From Massilia kyonggiensis (GTDB taxonomy: Bacteria; Pseudomonadota; Gammaproteobacteria; Burkholderiales; Burkholderiaceae_D): 64,000 bases of DNA. The stretch covers positions 19,961 to 83,960 of the forward strand of contig CBIHQW010000007.1 in NCBI GenBank assembly GCA_966212285.1, given 5' to 3'. Under the pieces are notes generated by a model that worked only from the letters and a program-made list of their open reading frames with translations, did no database searches and was not told where the DNA came from. Shown here one piece after another: positions 1 to 64,000 of this stretch. The translations under genes were made by a program, and so were the position numbers. Position 1 is the stretch's first letter. The number at the start of each line of letters is the position of its first letter.

Positions 1-2585
1 GGGAATTGCCAGTCCGGGTTGCGGATGAACGCGGCGGTGGTGGCGCCCGTCGCATTGACGGCGGCCCACGTACGGTTTTCGCCCATGCGCGACAGCGCGT
101 CGCGGCTGGCCGTCACGATCTGGTCGCAGCCGATCACGAGGTCCGCGTTACCGGTGCCGACGCGCGTCGAGTACAGGTCGCCCTGGCGGTCCGCCAGGCG
201 CACGTGCGACATCACCGGACCGCCCTTCTGCGCGAGGCCGCTCATGTCCAGCACGAGGGCGCCCTTGCCTTCGACGTGGGCGGCCACCGCGAGGATCTGG
301 CCGACCGTCACGACACCCGTGCCGCCGACGCCGGTGACGAGGATGCCGAACGGGTTCGTCGTCGCCGGAATCTTCGGCATCGGCAGAGAAGGCGGCGCCG
401 CGTCCGACGTGGTTTTTTTAGGTTTCTTCAACCCGCCGCCTTCGACCGTGACGAAACTCGGGCAGAAACCGGTGACGCACGAGAAATCCTTGTTGCACGA
501 GGACTGGTTGATCTGGCGCTTGCGGCCCAGTTCCGTCTCCAGCGGTTCGACGGACAGGCAGTTCGACTGCTTCGAGCAATCGCCGCAGCCTTCGCACACG
601 GCGTCGTTGATCACCGCGCGCTTGGCCGGATCCGGGTACGCGCCTTTCTTCCGGCGGCGGCGCTTTTCCGACGCGCAGGTCTGGTCGTAGATCATCGCGG
701 ACACGCCCGGCATCTCGCGCAGTTCGCGCTGCACGTCCATCAGTTCCGCGCGGTGGCGCACGGTGACGCCTTCGGCCCACGGATAATCGTCCGGATACTT
801 CTCCGGTTCGTCCGTGACGACGATGATCGGCTTCACGCCTTCGGCCGCGAGCTGGCGGCTGATCTTGGCCGGATCGAGCGGGCCGTCGACGACCTGGCCT
901 CCCGTCATCGCGACGGCGTCGTTGTAGAGGATCTTGTACGTGATGTTGACCTTGGCCGCGACGGACGCGCGGATCGCCAGCACGCCGGAGTGGTAATAGG
1001 TGCCGTCGCCGAGGTTCGCGAACACGTGCTTCTCGCCCGTGAACGGCGCCTGGCCGATCCACGTGACGCCTTCGCCGCCCATGTGCGTGAACGTGGACGT
1101 TTCGCGGTCCATCCACAGCACCATGTAGTGGCAGCCGATGCCGGCCATCGCGCGCGAGCCTTCCGGTACCTTGGTCGAGCTGTTGTGCGGGCAGCCGGAG
1201 CAGAAGTACGGGATGCGGTCCGTTTCCGGGTTCGCCTTCGGGATGTTCTTGAGGATCAGCTCTTTCGCTTCGAGGAAGGCGATGCGTTCCTTCACGCGTT
1301 GCTCGACCGGGTGGCCGGCGCAGTAGTGCGAGATGCGCGACGCGATCGCGCGCGCGACCTGGGCCGGATTCAATTCATAATTCGCCGACAGCAGCCAGTC
1401 GCCCTGGCCGGAGCGGTTCTTGACGCTCCATTCGCCGGCGTCGTCGAACTTGCCGACGACGCGCGGACGCTCGCCGTCCGGCAGGTTGTACAGCTCTTCC
1501 TTCAGCGCGTATTCCAGCACCTGCCGCTTTTCCTCGACGACGAGGATCTCGTCCAGGCCGCGCGCGAATTCGTGCACGCCGACCGAGTCGAGCGGCCACG
1601 TCATGCCGACTTTATACACGCGCAGGCCGATATCGCGGGCCGCCTGCTCGTCGATGCCGAGATCGGCCAGCGCCTGGCGCGTGTCGAGGTACGACTTGCC
1701 GGCGGTGATGATGCCGATCTTGGGCTGGGGGCTGTCCCAGATGATCTGGTTGAGTTTATTGGCGCGCGCATAGGCCAGCGCGGCATACCACTTGTAGTGG
1801 TTCATGCGCACTTCCTGGTCCAGCACGGCGTCGGGCCAGCGGATGTTCAGGCCGCCCGGCGGCATCTCGAAGTCCGCCGGCAGGATGGTCTGCACGCGGT
1901 CCGGATCGAGGTCGACGACGGCGCCCGATTCGATGATGTCGGTCACGCATTTCATCGACACCCACAGGCCGCTGTAGCGGCTCATGGCCCACGCATGCAG
2001 GCCGTAGTCGATGTATTCCTGCACGGACGACGGGTACAGCACGGGGATGCCGCAGTGGTGCAGGATGTGGTCGGACTGGTGCGCCGTCGACGACGATTTC
2101 GCCGCATGGTCGTCGCCCGCCAGCACGAGCACGCCGCCGTTCTTCGCGGAGCCCGCGTTGTTGCCGTGTTTGAACACGTCGCCGCAGCGGTCCACGCCGG
2201 GGCCCTTGCCGTACCACATGGCGAACACGCCGTCGTACTTCGCATCCTTGAACAGATTGGTCTGCTGCGTGCCCCAGACGGCCGTCGCCGCGAGGTCTTC
2301 GTTCATGCCGGGGTGGAAGTGGACGTGGTGCGATTCCAGGTGTTTCTTCGCCTTCCACGCGGTCTGGTCGACCTGGGTGACGGGCGAGCCCCGGTAGCCG
2401 GTGATATAGCCTGCCGTGTTCAGGCCGGCCTTCAGGTCGCGTTCGCGCTGCAGCATCGGCAGGCGGATCAGCGCCTGGGTGCCGGTCATGAAGGCGCGGC
2501 CGCGCTCGAGCGTCCATTTGTCGTCGAGCGTGATCTCGTGCGGGGGTAGCGGTTCCAGCTGGCTGCGGTCCAGGGGGGCGTTCAT
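1..2585 (-). CDS. Indolepyruvate:ferredoxin oxidoreductase family protein (fused type); 3' end lies beyond the window start
   Basis: Read by hand from ATG at 2585: MNAPLDRSQLEPLPPHEITLDDKWTLERGRAFMTGTQALIRLPMLQ...GYRGSP...WYGKGPGVDRCGD...GDDHAAKSST, later PYFCSGCPHNSSTKVPEGSRAMAGIGCHYM (TPP-binding region). SD-like GGAGAC upstream. Not in the ORF track because there is no stop in the window. Confidence 0.9.
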   Translation of the reverse strand, partial: MNAPLDRSQLEPLPPHEITLDDKWTLERGRAFMTGTQALIRLPMLQRERDLKAGLNTAGYITGYRGSPVTQVDQTAWKAKKHLESHHVHFHPGMNEDLAATAVWGTQQTNLFKDAKYDGVFAMWYGKGPGVDRCGDVFKHGNNAGSAKNGGVLVLAGDDHAAKSSSTAHQSDHILHHCGIPVLYPSSVQEYIDYGLHAWAMSRYSGLWVSMKCVTDIIESGAVVDLDPDRVQTILPADFEMPPGGLNIRWPDAVLDQEVRMNHYKWYAALAYARANKLNQIIWDSPQPKIGIITAGKSYLDTRQALADLGIDEQAARDIGLRVYKVGMTWPLDSVGVHEFARGLDEILVVEEKRQVLEYALKEELYNLPDGERPRVVGKFDDAGEWSVKNRSGQGDWLLSANYELNPAQVARAIASRISHYCAGHPVEQRVKERIAFLEAKELILKNIPKANPETDRIPYFCSGCPHNSSTKVPEGSRAMAGIGCHYMVLWMDRETSTFTHMGGEGVTWIGQAPFTGEKHVFANLGDGTYYHSGVLAIRASVAAKVNITYKILYNDAVAMTGGQVVDGPLDPAKISRQLAAEGVKPIIVVTDEPEKYPDDYPWAEGVTVRHRAELMDVQRELREMPGVSAMIYDQTCASEKRRRRKKGAYPDPAKRAVINDAVCEGCGDCSKQSNCLSVEPLETELGRKRQINQSSCNKDFSCVTGFCPSFVTVEGGGLKKPKKTTSDAAPPSLPMPKIPATTNPFGILVTGVGGTGVVTVGQILAVAAHVEGKGALVLDMSGLAQKGGPVMSHVRLADRQGDLYSTRVGTGNADLVIGCDQIVTASRDALSRMGENRTWAAVNATGATTAAFIRNPDWQF

Positions 2586-2725
2586 GCGTGTCTCCGATTA
2601 TGTTTGTCGTGTTTCGGTTGGGGCCAGTATAGACCCGCGCCCCCAGCATTAAATTTCAATGAATTCCCCCCGGCCGACGATTTGCGCAATAAAATTGCGG
2701 AGTGCGCGAGTCCTGAGGAGAATTC

Positions 2726-3226
2726 ATGTCAAAAATCGAGCTGGATAAAACCGACCGTAAAATCCTGGCGATCCTGCAGTCGGATGGCCGCCTGTCGAAC
2801 CAGGACGTGGCCGAGCGCGTCAGCCTGTCGCCGTCGCCCTGCCTGCGGCGCATCAAGCGGCTGGAAGAGGCCGGCGTCATCCGGCAATATGTCGCCCTGC
2901 TCGATCCCGACAAGCTGGGCCTGGGCCTGCTGGCCTATGTGAATGTCCGCCTGGAAAAACACAGCGAAGGTGCGGCCAATGCACGCGTGCCGGCCACGTC
3001 GCCGCGCTTCGAATTTGCCCAGGCCGTGTCGACCTGGCCGGAAGTGGTGGCCTGCTATGCGATGACGGGGGAGATGGATTTCCTGCTGCGCGTGCACGTG
3101 GAAGACATGGACCACTTTTCGCGCTTCATGATGAGCACGTTGCTGCGCCACCCGGCCGTGCTGGACGTCAAGTCGAGCTTCGCCCTGCAGCGCATCAAGG
3201 AAACGACGGCGCTGCCTATCGTTTGA
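2726..3226 (+). CDS. Lrp/AsnC family transcriptional regulator
   Basis: N-terminal HTH (LDKTDRKILAILQSDGRLSNQDVAERVSLSPSPCLRRIKRLEEAGVI) and C-terminal RAM domain (CYAMTGEMDFLLRV). Confidence 0.95.
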   Translation: MSKIELDKTDRKILAILQSDGRLSNQDVAERVSLSPSPCLRRIKRLEEAGVIRQYVALLDPDKLGLGLLAYVNVRLEKHSEGAANARVPATSPRFEFAQAVSTWPEVVACYAMTGEMDFLLRVHVEDMDHFSRFMMSTLLRHPAVLDVKSSFALQRIKETTALPIV

Positions 3227-3378
3227 CGGTGTTTAGTAATAAGCACGAAACTCGATGGCCAATGCGCGCGTGCGTTTGACCGGACGCGGCGGTCTCGCTA
3301 ATCTCGATCTGGTCTCGGTCCGGCCGTCGCTTCAGGGAGCGGCCGGATCGTCTCCAGCCGGGGTGGTCCGGCTCGCTT

Positions 3379-3420
3379 TCCGATGCACCGGGCAGATGCC
3401 CGGTCCGTCGGATTTTTTTT
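3379..3420 (+). terminator. Intrinsic terminator-like hairpin followed by T8
   Basis: TCCGA..ACCGGGCA-GA-TGCCCGGT..TCGGA followed by TTTTTTTT (3413-3420). Confidence 0.7.
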
Positions 3421-3423
3421 GGC

Positions 3424-4470
3424 CTACCAGCCGGTGATGCGCCGCAACTGCGGCAGGATCTCCGCCGCCATGACCGCATGCTGGGCCGTCGTCGGATGGC
3501 CATTGACGGCGTCGCCGGGCTGGTACGCCACCGGTGCGAGCAGATGCACGCGCTTATCTCCCACCCGCGCCATCGCCTCCTTGAGATAGCCGATCAGCGC
3601 CGCCTTCTTGTCGCCATTCAGCAGCACGCCCTCCGTCAGCGCGATCTGCGCGTGCGGATGGTCGCGCAGCACGCGGCGCAGCAGGGCCGTGTACGTGTCG
3701 ACATAGGCCGTGCGCTCCGGAATGCCGGGGTTGAAGTCATTGGTGCCGATCGCGATGAGAATCAGGTCCGGGGCGTAATCGGCCTGGTTCCACCGCACCG
3801 GATGCGCCGCATCGGCGATGGCGAGGTCGTAGAACGCGGGCAGCTGGAACTCGTCGGTCCGGTCGTTCCAGCTGCGCACGAGGCCCCGGCCGCCATAGCA
3901 GACCAGCTGCACCTGCGCGTCGAGGACGCGCGCAGCCAGCATGCCGTACGACAGGCGAGGGTTCGACCATTCGGGCATGTCCTTCACGTCGGCGCCCCGC
4001 TCCATGACGGCGCCGCAGGTCACGGAATCGCCCAGCACGAGCAGGCGCCGCGCCGGCAGCGCGGGCGCCGCGAGAAACGTGCCGTCGGACGTGAAGCGCG
4101 CGATGGACGGCACACCCAGCCACGTCTCGCCGCGGTGCACGAGTTCCACCTTGTGCGGACCAGGCGCCGCGCCCTTGAACACGTCGTAGCGTGTCATCTG
4201 CGGCGCCAGGCGCAGCGTGCCCGCGGGCTTGCCGTCCACGATCACGTCGACGAGGCTGCGGGTGCCGCCCGCGGCATCGACGGCAAGCCGCGTGCCGTCG
4301 ACGGCCAGCAGCAAGGTCACGCCGGCATAGCCGAAGCGCACCGTGCCGTCGGCTTCCGCCACCGCGCGGCCCATCCGGGCCACGTGGACGTCGGCGGCGG
4401 GTATCGTCTGCTCGGCGGCCGCCGACGCCGCGCACACAGCCAGCAGCGCGGCAAGCAGCAGCCGACGCAT
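3424..4470 (-). CDS. Exported SGNH/GDSL hydrolase, CE2-like carbohydrate acetylesterase
   Basis: Signal peptide MRRLLLAALLAVCAASAAA; LGDSVTCG (Ser nucleophile block), GRG, IGTND, NGHP. Its ATG overlaps the GH27 stop (TGATG). Confidence 0.8.
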   Translation of the reverse strand: MRRLLLAALLAVCAASAAAEQTIPAADVHVARMGRAVAEADGTVRFGYAGVTLLLAVDGTRLAVDAAGGTRSLVDVIVDGKPAGTLRLAPQMTRYDVFKGAAPGPHKVELVHRGETWLGVPSIARFTSDGTFLAAPALPARRLLVLGDSVTCGAVMERGADVKDMPEWSNPRLSYGMLAARVLDAQVQLVCYGGRGLVRSWNDRTDEFQLPAFYDLAIADAAHPVRWNQADYAPDLILIAIGTNDFNPGIPERTAYVDTYTALLRRVLRDHPHAQIALTEGVLLNGDKKAALIGYLKEAMARVGDKRVHLLAPVAYQPGDAVNGHPTTAQHAVMAAEILPQLRRITGW

Positions 4471-5684
4471 CACGCGCCCTTCTTCAGGCGCAGCAGCAGC
4501 ACGCCGTGCGACGGCACGGTCGCGTCGAGACGTTTGCTCGTATCGCCCGTCTTGCCGGTCCACGCGTCCGTCCACTGCCAGGTGGCCTTCTTGAAGTCGA
4601 CTTCGCGCTTGGACATGTCGTCGTTGATCACGTTCTGCTTCCAGTCATAGCGCAGCGGCAGCGCGGACTCGCCGCGGTTCAGCACCATGAAGGCCCATTC
4701 GTCGCCCACGAGCGGCTTGGCCCACAGTTCGACGGGGCCCTGCTTCCAGAAGCGCAGCGCCGGCACGCCCAGCGGGTCCTGGTTGAGGGCGATGACTTCG
4801 CGGCGGCCGATGATCTTCTTCACCGAGTCCGGCATCGAGCGCAGGTCGTTGCCGAGGATGAGCGGCGAGTTCATCATGGCCCAGACCGAGAAGTGCGCGC
4901 GGTCCTCGTCTTCCGTCATGCCCATGCCAACTTCCAGCATGTCCATGTCGTTCCAGTGACCCGGACCCGCGTACTTGCGCAGGCCCGCCTGCATGTCGAG
5001 GATGCGCATCACGCCCCACGCGGACCACGAGCCGGCGCTCTTTTCGCAATCCCAGCACGGGTAGATGTCGCCCGTGGTGCGCCACGAGTGGCCGACGTCG
5101 GCCGCCCATTCCCACGGCTTGTTGTCGCCCCATTCGCAGATGCTGAACAGGATCGGGCGGTTGGCGGCGCGGATCGCGTCGCGCATCGTCGTGTAGGCGC
5201 CGACCGCGTTCAGGCCCTTGGTCTCGCACCAGTCGTATTTCAGGTAGTCGATGCCCCAGGCGGCGTACGTCTTCGCGTCCTGGTATTCGTGGCCGCGGCT
5301 GCCCGGACGGCCCCCGCACGTCTTGTCGCCGGCGTCCGAATAGATGCCCAGCTTCAGGCCGCGCGCATGCACGTAGTCGGACAGGGCCTTCATCCCGGAC
5401 GGGAAACGCTGCGGGTCGGCCTGGATGTTGCCGTGTTCGTCGCGCGCGCCGTGCCAGCAGTCGTCGATGTTGATGTACTGGTAGCCCGCATCCTTCAGGC
5501 CCAGTTTCACCATCGCGTCGGCCGTCTCGCGGATCAGTTTTTCGTCGATGTCGCACGCGAATTTATTCCAGCTGTTCCAGCCCATCTGCGGCGTGGCCGC
5601 GAGGCCGTCGAATTTCTGCGCCCAGGCCGCGGCCGGGGACGCCGCGATGGTGGCGGCAAGGATCAGGGAGGCACTACGTTTCAC
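4470..5684 (-). CDS. Alpha-galactosidase, glycoside hydrolase family 27
   Basis: TPQMGWNSWN, YINIDDCW, KLGIYSDAG, YLKYDWC, WRTTGDI, GHWNDMDML motifs; signal peptide. Confidence 0.93.
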   Translation of the reverse strand: MKRSASLILAATIAASPAAAWAQKFDGLAATPQMGWNSWNKFACDIDEKLIRETADAMVKLGLKDAGYQYINIDDCWHGARDEHGNIQADPQRFPSGMKALSDYVHARGLKLGIYSDAGDKTCGGRPGSRGHEYQDAKTYAAWGIDYLKYDWCETKGLNAVGAYTTMRDAIRAANRPILFSICEWGDNKPWEWAADVGHSWRTTGDIYPCWDCEKSAGSWSAWGVMRILDMQAGLRKYAGPGHWNDMDMLEVGMGMTEDEDRAHFSVWAMMNSPLILGNDLRSMPDSVKKIIGRREVIALNQDPLGVPALRFWKQGPVELWAKPLVGDEWAFMVLNRGESALPLRYDWKQNVINDDMSKREVDFKKATWQWTDAWTGKTGDTSKRLDATVPSHGVLLLRLKKGA

Positions 5685-7009
5685 TATTTTGCTCCAATCG
5701 TCTTCAGGCGTTTATCGTGGTCCGCGATCAACTTGAGCGAGCTGGCATCGCTGTCGAACACGGAATAAAGGCCCTGCTCTTCCTGCGGCGGATCGCCGAC
5801 GAAATCGTTACCCGGCTTCCACCAGTAATCCGCATTGGCCGCACGCCCCGCACCGCCCCACGCCCAGAAGTTCCAGCCGGCGACCGGATCGCCCGCTGCC
5901 GCGCGCTTCTCCAGCGTCGTGAAGACTTCCTCGTAGAAGCGGTCGCGCACCTTGGTCGACGCCTTGATGTCGAAGGAGCCCCCGTCGCGGTTCAGGCCGA
6001 ACTCCTCCAGCACGATCGGCTTGCCCAGCTTCTTGGCATAGTCGACGTGCACGTTCAGGTAGTGGCTGGCCTTCTCCATCATGCCGTTCCACGTGGCGTC
6101 GGGCTTCTTCGGATCGAACCAGCCCCAGTTCGTCGGCCACAGGTGGTACGTCAGGTAGGCGATGTCCGGCGTGCGGTGTGCATCCAGGTACAGCTGCGCA
6201 TCCTGCGCGGAGCCGGCGAGACCTTCGCTGCCCGTGCTGACCATGTGGCGGGAATCGAGCGAGCGGATGTAGTGGGCGGTATCGGCGATCCACTTCACGT
6301 ACGTCGCCTTTTCCTGCGGCGTGGACTTGCTGTTGCCGGGGCGCGGCTCGTTGGCGAGCTGCCACGACAGGATCGTCGGGTCGTCGCGGTACGGCTTCTT
6401 CGTCACCGTGTTGGTACGCTGGACGATCTTCGCGATCACGTTGCGGTATTCGGCCTGGGCGCGGGCGTTCGTGTAGAACGTCGCGTTTTCGGCCATGTAG
6501 CGTTCGTAGTCCTTGCTCACGTTGGGATCGTGCGCGGGCGAGCCGGTGAACCAGTTCAGGTACTGGGTCATCCCGCCGGACCATTGCCAGAAGTTGTTCA
6601 GGTAGAGCACGGCCGTCATGTCACGCTTTGCCAGTTCGGCCATCATGAAGTCCAGGCCTTGCAGCAGCTGCTCGTCGTACTGCCCGGGCGCGCTCGTCGT
6701 GGCGGGGCTGACGGCACTTTTCATCGCCGTCTTCTCCGACACGGCCAGCACGCGCACGTTGTTGATGCCGAGCGCCTTCATGCGGTCCAGCTCCTTGACG
6801 AGGCGGGCGCGCTGCCCGACGCCCGTCGGCGCGCCGAGGTAGCCGCCATACCAGAAGTTCGCACCGGCGATCATGTAGCGCTGGCCGTTGCGTTCGAAAT
6901 GGCTGTCCTTGACGGCCACGAAGCCGTTGTTGTCTGCATGGGCTGCGCCTGCCATCAGCAGGGTGGCGGCCACGGAGAACTTGCTCAAAATGCCGAACTT
7001 GCGTTGCAT
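5684..7009 (-). CDS. GH5 beta-mannanase/beta-mannosidase
   Basis: GANFWY, LNNFWQWSGGM, WQLANEPR (acid/base Glu), VLEEFG (nucleophile Glu), GDPPQEEQGLYSVF; signal peptide. Confidence 0.88.
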   Translation of the reverse strand: MQRKFGILSKFSVAATLLMAGAAHADNNGFVAVKDSHFERNGQRYMIAGANFWYGGYLGAPTGVGQRARLVKELDRMKALGINNVRVLAVSEKTAMKSAVSPATTSAPGQYDEQLLQGLDFMMAELAKRDMTAVLYLNNFWQWSGGMTQYLNWFTGSPAHDPNVSKDYERYMAENATFYTNARAQAEYRNVIAKIVQRTNTVTKKPYRDDPTILSWQLANEPRPGNSKSTPQEKATYVKWIADTAHYIRSLDSRHMVSTGSEGLAGSAQDAQLYLDAHRTPDIAYLTYHLWPTNWGWFDPKKPDATWNGMMEKASHYLNVHVDYAKKLGKPIVLEEFGLNRDGGSFDIKASTKVRDRFYEEVFTTLEKRAAAGDPVAGWNFWAWGGAGRAANADYWWKPGNDFVGDPPQEEQGLYSVFDSDASSLKLIADHDKRLKTIGAK

Positions 7010-7059
7010 GGTCGTAGTCTCCTCGCGCTCCTTGGGGAACGTCGTTATGTGGGATCATG

Positions 7060-7085
7060 CGCCGCCCACCGGGCGGTGGGCGGCG
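7060..7085. repeat. Intercistronic 11-bp inverted repeat (no U-tract) between GH3 and GH5
   Basis: CGCCGCCCACC-GGGC-GGTGGGCGGCG. Confidence 0.8.
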
Positions 7086-7097
7086 GAGGGATGATGC

Positions 7098-9338
7098 TTA
7101 CTTGCGCTGGCGGCCGCGCACGTCCAGCGTGGACGCCGGCAGGTCGACCGTCACGCTCGTCGCGTTCTTGCCGGCGGCGTCTTCGGCCAGCACCAGCTTG
7201 TACTTGCCCTTGGCGATGCGCCAGGTCTTGCTCTTCTCGTCGAACATGCCGAGGATGCGCGGCTCGACGACGACGTCGACTTCCTTCGACTCGCCCGGCT
7301 GCAGCGCGACCTTGTCCCAGCCGGCCAGGCGCTTCGGCGCTTCCCACTTCGCGGCCAGCGGCGACACGTACACCTGCGGCACGTCCTTGCCGGCGACGTT
7401 GCCCGTGTTCGTGACCTTGAAGCGCACGTGCAGGCGGCCGTCCTTGACCTGGCTCGCGAGACCCGAGTACGAGAACGTCGTGTACGACAGGCCGTGGCCG
7501 AACGGGAACAGCGGGGTCAGGCCCTTCTGGTCGAACCATTTATAGCCGACGGCCGCGCCTTCCGTGTAATCGACCGTGAAGCGCTGCTCCGGCTGTTTCG
7601 GATCGCCGTCCAGCTTCGGACGCGGCAGCTGCTGCTCGGAAGCCGGGAACGTGGCCGGCAGGTGGCCGGACGGATTCACGGCGCCGAACAGCACGCGCGC
7701 GATCGCTTCGCCGCCGCTCGTGCCCGGGTACCATGCTTCCAGCACGGCCGGGGTCTTGGCGACCCACGGCATGGCGACGGGACCGCCCGTCTCCAGCACG
7801 ACCACGGTGCGCGGATTCGCGCCGGCCACGTTGTCGATCAGGGTGTCCTGGTTGTCCGGCAGCGCCAGCGACGTCGCGTCGTTCGCCTCGCCGATCCACT
7901 GCGTCGCGAACACGAGCGCGACGTCGGCCTGCGCGGCCACGCGCGCGGCGCGGGCCGGGTCGGTGCCGTCGTCGTACACGACCTTCGCGTCCGGTGCCAG
8001 CGCTTTAATGGAACGCAGCGGCGACGACGGGTAGTACACGACCGGACCCGGCCAGACCTTCGGCTCCAGGCCCGGCACGGCGTTGCCGCCGATCGGGTAC
8101 ACCTGCGACGAACCGCCGCCCGACAGCACGCCCACGTCGGCATGGCCGCCGATCACGGCGATGGTCTTCACGTCTTTCGACAGCGGCAGCACGCGGTTGT
8201 CGTTCTTCAGCAGGACGATGCCCTCTTCCGCCGTCGCGCGGCTGACGGCGCCGTTCTTCGCGAAGTCGATGTTGCCGCCCTGCGCGACCGGATTGTCGAC
8301 GACGCCCTTGGCGAACATGGCGCGCACGATGCGCGTGGCCATGTCGTCCAGGCGTGCTTCCGACACGTAGCCGTTCTTGACCGCTTCTTCCAGCGCACCG
8401 CCGAAGTACGGCGACTTGTCGAATTCCTGGCCCGACTGGCGGTCCAGGCCATTGTTCGCGGCCTGCACGGTGCTGTGCGTCGCGCCCCAGTCGGACATCA
8501 CGTAGCCCTTGAAGCCCCAGTCCTTCTTGAGGACTTCGTTCAGCAGGTAGTCGTTCTCGCACGCATAGGTGCCGTACACGCGGTTGTACGAGCACATGAC
8601 GGAACCGGCGTCCGACTGCTCCAGCGCGAGCTGCATCGCGAGCAGGTCGGACATGCGCGACGCGGCCTTGTCGATGCGGACGTCGTGCTCGTTGCGGCCC
8701 GTCTCCTGGTCGTTCAGCGCGAAGTGCTTGACGGTCGAGATGACGTGGTTCGATTCGATGCCCTTGACGGCGTGGCCGACCATCGTGCCGGCCAGCAGCG
8801 GGTCTTCACCGGCGTATTCGAAATTGCGGCCGTTGCGCGGATCGCGCATCAGGTTCACGCCGCCGGCCAGCATCACGTTGAAGCCGGACAGGCGCGCTTC
8901 CGAGCCGATCATCGCGCCGCCGGCATAGGCGACCTGCGGATCCCACGTCGACGCGGTGGCGAGGCCCGACGGCAGCGCCGTGCGCTCGCGCGGGGTCGGG
9001 GTGGCCTGGGTGGCGACGCCGAGGCCGGCGTCCGTTTCCAGCAGGTCCGGCAGGCCGAGGCGCGGGGTGCCCGGCACGTAGCCGGCCGAGAACGGGATCG
9101 CGCCTTTCGGCGGCGTGGTGCCCTTCGGGGCGAACGACGTGCCGAAATAGCCGAACACCCAGCGCAGTTTTTCTTCGCGGGTCATGGCCTTGACGGCGAG
9201 TTCGGCGCGCTTGTCGGCGCTGAGGGAACGGTCCAGCCAGGGCTTCTGGGCCGGCGCGGCGGGCGCGTCGGCGGCGATGGCGGACAGGGGGAAGGCGGCA
9301 GCCAGGGCGGCAACGAGGGTCAGTTGGTTCAGACGCAT
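7098..9338 (-). CDS. GH3 beta-glucosidase
   Basis: GRNFEYAGEDP, KHFALNDQE, MCSYN, VMSDWG (nucleophile Asp), EGIVLLKN, FPFGHGLSYT and a C-terminal Fn3-like domain; signal peptide. Confidence 0.93.
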   Translation of the reverse strand: MRLNQLTLVAALAAAFPLSAIAADAPAAPAQKPWLDRSLSADKRAELAVKAMTREEKLRWVFGYFGTSFAPKGTTPPKGAIPFSAGYVPGTPRLGLPDLLETDAGLGVATQATPTPRERTALPSGLATASTWDPQVAYAGGAMIGSEARLSGFNVMLAGGVNLMRDPRNGRNFEYAGEDPLLAGTMVGHAVKGIESNHVISTVKHFALNDQETGRNEHDVRIDKAASRMSDLLAMQLALEQSDAGSVMCSYNRVYGTYACENDYLLNEVLKKDWGFKGYVMSDWGATHSTVQAANNGLDRQSGQEFDKSPYFGGALEEAVKNGYVSEARLDDMATRIVRAMFAKGVVDNPVAQGGNIDFAKNGAVSRATAEEGIVLLKNDNRVLPLSKDVKTIAVIGGHADVGVLSGGGSSQVYPIGGNAVPGLEPKVWPGPVVYYPSSPLRSIKALAPDAKVVYDDGTDPARAARVAAQADVALVFATQWIGEANDATSLALPDNQDTLIDNVAGANPRTVVVLETGGPVAMPWVAKTPAVLEAWYPGTSGGEAIARVLFGAVNPSGHLPATFPASEQQLPRPKLDGDPKQPEQRFTVDYTEGAAVGYKWFDQKGLTPLFPFGHGLSYTTFSYSGLASQVKDGRLHVRFKVTNTGNVAGKDVPQVYVSPLAAKWEAPKRLAGWDKVALQPGESKEVDVVVEPRILGMFDEKSKTWRIAKGKYKLVLAEDAAGKNATSVTVDLPASTLDVRGRQRK

Positions 9339-9387
9339 GGGACGAGGCTCTCTTAGGGATACGGATCGTTATAGGTATGCGAAGCAA

Positions 9388-9417
9388 TGCCGCCGCGAGA
9401 GAAACCAAGCGGCGGCA
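9388..9417. repeat. Intercistronic 9-bp inverted repeat between MFS and GH3
   Basis: TGCCGCCGC-N12-GCGGCGGCA. Confidence 0.7.
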
Positions 9418-9433
9418 ATTCGGGATCAGGCGG

Positions 9434-10702
9434 TCAGACGGCCTTGACGTCCACGTACATGCGGGCGTATTTCGCGCCGAAGTACAGGATGAAGGCGTAA
9501 CACGCGGCCGGGACCAGGAACGAGGTCTGCAGGCCGATCATGTCCGCGGCCTGGGCCTGGACGACCGGGACGACGGCGCCGCCGGCGATCGCCATCACGA
9601 GCAGGCCGGAACCCTGGCTCGTCAGCGGGCCCAGTTCATGCACGGACATGCTGAAGATCGTCGGGAACATGATCGAGTTGAACAGGCCGACCAGCAGCAC
9701 CGCCCACATCGCGAAGTGGCCGTGGCCGAAGGTGGTCGCCACCAGCAGCGCGATGCACGCCGCGGCGTTGAACGCGAGGACCTTGCCCGGGCTGATCGTG
9801 CGCATCACGGCCGAACCGATGAAGCGGCCGACCATCGCGCCGGACCAGTAGAACGCGACGTATTTCGCGCCCGTTTCGGCCGTGAAGCCGGCGATGCCCG
9901 GGTCGCCCATGTAGTTGATCAGGAAGCTGCCGATGCTCACCTCGGCGCCGACGTACAGGAAGATCGCGGTCACGCCCAGCATCAGGCGCTTCTGGCTGAA
10001 GATCGAACCCTTCACGGGGCCGGCGTCCTCGTCGCGGATGATCGGCAGCCGGATGACGGCGAACAGGATCGCCAGGACCGCCAGCGTGGCGGCCAGGCCC
10101 AGGTACGGACCCTGCACGGCCTGCGCCTGCGCGAGGCGCTCGGCGGCCGACATGCTGGCCGGGTCGGCCGCTTCCGTCATGTGCGACAGGATCAGGATGC
10201 CGCCGACCAGAGGACCGACGACGGTGCCCAGCGAGTTGAAGGCCTGGGTCAGGTTCAGGCGGCTCGATGCGGTGGCCGGGGCGCCCAGCGCGGTGACGTA
10301 CGGGTTCGCGGCGACTTGCAGGATCGTGATGCCGGCGGCCAGCACGAACAGGGCGAACAGGAACAGCGCGTACACGCTGGTGGCGGCCGGGTAGAACAGC
10401 GCGGCACCGACGGCGCACACGGCCAGGCCGGTGACGGCGCCGGCTTTATAACCGATGCGGCGGATCAGGGCGCCGGCCGGGATCGACAGCAGGAAGTAAC
10501 CGCTGAAGAAGGCCAGGTTCACCATCATCGCCTGTACGTACGTCAGGTTGTAGACCGATTTCAGGTGCGGGATCAGGATGTCGTTCAGCGACGTCATCAG
10601 GCCCCACATGAAAAACAGTGCGGTGACGACGGTCAGGGGAAAAGTGTAACTGGGCTGGGCCCGGTTGGCAGGCTCGACGGCAGCCTGTGGTGCGCGTTCC
10701 AT
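9434..10702 (-). CDS. Sugar MFS transporter, GluP/FucP family
   Basis: LFFMWG..TSLNDILIPHLK, LQVAANPYV, YVGAEVSIGS, NSIMFPTIF; about 12 hydrophobic segments. Start ATG 10702 follows AAGGAGAC. Confidence 0.92.
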   Translation of the reverse strand: MERAPQAAVEPANRAQPSYTFPLTVVTALFFMWGLMTSLNDILIPHLKSVYNLTYVQAMMVNLAFFSGYFLLSIPAGALIRRIGYKAGAVTGLAVCAVGAALFYPAATSVYALFLFALFVLAAGITILQVAANPYVTALGAPATASSRLNLTQAFNSLGTVVGPLVGGILILSHMTEAADPASMSAAERLAQAQAVQGPYLGLAATLAVLAILFAVIRLPIIRDEDAGPVKGSIFSQKRLMLGVTAIFLYVGAEVSIGSFLINYMGDPGIAGFTAETGAKYVAFYWSGAMVGRFIGSAVMRTISPGKVLAFNAAACIALLVATTFGHGHFAMWAVLLVGLFNSIMFPTIFSMSVHELGPLTSQGSGLLVMAIAGGAVVPVVQAQAADMIGLQTSFLVPAACYAFILYFGAKYARMYVDVKAV

Positions 10703-10720
10703 GGATAGGTCTCCTTGAAA

Positions 10721-10734
10721 TGTTACCGCTAACA
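10721..10734. promoter_or_regulatory. Candidate LacI-family operator
   Basis: TGTTACCGCTAACA, one base from the perfect palindrome TGTTAGCGCTAACA, 19 nt upstream of the MFS start and in the region divergent to the LacI gene. Confidence 0.65.
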
Positions 10735-10957
10735 AGACGGTAACTTTTATTGTGAAAAGATTCTGCAGAAGCAGGGTAACGAGGTCAAATGGGGTATGCG
10801 ATCCACCGCGAAGTTTAGTCAGGTGCCACTAAACACGGCCTCCCCTCTTATGAAATCGGTTTCTTACATGAGAATATACCGGGCAAACAGCTGTTTAGTA
10901 AAGCCGACTAAACTTGCCTGTAAATGCACCTTCGCGTTTGACCAAGGGAATTTTCAT

Positions 10958-12064
10958 ATGCAAGACTCCATTCAAATCAGCGGCGCCCAAGGCGCGCGCA
11001 GCAACGATATCGGAGACAACGTGAATCCCGTCACCTCACGCCCCCAGGCGGGCGACAGCCCCGCACCGGTCACGATCCGCGACCTGGCCAAGTATGCCGG
11101 CGTCTCGGCCGGCACGATCTCGCGCGCCCTGAAAAACGAGCCCGGCCTCACGGAAAGCACGCGCCAGATGGTGTTGTCGGCAGCCCACGAACTGGGGTAC
11201 GACTTCTGTAAACTGCGCCGCAAGCGCATTCGCCGCCTCACGTTCCTGTTGCATCGACAACACAATACGGCCGCCAGCAGCCCCTTTTATTCGCCCGTGC
11301 TGCACGGCGCCGAGGAAGCGTGCCGCAAGCAGGGCATCGTGCTGTCGTTCATGGCGGTCGGCCCGGCCGACGGCGTGACGGAACAGCTGCGCATGCACGC
11401 GCCGGACGCCATCGTGTGCGCCGGCTTCTTCGAACCCGAACTCTTGAACGCCCTGCGCGCCAGCGGCAAGCCCCTCGTCCTGATCGACATGAAGCTGCGC
11501 GGCTACAGCTCGGTCAACCCGGACAACCACATGGGCGGCTACCTCGCCACCCGGCACCTGATCTCGCTGGGCCGCGAACGCATCGGCATGATCTCCGGCT
11601 CGCTCGGCCACTACAGCATCCGCGAGCGCAACCGCGGCTACCGCCAGGCCCTGTATGAAGCCGGCATGCTGGCCGACCCGCGCCTGGAGATCTGCCTGCC
11701 GGACGGCGTCGACCTCGAGACGGGCGCCTACGAGGCGATGCAAGCCCTGCTCGACCAGCCCCACCCGCCCGACGCCGTGTTCTGCTACAACGACGCCGCC
11801 GCCCTCGTCGCGATGCGCGCCTGCCTCGCGGCCGGGAAGACGGTGCCGCACGATATCTCGATCGTCGGCTTCGACGACATCCCCGGCGCCGTGCTGGGCC
11901 ATCGCCCGCTGACGACGCTGCGCATCAACAAGAAGGAGCTGGGCGCGCTGGGCGTCGAGCTGCTGCTGCGCGGTCCGCAGGATCCGCCGCTGGAACAGGT
12001 GGCGCCCGTGGAACTCGTCGTCCGCGCCAGCACCGTGTGCGAAGACTTCCGCATCCGTAAGTAA
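10958..12064 (+). CDS. LacI family transcriptional regulator (start may be GTG 11021)
   Basis: VTIRDLAKYAGVSAGTISRAL HTH; DISIVGFDD and PLTTLRI in the sensor domain. GGAGAC precedes the in-frame GTG at 11021. Confidence 0.93.
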   Translation: MQDSIQISGAQGARSNDIGDNVNPVTSRPQAGDSPAPVTIRDLAKYAGVSAGTISRALKNEPGLTESTRQMVLSAAHELGYDFCKLRRKRIRRLTFLLHRQHNTAASSPFYSPVLHGAEEACRKQGIVLSFMAVGPADGVTEQLRMHAPDAIVCAGFFEPELLNALRASGKPLVLIDMKLRGYSSVNPDNHMGGYLATRHLISLGRERIGMISGSLGHYSIRERNRGYRQALYEAGMLADPRLEICLPDGVDLETGAYEAMQALLDQPHPPDAVFCYNDAAALVAMRACLAAGKTVPHDISIVGFDDIPGAVLGHRPLTTLRINKKELGALGVELLLRGPQDPPLEQVAPVELVVRASTVCEDFRIRK

Positions 12065-12091
12065 GTCATTTTTTATCCACCGACACCAACC

Positions 12092-13303
12092 ATGCTTCCC
12101 GATTTCCATTCCCGCTCGACGCTGCTGCAGCACATCCGCCACACCCGCCAGTTCTACGACCCGCGCTGCGTCGACCCGAGCGGCGGCTTCTATCACTTCT
12201 ACAAGGACGACGGCGCGATCTACGACGCGCGCACGCGCCACCTGGTGAGCAGCACCCGCTTCGTGTTCAATTTCTCGATGGCGTGGCGCCAGTTCCAGGA
12301 ACCGGCCGACCGCGAACGCGTGCTGCACGGCCTGCGCTTCCTGCGCGACGCGCACCGCAACCCGGAAACGGGCGGCTATGCCTGGACGCTGGACTGGAAC
12401 GACGGACAGAAGAAAGTCACGGACGACACGAACCACTGCTACGGCCTCGCCTTCGTGCTGCTCGCGTACGCCCACGCCATCATGGCCGGCGTCGACGAAG
12501 CGCGTGCCTGGCTGGACGAGACCTACGACCTGATGGAGCACCGCTTCTGGGAACCGGCGCACGGCCTGTACGCGGACGAAGCGAACGGCGACTGGTCCAC
12601 GCTGTACCCGTACCGCGGCCAGAACGCCAACATGCACGCCTGCGAAGCGATGCTGGCCGCGTTCGACGCGACGGGCGACACGAAATACCTGTGGCGCGCC
12701 GAGACGCTCGCCCACAACATCACCGTGCGCCAGGCCGCCCTGTACGGCAACCTGGTCTGGGAACACTACAACAGCGACTGGTCCGTCGACCCGGACTACA
12801 ACCGCGACGACAAGACGAACATCTTCCGCCCGTGGGGCTACCAGCCGGGCCACCTGACGGAATGGGCCAAGCTCCTGCTGATCATGGAACGCCACAAGGA
12901 CCGGATGGCCGGCCCGTCCAGCTGGCTCGTGCCGCGCGCGCGCCAGCTGTTCGACGCGGCGCTGACCAAGGCATGGGACGCCAAGCACGGCGGCATTCAT
13001 TACGGCTTCGGCCCGCAGGACGAAATCTGCGACGCCGACAAATACTTCTGGGTGCAGGCCGAGAGCCTCGCCGCCGCCGCCCTCCTCGGCGCGCGCACGG
13101 GAGATAAAGCGTACTGGGACTGGTACGACCGCATCTGGGCCTACAGCTGGGAACATTTCGTCGACCACGAACATGGCGCCTGGTACCGCATCCTCGGCCC
13201 GAAGAACGAAAAGCTCACCGACGAAAAGAGCCCGGCCGGCAAGGTCGACTATCACACGATGGGCGCCTGTTACGAAGTACTGACTGTTCTCGTGAAGGAC
13301 TGA
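12092..13303 (+). CDS. AGE-family epimerase/isomerase (probable D-mannose isomerase)
   Basis: RHLVSSTRFVF, QNANMHACEA, WEHY, GYQPGHLTEW, KYFWVQAE, GKVDYHTMGAC: the three catalytic His positions of the AGE/YihS fold. Confidence 0.85.
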   Translation: MLPDFHSRSTLLQHIRHTRQFYDPRCVDPSGGFYHFYKDDGAIYDARTRHLVSSTRFVFNFSMAWRQFQEPADRERVLHGLRFLRDAHRNPETGGYAWTLDWNDGQKKVTDDTNHCYGLAFVLLAYAHAIMAGVDEARAWLDETYDLMEHRFWEPAHGLYADEANGDWSTLYPYRGQNANMHACEAMLAAFDATGDTKYLWRAETLAHNITVRQAALYGNLVWEHYNSDWSVDPDYNRDDKTNIFRPWGYQPGHLTEWAKLLLIMERHKDRMAGPSSWLVPRARQLFDAALTKAWDAKHGGIHYGFGPQDEICDADKYFWVQAESLAAAALLGARTGDKAYWDWYDRIWAYSWEHFVDHEHGAWYRILGPKNEKLTDEKSPAGKVDYHTMGACYEVLTVLVKD

Positions 13304-13307
13304 CAGG

Positions 13308-14246
13308 ATGGACATGAGCGACTTTCCCGTATTCGTCGCGGCCGGCGAAGCGCTGACCGACCTCATTGTCGACAATAGCCTGGATGATGCCGGCGCCACG
13401 CGCTGGCACAGCGTGACGGGCGGCTCGACGTGGAACGTGGCGCGCGCGATGGCCAAGCTGGGCGCGCCCAGCGCGTTCGCGGGCGCCGTCAGCCGCGACG
13501 TGTTCGGCGACCAGCTGTGGCGCGCCAGCCTCGACGCGGGCCTGGACGAGCGTTTCATCCAGCGCCTGGACAAGTCGCCGCTGCTCGCGATCGTGCACCG
13601 GCTCGACCCGCCCAGCTATTTCTTCGTCGGCGACGACAGCGCCGACCTGCACTTCGACGCCGCGCAGCTGCCGCAAGGCTGGATCGGCGACTGCCGCTGG
13701 GCGCACTTCGGCGGCATCAGCCTGGCGCGCCAGCCGCTGGCCGGCAAGCTCGTCGCGCTGGCGGAGACGCTGAAGGCGCGCGGCGTGCGCATCAGCTACG
13801 ACCCGAACTTCCGTGCGCTGATGGACGAGAACTACGACCCGACCCTGCGCCGCATGACGGCGCTGGCCGACGTGATTAAAGTGTCGGAAGAGGATCTCGT
13901 CGGCCTGCTGCGTACGCACGATGCGGATGCCGCTTTCGCGACGCTGCGTAGCTGGAATCCGGACGCCACGTATTTGTACACGAAGGGCGGCGCCGGCGCG
14001 TCGCTGCATACGCCGACAGGGTCGTGGGAGATGGCGGCGCCGCGCATCACGCCCGTGGACACGGTCGGCGCCGGCGACGCCAGCATCGCCGCGCTGGCCT
14101 GGAGCATGCTGCATGCGCCGGAACGCGACGGCCTCGCCCACCTGCGCTTCGCCGTCGCGGCGGGTGCCGCGGCCTGCCTCGCGGCCGGCGCCACGCCGCC
14201 GTCGCTCGCGGCAATCGATACGCTGCTGGCCGGGATGCACGCTTGA
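13308..14246 (+). CDS. PfkB family carbohydrate kinase (fructokinase-like)
   Basis: GEALTD, GGSTWNVA, SYDPNFR, IKVSEED, DTVGAGDA. Confidence 0.9.
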   Translation: MDMSDFPVFVAAGEALTDLIVDNSLDDAGATRWHSVTGGSTWNVARAMAKLGAPSAFAGAVSRDVFGDQLWRASLDAGLDERFIQRLDKSPLLAIVHRLDPPSYFFVGDDSADLHFDAAQLPQGWIGDCRWAHFGGISLARQPLAGKLVALAETLKARGVRISYDPNFRALMDENYDPTLRRMTALADVIKVSEEDLVGLLRTHDADAAFATLRSWNPDATYLYTKGGAGASLHTPTGSWEMAAPRITPVDTVGAGDASIAALAWSMLHAPERDGLAHLRFAVAAGAAACLAAGATPPSLAAIDTLLAGMHA

Positions 14247-14247
14247 A

Positions 14248-15474
14248 TCACCAGCAGTTTTCGAACGTGACGCCGACGGTAAACCCGGACAGCGTCGTGC
14301 CATACATGCCGTTCGCGGCCAGCGGATCGTTCGTCCGCGCGGCCGCGCGCGCAGCGTCGTTCCAGCGCGCGTGCGTGACGAACAGGCGCAGTTCCGGCCG
14401 GTCGAAATAGCCCGGTTTCGACATCAGCGCGACGGCACCCGTGACCTTGGTCAGCCGGCGCACGTCGCCGTTCTGCGGCGCCACGCGGTCGTGGCCGATA
14501 TCCGCCAGCAGTTTCACCTTGTCGGACAGCGCGTACGACATGCGGCCGCCCGCCGACGCCCATGTCTTCGCTTTCGCCGGATCGTGCGCGTTATCCCGCT
14601 GCCAAACGGCGATGAGTTCCCCGCCGAAGCGCCGCGTGACCTGCGCAAACCAGCTGTCGATGATGCGCAGCCGGTGCACGTCGCCGCCGCTCGTGATGTC
14701 GCCCGTCGCGCCATTGTCGGTGCCGGCGCCCGTGCCCCACTGGACCGCGAGGCGGTTGTCGCCGGCGCCGTCCAACACGCGCTGACGGTGCTGCACGGTG
14801 AGCATCGAGCCGCCGTGGTGACCGCGCTGGCCGTCGCTGCGGATCAGCGCCAGGCCCAGTTCCAGCGTGCCGCCCGGATTCACGGGCACGCCGCGCAGTT
14901 GAAAATCGTGGCGGTTCGCCGTGTCGCCGACGCGCATGATCGGCATCGTCTGCTGGTCGTCGTGCAGGTAGGCATAGCTGAACTTCATGGGTCCAAGCGG
15001 TACGTCCTCGATGCCGGCGCCCATGCCGGACGGATTCCAGTACAGGAAGTCATTGACGTTCGCGCCTTCGCGCTTGTAGTAGCGGCGCCCGATCCACAGA
15101 GCGGCGTCGCCGAGGCCGCTCACGTGTTCGATGGCGAGCCAGGCCTGCGGGAGGCCGATCTTCCAGCCGCCCTGCGGCCGCCTTGCATTGTTCGATGCGG
15201 CCGCGTTGCCCAGGTTGAGCATCGCATAGGCCTTCACGTCCTCGCCGGCGTCGCCCTGCACGAGGTGCTGGCCCAGCAGCATTTCGCCGTAGACGCCGCA
15301 TTCATTACCCAAGCGGTACTTGGCGCCCGCGCCGGCCAGCGCGAAGCAGGTCTGGCCGCCGCCTTCGGAATTCGCGGCCGCGTTGGCCCGCAGGTAGTTC
15401 TGGACGTCCACGGCGGACGCAGGGAAGCAAAACGCGAGCGCGAGCAGCGCCGGCGCGATGGTTGGCATGCGCAT
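14248..15474 (-). CDS. LamB/maltoporin-family carbohydrate porin
   Basis: QTCFALAGAGAKYRLGNECGVYGE (LamB N-terminal Cys pair), WIGRRYYKR, RPELRLFVT, C-terminal Trp; signal peptide. Confidence 0.88.
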   Translation of the reverse strand: MRMPTIAPALLALAFCFPASAVDVQNYLRANAAANSEGGGQTCFALAGAGAKYRLGNECGVYGEMLLGQHLVQGDAGEDVKAYAMLNLGNAAASNNARRPQGGWKIGLPQAWLAIEHVSGLGDAALWIGRRYYKREGANVNDFLYWNPSGMGAGIEDVPLGPMKFSYAYLHDDQQTMPIMRVGDTANRHDFQLRGVPVNPGGTLELGLALIRSDGQRGHHGGSMLTVQHRQRVLDGAGDNRLAVQWGTGAGTDNGATGDITSGGDVHRLRIIDSWFAQVTRRFGGELIAVWQRDNAHDPAKAKTWASAGGRMSYALSDKVKLLADIGHDRVAPQNGDVRRLTKVTGAVALMSKPGYFDRPELRLFVTHARWNDAARAAARTNDPLAANGMYGTTLSGFTVGVTFENCW

Positions 15475-15568
15475 GGTGTCTCCTGATTGTTTTTATGGGC
15501 AAAGCGGATCCCGTCCGGCCGCGGCGCAGATGCCGCGGCAGGTCGACGGAACAGGATCGGATGACCGG

Positions 15569-16480
15569 TCAGTCGAGCAGTGCGTCGACTTCCTGTGCCG
15601 TCGGCGCATAAGGCCCGGCACGCATGGCCGCCGTGGCGGCCACCGCCGCGATGCGCGCGAGCTGGCACGACGCACGCAATTCGGGGTGCAGCAGCAGGCC
15701 TACGATCCAGCCGGCCATAGCCGCGTCGCCGCAGCCGACGGTGTCGACGACGTCCACGCGGCGCGCGGGCGCGTCGAGCACCTCGTCGCCGCGGATCAGG
15801 GAAAGACCATCGGCCCCGCGCGTAAAAAGGATCTCGGCGTCGGGGGCCAGCGCGCGCAGCGCGGCCAGCGCGTCGCGCGGCCCGAGGCCCGGGAACAGGC
15901 CTTCCAGGTCTTCGTCGGACACCTTGATGTGGCTGGCGAGGCCCGCGATCAGTTCGAACGTGGGCCGGTAAGTCGCGTCGCGCATCGCGTTGCGGAAGTT
16001 CGGATCGAACGCGATGCGCTTGCCGGCCTGGCGCGCCATCAGCGCCTGCTCGACGAGCCGCCGCGCCAGCGGTCCGCGCGCCAGGGCGAGGCTGCCCACG
16101 TGGATCACGTCGGCCGCTTCGAGCCAGCCGTCGGGCAGCAGCTCGGGCCGGAAATGCAGGTCCGCGCTGTTCTCGCCGAGGAAGACGTAACGGGGCGGAT
16201 GGCGCGACGTCACCATCGCGATGAACGGCGGCGCTTCCACACGCTGCAGGAAGCGTTCGTCCAGGCCGGCCGCGCGGCTGGCGGCCGCGATCTCGTCGCC
16301 GAAGGCATCCATGCTGACGGCGCCCGCATAACCGGTGTGCAGTCCCAGGCGGGCGCCGACGCGCGCCACGTTCCAGCACGAACCGCCGGGCAGCGAGCGC
16401 CACGTGCCGTCGTCCTGGCGGATCATGTCGGTGAGCGCTTCGCCGAAGACCACGTAGCGGGGGAGTCGTTGTGCTTGCAT
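15569..16480 (-). CDS. PfkB family carbohydrate kinase (second paralog)
   Basis: FGEALTD, GGSCWNVA, AFDPNFR, IKVSDED, DTVGCGDA. Confidence 0.9.
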   Translation of the reverse strand: MQAQRLPRYVVFGEALTDMIRQDDGTWRSLPGGSCWNVARVGARLGLHTGYAGAVSMDAFGDEIAAASRAAGLDERFLQRVEAPPFIAMVTSRHPPRYVFLGENSADLHFRPELLPDGWLEAADVIHVGSLALARGPLARRLVEQALMARQAGKRIAFDPNFRNAMRDATYRPTFELIAGLASHIKVSDEDLEGLFPGLGPRDALAALRALAPDAEILFTRGADGLSLIRGDEVLDAPARRVDVVDTVGCGDAAMAGWIVGLLLHPELRASCQLARIAAVAATAAMRAGPYAPTAQEVDALLD

Positions 16481-16481
16481 G

Positions 16482-17510
16482 TCAGTTCGCCTGTTGTTGA
16501 TAACGCCATTTATCGAGCATCACGGCCAGTACGATGACCGCGCCCTTCGCCACGTACTGCCAGAACGACGACAGGCCGAGGATCGTGAGACCGTTGTTGA
16601 GGAGGCCGATGATCAGGGCACCGATGACGGTGCCCCAGATCGTGCCCACGCCGCCCATCAGGCTCGTGCCGCCGAGGACCACCGCGGCGATCGCATCGAG
16701 CTCGTAGCCGGAACCCCAGTTGCCGTTCGCACCATACAGCCGGCTGGCCGACATCGCACCCGCGGTGCCCGCGCACAGGCCGGAGAAGGCGTAGACGAAG
16801 ACGAGGACGAGGCCGACCTTGATGCCCGTGAGCCGCGCCGCCTGCGGATTGCCGCCGACCGCGTACACGTGCATGCCAAGGACGGTGCGGCGCAGGATGA
16901 ACCACGCCACCAGCACGAGCGCCGCGGCCACCCACACGAGCCACGGCAGGCCGGCGAACGAATCGTTGCCGATCCATTCGAAGGTCGGGATCTCGCGGTT
17001 CAGGATCGTGGTGCCGTCGGCCAGCAGGTACGCGGCGCCGCGCAGCGCCGTCATCGTGCCGAGCGTGACGACGAACGGATTGATCTTGAAGACGGCGACG
17101 AGCGTGCCGTTCAGCAGGCCCATGCCGAGACCCGCCAGCAGGAAGATCGGCAAGGACAGCGCGGGCGCATGACCGGGCAGCGACGCGATCATGCCCAGCA
17201 CCGCGGACACGGCCAGCACGGAGCCGACGGACAGGTCGATACCGCCCGTGAGGATCACGAACGTCATGCCCGTCGCGAGCACGAGGTTGATGGAACTCTG
17301 GCGCAGCACGTTCATCGTGTTGGCCGTCGTCGCGAAATTCGAGACGCCGTCTTCGGCGAAGTACCCGGTCAGGAAGTAGAACACGACGTACAGCGCGATG
17401 AGCACGGGCAGCATGCCCATCGTCGCGAACATGCGCGAGAACGCGTGGCCAATGCCGCCGTGCGCGCCTGCCCGCGGCGCCGTGGGAAGGGATGATTTCA
17501 GGGTCTGCAT
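16482..17510 (-). CDS. Monosaccharide ABC transporter permease (RbsC-like)
   Basis: ILTGGIDLSVGS, INPFVVTLGTM, YAVGGNPQAARLTGI, YELDAIAAVVLGGTSL. Confidence 0.92.
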   Translation of the reverse strand: MQTLKSSLPTAPRAGAHGGIGHAFSRMFATMGMLPVLIALYVVFYFLTGYFAEDGVSNFATTANTMNVLRQSSINLVLATGMTFVILTGGIDLSVGSVLAVSAVLGMIASLPGHAPALSLPIFLLAGLGMGLLNGTLVAVFKINPFVVTLGTMTALRGAAYLLADGTTILNREIPTFEWIGNDSFAGLPWLVWVAAALVLVAWFILRRTVLGMHVYAVGGNPQAARLTGIKVGLVLVFVYAFSGLCAGTAGAMSASRLYGANGNWGSGYELDAIAAVVLGGTSLMGGVGTIWGTVIGALIIGLLNNGLTILGLSSFWQYVAKGAVIVLAVMLDKWRYQQQAN

Positions 17511-17521
17511 GATGATGTCTC

Positions 17522-19030
17522 CTATGCGGCCTGGGCCTGGGTGGCCAGCGCCATGATGTTTTCCTGGGTGATGCGTTCGCCAAGCAGTTCGCCGGAGAGC
17601 CAGCCTTCGCGCATGACGAGCACGCGGTCGCACACGCCGATGATTTCCGCCAGCTCGCTCGAGATGCACAGCACGGCCACGCCGGCATCGGCCAGTTCGT
17701 GGATGATCCGGTAGATCTCGTGCTTGGCGCCGATGTCGACGCCGCGCGTGGGCTCGTCGAGGATCAGCACGCGCGGCCTGATTTCCAGCCACCGCGCGAG
17801 CAGCAGCTTTTGCTGGTTGCCGCCCGAGAGGCCGCCGATGATGCCGTCCGGCCCCGCGCCGCGCGCGGACAGTTTTGCGATCGCGCCGCGCGTGACGTCC
17901 AGCAGTTCCCCGCGCCGGAGTACCCCGCAGCGGGCATGCTTGCCGAGGACGTTCATCGTCACGTTCGCCAGCAGCGACTGCTGCAGGAACAGGCCCTGCC
18001 CCTTGCGGTCTTCCGGCACGTAGGCGATGCCGAGGCGGATCGCATCGCCCGGCGTGCGGATCGTGGCCGGCTTGCCGTCGACGTCGATCGTGCCGCCGGA
18101 CAGAGGGTCCGCGCCGAAGACCAGCCGCGCCAGTTCCGTGCGGCCCGCGCCGACGAGGCCCGCGAGGCCGACGATCTCGCCGGCCCGCACGTCAAGCGAT
18201 ACGGGGTGTACCCTGGCGCCGTGCACGTCGGTCAGCTTCAGGCGCACGGGGCCCGGCACGCGTCGCTGCGTGTGCTCGTAGAAGCCGTTGAGTTCACGGC
18301 CGACCATCATGCGCACGACCGTGTCCGGCGTCGCTTCGTCGCGCGTCAACTCGCCGATCCACGTGCCGTCGCGCAGCACGGTCACGCGGTCGGCCAGCAT
18401 GCGCACTTCGGCCATGCGGTGGCTGATGTAGATGATCGCGATGCCCCGTTCGCGCAGGGCGCGCATCACGTCGAACAGGCGCTCCGTCTCGCGTTCGGAC
18501 AGCGCGGCCGTGGGCTCGTCCATGATCAGCACGCGGCTGTCGTGCACGAGGGCACGGGCGATTTCGACCTGCTGCTGGTCGGCGATCGACAGGCCGCTGG
18601 CGAGGCGGTCCGGCGCGAACGTGGCGCCGAGGCTTTTCAATACCTCGGCCGCGCGCCGGTTCATCTGCGCCGTGTCGACGATCCCGAAGCGCCCGCGCGG
18701 CTCCGCGCCCATGAAGATGTTTTGCGCGACCGTGAGATTGGCCGCGACGGACAGCTCCTGGTAGATCAGGTTGATGCCGCAGGCGCGCGCGTCAAACGGA
18801 CAGGTGATCCGCACGGGCTGGCCGCCCACGCGGATCTCGCCGGCGTCCGGCTGGTACACGCCGGCGAGGATTTTCATGAGGGTGCTCTTGCCGGCGCCGT
18901 TTTCTCCCATCAGCGCGTGGATTTCGCCGGGGCGGATGGTCAGCTGGACGCCGTCCAGCACGGTGACGGCACCGAACCGCTTGCGGATGCCGGAGACCTC
19001 CAGCACGGGCGGTGGATTGATTGTTGCCAT
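17522..19030 (-). CDS. Monosaccharide ABC transporter ATP-binding protein (RbsA-like, two NBDs)
   Basis: [33 protein letters not shown]. Confidence 0.95.
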
Positions 19031-19049
19031 GTCTCCTCCGATGAGGTTT

Positions 19050-19991
19050 TTAGTGGCTGGCCCAGCCCTTGTAGGCCAGTACGTTCTGCTTGGTGATCGC
19101 GGGGGTCGGAATCAGCACGACCGGGTTGGCCGGCCGCTTGCCGTTCATGATCCCGTAGCCGATGTCGACGGCCATCGTGGCCATCTTGTAGGGGTCTTGC
19201 GCGGTGGTGACGGCGAAGATGCTGTTCTTCGACCTGAGGGCCGCTTCCGCATCCGGCGCGCCGTCGACGGAGGCGACCATCTGCACGTCTGGACGGCCGG
19301 CCTGTTTCACCGCCAGTTCGGCGCCGATCGCGGACGGGTCGTTGATGGCGAAGACGGCATCGATGCGGCGGTGCGCGATCAGCAGGTTCGTCATGACTTC
19401 CATGCCGCCATCGAGGCTGCCCTTCGCATCCTGGTTGTCGGACACGATGCGGATGCCCGTGCCGGCAAAGGCCTGCCTGCAGCCTGCCACGCGCGCGATC
19501 ACGGCGGTGACGGGCGGCCCGTTGACGATCACGACGTTGCCCTTGCCGTGCAGGCGTTCCACGATGCGCTTGCAGGATTCGGTGCCGGCCATCGTGTTGT
19601 CGGACATGATCGTCGCATCCGCGTTGTCCGCGCCGACGTCGACGGCCACCACGACGATGCCCGCATTGCGCGCCTTTTGCAGCACGGGTGCGATGCCCTT
19701 CGGATCGGACGCGTTGACGATCAGGATGTCGACCTTGTTGGCGATGAAGTTCTCGATCTGGCCAACCTGGGTGTTGAGGTCGTACTTGCTGGAGACGGTC
19801 GTCACCTTGACCTTGTCGCCGCCGACCTTTTTCGCGGCGTCAAGCGCGCCCTTGCCGATGGCGACAAAGTAGGGATTGGCGAGGTCGCTGACGGCGACGC
19901 CCACGGATTTCAGCGGCCGCGCCGCCAGCGCCTGGCCGGCCAGCGAGAAGGCGCATGCCGCGATGCACGCGAACACGGCGGATCTGTTCAT
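19050..19991 (-). CDS. Sugar ABC transporter periplasmic binding protein (RbsB-like)
   Basis: Signal peptide; [31 protein letters not shown]. Confidence 0.92.
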
Positions 19992-20041
19992 GACGTTGTC
20001 TCCGAGCTGTTTTAGGTATGGGTTACTGCCTGACGGAGAAA

Positions 20042-20057
20042 CTTTACACGTGTCGAC
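20042..20057. promoter_or_regulatory. Candidate LacI operator, copy 1
   Basis: CTTTACACGTGTCGAC; near-palindrome around ACACGTGT, 51 nt upstream of the SBP start; repeated at 20223. Confidence 0.65.
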
Positions 20058-20222
20058 TTTTTGTCGTCAACAGATTTTTTTACAAAATTTTTAATGGTTG
20101 AGTGACCACAACAACGCGTGATGCACAGTGAGCGAACGGCGCATGCGCGAGGAGAATCCGCGCTCTTATTGCACGCAAGTATTTTTGCTATGATGATGAC
20201 GCGCCGGTCGGCGGGGCGCTTA

Positions 20223-20238
20223 CTTTACACGAGTCAAC
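20223..20238. promoter_or_regulatory. Candidate LacI operator, copy 2
   Basis: CTTTACACGAGTCAAC; 14/16 identical to copy 1, 7 nt before the LacI ATG. Confidence 0.65.
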
Positions 20239-20244
20239 AAACTG

Positions 20245-21294
20245 ATGAAACCAGCGCAAAATTCCCGTGGCCCGGCCTCTCGTGGCCCGGTGACCATGCA
20301 CGACGTCGCCGCGCGGGCCGGCGTGTCGCGCGCCACGGTGTCGAAGTATTTCAACGACCGCGAGGGATTGAAGGCGGATACGCGGGCCCGCATCGAACAG
20401 GCCTGCCGCGACCTCGAATACGTGCCCGACCCGCACGCCGTGAGCCTCGTGCGCGGCCGCTCGCGCATGGTCGGCGTCATCCTGCCAGTCGTGAACGAAC
20501 CGTTCTTCGCCGAAGCCCTGCGTGCGATCGAGGCGAAGGCCAAGGCGCTGGGCATGGACGTGATCATCCAGTGCTCGTACAACGACCCGGCCGAGGAAGC
20601 GGCGGCGCTGATGACGATGCGGTCGATGAAGGTGGCGGGCGTGATCCTGACCGCGGTCGCGTCGAAGGCGAACCTCGACCTGCTGCTGCGGCTGGAGCAG
20701 GAAATGCGCATCGTCTACATGGACAGCTACGTCCACGAAGACTGCAACTACGTCATGAACGACAACCGCCAGAGCATGGCGATGCTCACCCGCTACCTGC
20801 TGGGCCGCGGCCACCGTCCGGCCTACCTGGGCGCGCCGCCCGTCGCGCATCCATCACCGGAAGAACGGCTGGCCGGCTACCTGGATGCGATGGCGGAAGC
20901 GGGCATGCAGCCGCACTTGGTGCCGGCCAGCACGCAGCCGTCCTGGGATTTCGAAGCGTACGCATTCCGCCACGTGCTCGATTGGCTCGCGAGCGGCGCC
21001 TGGAAGCGCGCCGGCGTCACGGCGCTCGCCTGCGGCACCGACAGGCTCGCCATCGGCGCCATGTCCGCCTGCCGCCGCTTCGGGCTGGAACCGGGCAAGG
21101 ACCTCGCGATCGTCGGCCACGACGACCTGCCGATTTCCGCCTACCTGTACCCGCCGCTGACGACGTTCCGGCAGGACGTCGCCGCCATCGGCGTCGCGGC
21201 GATGGAATGCCTGCAGGCGCAGCTCGACGGCACTGACGTGGCGCCGTACCGCAAGCGGTTTACGGGTGGACTGGTGCCGCGCGAGTCGGCTTGA
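20245..21294 (+). CDS. LacI family transcriptional regulator
   Basis: VTMHDVAARAGVSRATVSK HTH; DLAIVGHDD, PPLTTFRQD. Confidence 0.93.
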   Translation: MKPAQNSRGPASRGPVTMHDVAARAGVSRATVSKYFNDREGLKADTRARIEQACRDLEYVPDPHAVSLVRGRSRMVGVILPVVNEPFFAEALRAIEAKAKALGMDVIIQCSYNDPAEEAAALMTMRSMKVAGVILTAVASKANLDLLLRLEQEMRIVYMDSYVHEDCNYVMNDNRQSMAMLTRYLLGRGHRPAYLGAPPVAHPSPEERLAGYLDAMAEAGMQPHLVPASTQPSWDFEAYAFRHVLDWLASGAWKRAGVTALACGTDRLAIGAMSACRRFGLEPGKDLAIVGHDDLPISAYLYPPLTTFRQDVAAIGVAAMECLQAQLDGTDVAPYRKRFTGGLVPRESA

Positions 21295-21300
21295 AAACGT

Positions 21301-21960
21301 TCAACGCTTCGGCCGGAACCATTTGACGGCCGCGCGCGCATTCGCCTTGACCGTGTAATCGATCTTGGCAAACTGCTCTTCGAGCGCCTCCGCGAGCACG
21401 CTGCCCGGGCTGGGCGGCGGCAGGTGCAGGTGGGCGTCCGCCTCGCCGTATTCGCGGCGGATCTCCATGCCAGCCTTCTTCGCGATGTGCATCATCGTGC
21501 GGTTCGACGACAGGCACTGCATGTACAGCGTGTCGACGTCGGAATTGCGGCAGTGGATGGCGGCCCGTTCGAACAGCCGCGTGCCCACGCCCTGCCCCCG
21601 CGCCGATTTGGATACGGAGACGCCGAACTCGGCCACTTTTTCCTTGTCCGTGTAATGGATGCTGTCCGGATGCGCGTCGCGCGACGTGAACGCGAGGTGG
21701 CCGACGCCCACCAGTTGGAACCGGCCGTTGTAGACGCCGAACACGATGTCCTTCGAAAAATCGAGCTTCGCGACATAGGCCTCGACCTGCGCGTCCGGCA
21801 GCACGCTGCCGAAGCGCAGCAGGCGGTCGTCGCGGTCGAGGGCCAGGAAGTGGCGCAGGATGCGCCGCCTGTCGCGCTTGCGCAGCGCCTTGACGAGCAC
21901 GGCCTGGCCCTTCTTCTTGATCAGGTGGTTCAGCCAGCGGCGGAGTGGATTGTCCTGCAT
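21301..21960 (-). CDS. GNAT family N-acetyltransferase with C-terminal helical extension
   Basis: EFGVSVSKSARGQGVGTRL (acetyl-CoA motif A) and NRTMMHIAKKAGM. Start taken at MQDNPL (ATG 21960). Confidence 0.85.
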   Translation of the reverse strand: MQDNPLRRWLNHLIKKKGQAVLVKALRKRDRRRILRHFLALDRDDRLLRFGSVLPDAQVEAYVAKLDFSKDIVFGVYNGRFQLVGVGHLAFTSRDAHPDSIHYTDKEKVAEFGVSVSKSARGQGVGTRLFERAAIHCRNSDVDTLYMQCLSSNRTMMHIAKKAGMEIRREYGEADAHLHLPPPSPGSVLAEALEEQFAKIDYTVKANARAAVKWFRPKR

Positions 21961-22099
21961 GGAGTATTCGATTTGTGCACTGCAACAAGGCCCGGATTCT
22001 GGCGCCAATACAACAGAATTTAACAATCTATCGCTGGGAACGGGTTACCAGGGGTGAAGCGACATATACTTGATTCCGTAAAGAAACCAAGAGTGTCGC

Positions 22100-25000
22100 A
22101 TGTCATTTTTCCGCCGAGCCTTGCCGTGCGTGATGTTCTGGATAGTCGCGCTGCTGGCCTTCCCGTCCAGCGCAGCCAGCGCGGATGCGCCCGCAGTCTG
22201 GCATCCATTTTCTCACGTCTCGTTCCGGCATCACACCGAAGAAGCGCTGCGTTTCGGAACGTCCCTCGCGCAGGATCGCGCAGGCTTTATCTGGCTGGGT
22301 ACGCAGACCGGCCTGGTACGCTGGGACGGGTTCCGCGTGCGGCGCTACGTGGCCGATCCTGCGCGGGAAGGCAGCCTGCCCGACGGCTACATCCAGAGCG
22401 TACATGTCGACACGGGCGGACGCCTGTGGATCGGCACGAGCGCAGGCGGCCTGGCGCGCTACGATGCCGCGCGCGACCGCTTCGTCGTCATCCCGGCAGG
22501 TCCGGGCGGCCTGGGCCATGCACGCGTCTCCAGCATCGTCGACGACGGCGCCGGCGGCATCTGGGTCGGCACCGGCGCGGGACTGGAGCGCGTCGACGCC
22601 GGCGGCAAGGTGCACCCCGCCGCCAGCGGCGCCCCGCAAGTCGCCGCGCCCGCGCTGCCGCCGGATGGCGTCGACGTGCTGTTGCGCGACCGCCAGGGCG
22701 GCCTGTGGATCGGCACCCGCGAGGGCCTGTTCTACCGGTCCGGCGACCACGACCGGCTGGAAATCGTGCATCTCGGGCTGCCGACGCCCAACGAACCCTC
22801 GATCAACGCCCTGTACCAGGACAGCGCGGGCCGCGTATGGATCGGTACCCGCACCCACGGCGCCTTCGTCATCGCCACGCGGGGTGCAACGCCCCGCGCC
22901 ATCGTGGAAAGCGGCGCGCAGGCCACCTTGCAGGGCGAGCGCGTGTTCACGATCGTGCAAAAGGATGACGATACCGTCTGGCTCGGCACGGAGAGCGGCG
23001 GCATTGTCGAGGTCGACGTGCGCCACGGCACGACGCGGCGCCTGCGCTACCGCGGCGATGTGCCGGACAGCCTGCGCAGCGACGAGATCCTCGCCATGCT
23101 GCGCGAGCGCGGCGGCCAGATCTTCGTTGCCACGGGCGGCACGCTGAGCCAGCACGATCCCCGCGCGCACGGCATCGTGACGGTGCGGACGATCGGCAGT
23201 ATTACCGGCCTCAACATTTATCACCTGCTGCCCCGCCCGGACGGCACCGTATGGCTGAGCGTTCCCGGCGGCGGCGTGAGCATCGTCGACCCGCACACGG
23301 GTGCGACGGGCACGGCCGGGCCCCTGCCCAAGGGCCGGGTGCTCGCCATGGCGAATGCGCCGGACGGCAGCGTCTACATCGGCACCCAGCAAGGCCTGTA
23401 TCACAGCGACGGCAACGGGCGCAACGTGCGCCGCATCGAGATCGACGGACGCCGTCCCGATGCGTCCGTCTGGGCGCTGGCGTGGCAGGACGACGTCCTG
23501 TGGCTGGGCGGACTGGACGGCGCGTGGGCGGTGCGGCCGCCGCCGGCCGGGCCGGCGACGCCGCTGCGTCACGAAGACGAGTCGCTGGGCGACCGCCGCG
23601 TCACCGCCCTGCTGCCGCTCGCGGACGGCACCGTCTGGATCGGCACCCGGCGCGGCGTCGCGCGGCTGGACCGGGACGGCACGACCGTGGAGCGCCTGCC
23701 GACCGACAACGCCGACCGCACGCGCGCGCCGAACGGCTTCGTGTCCTCCCTGCTCGTCGATCGCACGGGCCGCCTGTGGCTGTCCTCGTTCGGCAACGGC
23801 ATCGCCGTGCTGGACTGCACCGATGCCGGCGGGCGCCGCTGGTTCCGCCGCCTGACGACGGCCGACGGCCTGCCCGACAACAGCGTCAACATGCTGGTAC
23901 AGGACCGCAGCGGACAAATCTGGCTGAGCACCGATCTCGGCCTGGCCGGCGTGCACCCCGACACCCTGCAGGTTCGCCGGCTGGGCGAGGCCGACGGCGC
24001 CCACGTGCCGAGTTACTGGACCAGTTCGGGCGCGCTGGGACGCGACGGCGAGGTGTTGTTCGGCGGTTTCACGGGCCTTTCCGTCGTGTTCCCGGACCGG
24101 CTGGACACGCGCCGTCCCCTGCCGCCGCTCGCCATCACGCAACTGATGCTCGGCGGGCGTACGATCCGCACGCTTGCGCCGGGCGCATCGAGCGGCGAGC
24201 CCGCCCCGCTGACCATCACGCCCGCCGATCGCGAACGCGGATTCGCGGTCGAGTTCGCGGCCCTGGACTACATGCCGGCCGAGCACCGCAGCTACAGCTA
24301 CCGGCTCGAAGGCTTCGACACCGCATGGATCGATGCCGACACGGCCGTGCGCCGCGCCAGCTACAACAACCTGCCGCCGGGCACCTATCGCCTGCACGTG
24401 CGCGCCACCGCCGCCGGCGACGACGCCGCCAGCCTGGCGCTGCCGGTCCGCGTCCTGCCCGCCTGGCACCAGCTCGCCTGGGTGCGGGCGCTGGGTGCGC
24501 TGGCCGTGCTGGCCATCCTCGCCGCCCTGATGCAGGCCCGCACGTCGTTGCTGCGCCGGCGCCAGCGCGAGCTGGAGGCGGTGGTGGCCAGCCGCACCGC
24601 CGAGCTGCGCGCGACCCAGCTGCAGCTGGAAACCATGGCCTACAACGACGCGTTGACGGACCTGCCCAACCGGCGCCGCTTCAACGACGAACTGCAGCGC
24701 CTGGCCGCCCTCGGCCGGCGCGGCGGCGCCCCGTTCGCGCTGCTCCTGATCGACCTGGACCGCTTCAAGCACATCAACGATACGCTCGGCCACGATGCCG
24801 GCGACGCATTGCTGGTCGCGGCGGCGGAGCGCCTGCGTGCGGCCGTGCGCCAGACCGACTGCGTGGCGCGGCTGGGCGGCGACGAATTCGCCGTTCTGCT
24901 GACGCCCGCCAGCGACGCCATCGTCGGCGACGTGGCCCGGCGCATCGTCGACTCGATGCGCGCGCCGATCGCGTTCGGCACCCACGCCATGCACGTCAGC

Positions 25001-25144
25001 GCCAGCATCGGCGCGGCCGTGGCCTGGCGGGACGGTGTCGACACGGATGCGCTGTACAAGAACGCCGATACGGCGCTGTACTGCGCCAAGGAAGCGGGCC
25101 GCGACACGTGGTGCAGGTTCGGGGCCGACGCCGCGGCGGCCTAG
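22100..25144 (+). CDS. Diguanylate cyclase with periplasmic beta-propeller (Reg_prop repeats) and Y_Y_Y sensor
   Basis: Signal peptide; repeated D..GxLWIGT blades; YSYRLEGFD...YNNLPPGTYRL; one TM segment; DALTDLPNRR, DLDRFKHINDTLGHDAGD, RQTD-x5-GGDEF. Confidence 0.92.
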   Translation: MSFFRRALPCVMFWIVALLAFPSSAASADAPAVWHPFSHVSFRHHTEEALRFGTSLAQDRAGFIWLGTQTGLVRWDGFRVRRYVADPAREGSLPDGYIQSVHVDTGGRLWIGTSAGGLARYDAARDRFVVIPAGPGGLGHARVSSIVDDGAGGIWVGTGAGLERVDAGGKVHPAASGAPQVAAPALPPDGVDVLLRDRQGGLWIGTREGLFYRSGDHDRLEIVHLGLPTPNEPSINALYQDSAGRVWIGTRTHGAFVIATRGATPRAIVESGAQATLQGERVFTIVQKDDDTVWLGTESGGIVEVDVRHGTTRRLRYRGDVPDSLRSDEILAMLRERGGQIFVATGGTLSQHDPRAHGIVTVRTIGSITGLNIYHLLPRPDGTVWLSVPGGGVSIVDPHTGATGTAGPLPKGRVLAMANAPDGSVYIGTQQGLYHSDGNGRNVRRIEIDGRRPDASVWALAWQDDVLWLGGLDGAWAVRPPPAGPATPLRHEDESLGDRRVTALLPLADGTVWIGTRRGVARLDRDGTTVERLPTDNADRTRAPNGFVSSLLVDRTGRLWLSSFGNGIAVLDCTDAGGRRWFRRLTTADGLPDNSVNMLVQDRSGQIWLSTDLGLAGVHPDTLQVRRLGEADGAHVPSYWTSSGALGRDGEVLFGGFTGLSVVFPDRLDTRRPLPPLAITQLMLGGRTIRTLAPGASSGEPAPLTITPADRERGFAVEFAALDYMPAEHRSYSYRLEGFDTAWIDADTAVRRASYNNLPPGTYRLHVRATAAGDDAASLALPVRVLPAWHQLAWVRALGALAVLAILAALMQARTSLLRRRQRELEAVVASRTAELRATQLQLETMAYNDALTDLPNRRRFNDELQRLAALGRRGGAPFALLLIDLDRFKHINDTLGHDAGDALLVAAAERLRAAVRQTDCVARLGGDEFAVLLTPASDAIVGDVARRIVDSMRAPIAFGTHAMHVSASIGAAVAWRDGVDTDALYKNADTALYCAKEAGRDTWCRFGADAAAA

Positions 25145-25145
25145 T

Positions 25146-26384
25146 TCAGTCGCGCACGTCGCCCAGCGCCGCCTTCACGGCGCTCACCCGTGCGGCGTGC
25201 ACGGCTTCCGGAATTCTTTCCCGGTTCTCGACGTAGCGGGCCGCCACCTCGCCCGCGTTCACGCCGCGCGCCGCATCCAGCGCGCGCAGCAGGTAAGGCG
25301 CCTGCGGATAGTCGCGGCTGCGCATGGCGTGGTTCTCGTCGCCGCGCCCGCGCGCATCGCATTCGGATGCCAGCAGCATCTGCGCGAAGCGGTCCGGCTT
25401 GCGGAAGGCGTCGCAGCGTTCGAACAGGGTCACGATCGTGTTCGGCCGCAGCTCGAGCGCGCGGCTGACGTTGCCGTGCTCGCGCGCCGTCATCACGGCC
25501 AGGTCGCGGCACTCCGTCGGCACGCGCAGGCGCTTGGAGAGTTCCGCGATCAGGCGCGGGCCCATGCCTTCGTGGCCATGGTGCTTCGGCCAGTGTTCGG
25601 GCGGCGTCGCGCCCTTGCCCAGGTCGTGCATCAGGGCGGCGAAACGCACGGGCAGGTCGCAGCCCCGTTCGGCCGCGTAGTCGATCACGAGCATCATGTG
25701 CACGCCCGTGTCGACTTCGGGATGGTGCAATGGCGGTTGCGGCACGCCCCACAGCGCATCGAGCTCGGGCAGGATGCGCGCCAGCGCGCCACAGTCGCGC
25801 AGCACGGCCAGCATGCGCGACGGCTTTTGCTCCATCAGCCCGCGCGACAATTCCTGCCACACGCGCTCCGGCACGAGTGCATCCACCTCACCCGCCTCGA
25901 CCATGCTCCGCATCAGCGCGAGCGTCGTGCCGGCAACCGTGAAATCCGGGAAGCGCGCGGCGAAGCGGGCCAGGCGCAGGATGCGCACCGGGTCCTCGGC
26001 AAACGCGGGCGACACGTGGCGGAACACGCGGTCGTTTAAATCCTGCAAGCCGCCGTACGGGTCGACGATGGTGCCGTCCTCGGCGCGCGCCATCGCATTG
26101 ATGGTCAGGTCGCGCCGGACCAGGTCGTCTTCGAGCTTCACGTCGGGCGCGGTGTGGAACACGAAGCCGTGGTAGCCCGGCGCCGTCTTGCGCTCGGTGC
26201 GGGCGAGCGCGTATTCCTCGTGCGTGTCCGGATGCAGGAACACGGGAAAATCCTTGCCGACCGGGCGGAACCCTTTGGCGATCATGTCCTCGGGCGTAGC
26301 GCCGACGACGACCCAGTCGTGGTCCTGCACGGGCAGCCCCAGCAGCTCATCGCGGACGGCGCCGCCGACGACGTACGCCTGCAT
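25146..26384 (-). CDS. cca: Multifunctional CCA tRNA nucleotidyltransferase/phosphatase (HD domain)
   Basis: YVVGGAVRDELLG...DHDWVV, RRDLTINAMA, EDPVRILR, HHPEVDTGVH, LMHDLGKG. Start at 26384 or 26390. Confidence 0.95.
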   Translation of the reverse strand: MQAYVVGGAVRDELLGLPVQDHDWVVVGATPEDMIAKGFRPVGKDFPVFLHPDTHEEYALARTERKTAPGYHGFVFHTAPDVKLEDDLVRRDLTINAMARAEDGTIVDPYGGLQDLNDRVFRHVSPAFAEDPVRILRLARFAARFPDFTVAGTTLALMRSMVEAGEVDALVPERVWQELSRGLMEQKPSRMLAVLRDCGALARILPELDALWGVPQPPLHHPEVDTGVHMMLVIDYAAERGCDLPVRFAALMHDLGKGATPPEHWPKHHGHEGMGPRLIAELSKRLRVPTECRDLAVMTAREHGNVSRALELRPNTIVTLFERCDAFRKPDRFAQMLLASECDARGRGDENHAMRSRDYPQAPYLLRALDAARGVNAGEVAARYVENRERIPEAVHAARVSAVKAALGDVRD

Positions 26385-26389
26385 CGTCA

Positions 26390-27106
26390 TCAGTCCGGCA
26401 ACTCGTCTTCGTGCAGGCCGGCGATTTCCGTTTCGGCCATCGCTTCCTCGACCCAGCGCGCGACGGCCGGGTGCGCGAGCACGCGTGCGCAGTACGCCTG
26501 CAGCGCGGGCGCCAGCGCCACGCCATAGGTCTGGAAGCGCGTGACGACAGGCGCGAAGAAGGCGTCGGCGATGGAGAAATCGCCGAACAGGAAGTTGTGG
26601 TGGCCGAAGCGGGACAGGCACTCTTCCCAGATCTCGCAGATGCGGCCGATGTCGGCCTGGGCACCCGGCGTGCGGCCGCGGCCCGGCAGGCGCGCCTTGA
26701 TGTTCATCGTCATCGCGGTGCGCAGGTCGCCGAAGCCGGAATGCATCTCGGCCACGACGGAACGCGCCAGCGCGCGGGCGGCTACGTCCTGCGGCCACAT
26801 ATGCTTCTCAGGAAATTGCTCGGCCACGTATTCGCAGATGGCGAGGCTGTCCCAGATCGTCATCTCGCCGGCCAGCAGCACGGGCACGCGGCCGGACGCC
26901 GAGTACTGCGCGATGTTGGTGGCCGTGTCCGGCTTGTCGAGCAGGACGCGCACTTCCGTGAACGGGATGCCGGCGGCGACGAGCGCCACCCACGGGCGCA
27001 TCGACCACGAAGAGTAATTCTTGTTGCCGATGACCAGGGTCAGGCCGGCCTGGCGTGCGTTGTCGAGGGTCTGCGTCAATGTCGGGTCGAGTTCGAGAGT
27101 CTGCAT
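26390..27106 (-). CDS. Glutathione S-transferase family protein
   Basis: IGNKNYSSWSMRPW, SGRVPVL, IWDSLAICEY, FSIADAFFAP. Confidence 0.92.
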   Translation of the reverse strand: MQTLELDPTLTQTLDNARQAGLTLVIGNKNYSSWSMRPWVALVAAGIPFTEVRVLLDKPDTATNIAQYSASGRVPVLLAGEMTIWDSLAICEYVAEQFPEKHMWPQDVAARALARSVVAEMHSGFGDLRTAMTMNIKARLPGRGRTPGAQADIGRICEIWEECLSRFGHHNFLFGDFSIADAFFAPVVTRFQTYGVALAPALQAYCARVLAHPAVARWVEEAMAETEIAGLHEDELPD

Positions 27107-27128
27107 GGTGTGGCGTGATCGTTGAAGG

Positions 27129-28094
27129 TCAGCGCCCGGCACGGGCGCGCAGGACGTCGAGTCCGCCGGGCGGCGCCAGGTACTGCGGCGCGACGGCCTC
27201 GAGCGCCGTGAGCTTGATTCCCAGCGCCGCTGTTGTCAAGACTTTATTGTCCCTGGACGGGTGGACGACGTTGTCGACCTTCATCGAATCGAGGTTGTCG
27301 CGCGTGATGACGGGCTCGCCCGGCAGCAGCTCGAACAACATCGCCTGCAGCCGCGCGAGCGCGTCCGGCAGCGCGATCACCTTGCGCTCGTGGCCGGCAT
27401 AGCGCCCCGCCAGCCGCACCAGTTCTCCCAGTTCATAGACCTGCGGCCCGCCCAGTTCGTACGTGAGGCCCGCCGTGTGCGGATCGAGCAGCACGCGCAC
27501 GAACGCCTCGGCCACATCGCCCACGTACACGGGCTGGAAGCGCGCATGCGCGCAGGCGAGCGGGACGACGGGCAGGTGGCGCTGCAGGCGCGCGAACATG
27601 TTGAGAAATTTGTCTTCCGGGCCGAACACGACGGACGGCCGGAAGATCGTCGCCGCGACGCTGGCCTGGCTCGCCGCGGCCGCCTCGCCGTCGGCCTTCG
27701 AGCGCTGGTACATCGACGGCCCATTGCGGTCGGCCCCCAGCGCGCTCATGTGCAGGTAGCGCGGCACGCCTTCAGCCGCGCAGGCGGCGGCGATGCGGCG
27801 CGGCAGATCGACGTGGGCCCGGCGGAAATCCGGCCCGTACGGATCGCCGCGGCGCGAGTGCAAAATGCCAACCAGGTTGATGACGGCATCGCGCCCCGCC
27901 ACGAGCTTGCGGAGCGCCACATCGTCGTACGGGTCGGCCTGCACGATGTCGACGCCCAGCGGCATCAGGTGCATCGCGTGGCTTTCGTGCCGCGTGGGCA
28001 CGACGACGTCGATGGCGTGCTCGGACAGCCTGGCCGCCAGGTGGCTGCCGATGAATCCGGTCCCGCCGAACATTACGACCGATTGCGCGTGCAT
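27129..28094 (-). CDS. Complex I NDUFA9-like NAD(P)-binding (atypical SDR) protein
   Basis: VMFGGTGFIGS, INLVGIL, HMSALGA, YQRSKADGE, RPSVVFGPED. Confidence 0.88.
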   Translation of the reverse strand: MHAQSVVMFGGTGFIGSHLAARLSEHAIDVVVPTRHESHAMHLMPLGVDIVQADPYDDVALRKLVAGRDAVINLVGILHSRRGDPYGPDFRRAHVDLPRRIAAACAAEGVPRYLHMSALGADRNGPSMYQRSKADGEAAAASQASVAATIFRPSVVFGPEDKFLNMFARLQRHLPVVPLACAHARFQPVYVGDVAEAFVRVLLDPHTAGLTYELGGPQVYELGELVRLAGRYAGHERKVIALPDALARLQAMLFELLPGEPVITRDNLDSMKVDNVVHPSRDNKVLTTAALGIKLTALEAVAPQYLAPPGGLDVLRARAGR

Positions 28095-28110
28095 GCTGTC
28101 TCCTGCTGGT

Positions 28111-30168
28111 TTAGGGAAGGCCGATGCCTCCACCGCGCGGCGTGATCGTGCCCAGGCGCGCCTTGAGCGATTGCGGACGCTTTTCGAACAGCGCGGCATA
28201 GTTCGTCGCGTTCGACATCACGTTGCGCACGTAGGTTCGCGTTTCCTCGAACGGGATCGACTCCACGAACACGGCCCCTTCCATCGGCGCCGTCAACAGC
28301 CCGCGCCACGTGCGTGCCCGCCCCGGCCCGGCGTTGTACGCGGCCGTCGCCAGCACCTGCGAGCCTTCCGCATTGTTCAGCACCATGTTCAGGTAATTGG
28401 TGCCGAGCACGATGTTCGTCCGGATATCGCTGAGCATGCCGTGGCCGTAATCCGTCAGGCCGATCTTTTCCGCGACCCACTTACCGGTCGACGGCATCAC
28501 CTGCATCAGCCCGGATGCCCCCACGCCCGACTGCGCATCGGTGACGAAGCGCGATTCCTGGCGGATGAGGCCGTAGACCCACGCCTGGTCGAGGCCGAGG
28601 CCCTGCGCGGTCGGATGCAGGATGTCGTTGTGCGGCGCGGGGAAGCGCTGGGTGTAGTCGAACTCGGTACGCGTGCGTTCCGACGTGGACAGCATGCGGT
28701 CGAGGATATCGTTCTGGCGCGCGAACTCCGCGGCGGCCAGCAACTGGCGTTCCGTGAACCCGTTGAGCGCCCAGTTCCATTCGCGCGTGCCTTCGAAACG
28801 CATGCGCATCGAAAAGAATTTCAAGGCGCGTTTGAAGCCGGGGTTCGCGGCCACCTGCGCCAGCTCGGCCGGCGTGGGCGGCGCCGCGCTGGGCGGGATG
28901 CTGATCTGCATGCCCAGCTCTTCCATCGCCAGCTGCCCATAAAAACTGTTCTGGTCGGCGATCCGGCGATACAGCGCCTGCGCATCCTCGCGCCGGCCCT
29001 CGGCCTGCAGCGCGCGGCCGAGCCAGTACGTCCAGGCGGGCTCGTCGTGCTGCTGCGGCGGCATCGCCTCGATGGTCGACCGCACCGTCTTCCAGTCGCC
29101 GCGGCGCAGCGCGATGCGCGTCTTCCATTCCAGCTGGAACCACGTCAGCGGCGCGCCTTCGGCCTTCTTCCAGTCGTCGTACGCCTCGGGCGCCAGGGTC
29201 AGCGACGCGGCCAGCGCGATGTTCGCCCAGCCGATCGCCCTCTCCTCTGCCGACAGCTTGGACGCGTTCTTGTTCAGCGCCACCGTCGCCAGCTTCAGGC
29301 TCGTGCGCGCCATGCGGCCGATGGCGACGAGGTAGATCTCGTGATCGGCACGCGTGCTGCCGATGCCGCGCGCCATCGCCACGGCCGGCAGGTCGACGGC
29401 CTGCGCCGCACGCGTATCGGACGCGCCCAGCAGCAGCGCCGTGCGGCGCGACGGCCCCGTCGCGTGCATCTCGCCGGCCAGGCGCAGCTGGGCCAGCAAG
29501 TCATTGTTCGTGAACTGGCCGGACTGGACGAGCTGGTTGACGAGCGCGGCGCAGGCTTCGCCGTACAGCGGCGGATTGTCGAGCAGCACGCGCGCCTCGG
29601 CCGCGACGTTCTGTCCTTTCGACGCGCGCGACAGCAGGGCGTAGCACTTGACCTGGTAATCGTCCTTCTTGACGAACAGGGGCAGCTCGCGGTCGAAGTT
29701 GACCCAGTCGCGCTTGCGGCCGAGCTCGAGCAGCCAGTCGTTGCGCAGGCGGTCGGCGATGGCGCTGCCTTCGTAACGTTTCAGGAAATCCAGGATTTCC
29801 TCGTTGGAAGCGTCGCGCAGCCGCGGTTTGAGCCGATAATAGTCGACGTACGACGGAATCGCGTAGTCCGGCAGCCGTGCCGCCAGCGCCGCGGCTTTAT
29901 CCGCATCGTTCTTGCGGGCGGCGTCGCGCAGTTGCGCGAAGATCTCGTCCTGCTCGCGGCTGGCGTCCGGTTGCGGGCCGGGCGCGACCACGGGAGGGGC
30001 GGGCGACAGCCCGGCGGGCGACAGCGCGCCCGGCGCAGGTACCGCCGTCGGCGCGGCCTGGGCCGCGACATTGGGCGACGCGAGGAAGAGCAGGCTGGAA
30101 GCGGCCACTACGGCGCCGGCTAACAGCGTCTGCGACATCGATAATGCAATATTCAATGTAGGCTTCAT
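28111..30168 (-). CDS. slt: Soluble lytic murein transglycosylase (Slt70-like)
   Basis: Helical U-domain followed by LIRQESRF (catalytic Glu), ASGLMQVMP, AAYNAGPGR, ETRTYV. Start approximate (MKPTLNI, ATG 30168). Confidence 0.9.
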   Translation of the reverse strand: MKPTLNIALSMSQTLLAGAVVAASSLLFLASPNVAAQAAPTAVPAPGALSPAGLSPAPPVVAPGPQPDASREQDEIFAQLRDAARKNDADKAAALAARLPDYAIPSYVDYYRLKPRLRDASNEEILDFLKRYEGSAIADRLRNDWLLELGRKRDWVNFDRELPLFVKKDDYQVKCYALLSRASKGQNVAAEARVLLDNPPLYGEACAALVNQLVQSGQFTNNDLLAQLRLAGEMHATGPSRRTALLLGASDTRAAQAVDLPAVAMARGIGSTRADHEIYLVAIGRMARTSLKLATVALNKNASKLSAEERAIGWANIALAASLTLAPEAYDDWKKAEGAPLTWFQLEWKTRIALRRGDWKTVRSTIEAMPPQQHDEPAWTYWLGRALQAEGRREDAQALYRRIADQNSFYGQLAMEELGMQISIPPSAAPPTPAELAQVAANPGFKRALKFFSMRMRFEGTREWNWALNGFTERQLLAAAEFARQNDILDRMLSTSERTRTEFDYTQRFPAPHNDILHPTAQGLGLDQAWVYGLIRQESRFVTDAQSGVGASGLMQVMPSTGKWVAEKIGLTDYGHGMLSDIRTNIVLGTNYLNMVLNNAEGSQVLATAAYNAGPGRARTWRGLLTAPMEGAVFVESIPFEETRTYVRNVMSNATNYAALFEKRPQSLKARLGTITPRGGGIGLP

Positions 30169-30175
30169 TTCATCC

Positions 30176-30781
30176 ATGACCGGCGATTCAAGAATACCAT
30201 GCCCCTCGAGCCCGAGCGTGGCGGACGAGAAACAGGTGGCAAAAACGGCGTTGCGCAAGGCGCTCAGGACTGCACGTGGGGGGCTTGATCCCGCAATCAA
30301 GGTCCAGTGGGATGCACATATCGGCGCGCAAGTCGTCGCATGGTGGAGATTGCGCCAGGTAAGTGTCATGGGTGTGTACTGGCCGCTGGCCGGCGAGCCC
30401 GACCTGAGGGCGGCGTACGCGGAACTGCACCAGGCCGGCGTGCGCCTGGCGCTGCCCGTCGTGATGGAACGCGATGCACCGCTGACGTTCACGGAATGGA
30501 CGCCCGGCGAAGCCATGTTGCCGGACGAGGCCGGCGTGCAGGTGCCGGCCCAGCTGCGCTTCATCGAGCGCCCGCCGGCCCTCCTGATCCCCTGCCTCGG
30601 TTTCAATGCCGAAGGGTATCGCCTCGGCTATGGCGGCGGCTATTACGACCGCACGCTCGAACAACCGCCGCGCCCGCACACCTTGGGCATTGCTTACAGT
30701 AATCAGGAAGCCGTGTTCTCGCACGCGCCGCACGATGTGCCGCTGGACGTGATCGTGACGGAAACGACCAACGTCACGTGA
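30176..30781 (+). CDS. 5-formyltetrahydrofolate cyclo-ligase
   Basis: GVYWPLAGEPDL, LIPCLGFNAEGYRLGYGGGYYDRTL, HDVPLDVIVTE. Start uncertain (30176 or GTG 30218). Confidence 0.92.
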   Translation: MTGDSRIPCPSSPSVADEKQVAKTALRKALRTARGGLDPAIKVQWDAHIGAQVVAWWRLRQVSVMGVYWPLAGEPDLRAAYAELHQAGVRLALPVVMERDAPLTFTEWTPGEAMLPDEAGVQVPAQLRFIERPPALLIPCLGFNAEGYRLGYGGGYYDRTLEQPPRPHTLGIAYSNQEAVFSHAPHDVPLDVIVTETTNVT

Positions 30782-30783
30782 TG

Positions 30784-30820
30784 AAAAAATGCCCGCGCGG
30801 CCTGCCGGTCGCACGGGCAT
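30784..30820 (-). terminator. Intrinsic terminator after metF
   Basis: On the minus strand ATGCCCG...CGGGCAT followed by a T-run. Confidence 0.6.
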
Positions 30821-30838
30821 GTCGAGGACAGCGCCGGA

Positions 30839-31672
30839 TCAGGCAGCCGTGATGCGCTGCCAGATCGCGGTCGTGGCCGCCGCCTGGTTCATGCTGTAGA
30901 AATGCAGGCCGGGCGCGCCGCCAGCGAGCAGGCGCTCGCACAGGCCGCTGACGACATCCAGCCCGAACGCCTTGATCGACGCCGAATCGTCGCCGAAGCT
31001 GGCCAGCTTCAAACGGATCCAGCGCGGAATCTCGGCGCCGCACATGTCGGAGAAACGCATCAGCTGCGTGTAGTTCGTGATCGGCATGATGCCGGCCACG
31101 ATGGGCACGTCCACGCCCAGTTTGCGGGCGTTGTCGACGAACTGGAAATACGCGTCCGGATTGTAGAAATACTGCGTGATCGCGGCATTCGCGCCGGCCT
31201 GCACCTTGCGGGCGAAGGCCTGCAGGTCGTCCTGCGGCGACTTGGCCTGCGGATGCATTTCCGGATACGCGGCCACCTCGATGTGGAACCAGTCGCCCGT
31301 TTCCTGGCGGATGAACTCGACGAGGTCGCTGGCATAGCGCAGTTCGCCCGCGCCGCCATAGCCGCTCGGCAAGTCACCACGCAGCGCCACGAGGCGGCGG
31401 ATGCCCTTCTCCTTGAATTCCTGCAGGATCGCGCGGATCGATTCGCGCGTGCCGCCCACGCACGACAAGTGCGGTGCGGCATCATGGCCCGCGGCCAGGA
31501 TCTCGAGCACGGTCGACAGCGTGCCGTGCTGCGTGCTGCCGCCGGCGCCGAACGTCACGGAGAAGTATTTCGGATTCAGCTCGGCCAGCTTCTGGCGAGC
31601 CACGCGCAGCTTTTCCGCACCCTCGGGCGTCTTGGGCGGGAAAAACTCGATACTGATGTTAGGGGTTTCCAT
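30839..31672 (-). CDS. metF: 5,10-methylenetetrahydrofolate reductase
   Basis: SIEFFPPKT, SVTFGAGGST, APHLSC, ALRGD, AAYPEMHP, ITQYFY, LHFYSMNQA. Confidence 0.96.
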   Translation of the reverse strand: METPNISIEFFPPKTPEGAEKLRVARQKLAELNPKYFSVTFGAGGSTQHGTLSTVLEILAAGHDAAPHLSCVGGTRESIRAILQEFKEKGIRRLVALRGDLPSGYGGAGELRYASDLVEFIRQETGDWFHIEVAAYPEMHPQAKSPQDDLQAFARKVQAGANAAITQYFYNPDAYFQFVDNARKLGVDVPIVAGIMPITNYTQLMRFSDMCGAEIPRWIRLKLASFGDDSASIKAFGLDVVSGLCERLLAGGAPGLHFYSMNQAAATTAIWQRITAA

Positions 31673-32012
31673 CTTTGTTGAGTAATAAGGTAGAAAGCGC
31701 CCACGAAATGACACTGTACAGGATCGCCGCCAGGAACGCGGACCAGAACCCCGCCACATGGAAGCCCCCGACGAGGTTCGCGACCAGCCAGAACAGCAGT
31801 GCGTTGATCACCAGGATGAACAGGCCGAGCGACACGACCGTCACGGGCAGGGTCAGCACGACGAGCACGGGACGGATGATCGTGTTCACGAGGCCGAGAA
31901 CGAGGGCCGCCACGAGGGCGGCGCCGACGTTGTCGACCGTTACCGAATGCATCAGGTAAGGCAGGGCCATCAGGGCCGCCGCATTGATCAGCCAGGTCAG
32001 GAGCAGGCGCAT
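31659..32012 (-). CDS. Small four-TM membrane protein, YvlD/phage-holin_4_2-like
   Basis: LGLVNTIIRPVLVVLTLPVTVVSLGLFILVINALLF and VAGFWSAFLAA; overlaps the metF start. Confidence 0.85.
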   Translation of the reverse strand: MRLLLTWLINAAALMALPYLMHSVTVDNVGAALVAALVLGLVNTIIRPVLVVLTLPVTVVSLGLFILVINALLFWLVANLVGGFHVAGFWSAFLAAILYSVISWALSTLLLNKDGNP

Positions 32013-32038
32013 GTTGTGTCTTTCGTGAGAAGTTATCG

Positions 32039-32067
32039 GCACCGCCGACGATGGAATCCGGCGGTGC
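32039..32067. repeat. Intercistronic hairpin between ahcY and the membrane-protein gene
   Basis: GCACCGCCG-N11-CGGCGGTGC. Confidence 0.65.
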
Positions 32068-32098
32068 GCAGCATCAATCCACGGAAGAGCTTACCAGA

Positions 32099-33514
32099 TC
32101 AATAACGGTAATGTTCCGGCTTGTACGGGCCTTCCTTGCTCACCGAGATGTAGGCGGCCTGCTCTTCGGTCAGCTCGGTCAGCTGGGCGTTGAGCTTCTT
32201 GAGCTGCAGGCGGGCGACTTTCTCGTCCAGCTTCTTCGGCAGCGTGTACACGCCGACCGGGTAGGCGGCGGTATTGGTGAACAGTTCGATCTGGGCGATG
32301 GTCTGGTTCGCGAACGACGAGCTCATCACGTACGACGGGTGACCCGTGCCGCAGCCCAGGTTCACGAGACGGCCTTCGGCCAGCAGGATGATGCGCTTGC
32401 CATCCGGGAAGATGATGTGGTCGACCTGCGGCTTGATGTTTTCCCACTCGTACTTGCGCAGCGCGGCGACTTCGATTTCGTTGTCGAAGTGGCCGATGTT
32501 GCAGACGATCGCCTGGTCCTTCATGCGCAGCATGTGCTGTTCGGTGATCACGTGGTAGTTGCCGGTGCAGGTGACGAAGATGTCGCCGTGTTCGGCGGCC
32601 ATGTCCATCGTCACGACGCGGTAGCCTTCCATCGCGGCCTGCAGCGCGCAGATCGGGTCGATCTCGGTGACCCACACCTGGGCCGACAGCGCGCGCAGCG
32701 CCTGGGCCGAACCTTTACCGACGTCACCGTAACCGGCCACGACGGCGATCTTGCCGGCAACCATCACGTCCGTCGCGCGCTTGATGCCATCGACGAGCGA
32801 TTCACGGCAGCCGTACAGGTTGTCGAACTTCGACTTGGTGACGGAGTCGTTGACGTTGATGGCCGGGAACGCCAGCTTGCCTTCCGCGTGCATCTGGTAC
32901 AGGCGGTGCACGCCGGTGGTGGTTTCTTCCGTCACGCCCTGGATCTGCGGCAGGCGCTTCGAGTACCACTGCGGATCGACGGCCAGGCGGCCCTTGATGG
33001 CGTTGAACAGGCAGATTTCTTCTTCCGAACCCGGCTTGTCCAGCACCGAGATGTCCTTTTCCGCGCGCACGCCCAGGTGCAGCAGCAGCGTGGCGTCGCC
33101 GCCATCGTCCAGGATCATGTTGGCGTAGACGTCATCGCCCCATTCGAAGATGCGGTGGGTGTAGTCCCAGTATTCGTCCAGCGTCTCGCCCTTGACGGCG
33201 AACACGGGCGTGCCGACCGAGGCGATGGCCGCGGCGGCGTGGTCCTGCGTCGAGTAGATGTTGCACGAGGCCCAGCGCACTTGCGCGCCGAGGGCTTCCA
33301 GCGTGCGGATCAGCACGGCGGTCTGGATGGTCATGTGCAGCGAACCGGCGATGCGCGCGCCCTTCAGCGGCTGGGCGGCCGCGAATTCGTCGCGGATGGC
33401 CATCAGGCCCGGCATTTCGGTTTCGGCGATGCGGATTTCCTTCTCGCCCCACGAGGCGAGGCCGATGTCGGCAACGAGGTAGTCCTGGGTGGTGTCTTTG
33501 AGTACGGCGCTCAT
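32099..33514 (-). CDS. ahcY: Adenosylhomocysteinase
   Basis: [72 protein letters not shown]. Confidence 0.98.
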
Positions 33515-33547
33515 CACGCCCTCCTTTCAAGTTAAGAAAAAAGTAAC

Positions 33548-33611
33548 GTGAGCGCGGTGTTGATATCCGAGCCTGGCGAGATGGGGAATCTCGTCGCAAC
33601 GCTCCTCGGAA
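33548..33611 (-). ncRNA. SAH riboswitch
   Basis: Minus strand UCCGAGGAGCGUUGCGAC...GCCAGGCUCGGAUAUCAACACCGCGCUCAC: P1 CCGAG/CUCGG, GAGCG/CGCUC pseudoknot, located in the ahcY 5' UTR. Confidence 0.9.
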
Positions 33612-33617
33612 TTAGGA

Positions 33618-33626
33618 AGTGTAGCA
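33618..33626 (-). promoter_or_regulatory. Extended -10 promoter element for ahcY
   Basis: TGCTACACT (TGn-TAnnnT) about 7 nt upstream of the riboswitch 5' end. Confidence 0.55.
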
Positions 33627-33674
33627 CGGTGGGCACCTCTGTGCCCACCGGCTGCGGGCGTTTTCGCAACGCCC
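33627..33674. repeat. Two adjacent inverted repeats between metK and ahcY
   Basis: CGGTGGGCAC-CTCT-GTGCCCACCG (33627-33650) and GGGCGTT-TTCGC-AACGCCC (33656-33674). Confidence 0.75.
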
Positions 33675-33682
33675 GTTGGATA

Positions 33683-34852
33683 TTACGCCAGGCCGGCTTC
33701 GGCGCGCAGCAGCGCGGCCTTGTCGGTGCGCTCCCAGCTGAATTCCGGCTCTTCGCGGCCGAAGTGGCCGTAGGCGGCGGACTTCGTGTAGATCGGACGC
33801 AGCAGGTCGAGCATCTGCACGATGCCTTTCGGGCGCAGGTCGAAGTGTTCCATCACCAGTTCGGCGATCTTCTCGTCCGAAATGACGCCGGTGCCTTCCG
33901 TATAGACCGTGATGTTGATCGGACGGGCCACGCCGATCGCGTAGCTGACCTGCACCTGGCACTGGCGCGCCAGGCCGGCGGCCACGACGTTCTTGGCGAC
34001 GTAGCGGGCGGCGTAGGCGGCCGAGCGGTCGACCTTGGACGGGTCCTTGCCGGAGAATGCGCCGCCGCCGTGCGGTGCGGCACCGCCGTACGTGTCGACG
34101 ATGATCTTGCGGCCGGTCAGGCCGCAGTCGCCCTGCGGGCCACCGATGACGAAGCGGCCGGTCGGGTTGACCAGGTAGCGGGTGTCCTGCAACCACTCGC
34201 GCGGCAGCACGGGCTTGATGATCTCTTCGATCACCGCTTCCTCGATCTGGCTGTGGCTGACTTCCGGCGCGTGCTGGGTCGACAGCACGACGGTGTTCAC
34301 GGACACCGGGCGGCCGTTGACGTAGCGCAGCGTGACCTGGGACTTCGCGTCCGGACGCAGCCACGGCAGGCGGCCGTCCTTGCGCAGCTGCGACTGGCGC
34401 TCGACGAGGCGGTGCGCATAATAAATCGCGGCCGGCATGAGTTCCGGCGTCTCGTCGCACGCGTAGCCGAACATCAGGCCCTGGTCACCGGCACCCTGGT
34501 CGAGGTCGATGCCGGCGCCTTCGTCCACGCCCTGGGCGATGTCCGGCGACTGCTTGTCGTAGGCGACCAGCACGGCGCAACCTTTATAGTCGATGCCGTA
34601 GTCGGTGTTGTCGTAACCGATGCGCTTGATGGTATTGCGTGCAACTTGAATATAATCGACGTTTGCGTGCGTCGTGATCTCCCCGGCCAGGACGACCAGA
34701 CCCGTGTTGCACAGGGTCTCGGCAGCCACGCGCGCGCGCGGATCCTGTTCCAGGATGGCGTCGAGGATGGCGTCGGAAATCTGGTCGGCGACTTTGTCCG
34801 GGTGGCCTTCCGACACGGACTCGGAAGTGAAGAGGTAATCGTTGGAAGACAT
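33683..34852 (-). CDS. metK: S-adenosylmethionine synthetase
   Basis: [50 protein letters not shown]. Confidence 0.98.
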
Positions 34853-34899
34853 TAAGGCTCCTGATACTGTTGTAAAAATTGCCGCAGTACCAAGGCCTG

Positions 34900-34955
34900 C
34901 GACGCTTTAGCGAGATTTATATTCCGCTTCGCAAGTTGTCATTAACTCCGCGGAT
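34900..34955 (-). ncRNA. SAM-II (SAM_alpha) riboswitch
   Basis: Minus strand AUCCGC-GGAGUUAA-UGAC-AAC-UUGCG-AA-GCGGA-AUAUAAAUCUC-GCUAAA-GCGUCG: P1 UCCGC/GCGGA, UUGC/GCUAA and UGAC/GUCG pseudoknot pairings, upstream of metK. Confidence 0.8.
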
Positions 34956-34967
34956 GCTACAAGTGGT

Positions 34968-34996
34968 ATTTTACGCTGCTCCAAAAATTCTGGCAC
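34968..34996 (-). promoter_or_regulatory. Candidate sigma70 promoter for metK
   Basis: GTGCCA-N17-TAAAAT ending about 12 nt before the aptamer. Confidence 0.45.
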
Positions 34997-35030
34997 AGCA
35001 ACTCGTCGGTTCTCTACCCTAAATCAACCA

Positions 35031-35882
35031 ATGCTTGTCCTTTTGTTTCGGATTCTGTCGTTTTTGCCGCTACGCGCGCTGCACGCGCTCGGCGCCGCGC
35101 TCGGCTGGATTGTCTATCTCTTATCGCCGTCGCACCGCCGGCGCCTGCGCGCGAACCTCGAACAGGCCGGCTACGGCGGCCACTTGCGCGCCGCGATCGC
35201 CGAATCCGGCAAGGCCATCGCCGAGCTGCCCTTCGTCTGGTGCGCGCCGCAGGAACGCGTCACCCGCCACGTCACCATGGAAAACTGGGAACTGGTGCAG
35301 CGCCAGCTCGACGCCGGCCGCGGCATCGTCTTCCTCACGCCCCACCTGGGCTGTTTCGAACTGACGGCCCAGCAGGTCTCGCTGCGCGTCGAACTGACGG
35401 TCATGTACCGCCCGCCGCGCCAGAGCGCCCTGAAACCGCTCGTCGAAGGCGCCCGCGAGCGCCAGCACATGCACCTGGCACCCGCCAACCTGGCCGGCGT
35501 GCGCATGCTCGTCAAGGCGCTGCGGGGCGGCCAGCCCGTCGGGGTGCTGCCGGACCAGGTCCCGCAGGAAGGTGAAGGCGTGTGGGCGCCGTTCTTCGGC
35601 CGCGACGCCTATACGATGACCTTGCCCGCCAAGCTGGCCCAGCTGGGCAAGGCCGACATCCTGACCGTGTACGCGGAACGCCTGCCGCGCGGCCGCGGCT
35701 TCGCCATCCGCTTCGTCCCGTTCGAAGGGTCGCTCGACGGCGACGCGGCCCGGCAGGCCGCCGCCATCAACCGCCAGATGGAGAAGCTCATCGCCTTCTG
35801 CCCCGCCCAGTATTTCTGGAGTTATAACCGCTACAAGAAGCCGCAAGGCGTCGAAGCACCGCACCCCGAGACCGTCGCATGA
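35031..35882 (+). CDS. Lipid A/lysophospholipid acyltransferase family protein (LpxL-like, paralog 1)
   Basis: FLTPHLGCFE, LPDQVP, APFFGRDA, QYFWSYNRYK. Confidence 0.88.
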   Translation: MLVLLFRILSFLPLRALHALGAALGWIVYLLSPSHRRRLRANLEQAGYGGHLRAAIAESGKAIAELPFVWCAPQERVTRHVTMENWELVQRQLDAGRGIVFLTPHLGCFELTAQQVSLRVELTVMYRPPRQSALKPLVEGARERQHMHLAPANLAGVRMLVKALRGGQPVGVLPDQVPQEGEGVWAPFFGRDAYTMTLPAKLAQLGKADILTVYAERLPRGRGFAIRFVPFEGSLDGDAARQAAAINRQMEKLIAFCPAQYFWSYNRYKKPQGVEAPHPETVA

Positions 35883-36742
35883 GGTTCCTGATTTTCCTGT
35901 TGTGGCTGCTGCACTTCCTGCCGCTGCCTGTCCTTGGCCGCATCGGCAACGCCGTCGGCTGGCTGATGTATTACGCGATCCCCAAGCGCCGCAAGATCGC
36001 CCTCGTCAACCTGCGCCTGTGCATGCCCGACCTGAGCGAAGCGGAGCGGGTCGATATCGCCAAACGCCATTTCATGGCTTATTCGCGCAGCATCCTGGAG
36101 CGCTCGCTGATCTGGTGGGCGCCGTTCGAACGCATCCAGCGCCTGATCGAGATCGTGCCGAACGTCCCGAAGGAGCAAATGGAAAGCGGCCCGACCATCG
36201 TGTTCTGCCCGCACTTCGTCTGCCTGGACGTGGCCGGCGTGGCGTCCCGCGTGGTGCCGTTGTCGACGATGTATTCGCCGCAAAAGAACAAGGCGTTCGA
36301 CGATTTGTTGCGTTATGGCCGCGAACGTTACGGCCCCGTGCGCCTGTTCACGCGCAGCGACGGCATCAAGCCGATCATCCGCGCGCTACGCGAGGGCCTG
36401 CCTTACTTCATGCTGCCGGACATGGATTTCGGCGAGAAGGATGCCACCTTCGTTCCTTTCTTCAATGTCCCCGCGGCGACTTTGACCGCACTCGGCCGGC
36501 TGGCGGGTGCGACGGGCGCGAAGGTGATCCCGGTCGTGGCCACCTTCTTGCCCAACTACAAAGGTTATCGGGTAGAGTTCTATCCTGCATGGGAGGATTA
36601 CCCGGGCGACGACATCATCGCCGCCACACGCCGCATGAACGCCTTCATCGAGGACCGCGTGCGCGAACATCCGGCCGAATATTTCTGGACCCATAAGCGC
36701 TTCAAGACCCGGCCGCCCGGCGAGCCCTCGTTCTACGATTAA
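35879..36742 (+). CDS. Lipid A biosynthesis acyltransferase (LpxL/HtrB-like, paralog 2)
   Basis: [33 protein letters not shown]. Confidence 0.9.
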
Positions 36743-37617
36743 TGACAGATACCATGAAACTCAAGTTCACCAAGATGCACGGCGCCGGCAACGATTTCGT
36801 CGTGATCGACGCGATCAACCAGCAACTCGACCTCGGCCCGGAACAATGGCGCCGCCTGGCCGACCGCCGCTTCGGCGTCGGTGCCGACCAGATCCTGATC
36901 GTCGAACGCCCCGCCACGGCAGACAGCGACTTCCGCTACCGCATCTATAACAATGACGGGGGCGAAGTCGAGCAGTGCGGCAACGGTTCGCGCGCGTTCG
37001 TCCGCTTCGTCAGCGACAAGGGCCTGACCGACAAGCGCAGCATCCGCGTCGAAACGATGAGCGGCATCATCACCCCGCGCCTGGAAGACGACGGCAGCAT
37101 CACGGTGGACATGGGTGCCCCGATCCTGGAGCCAGGCCAGGTCCCGTTCGATGCGGCCGGCCTGGAAGGCGTCGCCGAAGGCCGCGACACGCTGTGGCCG
37201 ATCACCGTCTCGAACAAGGGCCAGGAACAGACCGTGCTCGTGTCGACGGTGTCGATGGGCAATCCGCACGCGGTGCAGGTCGTGGCCGACGTCGACGCGG
37301 CCCCCGTCCTCGACACCGGCCCGCAGATCGAGCACCACCCGCGCTTCCCGCGCCGCGTGAATGCCGGCTTCCTGCAGATCGTGGACCGCGGCCATGTGAA
37401 GCTGCGCGTCTACGAACGCGGCGCCGGCGAGACGCTTGCCTGCGGCACCGGCGCCTGTGCCGCCGTCGTGGCCGGCATCCGGCGCGGCCTGCTGGACTCG
37501 CCCGTGCAGGTCCAGGCCCACGGCGGCAAGCTGACCATCCATTGGGCCGGCGAAGGCCAGCCTGTTTATATGAGCGGTCCGGCCGAGACCGTGTTCGAAG
37601 GCGAAATCGAGATCTGA
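36742..37617 (+). CDS. dapF: Diaminopimelate epimerase
   Basis: [42 protein letters not shown]. Confidence 0.97.
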
Positions 37618-37624
37618 ATCTGAT

Positions 37625-39214
37625 TCAGGCGGCCAGCGAGTAGTCTCCGTCCGGCGCCGGAGACTCTTCCGGCTCCTCCGTCCCGGACTCCGCGGTCGCC
37701 ATCTCCGGCAACAGGCTGCGCAGCCGGTACAGGCGCTGCCGATAATTCCCTTCCGGTCCCCCCGGACCGCAATCGACGTTCTCGAAGACGAGCGCCACGC
37801 GGTCGAGCAACTGGCGTTCCTGCACCGTTTCCACCGAGATCAGCCGGCGCCGGCTGCGTCCGTAGCTGGCGCGGATGTCGATCACGAGGCAATGGCCGCG
37901 GTCGGCGCTGCGCACATCCAGCAGCAGCGCTTCGGCCCGGCTCAGGCCGAAGGCCACCGCCAGTTCCAGGCGCGCGGCCAGCAGCGGATGGGCCACCAGG
38001 TCGCGCCCCGCGAGCCCGCCCAGGTCCGTCCAGGCGCCGGGCTGGCGCGGCGCCAGCTTGCGCAGCGCGGCGGCAGCCTTGGGACAAGCCTGCGCCGCCG
38101 CCTTCTGCAGCCAGAACAATGCACGCACGTCGTTGTTCTCGTTCTCGCGCCGCGCGCGCCACGCCGCGTTCCCGCATTCGAGCTGGGCATCGCGATACCC
38201 CATCTCCGCCGCGCGCTCCAGGTATTTCTGCGCTTCCACGACATTGCGCTGGGAGAATTCCGGCTTGATATAAATGCGCGACAAGGCGTACCAGGCTTCG
38301 GCCAGGCCCTGCTCGCCGGCCTGCGTCAGCCAGCGCACGGCCTTCTTGAAGTTGGCCGCGCCATGGCTGCCGGGAATCCGCTTGCCGTCCACCCGCATGC
38401 GCGCGCACCACAGGCCGAGCGCGAACTGGGCATGGCGGTCCTGTTCGGCCGCGGCGATTTCCCAGAACCGCAGCAATTCATCCTGGCCGACGTCGTGCGG
38501 CGCGTCGTTCGCGGCGACGAGCCGGGCGCAGCGCGACAGCAGCAGCACCTCGTCCGGCGCCAGGCGAGCGGCCGTGTTGTCCTGGGCGGCATCGGAACCG
38601 GCCAGGGCGCGCGCCAGCGGGAGCGCCCGCTCCAGCCAGGCGGACCAGCGGCCCGCGCTCCAGTCCTGTTCCAGCAGGGCGAACTGGGCGGCGCCGACGC
38701 CGCTGTCGGCCGCCTGGCGCAGCCAGCGCTGGCCCGCGGGGCTGGCCACGGGCGCACGGGCGACCGGCTCGTCCGTCTCGGGCGGCGCGGCGCCGTGCTC
38801 GCGCGCGAGCAGCCACTGCGCTTCCGGGAACCCGGCACGGGCCGCGTCTTCCAGCGCGCGCAAGGCCTTGGCGCGCTGGGCCGGCGTGCACTGGCCGTCG
38901 TTCAGCGCGCCCAGTACCAGCTGTGCATAGACGAGCCCGGCCCGCACGAGGCCGCCGTCGTACGCCAGCTCGTACCAGCCGGTGACCGGTTGCGGACTGT
39001 CACGCGCGAGATCGACCGGAATATGGTTTCCGATCAATTGCCATGCTTCATCGCAACCTTGCTGTGCGGCGCGGTCGAGCCAATGCAGGGCCGTGGGCAG
39101 GCTCTTCGGCAGCCCGGCGCTGCCGAACAGATAGAGCCGGCCCAGGGCCAGTTGCGATTCGACGCGCCCGGCACGCGCGCCGCGGATGACCGCAAGTTCT
39201 TCACGATTTGCCAT
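37625..39214 (-). CDS. Sel1-like repeat protein with an unexplained C-terminal domain
   Basis: Repeats such as SQLALGRLYLFG...ALHWLDRAAQQG, AQFALGLW...AVRWLTQAGEQGLAEAWYALSRIY, AQKYLERAAEMGYRDAQ; no signal peptide. Start taken at MANREEL. Confidence 0.85.
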   Translation of the reverse strand: MANREELAVIRGARAGRVESQLALGRLYLFGSAGLPKSLPTALHWLDRAAQQGCDEAWQLIGNHIPVDLARDSPQPVTGWYELAYDGGLVRAGLVYAQLVLGALNDGQCTPAQRAKALRALEDAARAGFPEAQWLLAREHGAAPPETDEPVARAPVASPAGQRWLRQAADSGVGAAQFALLEQDWSAGRWSAWLERALPLARALAGSDAAQDNTAARLAPDEVLLLSRCARLVAANDAPHDVGQDELLRFWEIAAAEQDRHAQFALGLWCARMRVDGKRIPGSHGAANFKKAVRWLTQAGEQGLAEAWYALSRIYIKPEFSQRNVVEAQKYLERAAEMGYRDAQLECGNAAWRARRENENNDVRALFWLQKAAAQACPKAAAALRKLAPRQPGAWTDLGGLAGRDLVAHPLLAARLELAVAFGLSRAEALLLDVRSADRGHCLVIDIRASYGRSRRRLISVETVQERQLLDRVALVFENVDCGPGGPEGNYRQRLYRLRSLLPEMATAESGTEEPEESPAPDGDYSLAA

Positions 39215-39697
39215 CGTTCTTTTCTTGATGTTAGAGACGTCTAAGAAATGTACGCAGTTCCATGTCGCAAGCACAATGCACGAAGATGCGTGCAGATCGC
39301 CTGCGTTGCGCTACTGATGAGCTCATGTGGCGCGCACTGCGGTAACAATGGACGTCGGATGGGCCAGAGTCTAAAGCCGCGGCGATGCGATTCGGCTGCG
39401 ATTCCAAAGGCCTTTGAGCCCGCACAAACCCTGCCGTGGTACGGGGAGAGAATGATGATGTTTGGAAACTTAAACGAGCCTTAAGGTGCGCCCGGTTTCC
39501 TGGCGTGGCCGTTTCGAAAATACAACAGCACGATTGGTTTTATTGGCTTTCGACCAAGTGCAACAGTCATAATTGACAAATCAGACAATCTTGACGCATT
39601 AAGCATTTAAGGTTCACACATCCGAGTGTTCAGCAACTAATAAAAATCTCAATGCTCTCTGGATTCCTTCGATTCACTTTTTAGGATAAAAATTAAG

Positions 39698-40771
39698 ATG
39701 AAAAAAACCCTCGTGGCAGCCGCTCTGCTGGGCGCATTCGCCGGTGTGGCACAAGCTCAAACCGCCGTCCAAATCTACGGTAACATCGACGTCGGCATGG
39801 TCAAGCGTACCGACCAGACCCTGGCCATCGGCAAGCGTGCTTCCAACACCCTGGGCTTCAAGGGCACCGAAGATCTGGGCAACGGCCTGAAGGCACTGTT
39901 CCAAGTCGAAATGCGTTACGAGCCGGACACCGGCACCAACGAAAACAACGGCCGTCCGCTGTTCCAGGGCCAGACCCGCGTCGGCCTGCAGGGCGACTTC
40001 GGTATGATCCGTCTGGGCCGTGGCCTGACCCCGTTCCAGGAAATCGTCGGTTCGTTCGAACCGTGGCACGGCCTGCCGTCGCCGGCCGGTTTCTACACCG
40101 ACATCTCGGTCGCCGGCTTCAACTCGGCTCCGCTGGACGTCGGCGGCAGCGGCCCGAACAACAACCGTATCTCGAACGCGATCTTCTATAACTCGCCGGT
40201 CGCCAATGGCTTCCAGGTGAACGCTTCGTGGGCCTCGAAAGAAGCCACCGGCGGCGGCGTGACCGGCGTCGGCGCTGGCGCCGCCACCTACGCTGCGGGC
40301 GCACAGGCTTCGGCCAACCCGTTCTCGATCGCTGGTACCTACAACAACGGTCCGGCCGCCGCGATGCTGGCTTACGAGCGCAACGCCGTCGAATCGAAGG
40401 TCTGGTCGGTCGCAGGTTCGTTCTCGGTGACCCCGGAACTGAAACTGATGGGTACCTACTCGCACCAGAACATGGAGCACACCAACACCCAGCGTCCGAC
40501 CATCAAGGGTGCTGAAATCGGTGCGACCTACGCTGTGGGCCCGGGCAAGCTGCTGGCTGGCTTCGGTCTGAAGAAGCAGGAAGAAAACGTCCGCCTGCAC
40601 GACCTGATCACCCGCCAGTACTCGCTGGGCTACGAGTACAGCCTGTCGAAGCGTACGTACCTGTACGTCGACGCGTCGCGCAAGACCAACGTCTTCAACC
40701 AGGCGACCGGCGCATCGGCTGCTACCCCGACCGTCAACCACTACGACATCGGCCTGAACCACTCGTTCTAA
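39698..40771 (+). CDS. General outer-membrane porin (Gram-negative porin family)
   Basis: MKKTLVAAALLGAFAGVAQAQ signal; LGFKGTEDLGNGLKALFQ; YEYSLSKRTYLY; C-terminal Phe. Codon usage (CGT, GGT, GCT) typical of a highly expressed gene. Confidence 0.95.
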   Translation: MKKTLVAAALLGAFAGVAQAQTAVQIYGNIDVGMVKRTDQTLAIGKRASNTLGFKGTEDLGNGLKALFQVEMRYEPDTGTNENNGRPLFQGQTRVGLQGDFGMIRLGRGLTPFQEIVGSFEPWHGLPSPAGFYTDISVAGFNSAPLDVGGSGPNNNRISNAIFYNSPVANGFQVNASWASKEATGGGVTGVGAGAATYAAGAQASANPFSIAGTYNNGPAAAMLAYERNAVESKVWSVAGSFSVTPELKLMGTYSHQNMEHTNTQRPTIKGAEIGATYAVGPGKLLAGFGLKKQEENVRLHDLITRQYSLGYEYSLSKRTYLYVDASRKTNVFNQATGASAATPTVNHYDIGLNHSF

Positions 40772-40809
40772 GCTGAGACTGCGGGGGCAACCCCGCCGTA
40801 TCGCTCGAG

Positions 40810-40850
40810 CAAGGGCGGACCTGGGCAACCGGGTCCGCCCTTGGCTTTTG
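40810..40850 (+). terminator. Intrinsic terminator of the porin gene
   Basis: CAAGGGCGGACC-N10-GGTCCGCCCTTG followed by GCTTTTG. Confidence 0.8.
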
Positions 40851-40932
40851 TGGCACAGTGCAGACAGGAAATCTGCGCCGACCCATTGCTGTCGGTTAAA
40901 ATGAACTTGTCTACCCATCTCGCAAGCCGCAC

Positions 40933-41598
40933 ATGACCGCCGCAACACTGGATTCCGCCGCCATCGCCCAATACCTGCTCGACCATCCGCAGTTCTTCGT
41001 GGAGCACGCCGCCCTGCTGGGCGAAGTGAAACTGTCGAGTCCGCTTACGGGCCGTGCGGTCTCGTTGCAGGAACGCCAGATGGAAGTCATGCGCGACAAG
41101 TACCGCATCCTGGAACTGCGCATGTCCGAGCTGGTGCGCCACGCCGAGGAAAACGCGGCCATCGCCAACCGTTTCCACGGCTGGGCCCAGCAATTGCTGC
41201 GCACCCGCGTGCCGGGCGAGATCCCGGCCGCCGTCGCCGAGGGCCTCGTCAAGCATTTCATCGTGCCGCAAGCGACCTTGCGCCTGTGGAAGCTGGCGCC
41301 CGAGCATGCGGACACGTGGTACACGAACGGCGTCTCCGAGGACGTGCGCCTGTTCGCCAGCAGCCTGCGCGCGCCGTACTGCGGCCCGAACAAGGAATTC
41401 GAAGCGGTCGGCTGGCTGGATGGCGCGGACACCGTGCGCTCGACCGTCCTGCTGCCGCTGCGCGCGAACGGCAGCGCCTTCGGCCTGCTCGTGCTCGGCT
41501 CTCCCGATCCGGAACGCTTCAGCGCCGCGATGGCGACGGATTTCCTCGTCCACATCGGCGAGACGGCCAGCACCGCACTGGCTCCCCTGCTCGGCTGA
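40933..41598 (+). CDS. DUF484 (YigA-like, GAF-like) protein
   Basis: YLLDHPQFF, AVSLQERQ, GLLVLGSPDPERF...ATDFL; immediately upstream of xerC. Confidence 0.88.
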   Translation: MTAATLDSAAIAQYLLDHPQFFVEHAALLGEVKLSSPLTGRAVSLQERQMEVMRDKYRILELRMSELVRHAEENAAIANRFHGWAQQLLRTRVPGEIPAAVAEGLVKHFIVPQATLRLWKLAPEHADTWYTNGVSEDVRLFASSLRAPYCGPNKEFEAVGWLDGADTVRSTVLLPLRANGSAFGLLVLGSPDPERFSAAMATDFLVHIGETASTALAPLLG

Positions 41599-41599
41599 C

Positions 41600-42520
41600 A
41601 TGGACACCCCGGCCGCCGACGACTGGACCGGCCGCTACCTGGCGGAGCTGAAAACGCAGCGCCAGCTGTCCGACCACACGATCGCCGCCTACCGCCGCGA
41701 CCTGGCCGAACTGGCCCGGCTCACCGGCCAGGCCGACTGGGCAACGCTCACCCATTTCGACATCCGCCGCGTCACGGCGAAACTGCACGCCGAGGGCCAG
41801 AGCGCCGCGTCGATCGCGCGCAAGCTGTCCGGCTGGCGCGGCTTCTTCAACTGGCTGTCGCGCCAGCGCCCGCTGGCCGCCAACCCGGCCGACGGCGTGC
41901 GCGCGCCGCGCCGCCCCAAGCGGCTGCCGAAGGCACTGGCCGTCGACGATGCCGTCCAGCTGATGGAAAAGACGACGTCCGGCCACCCGGAACCGGCCGA
42001 GCTGTGCGACCGCGCCATGTTCGAACTGCTGTACTCGAGCGGCCTGCGGGTGTCCGAGCTGGCCGGGCTCGACGTCCACCACGTCCCGGCTTCGCTCGGC
42101 TGGCTGGACCTCGAAGCCCAGGAAGTCATCGTCACCGGCAAGGGCAACAAGATGCGCCGGGTGCCCGTGGGCGGTCCGGCACGCGCGGCGCTGGAAGCGT
42201 GGCTGGCCGTGCGTCCGCCGGCGCGCGACGGCAGCGCCGCGTTATTCCTGTCGGCGCGCGACACGCGCATCAGCCCCCGCGTCGTGCAGTACCGCCTGAA
42301 AGCCCATGCGCAAAAGGCCGGCATGCCGGTCCACGTGCACCCGCACGTGCTGCGCCACTCGTTCGCCTCGCACGTGCTGCAATCCTCGGGCGACCTGCGC
42401 GCCGTGCAGGAACTGCTGGGCCACGCCAGCATCACGTCGACCCAGATCTATACGTCGCTCGACTTCCAGCACCTCGCCGCCGTGTACGACAAGGCCCATC
42501 CGCGCGCAAAGCGCAAGTAG
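41600..42520 (+). CDS. xerC: Tyrosine recombinase XerC
   Basis: All catalytic residues present: GLRVSE (R), TGKGNK (K), HVLRH (HxxR), LGHA, TQIY. Confidence 0.93.
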   Translation: MDTPAADDWTGRYLAELKTQRQLSDHTIAAYRRDLAELARLTGQADWATLTHFDIRRVTAKLHAEGQSAASIARKLSGWRGFFNWLSRQRPLAANPADGVRAPRRPKRLPKALAVDDAVQLMEKTTSGHPEPAELCDRAMFELLYSSGLRVSELAGLDVHHVPASLGWLDLEAQEVIVTGKGNKMRRVPVGGPARAALEAWLAVRPPARDGSAALFLSARDTRISPRVVQYRLKAHAQKAGMPVHVHPHVLRHSFASHVLQSSGDLRAVQELLGHASITSTQIYTSLDFQHLAAVYDKAHPRAKRK

Positions 42521-42632
42521 GTACGTCGCCCGCAGGCAAGCACGGCATGCCGGGTGGTGACGATTCGCAAATTCCGGCATAATCTTCCGATTCCCTGCGG
42601 CCGGAACGGCGCACACCATTGGACAGCGACAT

Positions 42633-43688
42633 ATGGAATTGATCCCAAGCACCATCCTGACCGGCTTCCTCGGCGCCGGCAAAACCACGTTGCTCAACCG
42701 CATCCTGCAGGAAGAGCACGGCCTGCGCATTGCCGTCATCGAAAACGAGTTTGGCCAGGAAAACATCGACAACGAGATCCTCGTGCAGGACTCGGGCGAG
42801 CAGATCGTCGAAATGAACAATGGCTGCATCTGCTGCACCGTGCGCGGCGACCTGATCGTCGCCCTGACGAACCTGGCGCGCAAGCGCGAGGCCGGCGAAA
42901 TCAGCTTCGACCGCGTCGTCATCGAGACCACGGGCCTCGCCAATCCGGGCCCGGTGGCCCAGACGTTCTTCGTCGACGAGGAAGTCGGCGCGCACTACCT
43001 GCTCGACGCCGTCGTCACCGTCGTGGACGCCCGTCACGCCATGGACCAGCTGGACCGCCACGAGGAAGCCCAGCGCCAGGTCGGTTTCGCCGACAAGATC
43101 CTGCTGTCCAAGACCGACCTCGTGGACGCCGCCGCCGTCGAGGAACTGAAGGCGCGCATCCGCCGCATCAACCCGCGTGCCCCGATCAGCACGTCGGATT
43201 TCGGCCGCGCGCCGATCAGCGACGTGCTCGACCTGCGCGGCTTCAACCTGAACGACAAGCTGGAGCTGGACCCCGCCTTCCTCACGACGGAAGAGGCGCA
43301 CGACCATGGTCACGATCACGATCATGACCACGACCACGTGCACACGGAAGCCTGCGGCCACAGCCACGATCACCACCATGGCCACCACAGCGACGACATC
43401 GCCGCGTTCGTGTTCAAGAGCGAGCGCGCGTTCGACCCCGAACGGCTGGATCAATTCCTCGGCAGCATGGTCCAAGTGTTCGGACCGAACATGCTGCGTT
43501 ACAAGGGCGTGCTGTCGATGGCGGGCGCGGATCGCAAGGTCGTCTTCCAAGGCGTGCATCAAATCATGGGCAGCGACCTCGGTGCAAAGTGGGCGGATGG
43601 CGAATCGCGCGGCAGCAAGATGGTGTTTATTGGTAAAAATTTACCGAAAGATGTCTTTATTCGCGGATTGGAACAGTGTTTGGTATAA
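42633..43688 (+). CDS. COG0523/CobW-family GTPase metallochaperone with His-rich insert
   Basis: GFLGAGKT, NEFG, GCICC, ETTGLANP, SKTD, then HDHGHDHDHDHDHVH...HSHDHHHGHH, and RYKG..QGVH in the C-terminal domain. Confidence 0.93.
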   Translation: MELIPSTILTGFLGAGKTTLLNRILQEEHGLRIAVIENEFGQENIDNEILVQDSGEQIVEMNNGCICCTVRGDLIVALTNLARKREAGEISFDRVVIETTGLANPGPVAQTFFVDEEVGAHYLLDAVVTVVDARHAMDQLDRHEEAQRQVGFADKILLSKTDLVDAAAVEELKARIRRINPRAPISTSDFGRAPISDVLDLRGFNLNDKLELDPAFLTTEEAHDHGHDHDHDHDHVHTEACGHSHDHHHGHHSDDIAAFVFKSERAFDPERLDQFLGSMVQVFGPNMLRYKGVLSMAGADRKVVFQGVHQIMGSDLGAKWADGESRGSKMVFIGKNLPKDVFIRGLEQCLV

Positions 43689-43841
43689 ACTACCCCGGTT
43701 CTATGGTGCTCCCATGCACCCTGTGGTTGAACGACTGAACAACGGTCACGGCAGCTGACCCGGCGCGCACACCGAAGCAATGGTAACCGCTGAGTTAGCT
43801 GATAAAATGGAAACTCTGTCGTATCAAAGGTAAGTGAAGTC

Positions 43842-44294
43842 ATGACTAAAACAACGAAACCGAATACCGTTGCGCAGCCCGAAGAACGCCTCCTGACGGA
43901 AGAAGAAATTCGGGCCATGAGCGACGACGACTACATGAACCCGGCCCAGCTGGCGTTCTTCAAGAACCGCCTGCAGGAGCTCGAAAAGGAACTGCTGAAA
44001 AACGCCGGCGAAACGACGGAACACCTGCGTGAAACGGTACTCGTTCCCGATCCGGCCGACCGCGCCACCATCGAGGAGGAGCATGCGCTCGAGCTGCGCA
44101 CCCGCGACCGCGAGCGCAAGCTGCTCAAGAAGGTCCAGCAATCGCTGGCCGCGATCGAGTCCGGCGAATACGGCTGGTGCGAGGAAACCGGTGAACCGAT
44201 CGGCATCCCCCGCCTGATCGCCCGTCCGACCGCGACGCTGTCGCTGGAAGCCCAGCAGCGCCGCGAGCTGAAGCAGAAACTGTACGGTGACTGA
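43842..44294 (+). CDS. dksA: RNA polymerase-binding protein DksA
   Basis: DDYMNPAQLAFFK, coiled-coil tip DPADRA, RDRERKLLKK, YGWCEETGEPIGIPRLIARPTA. Confidence 0.95.
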   Translation: MTKTTKPNTVAQPEERLLTEEEIRAMSDDDYMNPAQLAFFKNRLQELEKELLKNAGETTEHLRETVLVPDPADRATIEEEHALELRTRDRERKLLKKVQQSLAAIESGEYGWCEETGEPIGIPRLIARPTATLSLEAQQRRELKQKLYGD

Positions 44295-44312
44295 TCGTCG
44301 TACGCTCCGATG

Positions 44313-44342
44313 AAAAAGCATGCGCCCGCCGCATGCTTTTTT
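44313..44342. terminator. Bidirectional intrinsic terminator after dksA
   Basis: AAAAAGCATGCG-CCCGC-CGCATGCTTTTTT. Confidence 0.85.
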
Positions 44343-44410
44343 GTTTTTAGGGCCGATATTGGCTCTGGGTTCGTGCGCATGAATTATTTCCTATCAGATA
44401 CACTTGTGGG

Positions 44411-45703
44411 ATGGGGCTCTTCGATTTCCTGAAGAAAAAAGGCGACGCACCGCCGGTGGGTGCGGATGTCCGCTCGCGCCCGGACGGTCCGCTCGTGGCC
44501 GGCCCCGTCACGCGCCTGGCGCTCGATACCGAGGCGGAACGCGAACGCCAGCGTGAAATCGCCCGCGCCACTGCGGCCAAGATCGACGCGATCGAACTGG
44601 AGATGACCTCCGCCATCTTCGACGACGATGCCTGGGCCGGCAACCGGCGCCCTCCGGCCGCGGCCGTACCCGACCAGAACACGGACATCCTGCCGGATCA
44701 CGATGAAGTGCCGGACGCGGCCGCTGCCCCGTCCAGCGCCCCGGTCGTCGAGGAAGCGGCGATCCTGTACGCCAATGACCAGCTCGACGCCGCGGCCTTC
44801 CTGCTGCGCACCAGCGTGCGCGACCAGGGCGGCGAACGCCTGCCATGGTGGATGCTGTTCGACCTGGTCCAGATCATGGGTCTCGAACACGAGTTCGAAA
44901 GCATCGCGATCGACTACGCCAGCCGGTTCGAGACGTCGCCTCCCACCTATCGCCCCCTCGCGGCCACGTCGCACGCGCCGGACCACCAGTTTGCCGGAGC
45001 GATCCCGACGGCCACCCTGTCCGGCCGCCTGGACGACGGCCCTCTCGCCCGCGCGCAACTCGCCCGCGCCACCGCGCCGGGTCCGCTCGTCCGGTTCGAA
45101 TTCCAGGCGATCACCGCGGTGACGCCGCCGGGCTGCGCCCTGCTGCTGGAATCCCTGCAAACCCTGCGCAAGGCGGGACGCGAACTGGTGCTGGCGGGCG
45201 CCGACCACCTCGTCGCGGTGCTGCGCCCGATGCTGGCGATCGGCGACCGCGGCGCCGGCGAAGCGCCCTGGCTGCTGCTGCTGGAACTGCTGCTGCTGAC
45301 GAACCGCGAAAAGGATTTCGAGGAAACCGCCATGGATTATTGCGTCACCTTCGAAGTGTCGCCGCCGTCGTTCGAAGCCCCCCGACGCGCTGCGACGCGC
45401 CTGACGGCCGGTCCGGCGACGGCCGGCGACCGCTTCCTGCTGCCCGCCATGATCCGGGGCGACAGCGCGCCGCTGCTGGCCGCCATCGCCGGCCACGCGG
45501 CGCGCCATCCGGCTCTCGTGCTGGACGGGTCCCGGCTCGCACGCATCGATTACGCGGCCGCGAACGCCCTCGCCGCCCATCTGCGCACCCTGGCCCAGGA
45601 CGGGCGCGAGGTCGTGCTGCGCGACCTGAACCATCTCGTTGCCGCTTTGCTGCGCCTGCTCGGCGTCGGCGACCAGGTCCGCCTGTACGCCCATAAGTAC
45701 TGA
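44411..45703 (+). CDS. Hypothetical protein with duplicated helical + STAS-like modules
   Basis: C-terminal LVLDGSRLARIDYAAANAL...REVVLRDLNHLVAALLRLLGV is STAS-like; internal repeat ...DY...FE.SPP. Confidence 0.75.
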   Translation: MGLFDFLKKKGDAPPVGADVRSRPDGPLVAGPVTRLALDTEAERERQREIARATAAKIDAIELEMTSAIFDDDAWAGNRRPPAAAVPDQNTDILPDHDEVPDAAAAPSSAPVVEEAAILYANDQLDAAAFLLRTSVRDQGGERLPWWMLFDLVQIMGLEHEFESIAIDYASRFETSPPTYRPLAATSHAPDHQFAGAIPTATLSGRLDDGPLARAQLARATAPGPLVRFEFQAITAVTPPGCALLLESLQTLRKAGRELVLAGADHLVAVLRPMLAIGDRGAGEAPWLLLLELLLLTNREKDFEETAMDYCVTFEVSPPSFEAPRRAATRLTAGPATAGDRFLLPAMIRGDSAPLLAAIAGHAARHPALVLDGSRLARIDYAAANALAAHLRTLAQDGREVVLRDLNHLVAALLRLLGVGDQVRLYAHKY

Positions 45704-45724
45704 GACCGCCGGATACGGTTCAGT

Positions 45725-45752
45725 CTTGCAATTTCATATCGCATCCCCACTT
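45725..45752 (+). promoter_or_regulatory. Sigma32 (RpoH) heat-shock promoter for hslVU
   Basis: CTTGCA-N14-CCCCACTT, matching the CTTGAA-N13/14-CCCCATnT consensus, 30 nt upstream of hslV. Confidence 0.75.
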
Positions 45753-45781
45753 GCGGTGAGCAGATCAACCACGAGGCAAAT

Positions 45782-46318
45782 ATGGAACAATTTCACGGCA
45801 CGACGATCGTCAGCGTAAGGCGCGGCAACCAGGTCGCGCTCGGTGGCGATGGACAAGTCACCTTGGGCAACGTCGTCATGAAGGGCTCGGCGCGCAAGGT
45901 GCGCAAGCTCTACCAGAACAAGGTGCTGTGCGGCTTTGCCGGCGGCACGGCCGACGCCTTCACCCTGCTCGACCGCTTCGAAGCGAAACTGGAAAAACAC
46001 CAGGGCAATCTGCTGCGCGCCTCGGTCGAACTGGCCAAGGACTGGCGCACCGACCGCGTGCTGCGCCGCCTGGAGGCCATGCTGCTGGTGGCCGACCGCG
46101 AAAAGACCCTGATCATCACCGGCAACGGCGACGTGCTCGAACCGGAAGACGGCATCGGCGCGATCGGCTCGGGCGGCATCTACGCCCAGTCGGCCGCCAA
46201 GGCCCTGCAGGAAAACACGGATCTCGCCCCGGCCGACGTGGTCAAGAAAGCGCTGACCATCGCAGGCGAGCTGTGCATCTACACGAACATGTCGCACATC
46301 ATCGAGACGCTGGAATAA
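45782..46318 (+). CDS. hslV: ATP-dependent protease subunit HslV
   Basis: HG|TTIVSVRR (N-terminal Thr protease), [22 protein letters not shown]. Confidence 0.97.
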
Positions 46319-46343
46319 CGGCCTCTCCCGCACGAAAGTATTC

Positions 46344-47690
46344 ATGAGCACAATTATGAACATGACCCCGTCCGAAATCGTCTCGGAACTCGACAAGCAC
46401 GTCGTCGGCCAAGGCAAGGCCAAGCGCGCCGTGTCAATCGCGCTGCGCAACCGCTGGCGCCGCCAGCAGGTCGAGGAACCGCTGCGCCACGAGATCACCC
46501 CGAAGAACATCCTCATGATCGGCCCGACGGGCGTCGGCAAGACCGAGATCGCGCGCCGCCTGGCCAAGCTGGCCGACGCACCGTTCATCAAGGTCGAGGC
46601 GACCAAGTTCACCGAGGTCGGCTATGTCGGCCGCGACGTCGACACCATCATCCGCGACCTGATCGACATCGGCATCAAGCAGACCCGCGCCAGCGAAATG
46701 AAGAAGGTGCGCCAGCGCGCCGAGGACGCGGCCGAGGACCGCATCATCGACATCCTCGTGCCGCCTGCGCGCGACTTCGGCTTCAACGTCAGCAGCGACG
46801 CCAAGGATGGCGGCGACGCCACGCGCCAGACCTTCCGCAAGCGCCTGCGCGAAGGCGCGCTCGACGACAAGGAAGTCGAGATCGACGTGGCCGAGGCCTC
46901 GCCGCAGATGGAAATCATGGCGCCGCCGGGCATGGAAGAAATGACGGAACAGATCAAGTCGATGTTCGCCGGCGTCGGCGGTGGCCGCAAGAAGCCCCGC
47001 AAGATGAAGGTGAAGGAAGCGATGAAGCTGATCGTCGACGAGGAAGCCGCCAAGCTCATCAACGAAGACGAGATGAAGCAGAAGGCCATCGCCAACGTCG
47101 AGCAGAACGGCATCGTGTTCCTGGACGAGGTCGACAAGATCGCGTCGCGTTCGGAACACGGCGGCGCCGACGTCTCGCGCGCGGGCGTGCAGCGCGACCT
47201 GCTGCCGCTCGTCGAAGGCACGACGGTGAACACGAAGTACGGCATGATCAAGACGGACCACATCCTGTTCATCGCCTCGGGCGCGTTCCACTTGTCGAAG
47301 CCGTCGGACCTGATCCCCGAGCTGCAGGGCCGCTTCCCGATCCGCGTCGAACTGGAATCGCTGTCGATCGAGGATTTCAAGAGCATCCTGACCTCGACGG
47401 ACGCGAGCCTCACCAAGCAGTACGAAGCCCTGCTGGCGACGGAAGGCGTCAAACTCGAGTTCGCCGACGAGGGCATCCATCGCCTGGCCGAGATCGCGTA
47501 TTCCGTCAATGAGCGCACCGAGAACATCGGCGCGCGCCGGCTGTACACGGTAATGGAAAAGCTGCTGGAAGAGATCTCGTACTCGGCCACCGACAAGTCG
47601 GGCCAGGCGCTCGTCATCGACGCGGCCTACGTCAACGAACGGCTGGATGCGCTGGCGGTCAACGAAGACCTGTCGCGCTACGTGCTGTAA
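46344..47690 (+). CDS. hslU: ATP-dependent protease ATPase subunit HslU
   Basis: [44 protein letters not shown]. Confidence 0.98.
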
Positions 47691-47711
47691 CGCATCGGAA
47701 AGGAGGCGGCG

Positions 47712-47909
47712 ATGGCAAACAAGGCACTGGCAACCCGGCAAAAGATGCGGCTGCGTGTCGAGCCGACGCCGCCGCTCAAACCCCGCAATCCGTTCGCCGG
47801 CTTTGCCAAGGCGCGCGCGGCCGGGGCGCATGCGAAACCCGAGGCCAGCGAACGGCTGGCCGCCAAGCGTGCGCTCAAGAAGGTCAAGCTGGAGCCGGAC
47901 GAGGAGTGA
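47712..47909 (+). CDS. Small basic hypothetical protein (65 aa)
   Basis: Strong SD AAAGGAGG at 47699-47706; fills the gap after hslU; KPRNPF...RAAGAH motif. Confidence 0.7.
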   Translation: MANKALATRQKMRLRVEPTPPLKPRNPFAGFAKARAAGAHAKPEASERLAAKRALKKVKLEPDEE

Positions 47910-47918
47910 CCGGCACCG

Positions 47919-48311
47919 TTATTTCGCCGGCGTGATCAGCGGCTTGCCCTTCTCGACGAAATAGGTCGCGATGCCCGCCCCGGCCACTGTGCCGGGGTTC
48001 CTGGCCGCATGAATGGTACCGGCCGGAATGAAGACGGATTGCCCCGCCCTGAGCACCACGGGCGCTTTGCCGTCGGGCATGTACTCCAGCGTGCCCTCGA
48101 CCACGTACAGCACTTCATCGCCCGGATGTGTATGCCTGGGCACGCCACGGCCGGGGTCGACCTCGACGCGCACCTCGACGACTTCGCGTCCCGGCACGAC
48201 GCTGTCGTGCTTCAGCAGGTCGGTGCGGCGCACGCCGGGCGCCTGCGCCGCCCCCTGCGCGAATGCTGCCGCGCCCAATAACGCCAGAACGATCACGCTT
48301 ATCGTTTTCAT
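47919..48311 (-). CDS. Exported cupin-domain protein
   Basis: SD AAAGGAGG; signal peptide MKTISVIVLALLGAAAFAQ; cupin motifs HTHPGDEVLYVVEG and PAGTIHAARN. Confidence 0.88.
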   Translation of the reverse strand: MKTISVIVLALLGAAAFAQGAAQAPGVRRTDLLKHDSVVPGREVVEVRVEVDPGRGVPRHTHPGDEVLYVVEGTLEYMPDGKAPVVLRAGQSVFIPAGTIHAARNPGTVAGAGIATYFVEKGKPLITPAK

Positions 48312-48515
48312 AGGCCCTCCTTTGGTATCGATTGGACACCGGCGCAGCGGCGAGGGCACGGACGTTCGCACCTGAACTGATGCGTATCATAACGCTGACC
48401 GGACCCAGCAGGCGGTCGTGGCTGGCTGGACTCGACATTTCTTGAACTGGCCTGCCTTCTTCTGTACATTCGTTAGCGCCGAGTTGACGAACGAAAACAG
48501 AAAAGCGACCCAATC

Positions 48516-49247
48516 ATGAGCTCCCCCGACATGCTGCTGGACGTGCTGCGCGCCGAACTGCGCGCCGCCGGGATCACCTACAAGATGCTGGCCGACCGCA
48601 TCGCGATGAGCGAATCGAGTATCAAGCGCATGTTCGGCCAGAAGGACATGACCTTGTCGCGCCTGGCCCAGATCTGCCAGGCGGCCGGCATCGCCATGGA
48701 AGACGTGCTGCGGCGCGCAGCCGATGCGCGGCCGCAGGCCGACACCTTGACGCTCATCCAGGAAACGGCGCTGGTCGCCAATCCGCGCCTGCTGCTCGTG
48801 GCGATCTGTTGCCTGGGGCACTGGAGCCTGGAACAGATGGTCGAAACCTATCGTTTGAGCGAACCCGAATGCATCGGCTTGCTGGTGGAACTCGACCGCC
48901 TCGGCGTGATCGAACTGAAGCCGCTGAACCGTTATACGCTGCGGGTCTCGAACGCGTTCCGCTGGCTGCCGGACGGGCCGGTACAACGCTTCTTCCGCGC
49001 CCACGTCGTCGAGGATTATTTTGCCGGGAAGTTCGACGGTGCCGGCGAAACCCTGATGTGCCTGCCCGCACGCCTGTCGCTGGCGAGCGCCGCCGAGCTG
49101 GCGGAAAAGATCCATCAACTGGCCGGAGAACTCGCGCGCATGCACCGCAACGACCGCCGCCTGCCCCCGCAGGAGCGCGACGGTTTTACGTTGCTGGTCG
49201 GTTTCCGTTCGTGGGAATTTTCCGCATTCACGGCGTTGCGCCGCTGA
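48516..49247 (+). CDS. XRE/HTH transcriptional regulator with extended C-terminal domain
   Basis: GITYKMLADRIAMSESSIKRMF HTH; second winged-helix-like segment LLVELDRLGVIELKP. Confidence 0.85.
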   Translation: MSSPDMLLDVLRAELRAAGITYKMLADRIAMSESSIKRMFGQKDMTLSRLAQICQAAGIAMEDVLRRAADARPQADTLTLIQETALVANPRLLLVAICCLGHWSLEQMVETYRLSEPECIGLLVELDRLGVIELKPLNRYTLRVSNAFRWLPDGPVQRFFRAHVVEDYFAGKFDGAGETLMCLPARLSLASAAELAEKIHQLAGELARMHRNDRRLPPQERDGFTLLVGFRSWEFSAFTALRR

Positions 49248-49250
49248 TGT

Positions 49251-49967
49251 TTACTGCGTATTCATCTGGCCGGCCGGATTTTGCGGCGGCACCTGCTGAC
49301 CGTTCTGCGCCGGCGTGATCGAATTCGCATTCGGCGGCGGCGGATTGTCGTGCGTGCCGACGTCGCCCGGGTTCGTCATCGACGGCTGCGGCTGCGGCTG
49401 GACGGCGCCCGGCGCCATCGGCGGCTCCGGCACGGCCTGCACCGGCTGCGCGGCCGGTGCGGTCGTGATCTGCTGCGGCTGCGGGAAAGTCTGCTGCGGC
49501 ATCTGTTGCGGCATCTGTTGCGGCATGGCGCCGGGCGCACCGCCACCGGGACCGCCCATCGCCGCCGCGGGCTTGGTGTCGGTCGCCAGGTCGACGCGCT
49601 TCATGACGCCGCCATCGGACAGCATCACATAGCGCGGATGGACTTCCGCCAGCGTGATGCCGGGCGCCAGTTCCTTGCCGACCCGCAGCGCCTTCGGCGG
49701 CGAACCTTCGGCGACGATGATCGCCACGCTGCTGTTGCCGTCCGCGACGACGCCCGTCAGCTGGTAATTGGTCGCGCTTGCCACCGAGACCTGGCCGCCA
49801 AACAAGGTAGCGGCAGCATCGATGGTCGGGTCGGGCATGGCGGACTGGGGCACCGCCGCGATCGGGCGCTGGGGCGGCTGGTACAGCTGCATGATCCAGT
49901 ACGCGAGCGACACGGCAAACAGGATCACGCCCAGCAGGCTCAGGAGAAAAGGCACGCGCTTGTTCAT
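49251..49967 (-). CDS. gspC: Type II secretion protein C-like (HR domain, Pro/Gln-rich tail)
   Basis: N-terminal TM, YQLTGVVA...AIIVAEG...GKELAPGITLAEV; directly downstream of gspF. Confidence 0.75.
   Translation of the reverse strand: MNKRVPFLLSLLGVILFAVSLAYWIMQLYQPPQRPIAAVPQSAMPDPTIDAAATLFGGQVSVASATNYQLTGVVADGNSSVAIIVAEGSPPKALRVGKELAPGITLAEVHPRYVMLSDGGVMKRVDLATDTKPAAAMGGPGGGAPGAMPQQMPQQMPQQTFPQPQQITTAPAAQPVQAVPEPPMAPGAVQPQPQPSMTNPGDVGTHDNPPPPNANSITPAQNGQQVPPQNPAGQMNTQ
49492..49526. repeat. 12-bp tandem repeat encoding (MPQQ)x3 in gspC
   Basis: TGCTGCGGCATCTGTTGCGGCATCTGTTGCGGCAT. Confidence 0.8.
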
Positions 49968-49978
49968 CAGTTTCCTTG

Positions 49979-51199
49979 TCACTGCACCAACTGGTTGATT
50001 TCAATGATCGGCATCAGCACGGCCAGCACGATCAACAGCACGACGAGACCCATGGCCAGGATCAGCACCGGCTCCAGCAGGCCGGCGATGGTCAGGGTGC
50101 GCCGTTCGAGGTCGGCCTGCTGCGAATTCGAGGCCCGTTCGAGCATGGCCGGCAGCTCGCCCGTGATCTCGCCCGCGCGGATCATGTGCACGAGCATGGG
50201 CGGGAACAGCTTCTGGGCCGACAGCGCGCGCGCCAGGCTCACGCCCTCGCGCACGCTGGCCGTCGCCTGTTCCACGAGTTCTTTCATCGCCACGTTCGAC
50301 AGCGTGTCGCGGCTCGTCTCGAGCGCGCGCAGGATGGGCACGCCGGAGCCGGTCGTGATCGCCAGCGTGCTGGCGAAACGGGTCGTGTTCAGGCTGCGCT
50401 CGAACTTGCCGTACACGGGCGCGTTCAGCAGCCACGTATGCCAGCGGCGCTTGAGTACCGGATTCTGCAGCGCGCGGCGCCACATGAACCAGGCGGCGAT
50501 GACGATCAATGCCACATAGATCCCGTAGGCGCGCGTAAAGTCCGACACGCCGAGCATGACGACGGTCAGGAACGGCAGTTTCTGCTTGGTGTTGGCGAAC
50601 ACCGAGACGATCTGCGGCACGACATAGGTCAGCAGGAAGATCACGATCGCGAACGCGACGACGGTGACGATGGCCGGATACGTGAACGCGAGGCGCACGC
50701 GCTGCACGAGGGCATTGCGGCGTTCGATGTAGTCCGCCAGGCGCGACAGCACGCGCGACAGCTGGCCGATCTGTTCGCCGGACGCGACGAGCGCGCGGTA
50801 GATCTCGGCGAAGTCGCGCGGATGGCGCGCCAGCGCGCTCGAGAACGAGGCGCCGCCCATCACTTCCGAACGGATCGACGCGATCAGGTCGCGCACGTAG
50901 GCGCGCTCGGCCTGTTCCAGCAGCGCGGTGAAGGCTTGCTCGAGCGGCAGGCCCGCTTCCAGCAGGCTCGCGAGCTGCCGCGTGAACAGCGCGAGCTCGA
51001 CCTGGGACAGGCGTTCGCCGAAGCCGCGCGCACGCGCCGCCCCGCTCTCGTCGACCTGGGCCGCGATGGCCTCGACGGCGAGCGGCGTCAATCCCTGCAG
51101 GCGCAGGTCGGCGCGCGCGGCACGCGGGCTGTCGGCGTTCAGGACGCCCTTGCGGGTGACGCCGCCCGTGTCGACGGCTTCATAGCGGAAGGCGGGCAT
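49979..51199 (-). CDS. gspF: Type II secretion inner-membrane protein F
   Basis: FTRQLASLLEAGLPL, VASGEQIG, YPAIVTVV, LEPVLIL. Confidence 0.96.
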   Translation of the reverse strand: MPAFRYEAVDTGGVTRKGVLNADSPRAARADLRLQGLTPLAVEAIAAQVDESGAARARGFGERLSQVELALFTRQLASLLEAGLPLEQAFTALLEQAERAYVRDLIASIRSEVMGGASFSSALARHPRDFAEIYRALVASGEQIGQLSRVLSRLADYIERRNALVQRVRLAFTYPAIVTVVAFAIVIFLLTYVVPQIVSVFANTKQKLPFLTVVMLGVSDFTRAYGIYVALIVIAAWFMWRRALQNPVLKRRWHTWLLNAPVYGKFERSLNTTRFASTLAITTGSGVPILRALETSRDTLSNVAMKELVEQATASVREGVSLARALSAQKLFPPMLVHMIRAGEITGELPAMLERASNSQQADLERRTLTIAGLLEPVLILAMGLVVLLIVLAVLMPIIEINQLVQ

Positions 51200-51202
51200 C
51201 GA

Positions 51203-52627
51203 TCAATCCACCTTCGTCACGCGCAGCAGTTCGGCTTCCGTCGTGATGCCTTCCTGCACCCACCGTTGGCCGTCGTCGTGCATGGTCTTCATGCCGGATT
51301 TCAGGGCCGCGTTGCGGATCTCGGCCTCGGCGGCCTGGTTGTGGATCTGCGAACGGATCTGTTCGTTCGTCTCGAGCAGCTCGTACACGCCCACGCGGCC
51401 GTGGAAGCCCGTGTGGCCGCAACGGTCGCAGCCGACCGCCACCCACTGCCCCGCTTCCTGGCGCTTGCAGTGCGGGCACAGCTTGCGCACGAGGCGCTGC
51501 GCCATCACGCCCAGCAGCGACGACGACAGCAGGAACGGCTCGATGCCCATGTCCAGCAGGCGGGTGACGGCCGAGGCGGCATCGTTCGTGTGCAGGGTCG
51601 CCAGCACGAGGTGGCCCGTCAGCGATGCCTGCACGGCGATCTGGGCCGTTTCGAGGTCGCGGATCTCGCCGATCATGATCACGTCCGGGTCCTGGCGCAG
51701 GATCGCGCGCAGGGCCTTGCCGAACGTCATGTCGATGCGGGCGTTGACCTGGGTCTGGCCGATGCCGGGCAAGTCGTATTCGATCGGGTCTTCCACCGTC
51801 ATGATGTTGGTGGTCGTCGAATTCAGGCGCGACAGCGACGCGTACAGCGTCGTCGTCTTGCCCGAACCGGTCGGGCCCGTGACGAGCACGATGCCGTGCG
51901 GCTGGTTGATCAGCTTGTCGAACTGCGGCAGCATCTGCCCGCTCATGCCGAGGTGGCTGAGATCGAGCCGGCCCGCTTCCTTGTCGAGCAGACGCAGCAC
52001 GGCACGTTCGCCGTGGCCGGTCGGCAGGGTCGAGACGCGCACGTCGACCGGCTTGCCGCCGATGCGCAGCGTGATGCGGCCGTCCTGCGGCAGGCGTTTT
52101 TCCGCGATGTCGAGCTGCGACATGATCTTGATACGCGAGATCAGCGAGGCGTGGATGCCCTTGCGCGGACGTACGATGTCGCGCAGCGCGCCGTCGATGC
52201 GGAAGCGCACGACGGACGTCTGCTCGAACGGTTCGATGTGGATGTCGGACGCGCCTTCGCGCAGCGATTGCGTGAGCAGCGCGTTGATCATGCGGATGAC
52301 GGGCGCGTCGTCGGACGATTCCAGCAGGTCCTCGATCGCCGGCACGTCCTGCAGCAGCTTCGTAAGGTCGAGGTCGGCGTCGAACTCGTCCGCGACCTGC
52401 GACGCGTCGCCGCCGGCCGACTGGTACGCGGCGGCAATGGCCGATTCCAGTTCGGCGCGTTCCATCCGCCGCAGGGTGATGCGCCCGAAACGGCGCGAGA
52501 CCTCGGCGATCGCCGCCGGCTTGGTCGCATTCGAGACCAGCACTTCGACGGCTTGCGACGGGTCGCCGTTGGAACGCGCCAGCACGCCGTAATCGCGTGC
52601 AAATGCGTAGGGCAACAAGTTATTCAT
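51203..52627 (-). CDS. gspE: Type II secretion ATPase E
   Basis: [40 protein letters not shown]...CDRC. Confidence 0.97.
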
Positions 52628-52632
52628 CGTCT

Positions 52633-54975
52633 TCAGTTCTGTTGGGTCGGTGTCGCCGGCCGGTATTCAGGTTGCGCAGGTTGCACCGGACGGAATTCCG
52701 GCGTGCCCGGCGCCTTGGGTTGCACGGTGCCCGGCCCGGTGGCGGCGCCCGGACGCGCGGCGGCGGGTGCCGGCGGCGGCATCGTCGCCATCGCGCTGCC
52801 CACGGGCGGCTGGCCATTGACCAGGCTCGGCAGCACCGGTGCGCCGAGGTTCTTCAGCAGCACGGTGTCGTCGACCGGTTGTGCCGTCGTGCCGGCGGCG
52901 CGCATGAATTCGTAGCGGTCCATCGACAGGCTGTCGTTCTGTTCCTTGCTGCGCACCACGACCGGGCGCAGGAACACCATCAAATTACGCTTGGCACGCG
53001 TCCGGGTGCGGTACTTGAACAGGTTGCCGATGATCGGAATATCGCCCAGTCCACGCGTCTTTTCGTTGTTCTCGGATTCGTCGTCCGAGATCAGCCCGCC
53101 CAGCACGACGATCTGGCCATTGTCGGCCAACACGTTGCTCTCGATCGCGCGGACAGTGGTCACGATCCCCGACGCCGAGCTGACGGAATTGTCGATCCCC
53201 GAATTCTCGTGGTAGATCGCCAGCTTGATCGTACCGCCTTCGGAAATCTGCGGGCGCACTTTCAGCAGCAGGCCCACGTCCTTGCGGTCGACCGTCTGGA
53301 ACGGATTGCTTGCCCCGCTCGCGCCCGTCGTGAAGGAACCGGTGATGATCGGTATGTTCTGACCGACCTTGATCGTCGCCAGTTCGTTGTCCAGCGTGAT
53401 CATGTTCGGTGTGGACAAGATGTTGGCGTGTCCCGTACTTTCAAGGGCATGCGCGATCGCGCCCAGGCCCAGTTCGCCATTCACCTGCTTGAAGAGGCCG
53501 ATCGACAGGCCGGTCGGCGTCGGGATCGAGCTGCCGGTGGTGGTGCCGGAAGCGCCGCTGATGCCCGTCGCCGCGGCCAGCGCCAGGTTGACGATGTTGT
53601 TGTTGCTGCCGCCGAGGCTGAACGACTGCAGGCCGCCCACGCGGTAGCTGCTGTTGTTGTTGCCGGTCAGGCCCACCCATTGCACGCCGAACTCGGACGC
53701 GTCGGTCGACGTGACCTCCACCACCAGCGCCTCGATGTAGACCTGGGCGCGGCGCACGTCGAGCTGGTCGATGACGGCGCGCAAGTTGCGGTACACGGCG
53801 TCCGGCGCCGTGATGATGAGGCTGTTGGTCGACGCGTCGGCCTGGATGAAGCCCGAGCCCTGCCCGCCGCCGGCACCGCCGGCCGTGGCCTGGCCCTGCT
53901 GCGAGAACGAGCCGCCCGTGCCGCCCATGCCGACGCTGCTCTGCTGGCCCTGCTGGCCGCCGAGTCCACCGGCGCCGCCGGCGCCACCGGTGGCGGTGGA
54001 CTGGATCGAGCCGCCCGCCGTGCCCTGCTGCTGCACCGGCACGGCCGACGCATCCTGCGACACGACGGCGCGCAGCGTCTGCGCGACCTTGCTGGCGTCG
54101 GCATTCTTCAGGTAGACCACGTGGATGTTGCCGAGTTCCGTCGTCGGCTGGTCGAGCTTGGCGATCAGGTTCTTGGCCATGCTCGCGCGGGCCGGCGACG
54201 GGGCGCGCACGATGACGGCATTGGTGCGCGGATCGGCCAGCACGGTGACGCGGCCCGCATCGCCGCCGGCGGCCGGTTCCATCAGGCGCGTGACGAGCGT
54301 GGCGACGTCGCTGGCGATGCCGTTGCGGATCGGGACCACGTCGAGGTCGCCGGTGGCCGGCGAATCGAGCGCGGCGATGATCTTCGACAGGCGGCGCAGG
54401 TTGTCGGCATAGTCCGTGATCACGAGGCTGTTGTTGCCCGGATCGGCCATGATCGAGTTGTTGGGCGAGATCAGCGGACGCAGCACGGCCGTCAGGTTGG
54501 CGGCGGATTCGTGCTGCAGGCGGTAGACCTGCGTGGCGATCTGGTCGCCGCGCACCTTCGAGCCGCCGATGCCGACCTGCGTGGGCGACGATTGCAGCTT
54601 CGCTTCCGCTTCCGGCACCACTTTCGCGTAACCGTCGCCCGTGACGACCGCATAGCCCTGCAGGCGCAGTGCCGAGGTCAGCAGCGAGAAGGCCTGGGCG
54701 CGGGTCAATGTCTTTTCCGAGACCAGCGTCAGCGTGCCTTTCACGCGCGGGTCGATGATGAACGTCGTCCCCGTGTAGTGGCCGACCGCCTTGATCACGG
54801 ACTCCATGTCGGCGTTGACGAAGTTGAGCGCGGCGCCACCACCACCCGCTTCCTGGGCGTAGGCGAACGGCGGCAGGACGCTGGTTCCGACGGTGCAGCA
54901 CAGCATGGCGCCGGCCACGATGCGGCGCAGTGCCGGGAGTTGCTGGATGCTGCGGGTTGGATTTTTTTTCATCAT
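52633..54975 (-). CDS. gspD: Type II secretion secretin D
   Basis: [53 protein letters not shown]. Confidence 0.97.
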
Positions 54976-55745
54976 CTGAACTCTAACGCGATTATGTTCT
55001 TGCCGTTCACCATACGCCGTTGACCCAGCAGGTTGAGCAGGTTGCCCAGCGTGTCTTCGTACTTGTCGGCCGCCGCTGCCTGTCCCGAGAAATGCAAGCG
55101 GCCGTTTTCCAATGCTCCGTTACCAGACAGCAAGAGCGCACCGCTCACCGTACGCAGCACCACGTCGGCCCGCTGGCCGTGCCAGTCCATGGCCATCTCG
55201 TAGCTGCCGAGCGGTTTGATCGGGCTCATGCGCGATCCCATGTCGGTCAGCGACAGCACCGTGCGTCCGCTGACCGCCACCGTATTGCCCTGGCGCGCGA
55301 TGTCCAGCAGGTTCCAGGACAGCTTGATCGTGCCCGTGAGCGCGAGCGTGTTCAACGGCGCGCCCAGTCCGGCCAGGCCTTCGGCCGGCAACAGCAGCTG
55401 GCCGGCGCTGACCTGCCATTGCGACCAGCTGCCGCTGATGTGCACGGGCTGCGCCAGCGCCCGGTCGTTGGCCAGGTCCATGCTGACATCCCCGAACAGC
55501 ACCAGCGGCGACAGCCGCCAGCTGAAACGTCCGGGCAGCAGCGGCGTGACGGATCCGCCCGCGCCCGGTGCGCCGCCCACAAAGGCTGAGCCGCGCCAAA
55601 GCGTACCCTGCGCATCCCCCAGAGTCAAACGGCCCTCCGTCTGGCGTTCGACCATCGGACCGAGCCATGCGGCCGGCAGGAACGCCAGCACCGTCAGGAT
55701 CACCGCGAGCGTCGGCAGCGCGATCCAGGCGAACGTGCGCTTCAT
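54972..55745 (-). CDS. gspN: Type II secretion protein N
   Basis: FLPAAWL, GTLWRGSA, PLGSY; lies between gspM and gspD. Confidence 0.85.
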   Translation of the reverse strand: MKRTFAWIALPTLAVILTVLAFLPAAWLGPMVERQTEGRLTLGDAQGTLWRGSAFVGGAPGAGGSVTPLLPGRFSWRLSPLVLFGDVSMDLANDRALAQPVHISGSWSQWQVSAGQLLLPAEGLAGLGAPLNTLALTGTIKLSWNLLDIARQGNTVAVSGRTVLSLTDMGSRMSPIKPLGSYEMAMDWHGQRADVVLRTVSGALLLSGNGALENGRLHFSGQAAAADKYEDTLGNLLNLLGQRRMVNGKNIIALEFR

Positions 55746-56260
55746 TGGCCGCTGCCGGTGTTCTGGCGCAGCGTCAGGCTGGCGTCGACCTGGCCGGCGG
55801 CGGGCAGGGACGTGACGACGGCGTCCTGCACGAGCAAGCGGTTGGCGCGGCGCTGCTCGTCCAGCCACGTGGCCAGGTTGGCGAACGCCACGTTATTCAA
55901 CTGCAGCTTGATGTACTCGCCGTTCACCGACAGCGATTCCGGATTCAGGCCGCGCCCCGACAGGCTGCTGCTGACGGTGTCGCGCGTGAGCGGCACGACG
56001 TGCGTTTCCGGCGCCTGCGCCAGCGCGCTCGCTTCCTGGGCCATGGCCTGCAGCTCGGCGGCCTGCTGGCGCAGCTGCGGCAACTGGCGGCGCAGCTGGG
56101 CGCGCCCTTCGATGGCCGGGTCGACGAGCAGCAGGTACAGCAGCGCGGCCAGCACGACGGCGCCGCCGACCGCCAGGAAGCGGCGTTCCTGCTCGGTGCG
56201 CGCGAGCCAGAGCGCCGTGGCGCGCTCGCGGTACTGGGCGAAGGTGGTGGCGATGCTCAT
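55742..56260 (-). CDS. gspM: Type II secretion protein M
   Basis: WLARTEQERRFL + TM + coiled coil; VAFANLATWL. Confidence 0.88.
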   Translation of the reverse strand: MSIATTFAQYRERATALWLARTEQERRFLAVGGAVVLAALLYLLLVDPAIEGRAQLRRQLPQLRQQAAELQAMAQEASALAQAPETHVVPLTRDTVSSSLSGRGLNPESLSVNGEYIKLQLNNVAFANLATWLDEQRRANRLLVQDAVVTSLPAAGQVDASLTLRQNTGSGQ

Positions 56261-57468
56261 GGTTTGGCTCCCGTGCTGCGGATGACCCAGTTGCCCGGCG
56301 ACGCTTCTTCCAGCGTGAGCCGGCGCGTGGCCAGGGCCGTGCGCAACTGCCCGGTCAAACCGGGGTCGACCGTTTCAGGTTTGACTTTGACGGTCAACGC
56401 GCGTTCGCGGTATTCGATTGATGCAATTCCAACCGGACGGCCGAGCGAGCGCGTCGCTTCACCCAGCGCCGAGGCGAGGTAAGTAAATTCGTCCGGCGCC
56501 ACGTCGCCCGTGCTGGCGCGCGCGCGCGCGATGTGCTGGCGCATCTGCAACACGGGATCGAGGATCGTCGTCTCGCGCGGATACACGTTGCGGTAGGTCT
56601 GGACCATCGACTGGCGCACCGTGTTGGCTTCGCGGCGCAGGCGCAGCCAGTCGACGTTCAGCCCGATCAGGTTGACGGCGATGGCCAGCGCACCGAGCGC
56701 GATCGGCCAGCGCCAGCGGCGCCAGTCGCGCGAGGGCGCGCCCGCCGCGCCGAGGCCGCTCACGAGGTCCAGCGCAGTCGTCTTGGAACCGGCGATCCAG
56801 TGCGTCCAGTTGTCGGCCTCGATCAGGATGCCGGGGCCGGCTTCCTGCGCCAGCGCCTGGTATTCGCCCAGTTGCGCGGGCGGCACGTACAGCACGAGCG
56901 GGGCATCGCCGCTGAACGCGCGCGCCGTCTGCAGCACGACGGCCGGCGTGGCGTCGAGCGCGAGGCCGAAACCCTGGAACAGGCTCTGGCGCAAGGTCAG
57001 CTCAACACCGGAAATCGCGGCCGCGACACTGCCCGGCTGCAAAGGCAGGCACAGTTGCGCGGGCTCGGCCATGATGGTGCGCGCGCCCTGCGCCAGCAGG
57101 CTTTTCACGATGCCTTCCAGCCAGTCGCGCTCGACGACGGCGATGGGCCGCGTGCCGTCGGGCTGCTCGGGCGCGGCCACGAGGACGGCGTCCATCGGGT
57201 CGCCGAGGATGTGTTCTTCGACGAGGGCCGGCAGCGCCGCCTTCAGGCGCGCGCCGGACAGCGGCGGCGCCTGCACCTGCAGCAGGGTCACGTCGGCCGC
57301 GGCGAGCAGCAGCACGATGCGGCGGCTCGTGCCGACCAGGTCGCCCAGGTTGCGCAGCGGGCCTTCGCCATGCTGGTCGATCGCGCCGCCATCGGTGACG
57401 AGGGCGAAGCGGCACAACGCATGTTCACCTTCGGCACGCGCAGGATGCCGGATATAAAGTGTGCTCAA
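56257..57468 (-). CDS. gspL: Type II secretion protein L
   Basis: ALPALVEEHIL (actin-like cytoplasmic domain), single TM after WRRWRWP; TTG start. Confidence 0.88.
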   Translation of the reverse strand: MSTLYIRHPARAEGEHALCRFALVTDGGAIDQHGEGPLRNLGDLVGTSRRIVLLLAAADVTLLQVQAPPLSGARLKAALPALVEEHILGDPMDAVLVAAPEQPDGTRPIAVVERDWLEGIVKSLLAQGARTIMAEPAQLCLPLQPGSVAAAISGVELTLRQSLFQGFGLALDATPAVVLQTARAFSGDAPLVLYVPPAQLGEYQALAQEAGPGILIEADNWTHWIAGSKTTALDLVSGLGAAGAPSRDWRRWRWPIALGALAIAVNLIGLNVDWLRLRREANTVRQSMVQTYRNVYPRETTILDPVLQMRQHIARARASTGDVAPDEFTYLASALGEATRSLGRPVGIASIEYRERALTVKVKPETVDPGLTGQLRTALATRRLTLEEASPGNWVIRSTGAKP

Positions 57469-57543
57469 ACTGTCTCGCTTTCTCGATCTCTTGTTGGTCT
57501 TTTTAACATGCCCTGCGCTATTCCTCGAGACTTCTTTCCATGT

Positions 57544-58524
57544 TCAATACTGGCGGATCCATACCACCTTCGGCCCGCCGCCCGCCACCAGGTTCGGCGT
57601 GCGCTGGATCAGCGCCTGCGCGTCCAGTGCTGCACGGTCCAGGCGGATGCGGCTGTCGACGAAGAACCAGTCGCTTCTCACGCTCGCCGCACCCTCCGTC
57701 AGCTTCCGGTCGTGGATGTCGTTTTGGAAATAATTGAGATCGCGCCACGCCGCCTGCTTGCGCCGCACGATCAGCGTATTCGCTTCCGACACCGACATGT
57801 CCGGCACCACGGCCGCCAGCACTTCCGCCGGCGCCGTGTTCACGTTCACCGGCGTCTTCGACACCGGCAGCACCGTCACGAATGGCCGCAGCCGCTCGAC
57901 GATCGCTGGCGTCACACCCCGCACCGACAACAAATCCTCCACCTGCAAGATCTTCACCGGCGCGCCGACCACGGGTGCGGCCTGCCGCGTCGGATCGTTG
58001 CCCTCTTCCATCGTGGCCGGCAATCCGGCCGCGACGAAGTTCGCGATGCGCTGCGCCAGGCCCTGGTCCAGCTGCAGGTTGTTCAGCAGGCGTCTGAAGA
58101 TCTCCTGCTGCAGCGGATCCGGCAACCCGCGGCTCATCCCCAGATTGCGTAAATTGTAACGCGAGCATGCGTCGGTAATGTTACCGGACAGGCTCGCATC
58201 GAACGTTTCTCCTTCGACCCGCTGGCGTTCGACGTACTGGTCGAGGCGCGTTTCCGCCAGCGGCGTTGCCCACACCTGGTCGAGCGACGTGTAGTCGCGG
58301 TGGTCGATGCCGTCCTGGAACAGGACCAGCGTCGCCCAGTCGAGCGCGCCGCGCAGGATCCACTTGGTCTGCAAGTGCAGGCGCTGGTTTTCCATCGAAC
58401 GCACCTGCACCTGCTGCTGCCAGAACAGGCTGGCGACGATCGCGATCGCCAGCGTCGTGAGCAGCAGCGCGGTGATCACGGCCACGCCGCGTTCGCGCGC
58501 GGGTCGGCGCTGTCGCGTTCTCAT
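57544..58524 (-). CDS. gspK: Type II secretion minor pseudopilin K
   Basis: RG|VAVITALLL, LDQVWATPL, VNVNTAPAEVLAA. Confidence 0.92.
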   Translation of the reverse strand: MRTRQRRPARERGVAVITALLLTTLAIAIVASLFWQQQVQVRSMENQRLHLQTKWILRGALDWATLVLFQDGIDHRDYTSLDQVWATPLAETRLDQYVERQRVEGETFDASLSGNITDACSRYNLRNLGMSRGLPDPLQQEIFRRLLNNLQLDQGLAQRIANFVAAGLPATMEEGNDPTRQAAPVVGAPVKILQVEDLLSVRGVTPAIVERLRPFVTVLPVSKTPVNVNTAPAEVLAAVVPDMSVSEANTLIVRRKQAAWRDLNYFQNDIHDRKLTEGAASVRSDWFFVDSRIRLDRAALDAQALIQRTPNLVAGGGPKVVWIRQY

Positions 58525-59192
58525 GGTTCCCCCAGCAGGAAGGATTTGACCATCGGCTGTTGCAGGTTCTGGGACTGCAACGCGACCTGCAGGCCGGTCG
58601 GTTCGTTGCTCACCTGTGCCGCCGGGTCGGACTGAGGCTGCGTTTGCGGCTGCACCTGGACCGTACCGGCCGCATTCGCGCCGGGATCGACGCCGCCCTG
58701 GCGCCACGAGTTGTTGATCCAGGTCGCGGCCTGCATGCCCGTCACGCCCGTCTGCAGCGCCACGGACGGATTGGTGTCGGCATTGCTGGTGACGGCCTGC
58801 CACAGCGCGTCGAGCTGCACGAGGTCGCGCACCGGCTGCGATTCGCGCCGCATCAAGGTGCCGTTGACGATGCGGTACGCGACCACCTGCAGCCGCGACG
58901 GCTGGTTTTCCGTGAACACTTCGCGCACGAGCGTGAGGCTGTCGGCGCCGACGAGGAGATACGGCCGCTGGTCGACGACGTCGCGCTGGGCGATGTGTTC
59001 GCAATCGCTCTGCATCTGGGCGAAGGCCAGCTGCATGCCGCGCGTCGTCTCCATCTGCTGCGTGAGGGCCACGCGCGCGCGCACGATGCCGTCCAGTCCG
59101 CGCCAGCCGAGCACGGCCACGATGGCCAGGATGCTGATCGCCACGAGCAGCTCCACCAGGGTGAAGCCGCCGGCCCGGGAATGCGTTCTCAT
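58521..59192 (-). CDS. gspJ: Type II secretion minor pseudopilin J
   Basis: GG|FTLVELLVAISILAIVA prepilin motif. Confidence 0.9.
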   Translation of the reverse strand: MRTHSRAGGFTLVELLVAISILAIVAVLGWRGLDGIVRARVALTQQMETTRGMQLAFAQMQSDCEHIAQRDVVDQRPYLLVGADSLTLVREVFTENQPSRLQVVAYRIVNGTLMRRESQPVRDLVQLDALWQAVTSNADTNPSVALQTGVTGMQAATWINNSWRQGGVDPGANAAGTVQVQPQTQPQSDPAAQVSNEPTGLQVALQSQNLQQPMVKSFLLGEP

Positions 59193-59593
59193 CGCCACGG
59201 TTTCAGCACCAGTTGCACCAGCTTGACGATGCGCCGGTTGGGGTTTTCGATGTCGTACACGGAGACCTCGACCCGGCGCAGGCGCGGGTTCGGGCTGGCG
59301 ATCACTTCTTCCTGGCACACGAGGTGCAGGTCGCCCTGCGGGCAATCGAAGCTGTGCTTGCCGATGTCGGGGAATTCCTTGCCGAGACGGATCTGCACGA
59401 GCCGGTTTTCCGCTGACCACGTCGCCATCATCGAGGCGCGCAGGCCGGTGCTGTTGGCGGTCAGGCTGCCGACGGCGCGCAGGCCCGCGCTCAGCGCCGT
59501 GCCCACGATGACGAGGGCCACGAGCACTTCGAGCAGCGTGAAGCCGCGTTGCCGGTTCGGGAATCGCATGCCGTTCATCGTTGCCCTCGTCAC
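59189..59593 (-). CDS. gspI: Type II secretion minor pseudopilin I (start uncertain)
   Basis: RG|FTLLEVLVALVIVG; WSAENRL. Confidence 0.92.
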   Translation of the reverse strand: MTRATMNGMRFPNRQRGFTLLEVLVALVIVGTALSAGLRAVGSLTANSTGLRASMMATWSAENRLVQIRLGKEFPDIGKHSFDCPQGDLHLVCQEEVIASPNPRLRRVEVSVYDIENPNRRIVKLVQLVLKPWR

Positions 59594-60066
59594 TCCACCG
59601 TGAAGTGCCCGACGCCGTCGGCGCGGATGGCGACACGGTCGTTGCCGCTGGCCAGCGTGAGCACGAACGGCTTGTCGACCGGTTCGCTGCCGAACGTGAT
59701 CCGCAGCGGATTCAGGGTGCCCGCGCTGGTCGGGTCCAGCAGCAGGGTCAGCGGGGCATTCTTGAAGTCGCGCTCGCGCAGCAGGTCGTCGTTCGTGATC
59801 GGTTGCCAGCGCGTTTCGGTGCGCACGAGGAAGTGGTAGCGCTCGGGCGTGGCTTCGAACGCGACGAGGCGGTTGCGCACGATGGCTTCGTCGCGCGCCA
59901 GCTGCAGCAGCAGCGCAATGCGCTGCGCTTCCTTCTGCAGGTCCTGGTGCGGGCTGGGAATGGCATTGAGGCTGGCCAGCCCCAGCGTGACGCCGATGAT
60001 GACCATCACGACCATGATCTCCACCAGGGTGAAGCCGCCGGCGCGGCCCGGCGCGCGCGTGGTCAT
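59590..60066 (-). CDS. gspH: Type II secretion minor pseudopilin H
   Basis: GG|FTLVEIMVVMVIIG; LLQLARDEAI. Confidence 0.9.
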   Translation of the reverse strand: MTTRAPGRAGGFTLVEIMVVMVIIGVTLGLASLNAIPSPHQDLQKEAQRIALLLQLARDEAIVRNRLVAFEATPERYHFLVRTETRWQPITNDDLLRERDFKNAPLTLLLDPTSAGTLNPLRITFGSEPVDKPFVLTLASGNDRVAIRADGVGHFTVE

Positions 60067-60079
60067 CGACACACCTACG

Positions 60080-60535
60080 TTATTTGTTGTCCCACGAACC
60101 GACGTCGGCATCCTCGCCGGTACCGCCCGGCTGGCCGTCCGCGCCCAGCGAGAACACGTCGATCTCGCCGTGCAGGCCAGGCGACAGGTACTGGTACGGA
60201 TTGCCCCACGGGTCCTTCGGCAGCTTGTCGATGTAGCCGCCTTCCTTCCAGCCGTTGGCGGCCGGGCCGCTGGTCGGCTTCTGGACGAGGGACTGCAGGC
60301 CCTGCTCCGTGGTCGGATAGCGCTGGTTATCGAGCTTGTACATCTTGAGTGCCGACATCAGCGTGGCGATGTCGACGCGGGCCGCGGTCACGCGCGACTC
60401 GCCGGTGCGGCCCAGCAGCTTGGGCACGACGAGCGCGCCCAGGATGCCGATGATGACCACGACGACCATGATTTCGACGAGGGTGAAACCGCCCTGGCGG
60501 CGCTGCCGTGCGAAACGATGCTTGAAGTTCTGCAT
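60080..60535 (-). CDS. gspG: Type II secretion major pseudopilin G
   Basis: GG|FTLVEIMVVVVIIGILGALVVP, YPTTEQGL, LPKDPWGNPY, SLGADG. Confidence 0.97.
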   Translation of the reverse strand: MQNFKHRFARQRRQGGFTLVEIMVVVVIIGILGALVVPKLLGRTGESRVTAARVDIATLMSALKMYKLDNQRYPTTEQGLQSLVQKPTSGPAANGWKEGGYIDKLPKDPWGNPYQYLSPGLHGEIDVFSLGADGQPGGTGEDADVGSWDNK

Positions 60536-60602
60536 AGATATGATGGATATGGTCGAAAAAACAGTATAAGGCCGAACGAGTCGGGATGACGTTAAAAGTC
60601 GT

Positions 60603-60618
60603 TTGGAAAATGTTCCAA
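60603..60618. promoter_or_regulatory. Palindrome upstream of the gsp operon
   Basis: TTGGAA-AATG-TTCCAA, 68 nt upstream of gspG. Confidence 0.4.
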
Positions 60619-60699
60619 CTCGTCAGGAAAATTGTCTAATTGTAAGACGGCCGGCGCAAAAAGACACCTTCCGCGTAAAGGCCGGTGCCGCAGCCCATT

Positions 60700-61455
60700 C
60701 TACGCCGGGCGCCCCGCGCAAACGGGGCAGCACGAATTGCGCGCCACGCCGATCTCCGTCCATTCCATGACGCGCGCATCCAGCATCTGCAGCCGGCCTG
60801 CCAGCGAACGGCCGCTTTGGGCCATCAGCTTCAACGCCTCGGCCGCCTGCATGGCGCCGATGATGCCGACCAGCGGCGCGAACACGCCCATCGTGCTGCA
60901 CGCCACTTCCTCGAACCTGCCATCCTCCGGGAACAGGCAGGCATAGCAGGGCGAAGCGGGATCGCGCACGTCGAAGACCGAGATCTGCCCGTCGAAACGG
61001 ATCGCGGCGCCCGCGACGAGCGGGACGCCGGCGGCCACGCAGGCGCGGTTGACGGCATGGCGGGTGGCGAAGTTGTCGCTGCAGTCGAGTACGACATCGG
61101 AATCGCGCACGAGTTCCCCTAAACGTGCGGCATCGGCGCGTTCACGCAAGGCGACGACCTCGACCTCGGGATTGATCTGGTGCAGGGCTTCGCGTCCGGA
61201 CTCGACCTTGGGCTGGCCGACGCGCGCCGTCGTGTGCATCACCTGGCGCTGCAAATTCGTCAGGTCGACGGTGTCGTCGTCGACGAGCGTCAGGCGGCCC
61301 ACGCCGCCCGCGGCGAGGTACAGCGCGGCCGGCGAGCCGAGGCCGCCGGCGCCGATCACGAGCACGCGCGCGGCCAGGAGGCGCTCCTGGCCTTCGATGC
61401 CGATCTCGTCGAGCAGGATATGGCGCGAATAGCGGAGCAGTTGCTGGTCGTTCAT
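60700..61455 (-). CDS. moeB: MoeB/ThiF-family adenylyltransferase
   Basis: RYSRHILL, IGAGGLGS, DDDTVDLTNLQRQ, DCSDNF, CYAC, C-terminal CPVC. Confidence 0.92.
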   Translation of the reverse strand: MNDQQLLRYSRHILLDEIGIEGQERLLAARVLVIGAGGLGSPAALYLAAGGVGRLTLVDDDTVDLTNLQRQVMHTTARVGQPKVESGREALHQINPEVEVVALRERADAARLGELVRDSDVVLDCSDNFATRHAVNRACVAAGVPLVAGAAIRFDGQISVFDVRDPASPCYACLFPEDGRFEEVACSTMGVFAPLVGIIGAMQAAEALKLMAQSGRSLAGRLQMLDARVMEWTEIGVARNSCCPVCAGRPA

Positions 61456-62942
61456 CGCTTCGGCGCAGCCGGCCTGGCGCCGTCCTTGAGTTCGGCCGGT
61501 TTCGGCTCCTGTCCCGGCAGGCTGGCCGGCGCCGGCTTGTCCTCGTCCGGATCGGCCTTGGCGAGCTGCACTTTCAAACCCTTGAAGTGATTCAGGGCTT
61601 GGGCCAGCTGGAAATCGTCCTTGCCGCCGAATTCGACCGGCTTGGCATTCTTCAGCGCGGCCATGGTGAACTGCTCTTCCTCGAGCTCGTCGCGGCGCTT
61701 CGCGTTCGCGCTCTTGCCGGCTGCCTCGTTCGTCAGGTGGTGGTCCAGGTCGGCTTCGCGCACGCGCACGGCGTTCAGGCCGTCGCCCTCCGGCGTCTCG
61801 TCGACCTTCAGGTCCGGCACGATGCCCAGCGCCTGGATCGACCGGCCCTTGGGCGTGTAGTAGCGCGCGATCGTCAGCTTGACGGCCGTGTCGGGCGTGA
61901 GCTGGCGCAGGTCCTGCACGGAGCCCTTGCCGAACGTCTGGCTGCCCATCACGATGGCGCGCTTGTAATCCTGCAGCGCGCCCGCGACGATTTCCGAGGC
62001 CGATGCCGAGCCCGTGTTGACGAGCACCACCATCGGCACGGTCTTCAGCGCGGCCGGCAACCTGGCCAGCGGATCGGCGCCCGGCTTGACGGCATAGAAC
62101 TCGCGCCGGCCGTAGTACGTGACGTTCGACGTGGGCATCTGGCCCTTGGTCGAGACGATCACGTCGTTCGCCGGCAGGAACGCGGCGGACACGCCGATCG
62201 CGCCCTGCAGCAGGCCGCCCGGGTCGTTGCGCAGGTCCAGCACGAGGCCCTTGATGTTCGGGTTGCGGGCGTACAGGTCCTTCAGCTTGTCCGCGACCTC
62301 GTCGACGGTCTCTTCCTGGAACTGGTTGATGCGCAGCCACGCATAGCCGGGCTCGATCATCTTCGCCTTGACGCTGACCACCTTGATTTCCTCGCGCTCG
62401 ACCGGTACGACCCACGGCGCGTCCGCGCCGCGGCGGGCGATGGTCAGCATGACCTTGCTGTGCGGCTCGCCGCGCATGTGCTTGATGGCGTCGTCCAGCG
62501 ACAGTCCCTTGACGGGCACGTTGTCGATGCGGGTGATCAGGTCGCCGGCCTTGATGCCGGCGCGGTAGGCGGGCGACTCCTCGATGGGCGAGACGATCTT
62601 GACGTAGCCGTCTTCCATCGCGACCTCGATGCCGAGGCCGACGAAGCGGCCCTGCACCTCTTCGCGCATCTCGGCGAAATCCTTCTGGTCCAGGTAGACG
62701 GAATGCGGATCGAGCGAATTCACCATGCCGGCGATGGCGTCCGACAGCAGCTTCTTGTCGTCGACCTTCTCGACGTAATCGCTCTTGATGAGGGCATACA
62801 CGTCGGCCAGCTGGCGCAGCTCGTCCAGCGGCAGGGGCGCATCGCCGCCCTTTTGTGCCAGCGCCGAGTACTGGACCGAGGCGGCCACCCCGGCCACCAT
62901 GCCGAGGCCGATCAGACCGAGGTTCTTGAGTTTCTTGCCCAT
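61452..62942 (-). CDS. ctpA: Carboxy-terminal processing protease (S41, PDZ)
   Basis: LDPHSVY, GLGIEV (PDZ), DLRNDPGG, SASASEIVAGALQD, TFGKGSVQ. Confidence 0.95.
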   Translation of the reverse strand: MGKKLKNLGLIGLGMVAGVAASVQYSALAQKGGDAPLPLDELRQLADVYALIKSDYVEKVDDKKLLSDAIAGMVNSLDPHSVYLDQKDFAEMREEVQGRFVGLGIEVAMEDGYVKIVSPIEESPAYRAGIKAGDLITRIDNVPVKGLSLDDAIKHMRGEPHSKVMLTIARRGADAPWVVPVEREEIKVVSVKAKMIEPGYAWLRINQFQEETVDEVADKLKDLYARNPNIKGLVLDLRNDPGGLLQGAIGVSAAFLPANDVIVSTKGQMPTSNVTYYGRREFYAVKPGADPLARLPAALKTVPMVVLVNTGSASASEIVAGALQDYKRAIVMGSQTFGKGSVQDLRQLTPDTAVKLTIARYYTPKGRSIQALGIVPDLKVDETPEGDGLNAVRVREADLDHHLTNEAAGKSANAKRRDELEEEQFTMAALKNAKPVEFGGKDDFQLAQALNHFKGLKVQLAKADPDEDKPAPASLPGQEPKPAELKDGARPAAPKR

Positions 62943-62970
62943 GCTGTTCCCTGGATTGTGCTTCCGGAAA

Positions 62971-64000
62971 TTAGAACCTGACCCAACTCGACGGATCGAA
63001 CGCTTTTCCCAGATGCCTGAGCTCGAAGTATAGCCCCGATTCCTCGTTACCGCCGGTATTGCCGGCACTGGCGATGACGTCGCCAGGCTTGACGGCGTCG
63101 CCGGCCTGTTTCACCAAGGTCTGGTTGTTGCCATAGATCGACAGGTACTCGCCACCGTGGTTGATGATGATCAGGTTGCCGTAGCCGCGCATCCAGTTGG
63201 CGAACACGACACGCCCCGCCGCGATGGCGCGCACGTCGGTCCCTTCGGGCGCCTTGATGAACATGCCGCGCCACGTCGGACCGTCGCCGCGCTTGGCGCC
63301 GAAGCGGGCCGCGATCTTGCCGGAGATCGGCGCCGGCAGCCGGCCGCGCAGGCTTTCGAACGCGCCGCTCGGCAGGTCGGCGGCCAGCGCGGTGTCGGCC
63401 GTGCGCTGCGGTGCTTCCGGCTTTTGCGGCGGCTCTTCCGCCACCCGCGTCTCTTCCGGCTCCGGTTTCGGCGGCGGCAACGGTTTCACGGGCTTGCCGG
63501 TCTTGGCGGCCTCCTTGGCGGCTTCGCGCGCGAGGCGTTCGCGTTCTTCGCGCTGCGCCTTCGCCCGCGCCAGCGCACGCTCGCGGGCTTCGGCGGCCGC
63601 TTTTGCGCGCGCGGCGGCAAGTGCCTGCTGACGCTTGCGCTCGGCCGCGGCCGCGATTTCCTGTTCGCGGATCAGGCGCGTCAGGCGGTCGACGAGGCCG
63701 CTCATGCGCTGCTCGTCCTGCTCCAGGCGGCTCGCCTGCTTGCGCTGGTCCGTCAGCTTGCTCGACAGGTTCGCCAGCAGGGTCGCCCGTTTCGCCTTTT
63801 CCTTTTCGAGCAGCGCCTTTTGCGACTTCTGCTCTTGTGCAATTTCTTCCAGCTCGTCCTTGGCATTCTGCGTCTCGGCGTGGTTCGCCTCGACGGCCGC
63901 CAGGTTCGCGCGCAGGGAATTCAGTAATTTCGCTTGCGCCTGCGATACGTAGGCCATCATCTGCAGGTCGCGGTTGATCCGGTTCGGGTTATCGCCCGAC
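62971..64000 (-). CDS. envC: Murein hydrolase activator EnvC (M23/LytM); 5' end beyond the window
   Basis: Long coiled coil, then WRGMFI, YGNLIIINHGG, LYFELR. The LytM metal ligands are degenerate, as in EnvC. Confidence 0.9.
   Translation of the reverse strand, partial: SGDNPNRINRDLQMMAYVSQAQAKLLNSLRANLAAVEANHAETQNAKDELEEIAQEQKSQKALLEKEKAKRATLLANLSSKLTDQRKQASRLEQDEQRMSGLVDRLTRLIREQEIAAAAERKRQQALAAARAKAAAEARERALARAKAQREERERLAREAAKEAAKTGKPVKPLPPPKPEPEETRVAEEPPQKPEAPQRTADTALAADLPSGAFESLRGRLPAPISGKIAARFGAKRGDGPTWRGMFIKAPEGTDVRAIAAGRVVFANWMRGYGNLIIINHGGEYLSIYGNNQTLVKQAGDAVKPGDVIASAGNTGGNEESGLYFELRHLGKAFDPSSWVRF

Follow-up and report, generated by a model that had tools for sequence, protein, structure and literature searches.

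The window, by which we mean the whole stretch of 64,000 nucleotides analysed here, carries on its reverse strand a gene at 37625-39214 that encodes a protein of 529 amino acids, referred to below as the Sel1/Int-like protein. An earlier sequence-only reading of this DNA had placed the open reading frame at the same position. The gene and its surroundings comprise the following features:

36742..37617, + strand: dapF, left border of a two-gene insertion (Pfam DAP_epimerase, synteny)
37625..39214, - strand: whole Sel1/Int-like coding sequence, 529 aa plus stop; ATG at 39214, N-terminus conserved family-wide
37628..37684, - strand: acidic tail, predicted to be disordered (residues 511-529; pLDDT below 50; net charge -6), with the ssrA-like end DGDYSLAA
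37685..38005, - strand: C-terminal domain, residues 404-510, predicted truncated first half of an Integrase_1-type catalytic domain
37862..37864, - strand: Tyr451, where active recombinases carry the catalytic Lys of the beta-hairpin; followed by the basic run GRSRRR
37940..37942, - strand: Ser425, in place of the catalytic Arg of box I (AFGL-S-RAE, compared with AFGL-R-REE)
38054..39214, - strand: Sel1-like alpha-solenoid, residues 1-387, with helices over 4-387 (Pfam, PDB matches, AF2)
39215..39697: intergenic region of 483 bp between the Sel1/Int-like gene and the divergent porin gene
39698..40771, + strand: Porin_4 outer-membrane porin with signal peptide, the partner gene (Pfam PF13609, E 9e-50)
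40933..42520, + strand: DUF484 and xerC, right border of the insertion and outside the module (Pfam; they adjoin dapF in genomes without the module)
40933-41598, + strand: DUF484
41606-42520, + strand: xerC, a complete, active-type enzyme (Pfam E 3e-40)

The Sel1/Int-like gene is present in one copy in the genome. Its open reading frame has a longer, GTG-started form that extends to 39274; since the N-terminus MANREEL... is kept in all homologs, we took the ATG at 39214 as the start.

A Sel1 solenoid without a signal peptide

The Sel1 repeats named in the sequence-only reading were recovered by Pfam (PF08238) in four stretches at 57.7 bits against a cut-off of 30.7, which places the protein in this repeat family, and Sel1 proteins in the PDB match it at E 1e-14. 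In the full-length AF2 model (pLDDT 89.8), helical hairpins run over residues 4-387, interrupted by non-helical inserts at residues ~140-158 and 206-219; within the DNA that encodes the solenoid, GC reaches 0.78 around 38500-39000. A SAM-like core-binding domain was not found in the N-terminal part, where Pfam reports only Sel1 and AF2 predicts a continuous solenoid. The chain opens directly with a solenoid helix and, as had been stated earlier, there is no signal peptide: no hydrophobic one is visible here or in any full-length member of the family.

Weak NCBIfam matches point to Sel1-repeat regulators and adaptors (ExoR, MotX, MerG-like, and Hcp/LpnE), which share with the present protein the Sel1 alpha-solenoid as a scaffold for protein interactions. 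Those proteins are, however, periplasmic or secreted and carry signal peptides, and none of them has a recombinase-derived domain.

Descent and inactivation of the C-terminal domain

The sequence cited in the earlier reading as a degenerate recombinase-like C-terminus lies at ~37685-38005. AF2 predicts these ~107 residues as a confident alpha/beta domain rather than as helical repeats, and the order of secondary structure elements (alpha-alpha-beta-beta-alpha-alpha) fits a recombinase. Sequence profiles from Pfam, NCBIfam, PHROGs, and the PDB do not match the domain. Integrase_1 (PF12835; Pfam gathering threshold 23 bits) gave no match to the window protein at E up to 10, Pfam returned no integrase model at E up to 1 for 67 domain sequences of the family, PHROGs had no match to three family members, and an hmmsearch of PDB sequences with the family profile was likewise without a match. 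The PF12835 search was blank in the protein's own genome and also in 14 control genomes, and so cannot show that the family is absent. With the AF2 domain model (core pLDDT ~90), Foldseek found no match in the PDB at E below 1; against BFVD, the best TM-scores (0.3-0.5) belonged to phage integrases and VLF-1, but with non-significant E-values of 0.5-2.

Relatives of the domain were found by other routes. A phmmer search with the 111-aa domain against 1.84 billion proteins retrieved bona fide proteins with Integrase_1 and Phage_int_SAM_2 domains at E 1e-6 to 8e-4, and hhalign of the fused-domain profile against the Integrase_1 alignment gave 98.9% and E 3.1e-17 over 92 columns. When an HMM was built exclusively from Integrase_1 proteins, the Sel1/Int-like ORF was its sole match (E 1.5e-11) among the 35,791 ORFs of the genome. 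The Integrase_1 alignment in turn matched IntI4 (PDB 2a3v; E 2.4e-4) and the window's own XerC (E 1e-4), the latter with all catalytic motifs in register. Judged from these alignments, the C-terminal domain and the front half of the Integrase_1 catalytic domain (PF12835, MpsA-type) share a common ancestor. In a phylogenetic tree, a single branch with support of 100/99 splits the fused domains from the integrases, and the fusion of Sel1 repeats with half a recombinase had, as far as the sequences indicate, a single origin. The domain is a captured (exapted) piece of a mobile-element tyrosine recombinase on a cytoplasmic Sel1 scaffold.

The sequence-only reading had proposed a dead tyrosine-recombinase fragment on a scaffold, and had reached this proposal by aligning the domain by eye with XerC. 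The homology to Integrase_1 upholds the first part of that claim, but the kinship is with the Integrase_1/MpsA type of mobile elements and not with Xer. Similarly, the register of the alignment by eye proved to be correct when followed through Integrase_1 (E 3.1e-17 for the first step and E 1e-4 for the second), but direct similarity is not significant, with a BLASTP E-value of 77 for XerC against the protein and E 0.4 for hhalign of the family profile against XerC. The two belong to one superfamily, and their genomic association is limited to Oxalobacteraceae.

Because the family profile aligns to Integrase_1, and Integrase_1 aligns to XerC with its motifs in register, the catalytic positions can be placed. 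Ser425 falls on the Arg of AFGLRREE in Integrase_1 and on that of GLRVSE, in line with the earlier assignment of a Ser to the Arg site of box I. Of 67 family representatives, 30 have S here and 13 have T (S/T in 43/67), and 10 have R. The hairpin Lys, previously noted as absent, is occupied by Tyr451, which aligns with the Lys of TKGGR in a column that is never Lys in the 67 representatives, while the flanking R/K residues are conserved. Only 8-40 residues follow the aligned region in the fused proteins, as opposed to 71-96 in true integrases, which end in ELGHEREQVTAVYLGR. The protein therefore stops before HxxR, the His/Trp II motif, and the Tyr, just as the earlier reading could recognise neither HxxR nor a catalytic Tyr. 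As the box I Arg is replaced by Ser, the hairpin Lys by Tyr, and the half with HxxR, His/Trp, and Tyr is absent, the Sel1/Int-like protein is predicted to be unable to catalyse recombination.

The tyrosine-recombinase-like relaxases of the Integrase_1 (PF12835)/MpsA type belong to SGI1-like mobilisable islands (PMC6414798, PMC10484663). They have in common with the present domain the AFGL-x-R-x-E helix, the beta-hairpin, the Q-R-x-x-L-D helix, and the Y-x-Q-x-L helix. In the Sel1/Int-like protein, however, a Sel1 solenoid replaces the N-terminal Phage_int_SAM_2 domain, the box I Arg and the hairpin Lys are substituted, and the half with HxxR, LGH, and the Tyr is missing; moreover, its gene belongs to the chromosomal core and occurs once, instead of being part of a mobile element, and the protein lies below Pfam detection for the family. 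MpsB of SGI1, eukaryotic ALOG, and DUF3504 (PMC6414798, PMC3537659, PMC13465315) are likewise pieces of recombinases that survive as separate, non-catalytic modules. MpsB and ALOG stem from the N-terminal core-binding domain, whereas the part kept in the present protein is the catalytic domain's front half, in a bacterial housekeeping context.

The motif that the sequence-only reading had singled out is conserved among homologs, in which R415, E428, R457, and R494 vary little or not at all. Basic residues in the hairpin (R/K-x-K/R-R-R) and in the YRQR helix are maintained while the catalytic residues drift. Domain identity is 61-97% across a whole bacterial family; at 65% across genera of Oxalobacteraceae, the domain is conserved as much as the Sel1 blocks, and the reading frame is intact in all of the >90 loci. 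Half of a tyrosine-recombinase catalytic domain can apparently persist over the long term as an independently folded and strongly constrained module of a housekeeping protein. It defines an unannotated domain family that current domain libraries miss, and, as a case from a bacterial chromosome, lengthens the short list of domesticated tyrosine recombinases. The earlier reading knew of no such fusion, and our search of the literature also yielded no account of one.

A two-gene module with an outer-membrane porin

The family comprises 144 clusters at 50% identity and >1,100 clusters at 90% identity. In the samples examined the fusion is confined to Burkholderiales, where the module occurs in Oxalobacteraceae, in Rhodocyclaceae-like bacteria, and in other members of the order; a locus search with a single distant domain returned only 2 loci. 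In Oxalobacteraceae, the Sel1/Int-like gene belongs to the core genome, in one copy and in conserved synteny.

The only other gene family common to the loci of 12 lineages is that of the porin, which adjoins the Sel1/Int-like gene in 11/12 of them, the twelfth locus being at a contig end. With 13 Porin_4 genes in the 6.9 Mb genome, such adjacency would be expected by chance in less than 1% of cases per lineage. In three sister genomes (G009, G288, and G325), the Sel1/Int-like gene and the porin gene are both missing, and dapF-DUF484-xerC is contiguous. The Sel1/Int-like gene and Porin_4 form a conserved two-gene module that is gained and lost jointly, and which in Oxalobacteraceae is an insertion inside the ancestral dapF-DUF484-xerC operon. 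The partner porins do not form a single orthologous clade, and the type of porin has been replaced. The orientation of the gene relative to the porin varies between lineages, an arrangement that suits a regulator, but equally a chaperone or an adaptor.

Within the intergenic region, a non-coding block of ~170 bp (39508-39680) is conserved at the nucleotide level across genera of Oxalobacteraceae and holds a direct repeat, TCGACCAA / TTGACAAA, with the copies 23 bp apart. The TCGACCAA repeat is confined to the Massilia/Janthinobacterium clade, and a search for an operator-like motif common to the lineages found none. The block upstream of the porin had no Rfam match and no supported fold in RNAalifold (-0.86 kcal/mol), and a scan for sigma-70 and terminator consensus sequences gave nothing useful.

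Possible functions of the Sel1/Int-like protein

Since it is the porin gene that adjoins the Sel1/Int-like gene, the protein probably represents a new type of regulator or adaptor linked to porins, rather than one that works with the nearby XerC. In active tyrosine recombinases, the hairpin and helix part sits on the DNA around the scissile phosphate. Because the conserved basic hairpin and the YRQR helix, which lie on DNA in those enzymes, have been retained, we tentatively favour a nucleic-acid-binding regulator, built from a dead half-recombinase and a Sel1 scaffold and encoded in a module with the porin gene. The retained piece of recombinase would then bind nucleic acid without catalysis and, by way of promoter DNA or the mRNA leader, would govern how the adjacent porin gene is expressed, and the Sel1 solenoid would provide for oligomerisation or for the binding of a partner or signal. 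There is a precedent in TnsF of Tn6022, an inactivated derivative of a tyrosine recombinase that serves as a DNA target selector (PMC10293859). TnsF, which is borne on Tn6022-like Tn7 transposons and selects comM, has both recombinase-like domains plus zinc fingers (PMC10293859), whereas the present protein combines only half of a catalytic domain with Sel1 repeats, and its gene has a porin gene as partner. Counted against the regulatory reading are the net charge of the C-terminal domain, which is only +2, the Foldseek searches with no significant match, the lack of a shared operator, the non-orthologous porins, the variable orientation relative to the porin, and a C-terminal LAA tail that is not found family-wide.

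Several of these observations would suit a protein that acts on the porin itself, with the recombinase half as a protein-binding or structural cap that makes no contact with nucleic acid; such an adaptor or chaperone might hold or target the cytoplasmic porin precursor, or couple the supply of porin to another envelope process. We regard this alternative as possible, if rather unlikely. Sel1 and TPR solenoids are well-established scaffolds for protein binding, and the full-length AF2 model has a pTM of 0.79, from which the C-terminal domain appears to be fixed against the solenoid. The low net charge of the domain and the failure to find a common operator also speak for it, and variable orientation together with a replaced porin type would fit a generic relationship with porin clients. 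On the other hand, a chaperone dedicated to porins in the cytoplasm would, to our knowledge, be without precedent. Conservation of the basic hairpin and YRQR residues in the face of catalytic drift is more easily explained by retained contacts with the phosphate backbone, and the dead tyrosine recombinases that serve as precedents bind DNA (PMC10293859).

It is very improbable that the protein modulates dimer resolution by XerC/XerD/FtsK through mimicry of part of a recombinase subunit, as the sequence-only reading had suggested. The idea draws on the shared superfamily and on the proximity of xerC, which is 2.4 kb away in the window and similarly close in nearly all 80 Oxalobacteraceae loci. 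This proximity is, however, explained by the two genes having inserted into the dapF-DUF484-xerC operon, and homologs in other families have neither xerC nor dapF in the surrounding 8-10 kb or so. In addition, sister genomes possess xerC without the Sel1/Int-like gene, so Xer function does not need it; direct similarity to XerC is not significant, and the Integrase_1 HMM finds the Sel1/Int-like ORF and not the genome's Xer proteins. We therefore rejected an association with Xer/FtsK, given that the conserved partner is the porin gene.

That the domain is a functionless, decaying fossil of an integrated element's integrase, or a chance resemblance within further helical repeats, is scarcely credible: the lost catalytic residues, the silence of every domain library, and the negative Foldseek search of the PDB would agree with it, but it is contradicted by the family-wide pattern of conservation with its invariant residues, by the intact frames, by the profile statistics, and by the confident alpha/beta fold.

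Returning to the regulatory reading, a feature of the Massilia clade bears on how such a protein might be controlled. The predicted unstructured tail ends in a free hydrophobic-Ala-Ala C-terminus of the kind recognised as ClpX C-motif-1 (ssrA-like), all close homologs (111/111) end in [LMVIF]AA, and the genome's own tmRNA tag ends in DTSYAQAA. In this clade, the LAA-ended acidic tail may make the protein a ClpXP substrate with a short, regulated lifetime. A broader, more doubtful proposal is that of an unrecognised Burkholderiales family of porin-dedicated cytoplasmic regulators, whose nucleic-acid-binding head, a 'half-CAT' domain of relaxase-type tyrosine-recombinase descent, was captured once from a mobile element and whose abundance in Massilia is set by ClpXP through the ssrA-mimicking tail. 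Were it true, it would represent a new class of DNA- or RNA-binding domain and a new route for the control of outer-membrane permeability. Control of porin expression or biogenesis would, more generally, have a bearing on envelope permeability and on the uptake of nutrients and antibiotics. The hosts of the module include plant- and soil-associated genera, as well as the gut bacterium Oxalobacter.

Architecture and conservation of the Sel1/Int-like protein

The Sel1/Int-like gene lies in the following setting, in which the placement of a tandem lipid A acyltransferase pair before dapF is kept family-wide:

35031-36742, plus strand: two tandem lipid A biosynthesis acyltransferase paralogs (PF03279), directly 5' of dapF
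Plus strand: dapF, convergent to the Sel1/Int-like gene
37625-39214, minus strand: the Sel1/Int-like gene, an open frame of 529 codons with its ATG at 39214
Minus strand: metK, a neighbour of the Sel1/Int-like gene
39698-40771: Porin_4 gene, divergent from the Sel1/Int-like gene
Beyond the Porin_4 gene: DUF484, xerC, then a cobW-like gene

The host is a Massilia (Oxalobacteraceae), and the nearest loci are those of M. kyonggiensis, M. phosphatilytica, and Massilia sp. PDC64. Sel1 repeats were the sole Pfam match in the protein (57.7 bits); its sequence matches in the PDB were Sel1 proteins only, NCBIfam gave only weak Sel1-type matches, and the last 135 residues had no Pfam match even at E 10. 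A search with residues 395-529 retrieved 1,179 cluster representatives, all of them Sel1 proteins of ~520-550 aa, and the best 120 of these were 70-93% identical to the query across that region. Over 80 genome loci from Massilia, Telluria, Duganella, Janthinobacterium, Collimonas, Herbaspirillum, Oxalobacter, Undibacterium, Glaciimonas, and Rugamonas, identity in the C-terminal domain was 61-97%. The domain is under strong constraint: its conservation equals that of the two Sel1 blocks and far exceeds that of the middle of the protein and of the tail.

AlphaFold2 modeled the full-length protein (pLDDT 89.8, pTM 0.79) as an unbroken helical solenoid (residues 4-387), a domain (396-510), and a disordered tail (511-529). 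Modeled alone from an 80-sequence alignment, the domain had a core pLDDT of ~90 and the order alpha-alpha-beta-beta-alpha-alpha. The model is clearly alpha/beta, not a run of further helical repeats, and the motif is conserved; the outcome that would have counted against the sequence-only reading, no integrase-like fold together with an unconserved motif, thus did not arise. Foldseek found no PDB chain at E < 1 for the domain model, although half a domain modeled without its other half may superpose poorly. Nothing in BFVD was significant either; the highest TM-scores there (0.3-0.5) belonged to phage integrases, a site-specific recombinase, and baculovirus VLF-1. The absence of a signal peptide, noted at the outset for this protein, extends to every family member, and the N-termini, all MA(S/N)R..L..I..AR.G, already form a solenoid helix. 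At window positions 38500-39000, where GC reaches 0.78, the gene encodes variable Ala/Pro-rich solenoid inserts (residues ~140-160 and 206-219), whose length differs strongly among homologs and is much greater in the database protein P0039.

Recombinase origin and loss of catalysis

Searched exhaustively with phmmer, 1.84 billion representatives yielded 144 matches to the 111-aa domain, most of them C-termini of Sel1 proteins of ~500 aa. Among the weakest were five proteins of 284-427 aa (P0228, P0252, P0258, P0260, and P0265; whole-library E 1e-6 to 8e-4). All five matched Integrase_1 (PF12835) in Pfam and four also matched Phage_int_SAM_2 (PF12834), and the C-termini of P0228, P0252, and P0265 read ...ELGH.R..(I/V)T..Y.G. 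Pairwise alignments with Integrase_1 proteins span ~90 residues, for example LKLQAAFGLRRAEAMLLQPTLADQG...KGGRERMIPIRTAEQRQLLDQAK...SYRQHLY on the Integrase_1 side and LELAVAFGLSRAEALLLDVRSADRG...YGRSRRRLISVETVQERQLLDRVA...NYRQRLY in the window. PF12835 serves as the signature for atypical relaxases of the MpsA type from SGI1-like islands (PMC10484663; MpsA: PMC6414798).

When an alignment of 67 fused-type C-terminal domains was searched against genomes of the order, it retrieved ~300-aa integrases (E 1e-9 to 1e-13 per genome), and in hhalign it matched an alignment of 21 Integrase_1 integrases over 92 columns (98.9% probability, E 3.1e-17). Reciprocally, an integrase-only HMM run on the complete ORF set of the window's genome (35,791 ORFs, minimum 90 aa) had a single match, the Sel1/Int-like ORF (E 1.5e-11), and none to the Xer proteins in that set. 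The integrase alignment also matched box I and HxxR of the solved integron integrase IntI4 (2a3v; E 2.4e-4) and, at E 1e-4, the window XerC, in register at box I, the hairpin Lys, HxxR, and LGH...Y. Because it thus aligns with both the fused domains and XerC, the register originally drawn by eye between domain and XerC was correct, although their direct comparison gives no significant similarity. These comparisons indicate that the domain derives from a tyrosine recombinase, not from Xer. In a tree of the common region, one long branch (support 100/99) separated the 67 fused domains from the 21 integrases, which is consistent with one capture event.

The position of the box I Arg is occupied by Ser425 (S 30, T 13, and R 10 in that column of the 67 representatives), and that of the hairpin Lys by Tyr451, with Lys in none of the 67. 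All fused proteins end 8-40 residues past the aligned part, whereas true integrases continue for 71-96 residues carrying HG(L/H)RH and ELGH....T.VY. Conservation persists in the structural core, at F, L, and the invariant Glu of GL.R.E, and at the basic residues that the hairpin and last helix carry (R457, R492, and R494). The domain is a dead, truncated piece of a recombinase; the sequence-only reading had seen the degeneracy correctly, and the kinship is with Integrase_1, not Xer. No Pfam recombinase model recognizes any of the 67 fused domains, and the fusion is therefore invisible to public annotation.

The full-length Integrase_1 genes (loci L093-L110 and L120-L148) encode ~290-340 aa ending in ELGHEREQVTAVYLGR, and reach up to 6-8 copies in some Burkholderiales/Gammaproteobacteria genomes (G006 and G529), as expected for mobile-element genes. 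The window's genome gave none, in a scan whose control genomes gave no match either.

A two-gene module with a porin

The fusion was carried by ~12 of 401 genomes sampled in the order; among 400 genomes sampled from the rest of the class there was none, only ~300-aa integrases being matched. In the 80 loci from Oxalobacteraceae, gene order is nearly invariant (metK / lpxL-lpxL-dapF / Sel1-Int / porin / DUF484-xerC / cobW), a synteny that holds within the family only. An all-against-all ORF comparison of 12 lineages left just two common families, Sel1-Int (12/12) and Porin_4 (11/12), the twelfth locus being cut by a contig end. Depending on the locus, the two genes are divergent, convergent, or co-directional. 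With 13 Porin_4 genes in the 6.9 Mb of the window's genome, chance adjacency would be well under 1% per lineage. Compared with the other porins of the genome, the partner porins do not group as one clade, and the pairing has therefore outlasted porin divergence or replacement.

The widespread dapF-DUF484(yigA)-xerC operon (window 36742-42520) is split by the two genes. Three genomes of the same family (G009, G288, and G325; loci L154, L155, and L157) lack both, and in them dapF, DUF484, and xerC follow one another directly; in G009 (L154), 36 bp separate the dapF match from the DUF484 match. The Sel1/Int-like gene and porin are therefore a unit that either entered the ancestral operon or was lost from it.

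Inactive tyrosine-recombinase domains have been exapted before, in TnsF, MpsB, ALOG, and DUF3504. Four things are new here: what survives is the front half of a relaxase-type recombinase's catalytic domain, this half is fused to a cytoplasmic Sel1 solenoid, the gene is chromosomal and inherited vertically, and its pairing with a porin is conserved; no description of a Sel1/recombinase-half fusion was found in the literature or database models.

Individual loci vary. In L113 (G235:C21), Porin_4 genes flank the Sel1/Int-like gene on both sides, and L114 and L115 (G239:C84 and C90) are paralogous copies of the gene pair on separate contigs. At L153 (2973-6632), where a contig end cuts the upstream side and no porin is visible, ExbB, TonB, and a TonB-dependent receptor lie downstream, again outer-membrane transport.

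Possible functions, porin upstream region, and protein tail

The architecture, the recombinase origin, the loss of catalysis, the single origin, the strong constraint, and the pairing with a porin in a two-gene module are shown, and the function is inferred. In active enzymes, the retained part carries box I and the beta-hairpin, and sits on DNA at the cleavage site. Because this is the DNA-contacting part, and because its basic residues are kept while catalytic ones drift, we tentatively favor a regulatory role, in which the protein would bind nucleic acid without catalysis and control the neighbouring porin; TnsF, a dead tyrosine recombinase used as a DNA selector, offers a precedent (PMC10293859). 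Nearly as likely, and itself doubtful, is a protein-level adaptor or chaperone role, to which the modest net charge of the domain (+2), its rigid docking on the solenoid in the predicted model, and the lack of an operator motif common to the lineages all point. The Xer/FtsK modulator initially proposed is very improbable: within the 5-10 kb of flanking sequence examined, neither dapF nor xerC occurs beside the homologs in other families of Burkholderiales or in MAG lineages (L111-L115, L118, L119, and L149-L153), the porin is the common neighbour across lineages, and the proximity of xerC is a by-product of the two-gene insertion. The domain is too well conserved to be a functionless fossil.

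Between the two genes, just upstream of the porin start codon, ~170 bp (39508-39680) show nucleotide-level conservation from one Oxalobacteraceae genus to another, in the blocks AAAATACAACA, TTTCGACCAA, CATAAT(T/C)GACCAATC (also given as CATAATTGACAAATC), and TTTAAGG. They include a TCGACCAA-like direct repeat, with copies 23 bp apart, that was not found in the other lineages. The region matches no Rfam family, an RNA fold is not supported for it, and it is probably a dense promoter/operator region. By eye, most partner porin genes (viewed in L111, L113, L118, L149-L152, and L066) have a short GC-rich hairpin ~40-70 nt 5' of the start codon, such as CATCCG-N8-CGGATG in L118, which may be a 5' leader stabilizer.

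The tail of the Sel1/Int-like protein (window 37628-37684, minus strand) is disordered and acidic (net charge -6), and ends in DGDYSLAA, a pattern close to that of the tmRNA tag of the window's genome (...DTSYAQAA). It fits the ClpX pattern and may be a built-in, ssrA-type C-terminal degron for ClpXP. An [LMVIF]AA ending, often after D.DY, was present in 111 of 111 close full-length homologs and absent in more distant family members, and is thus a trait of the Massilia clade and not family-wide.
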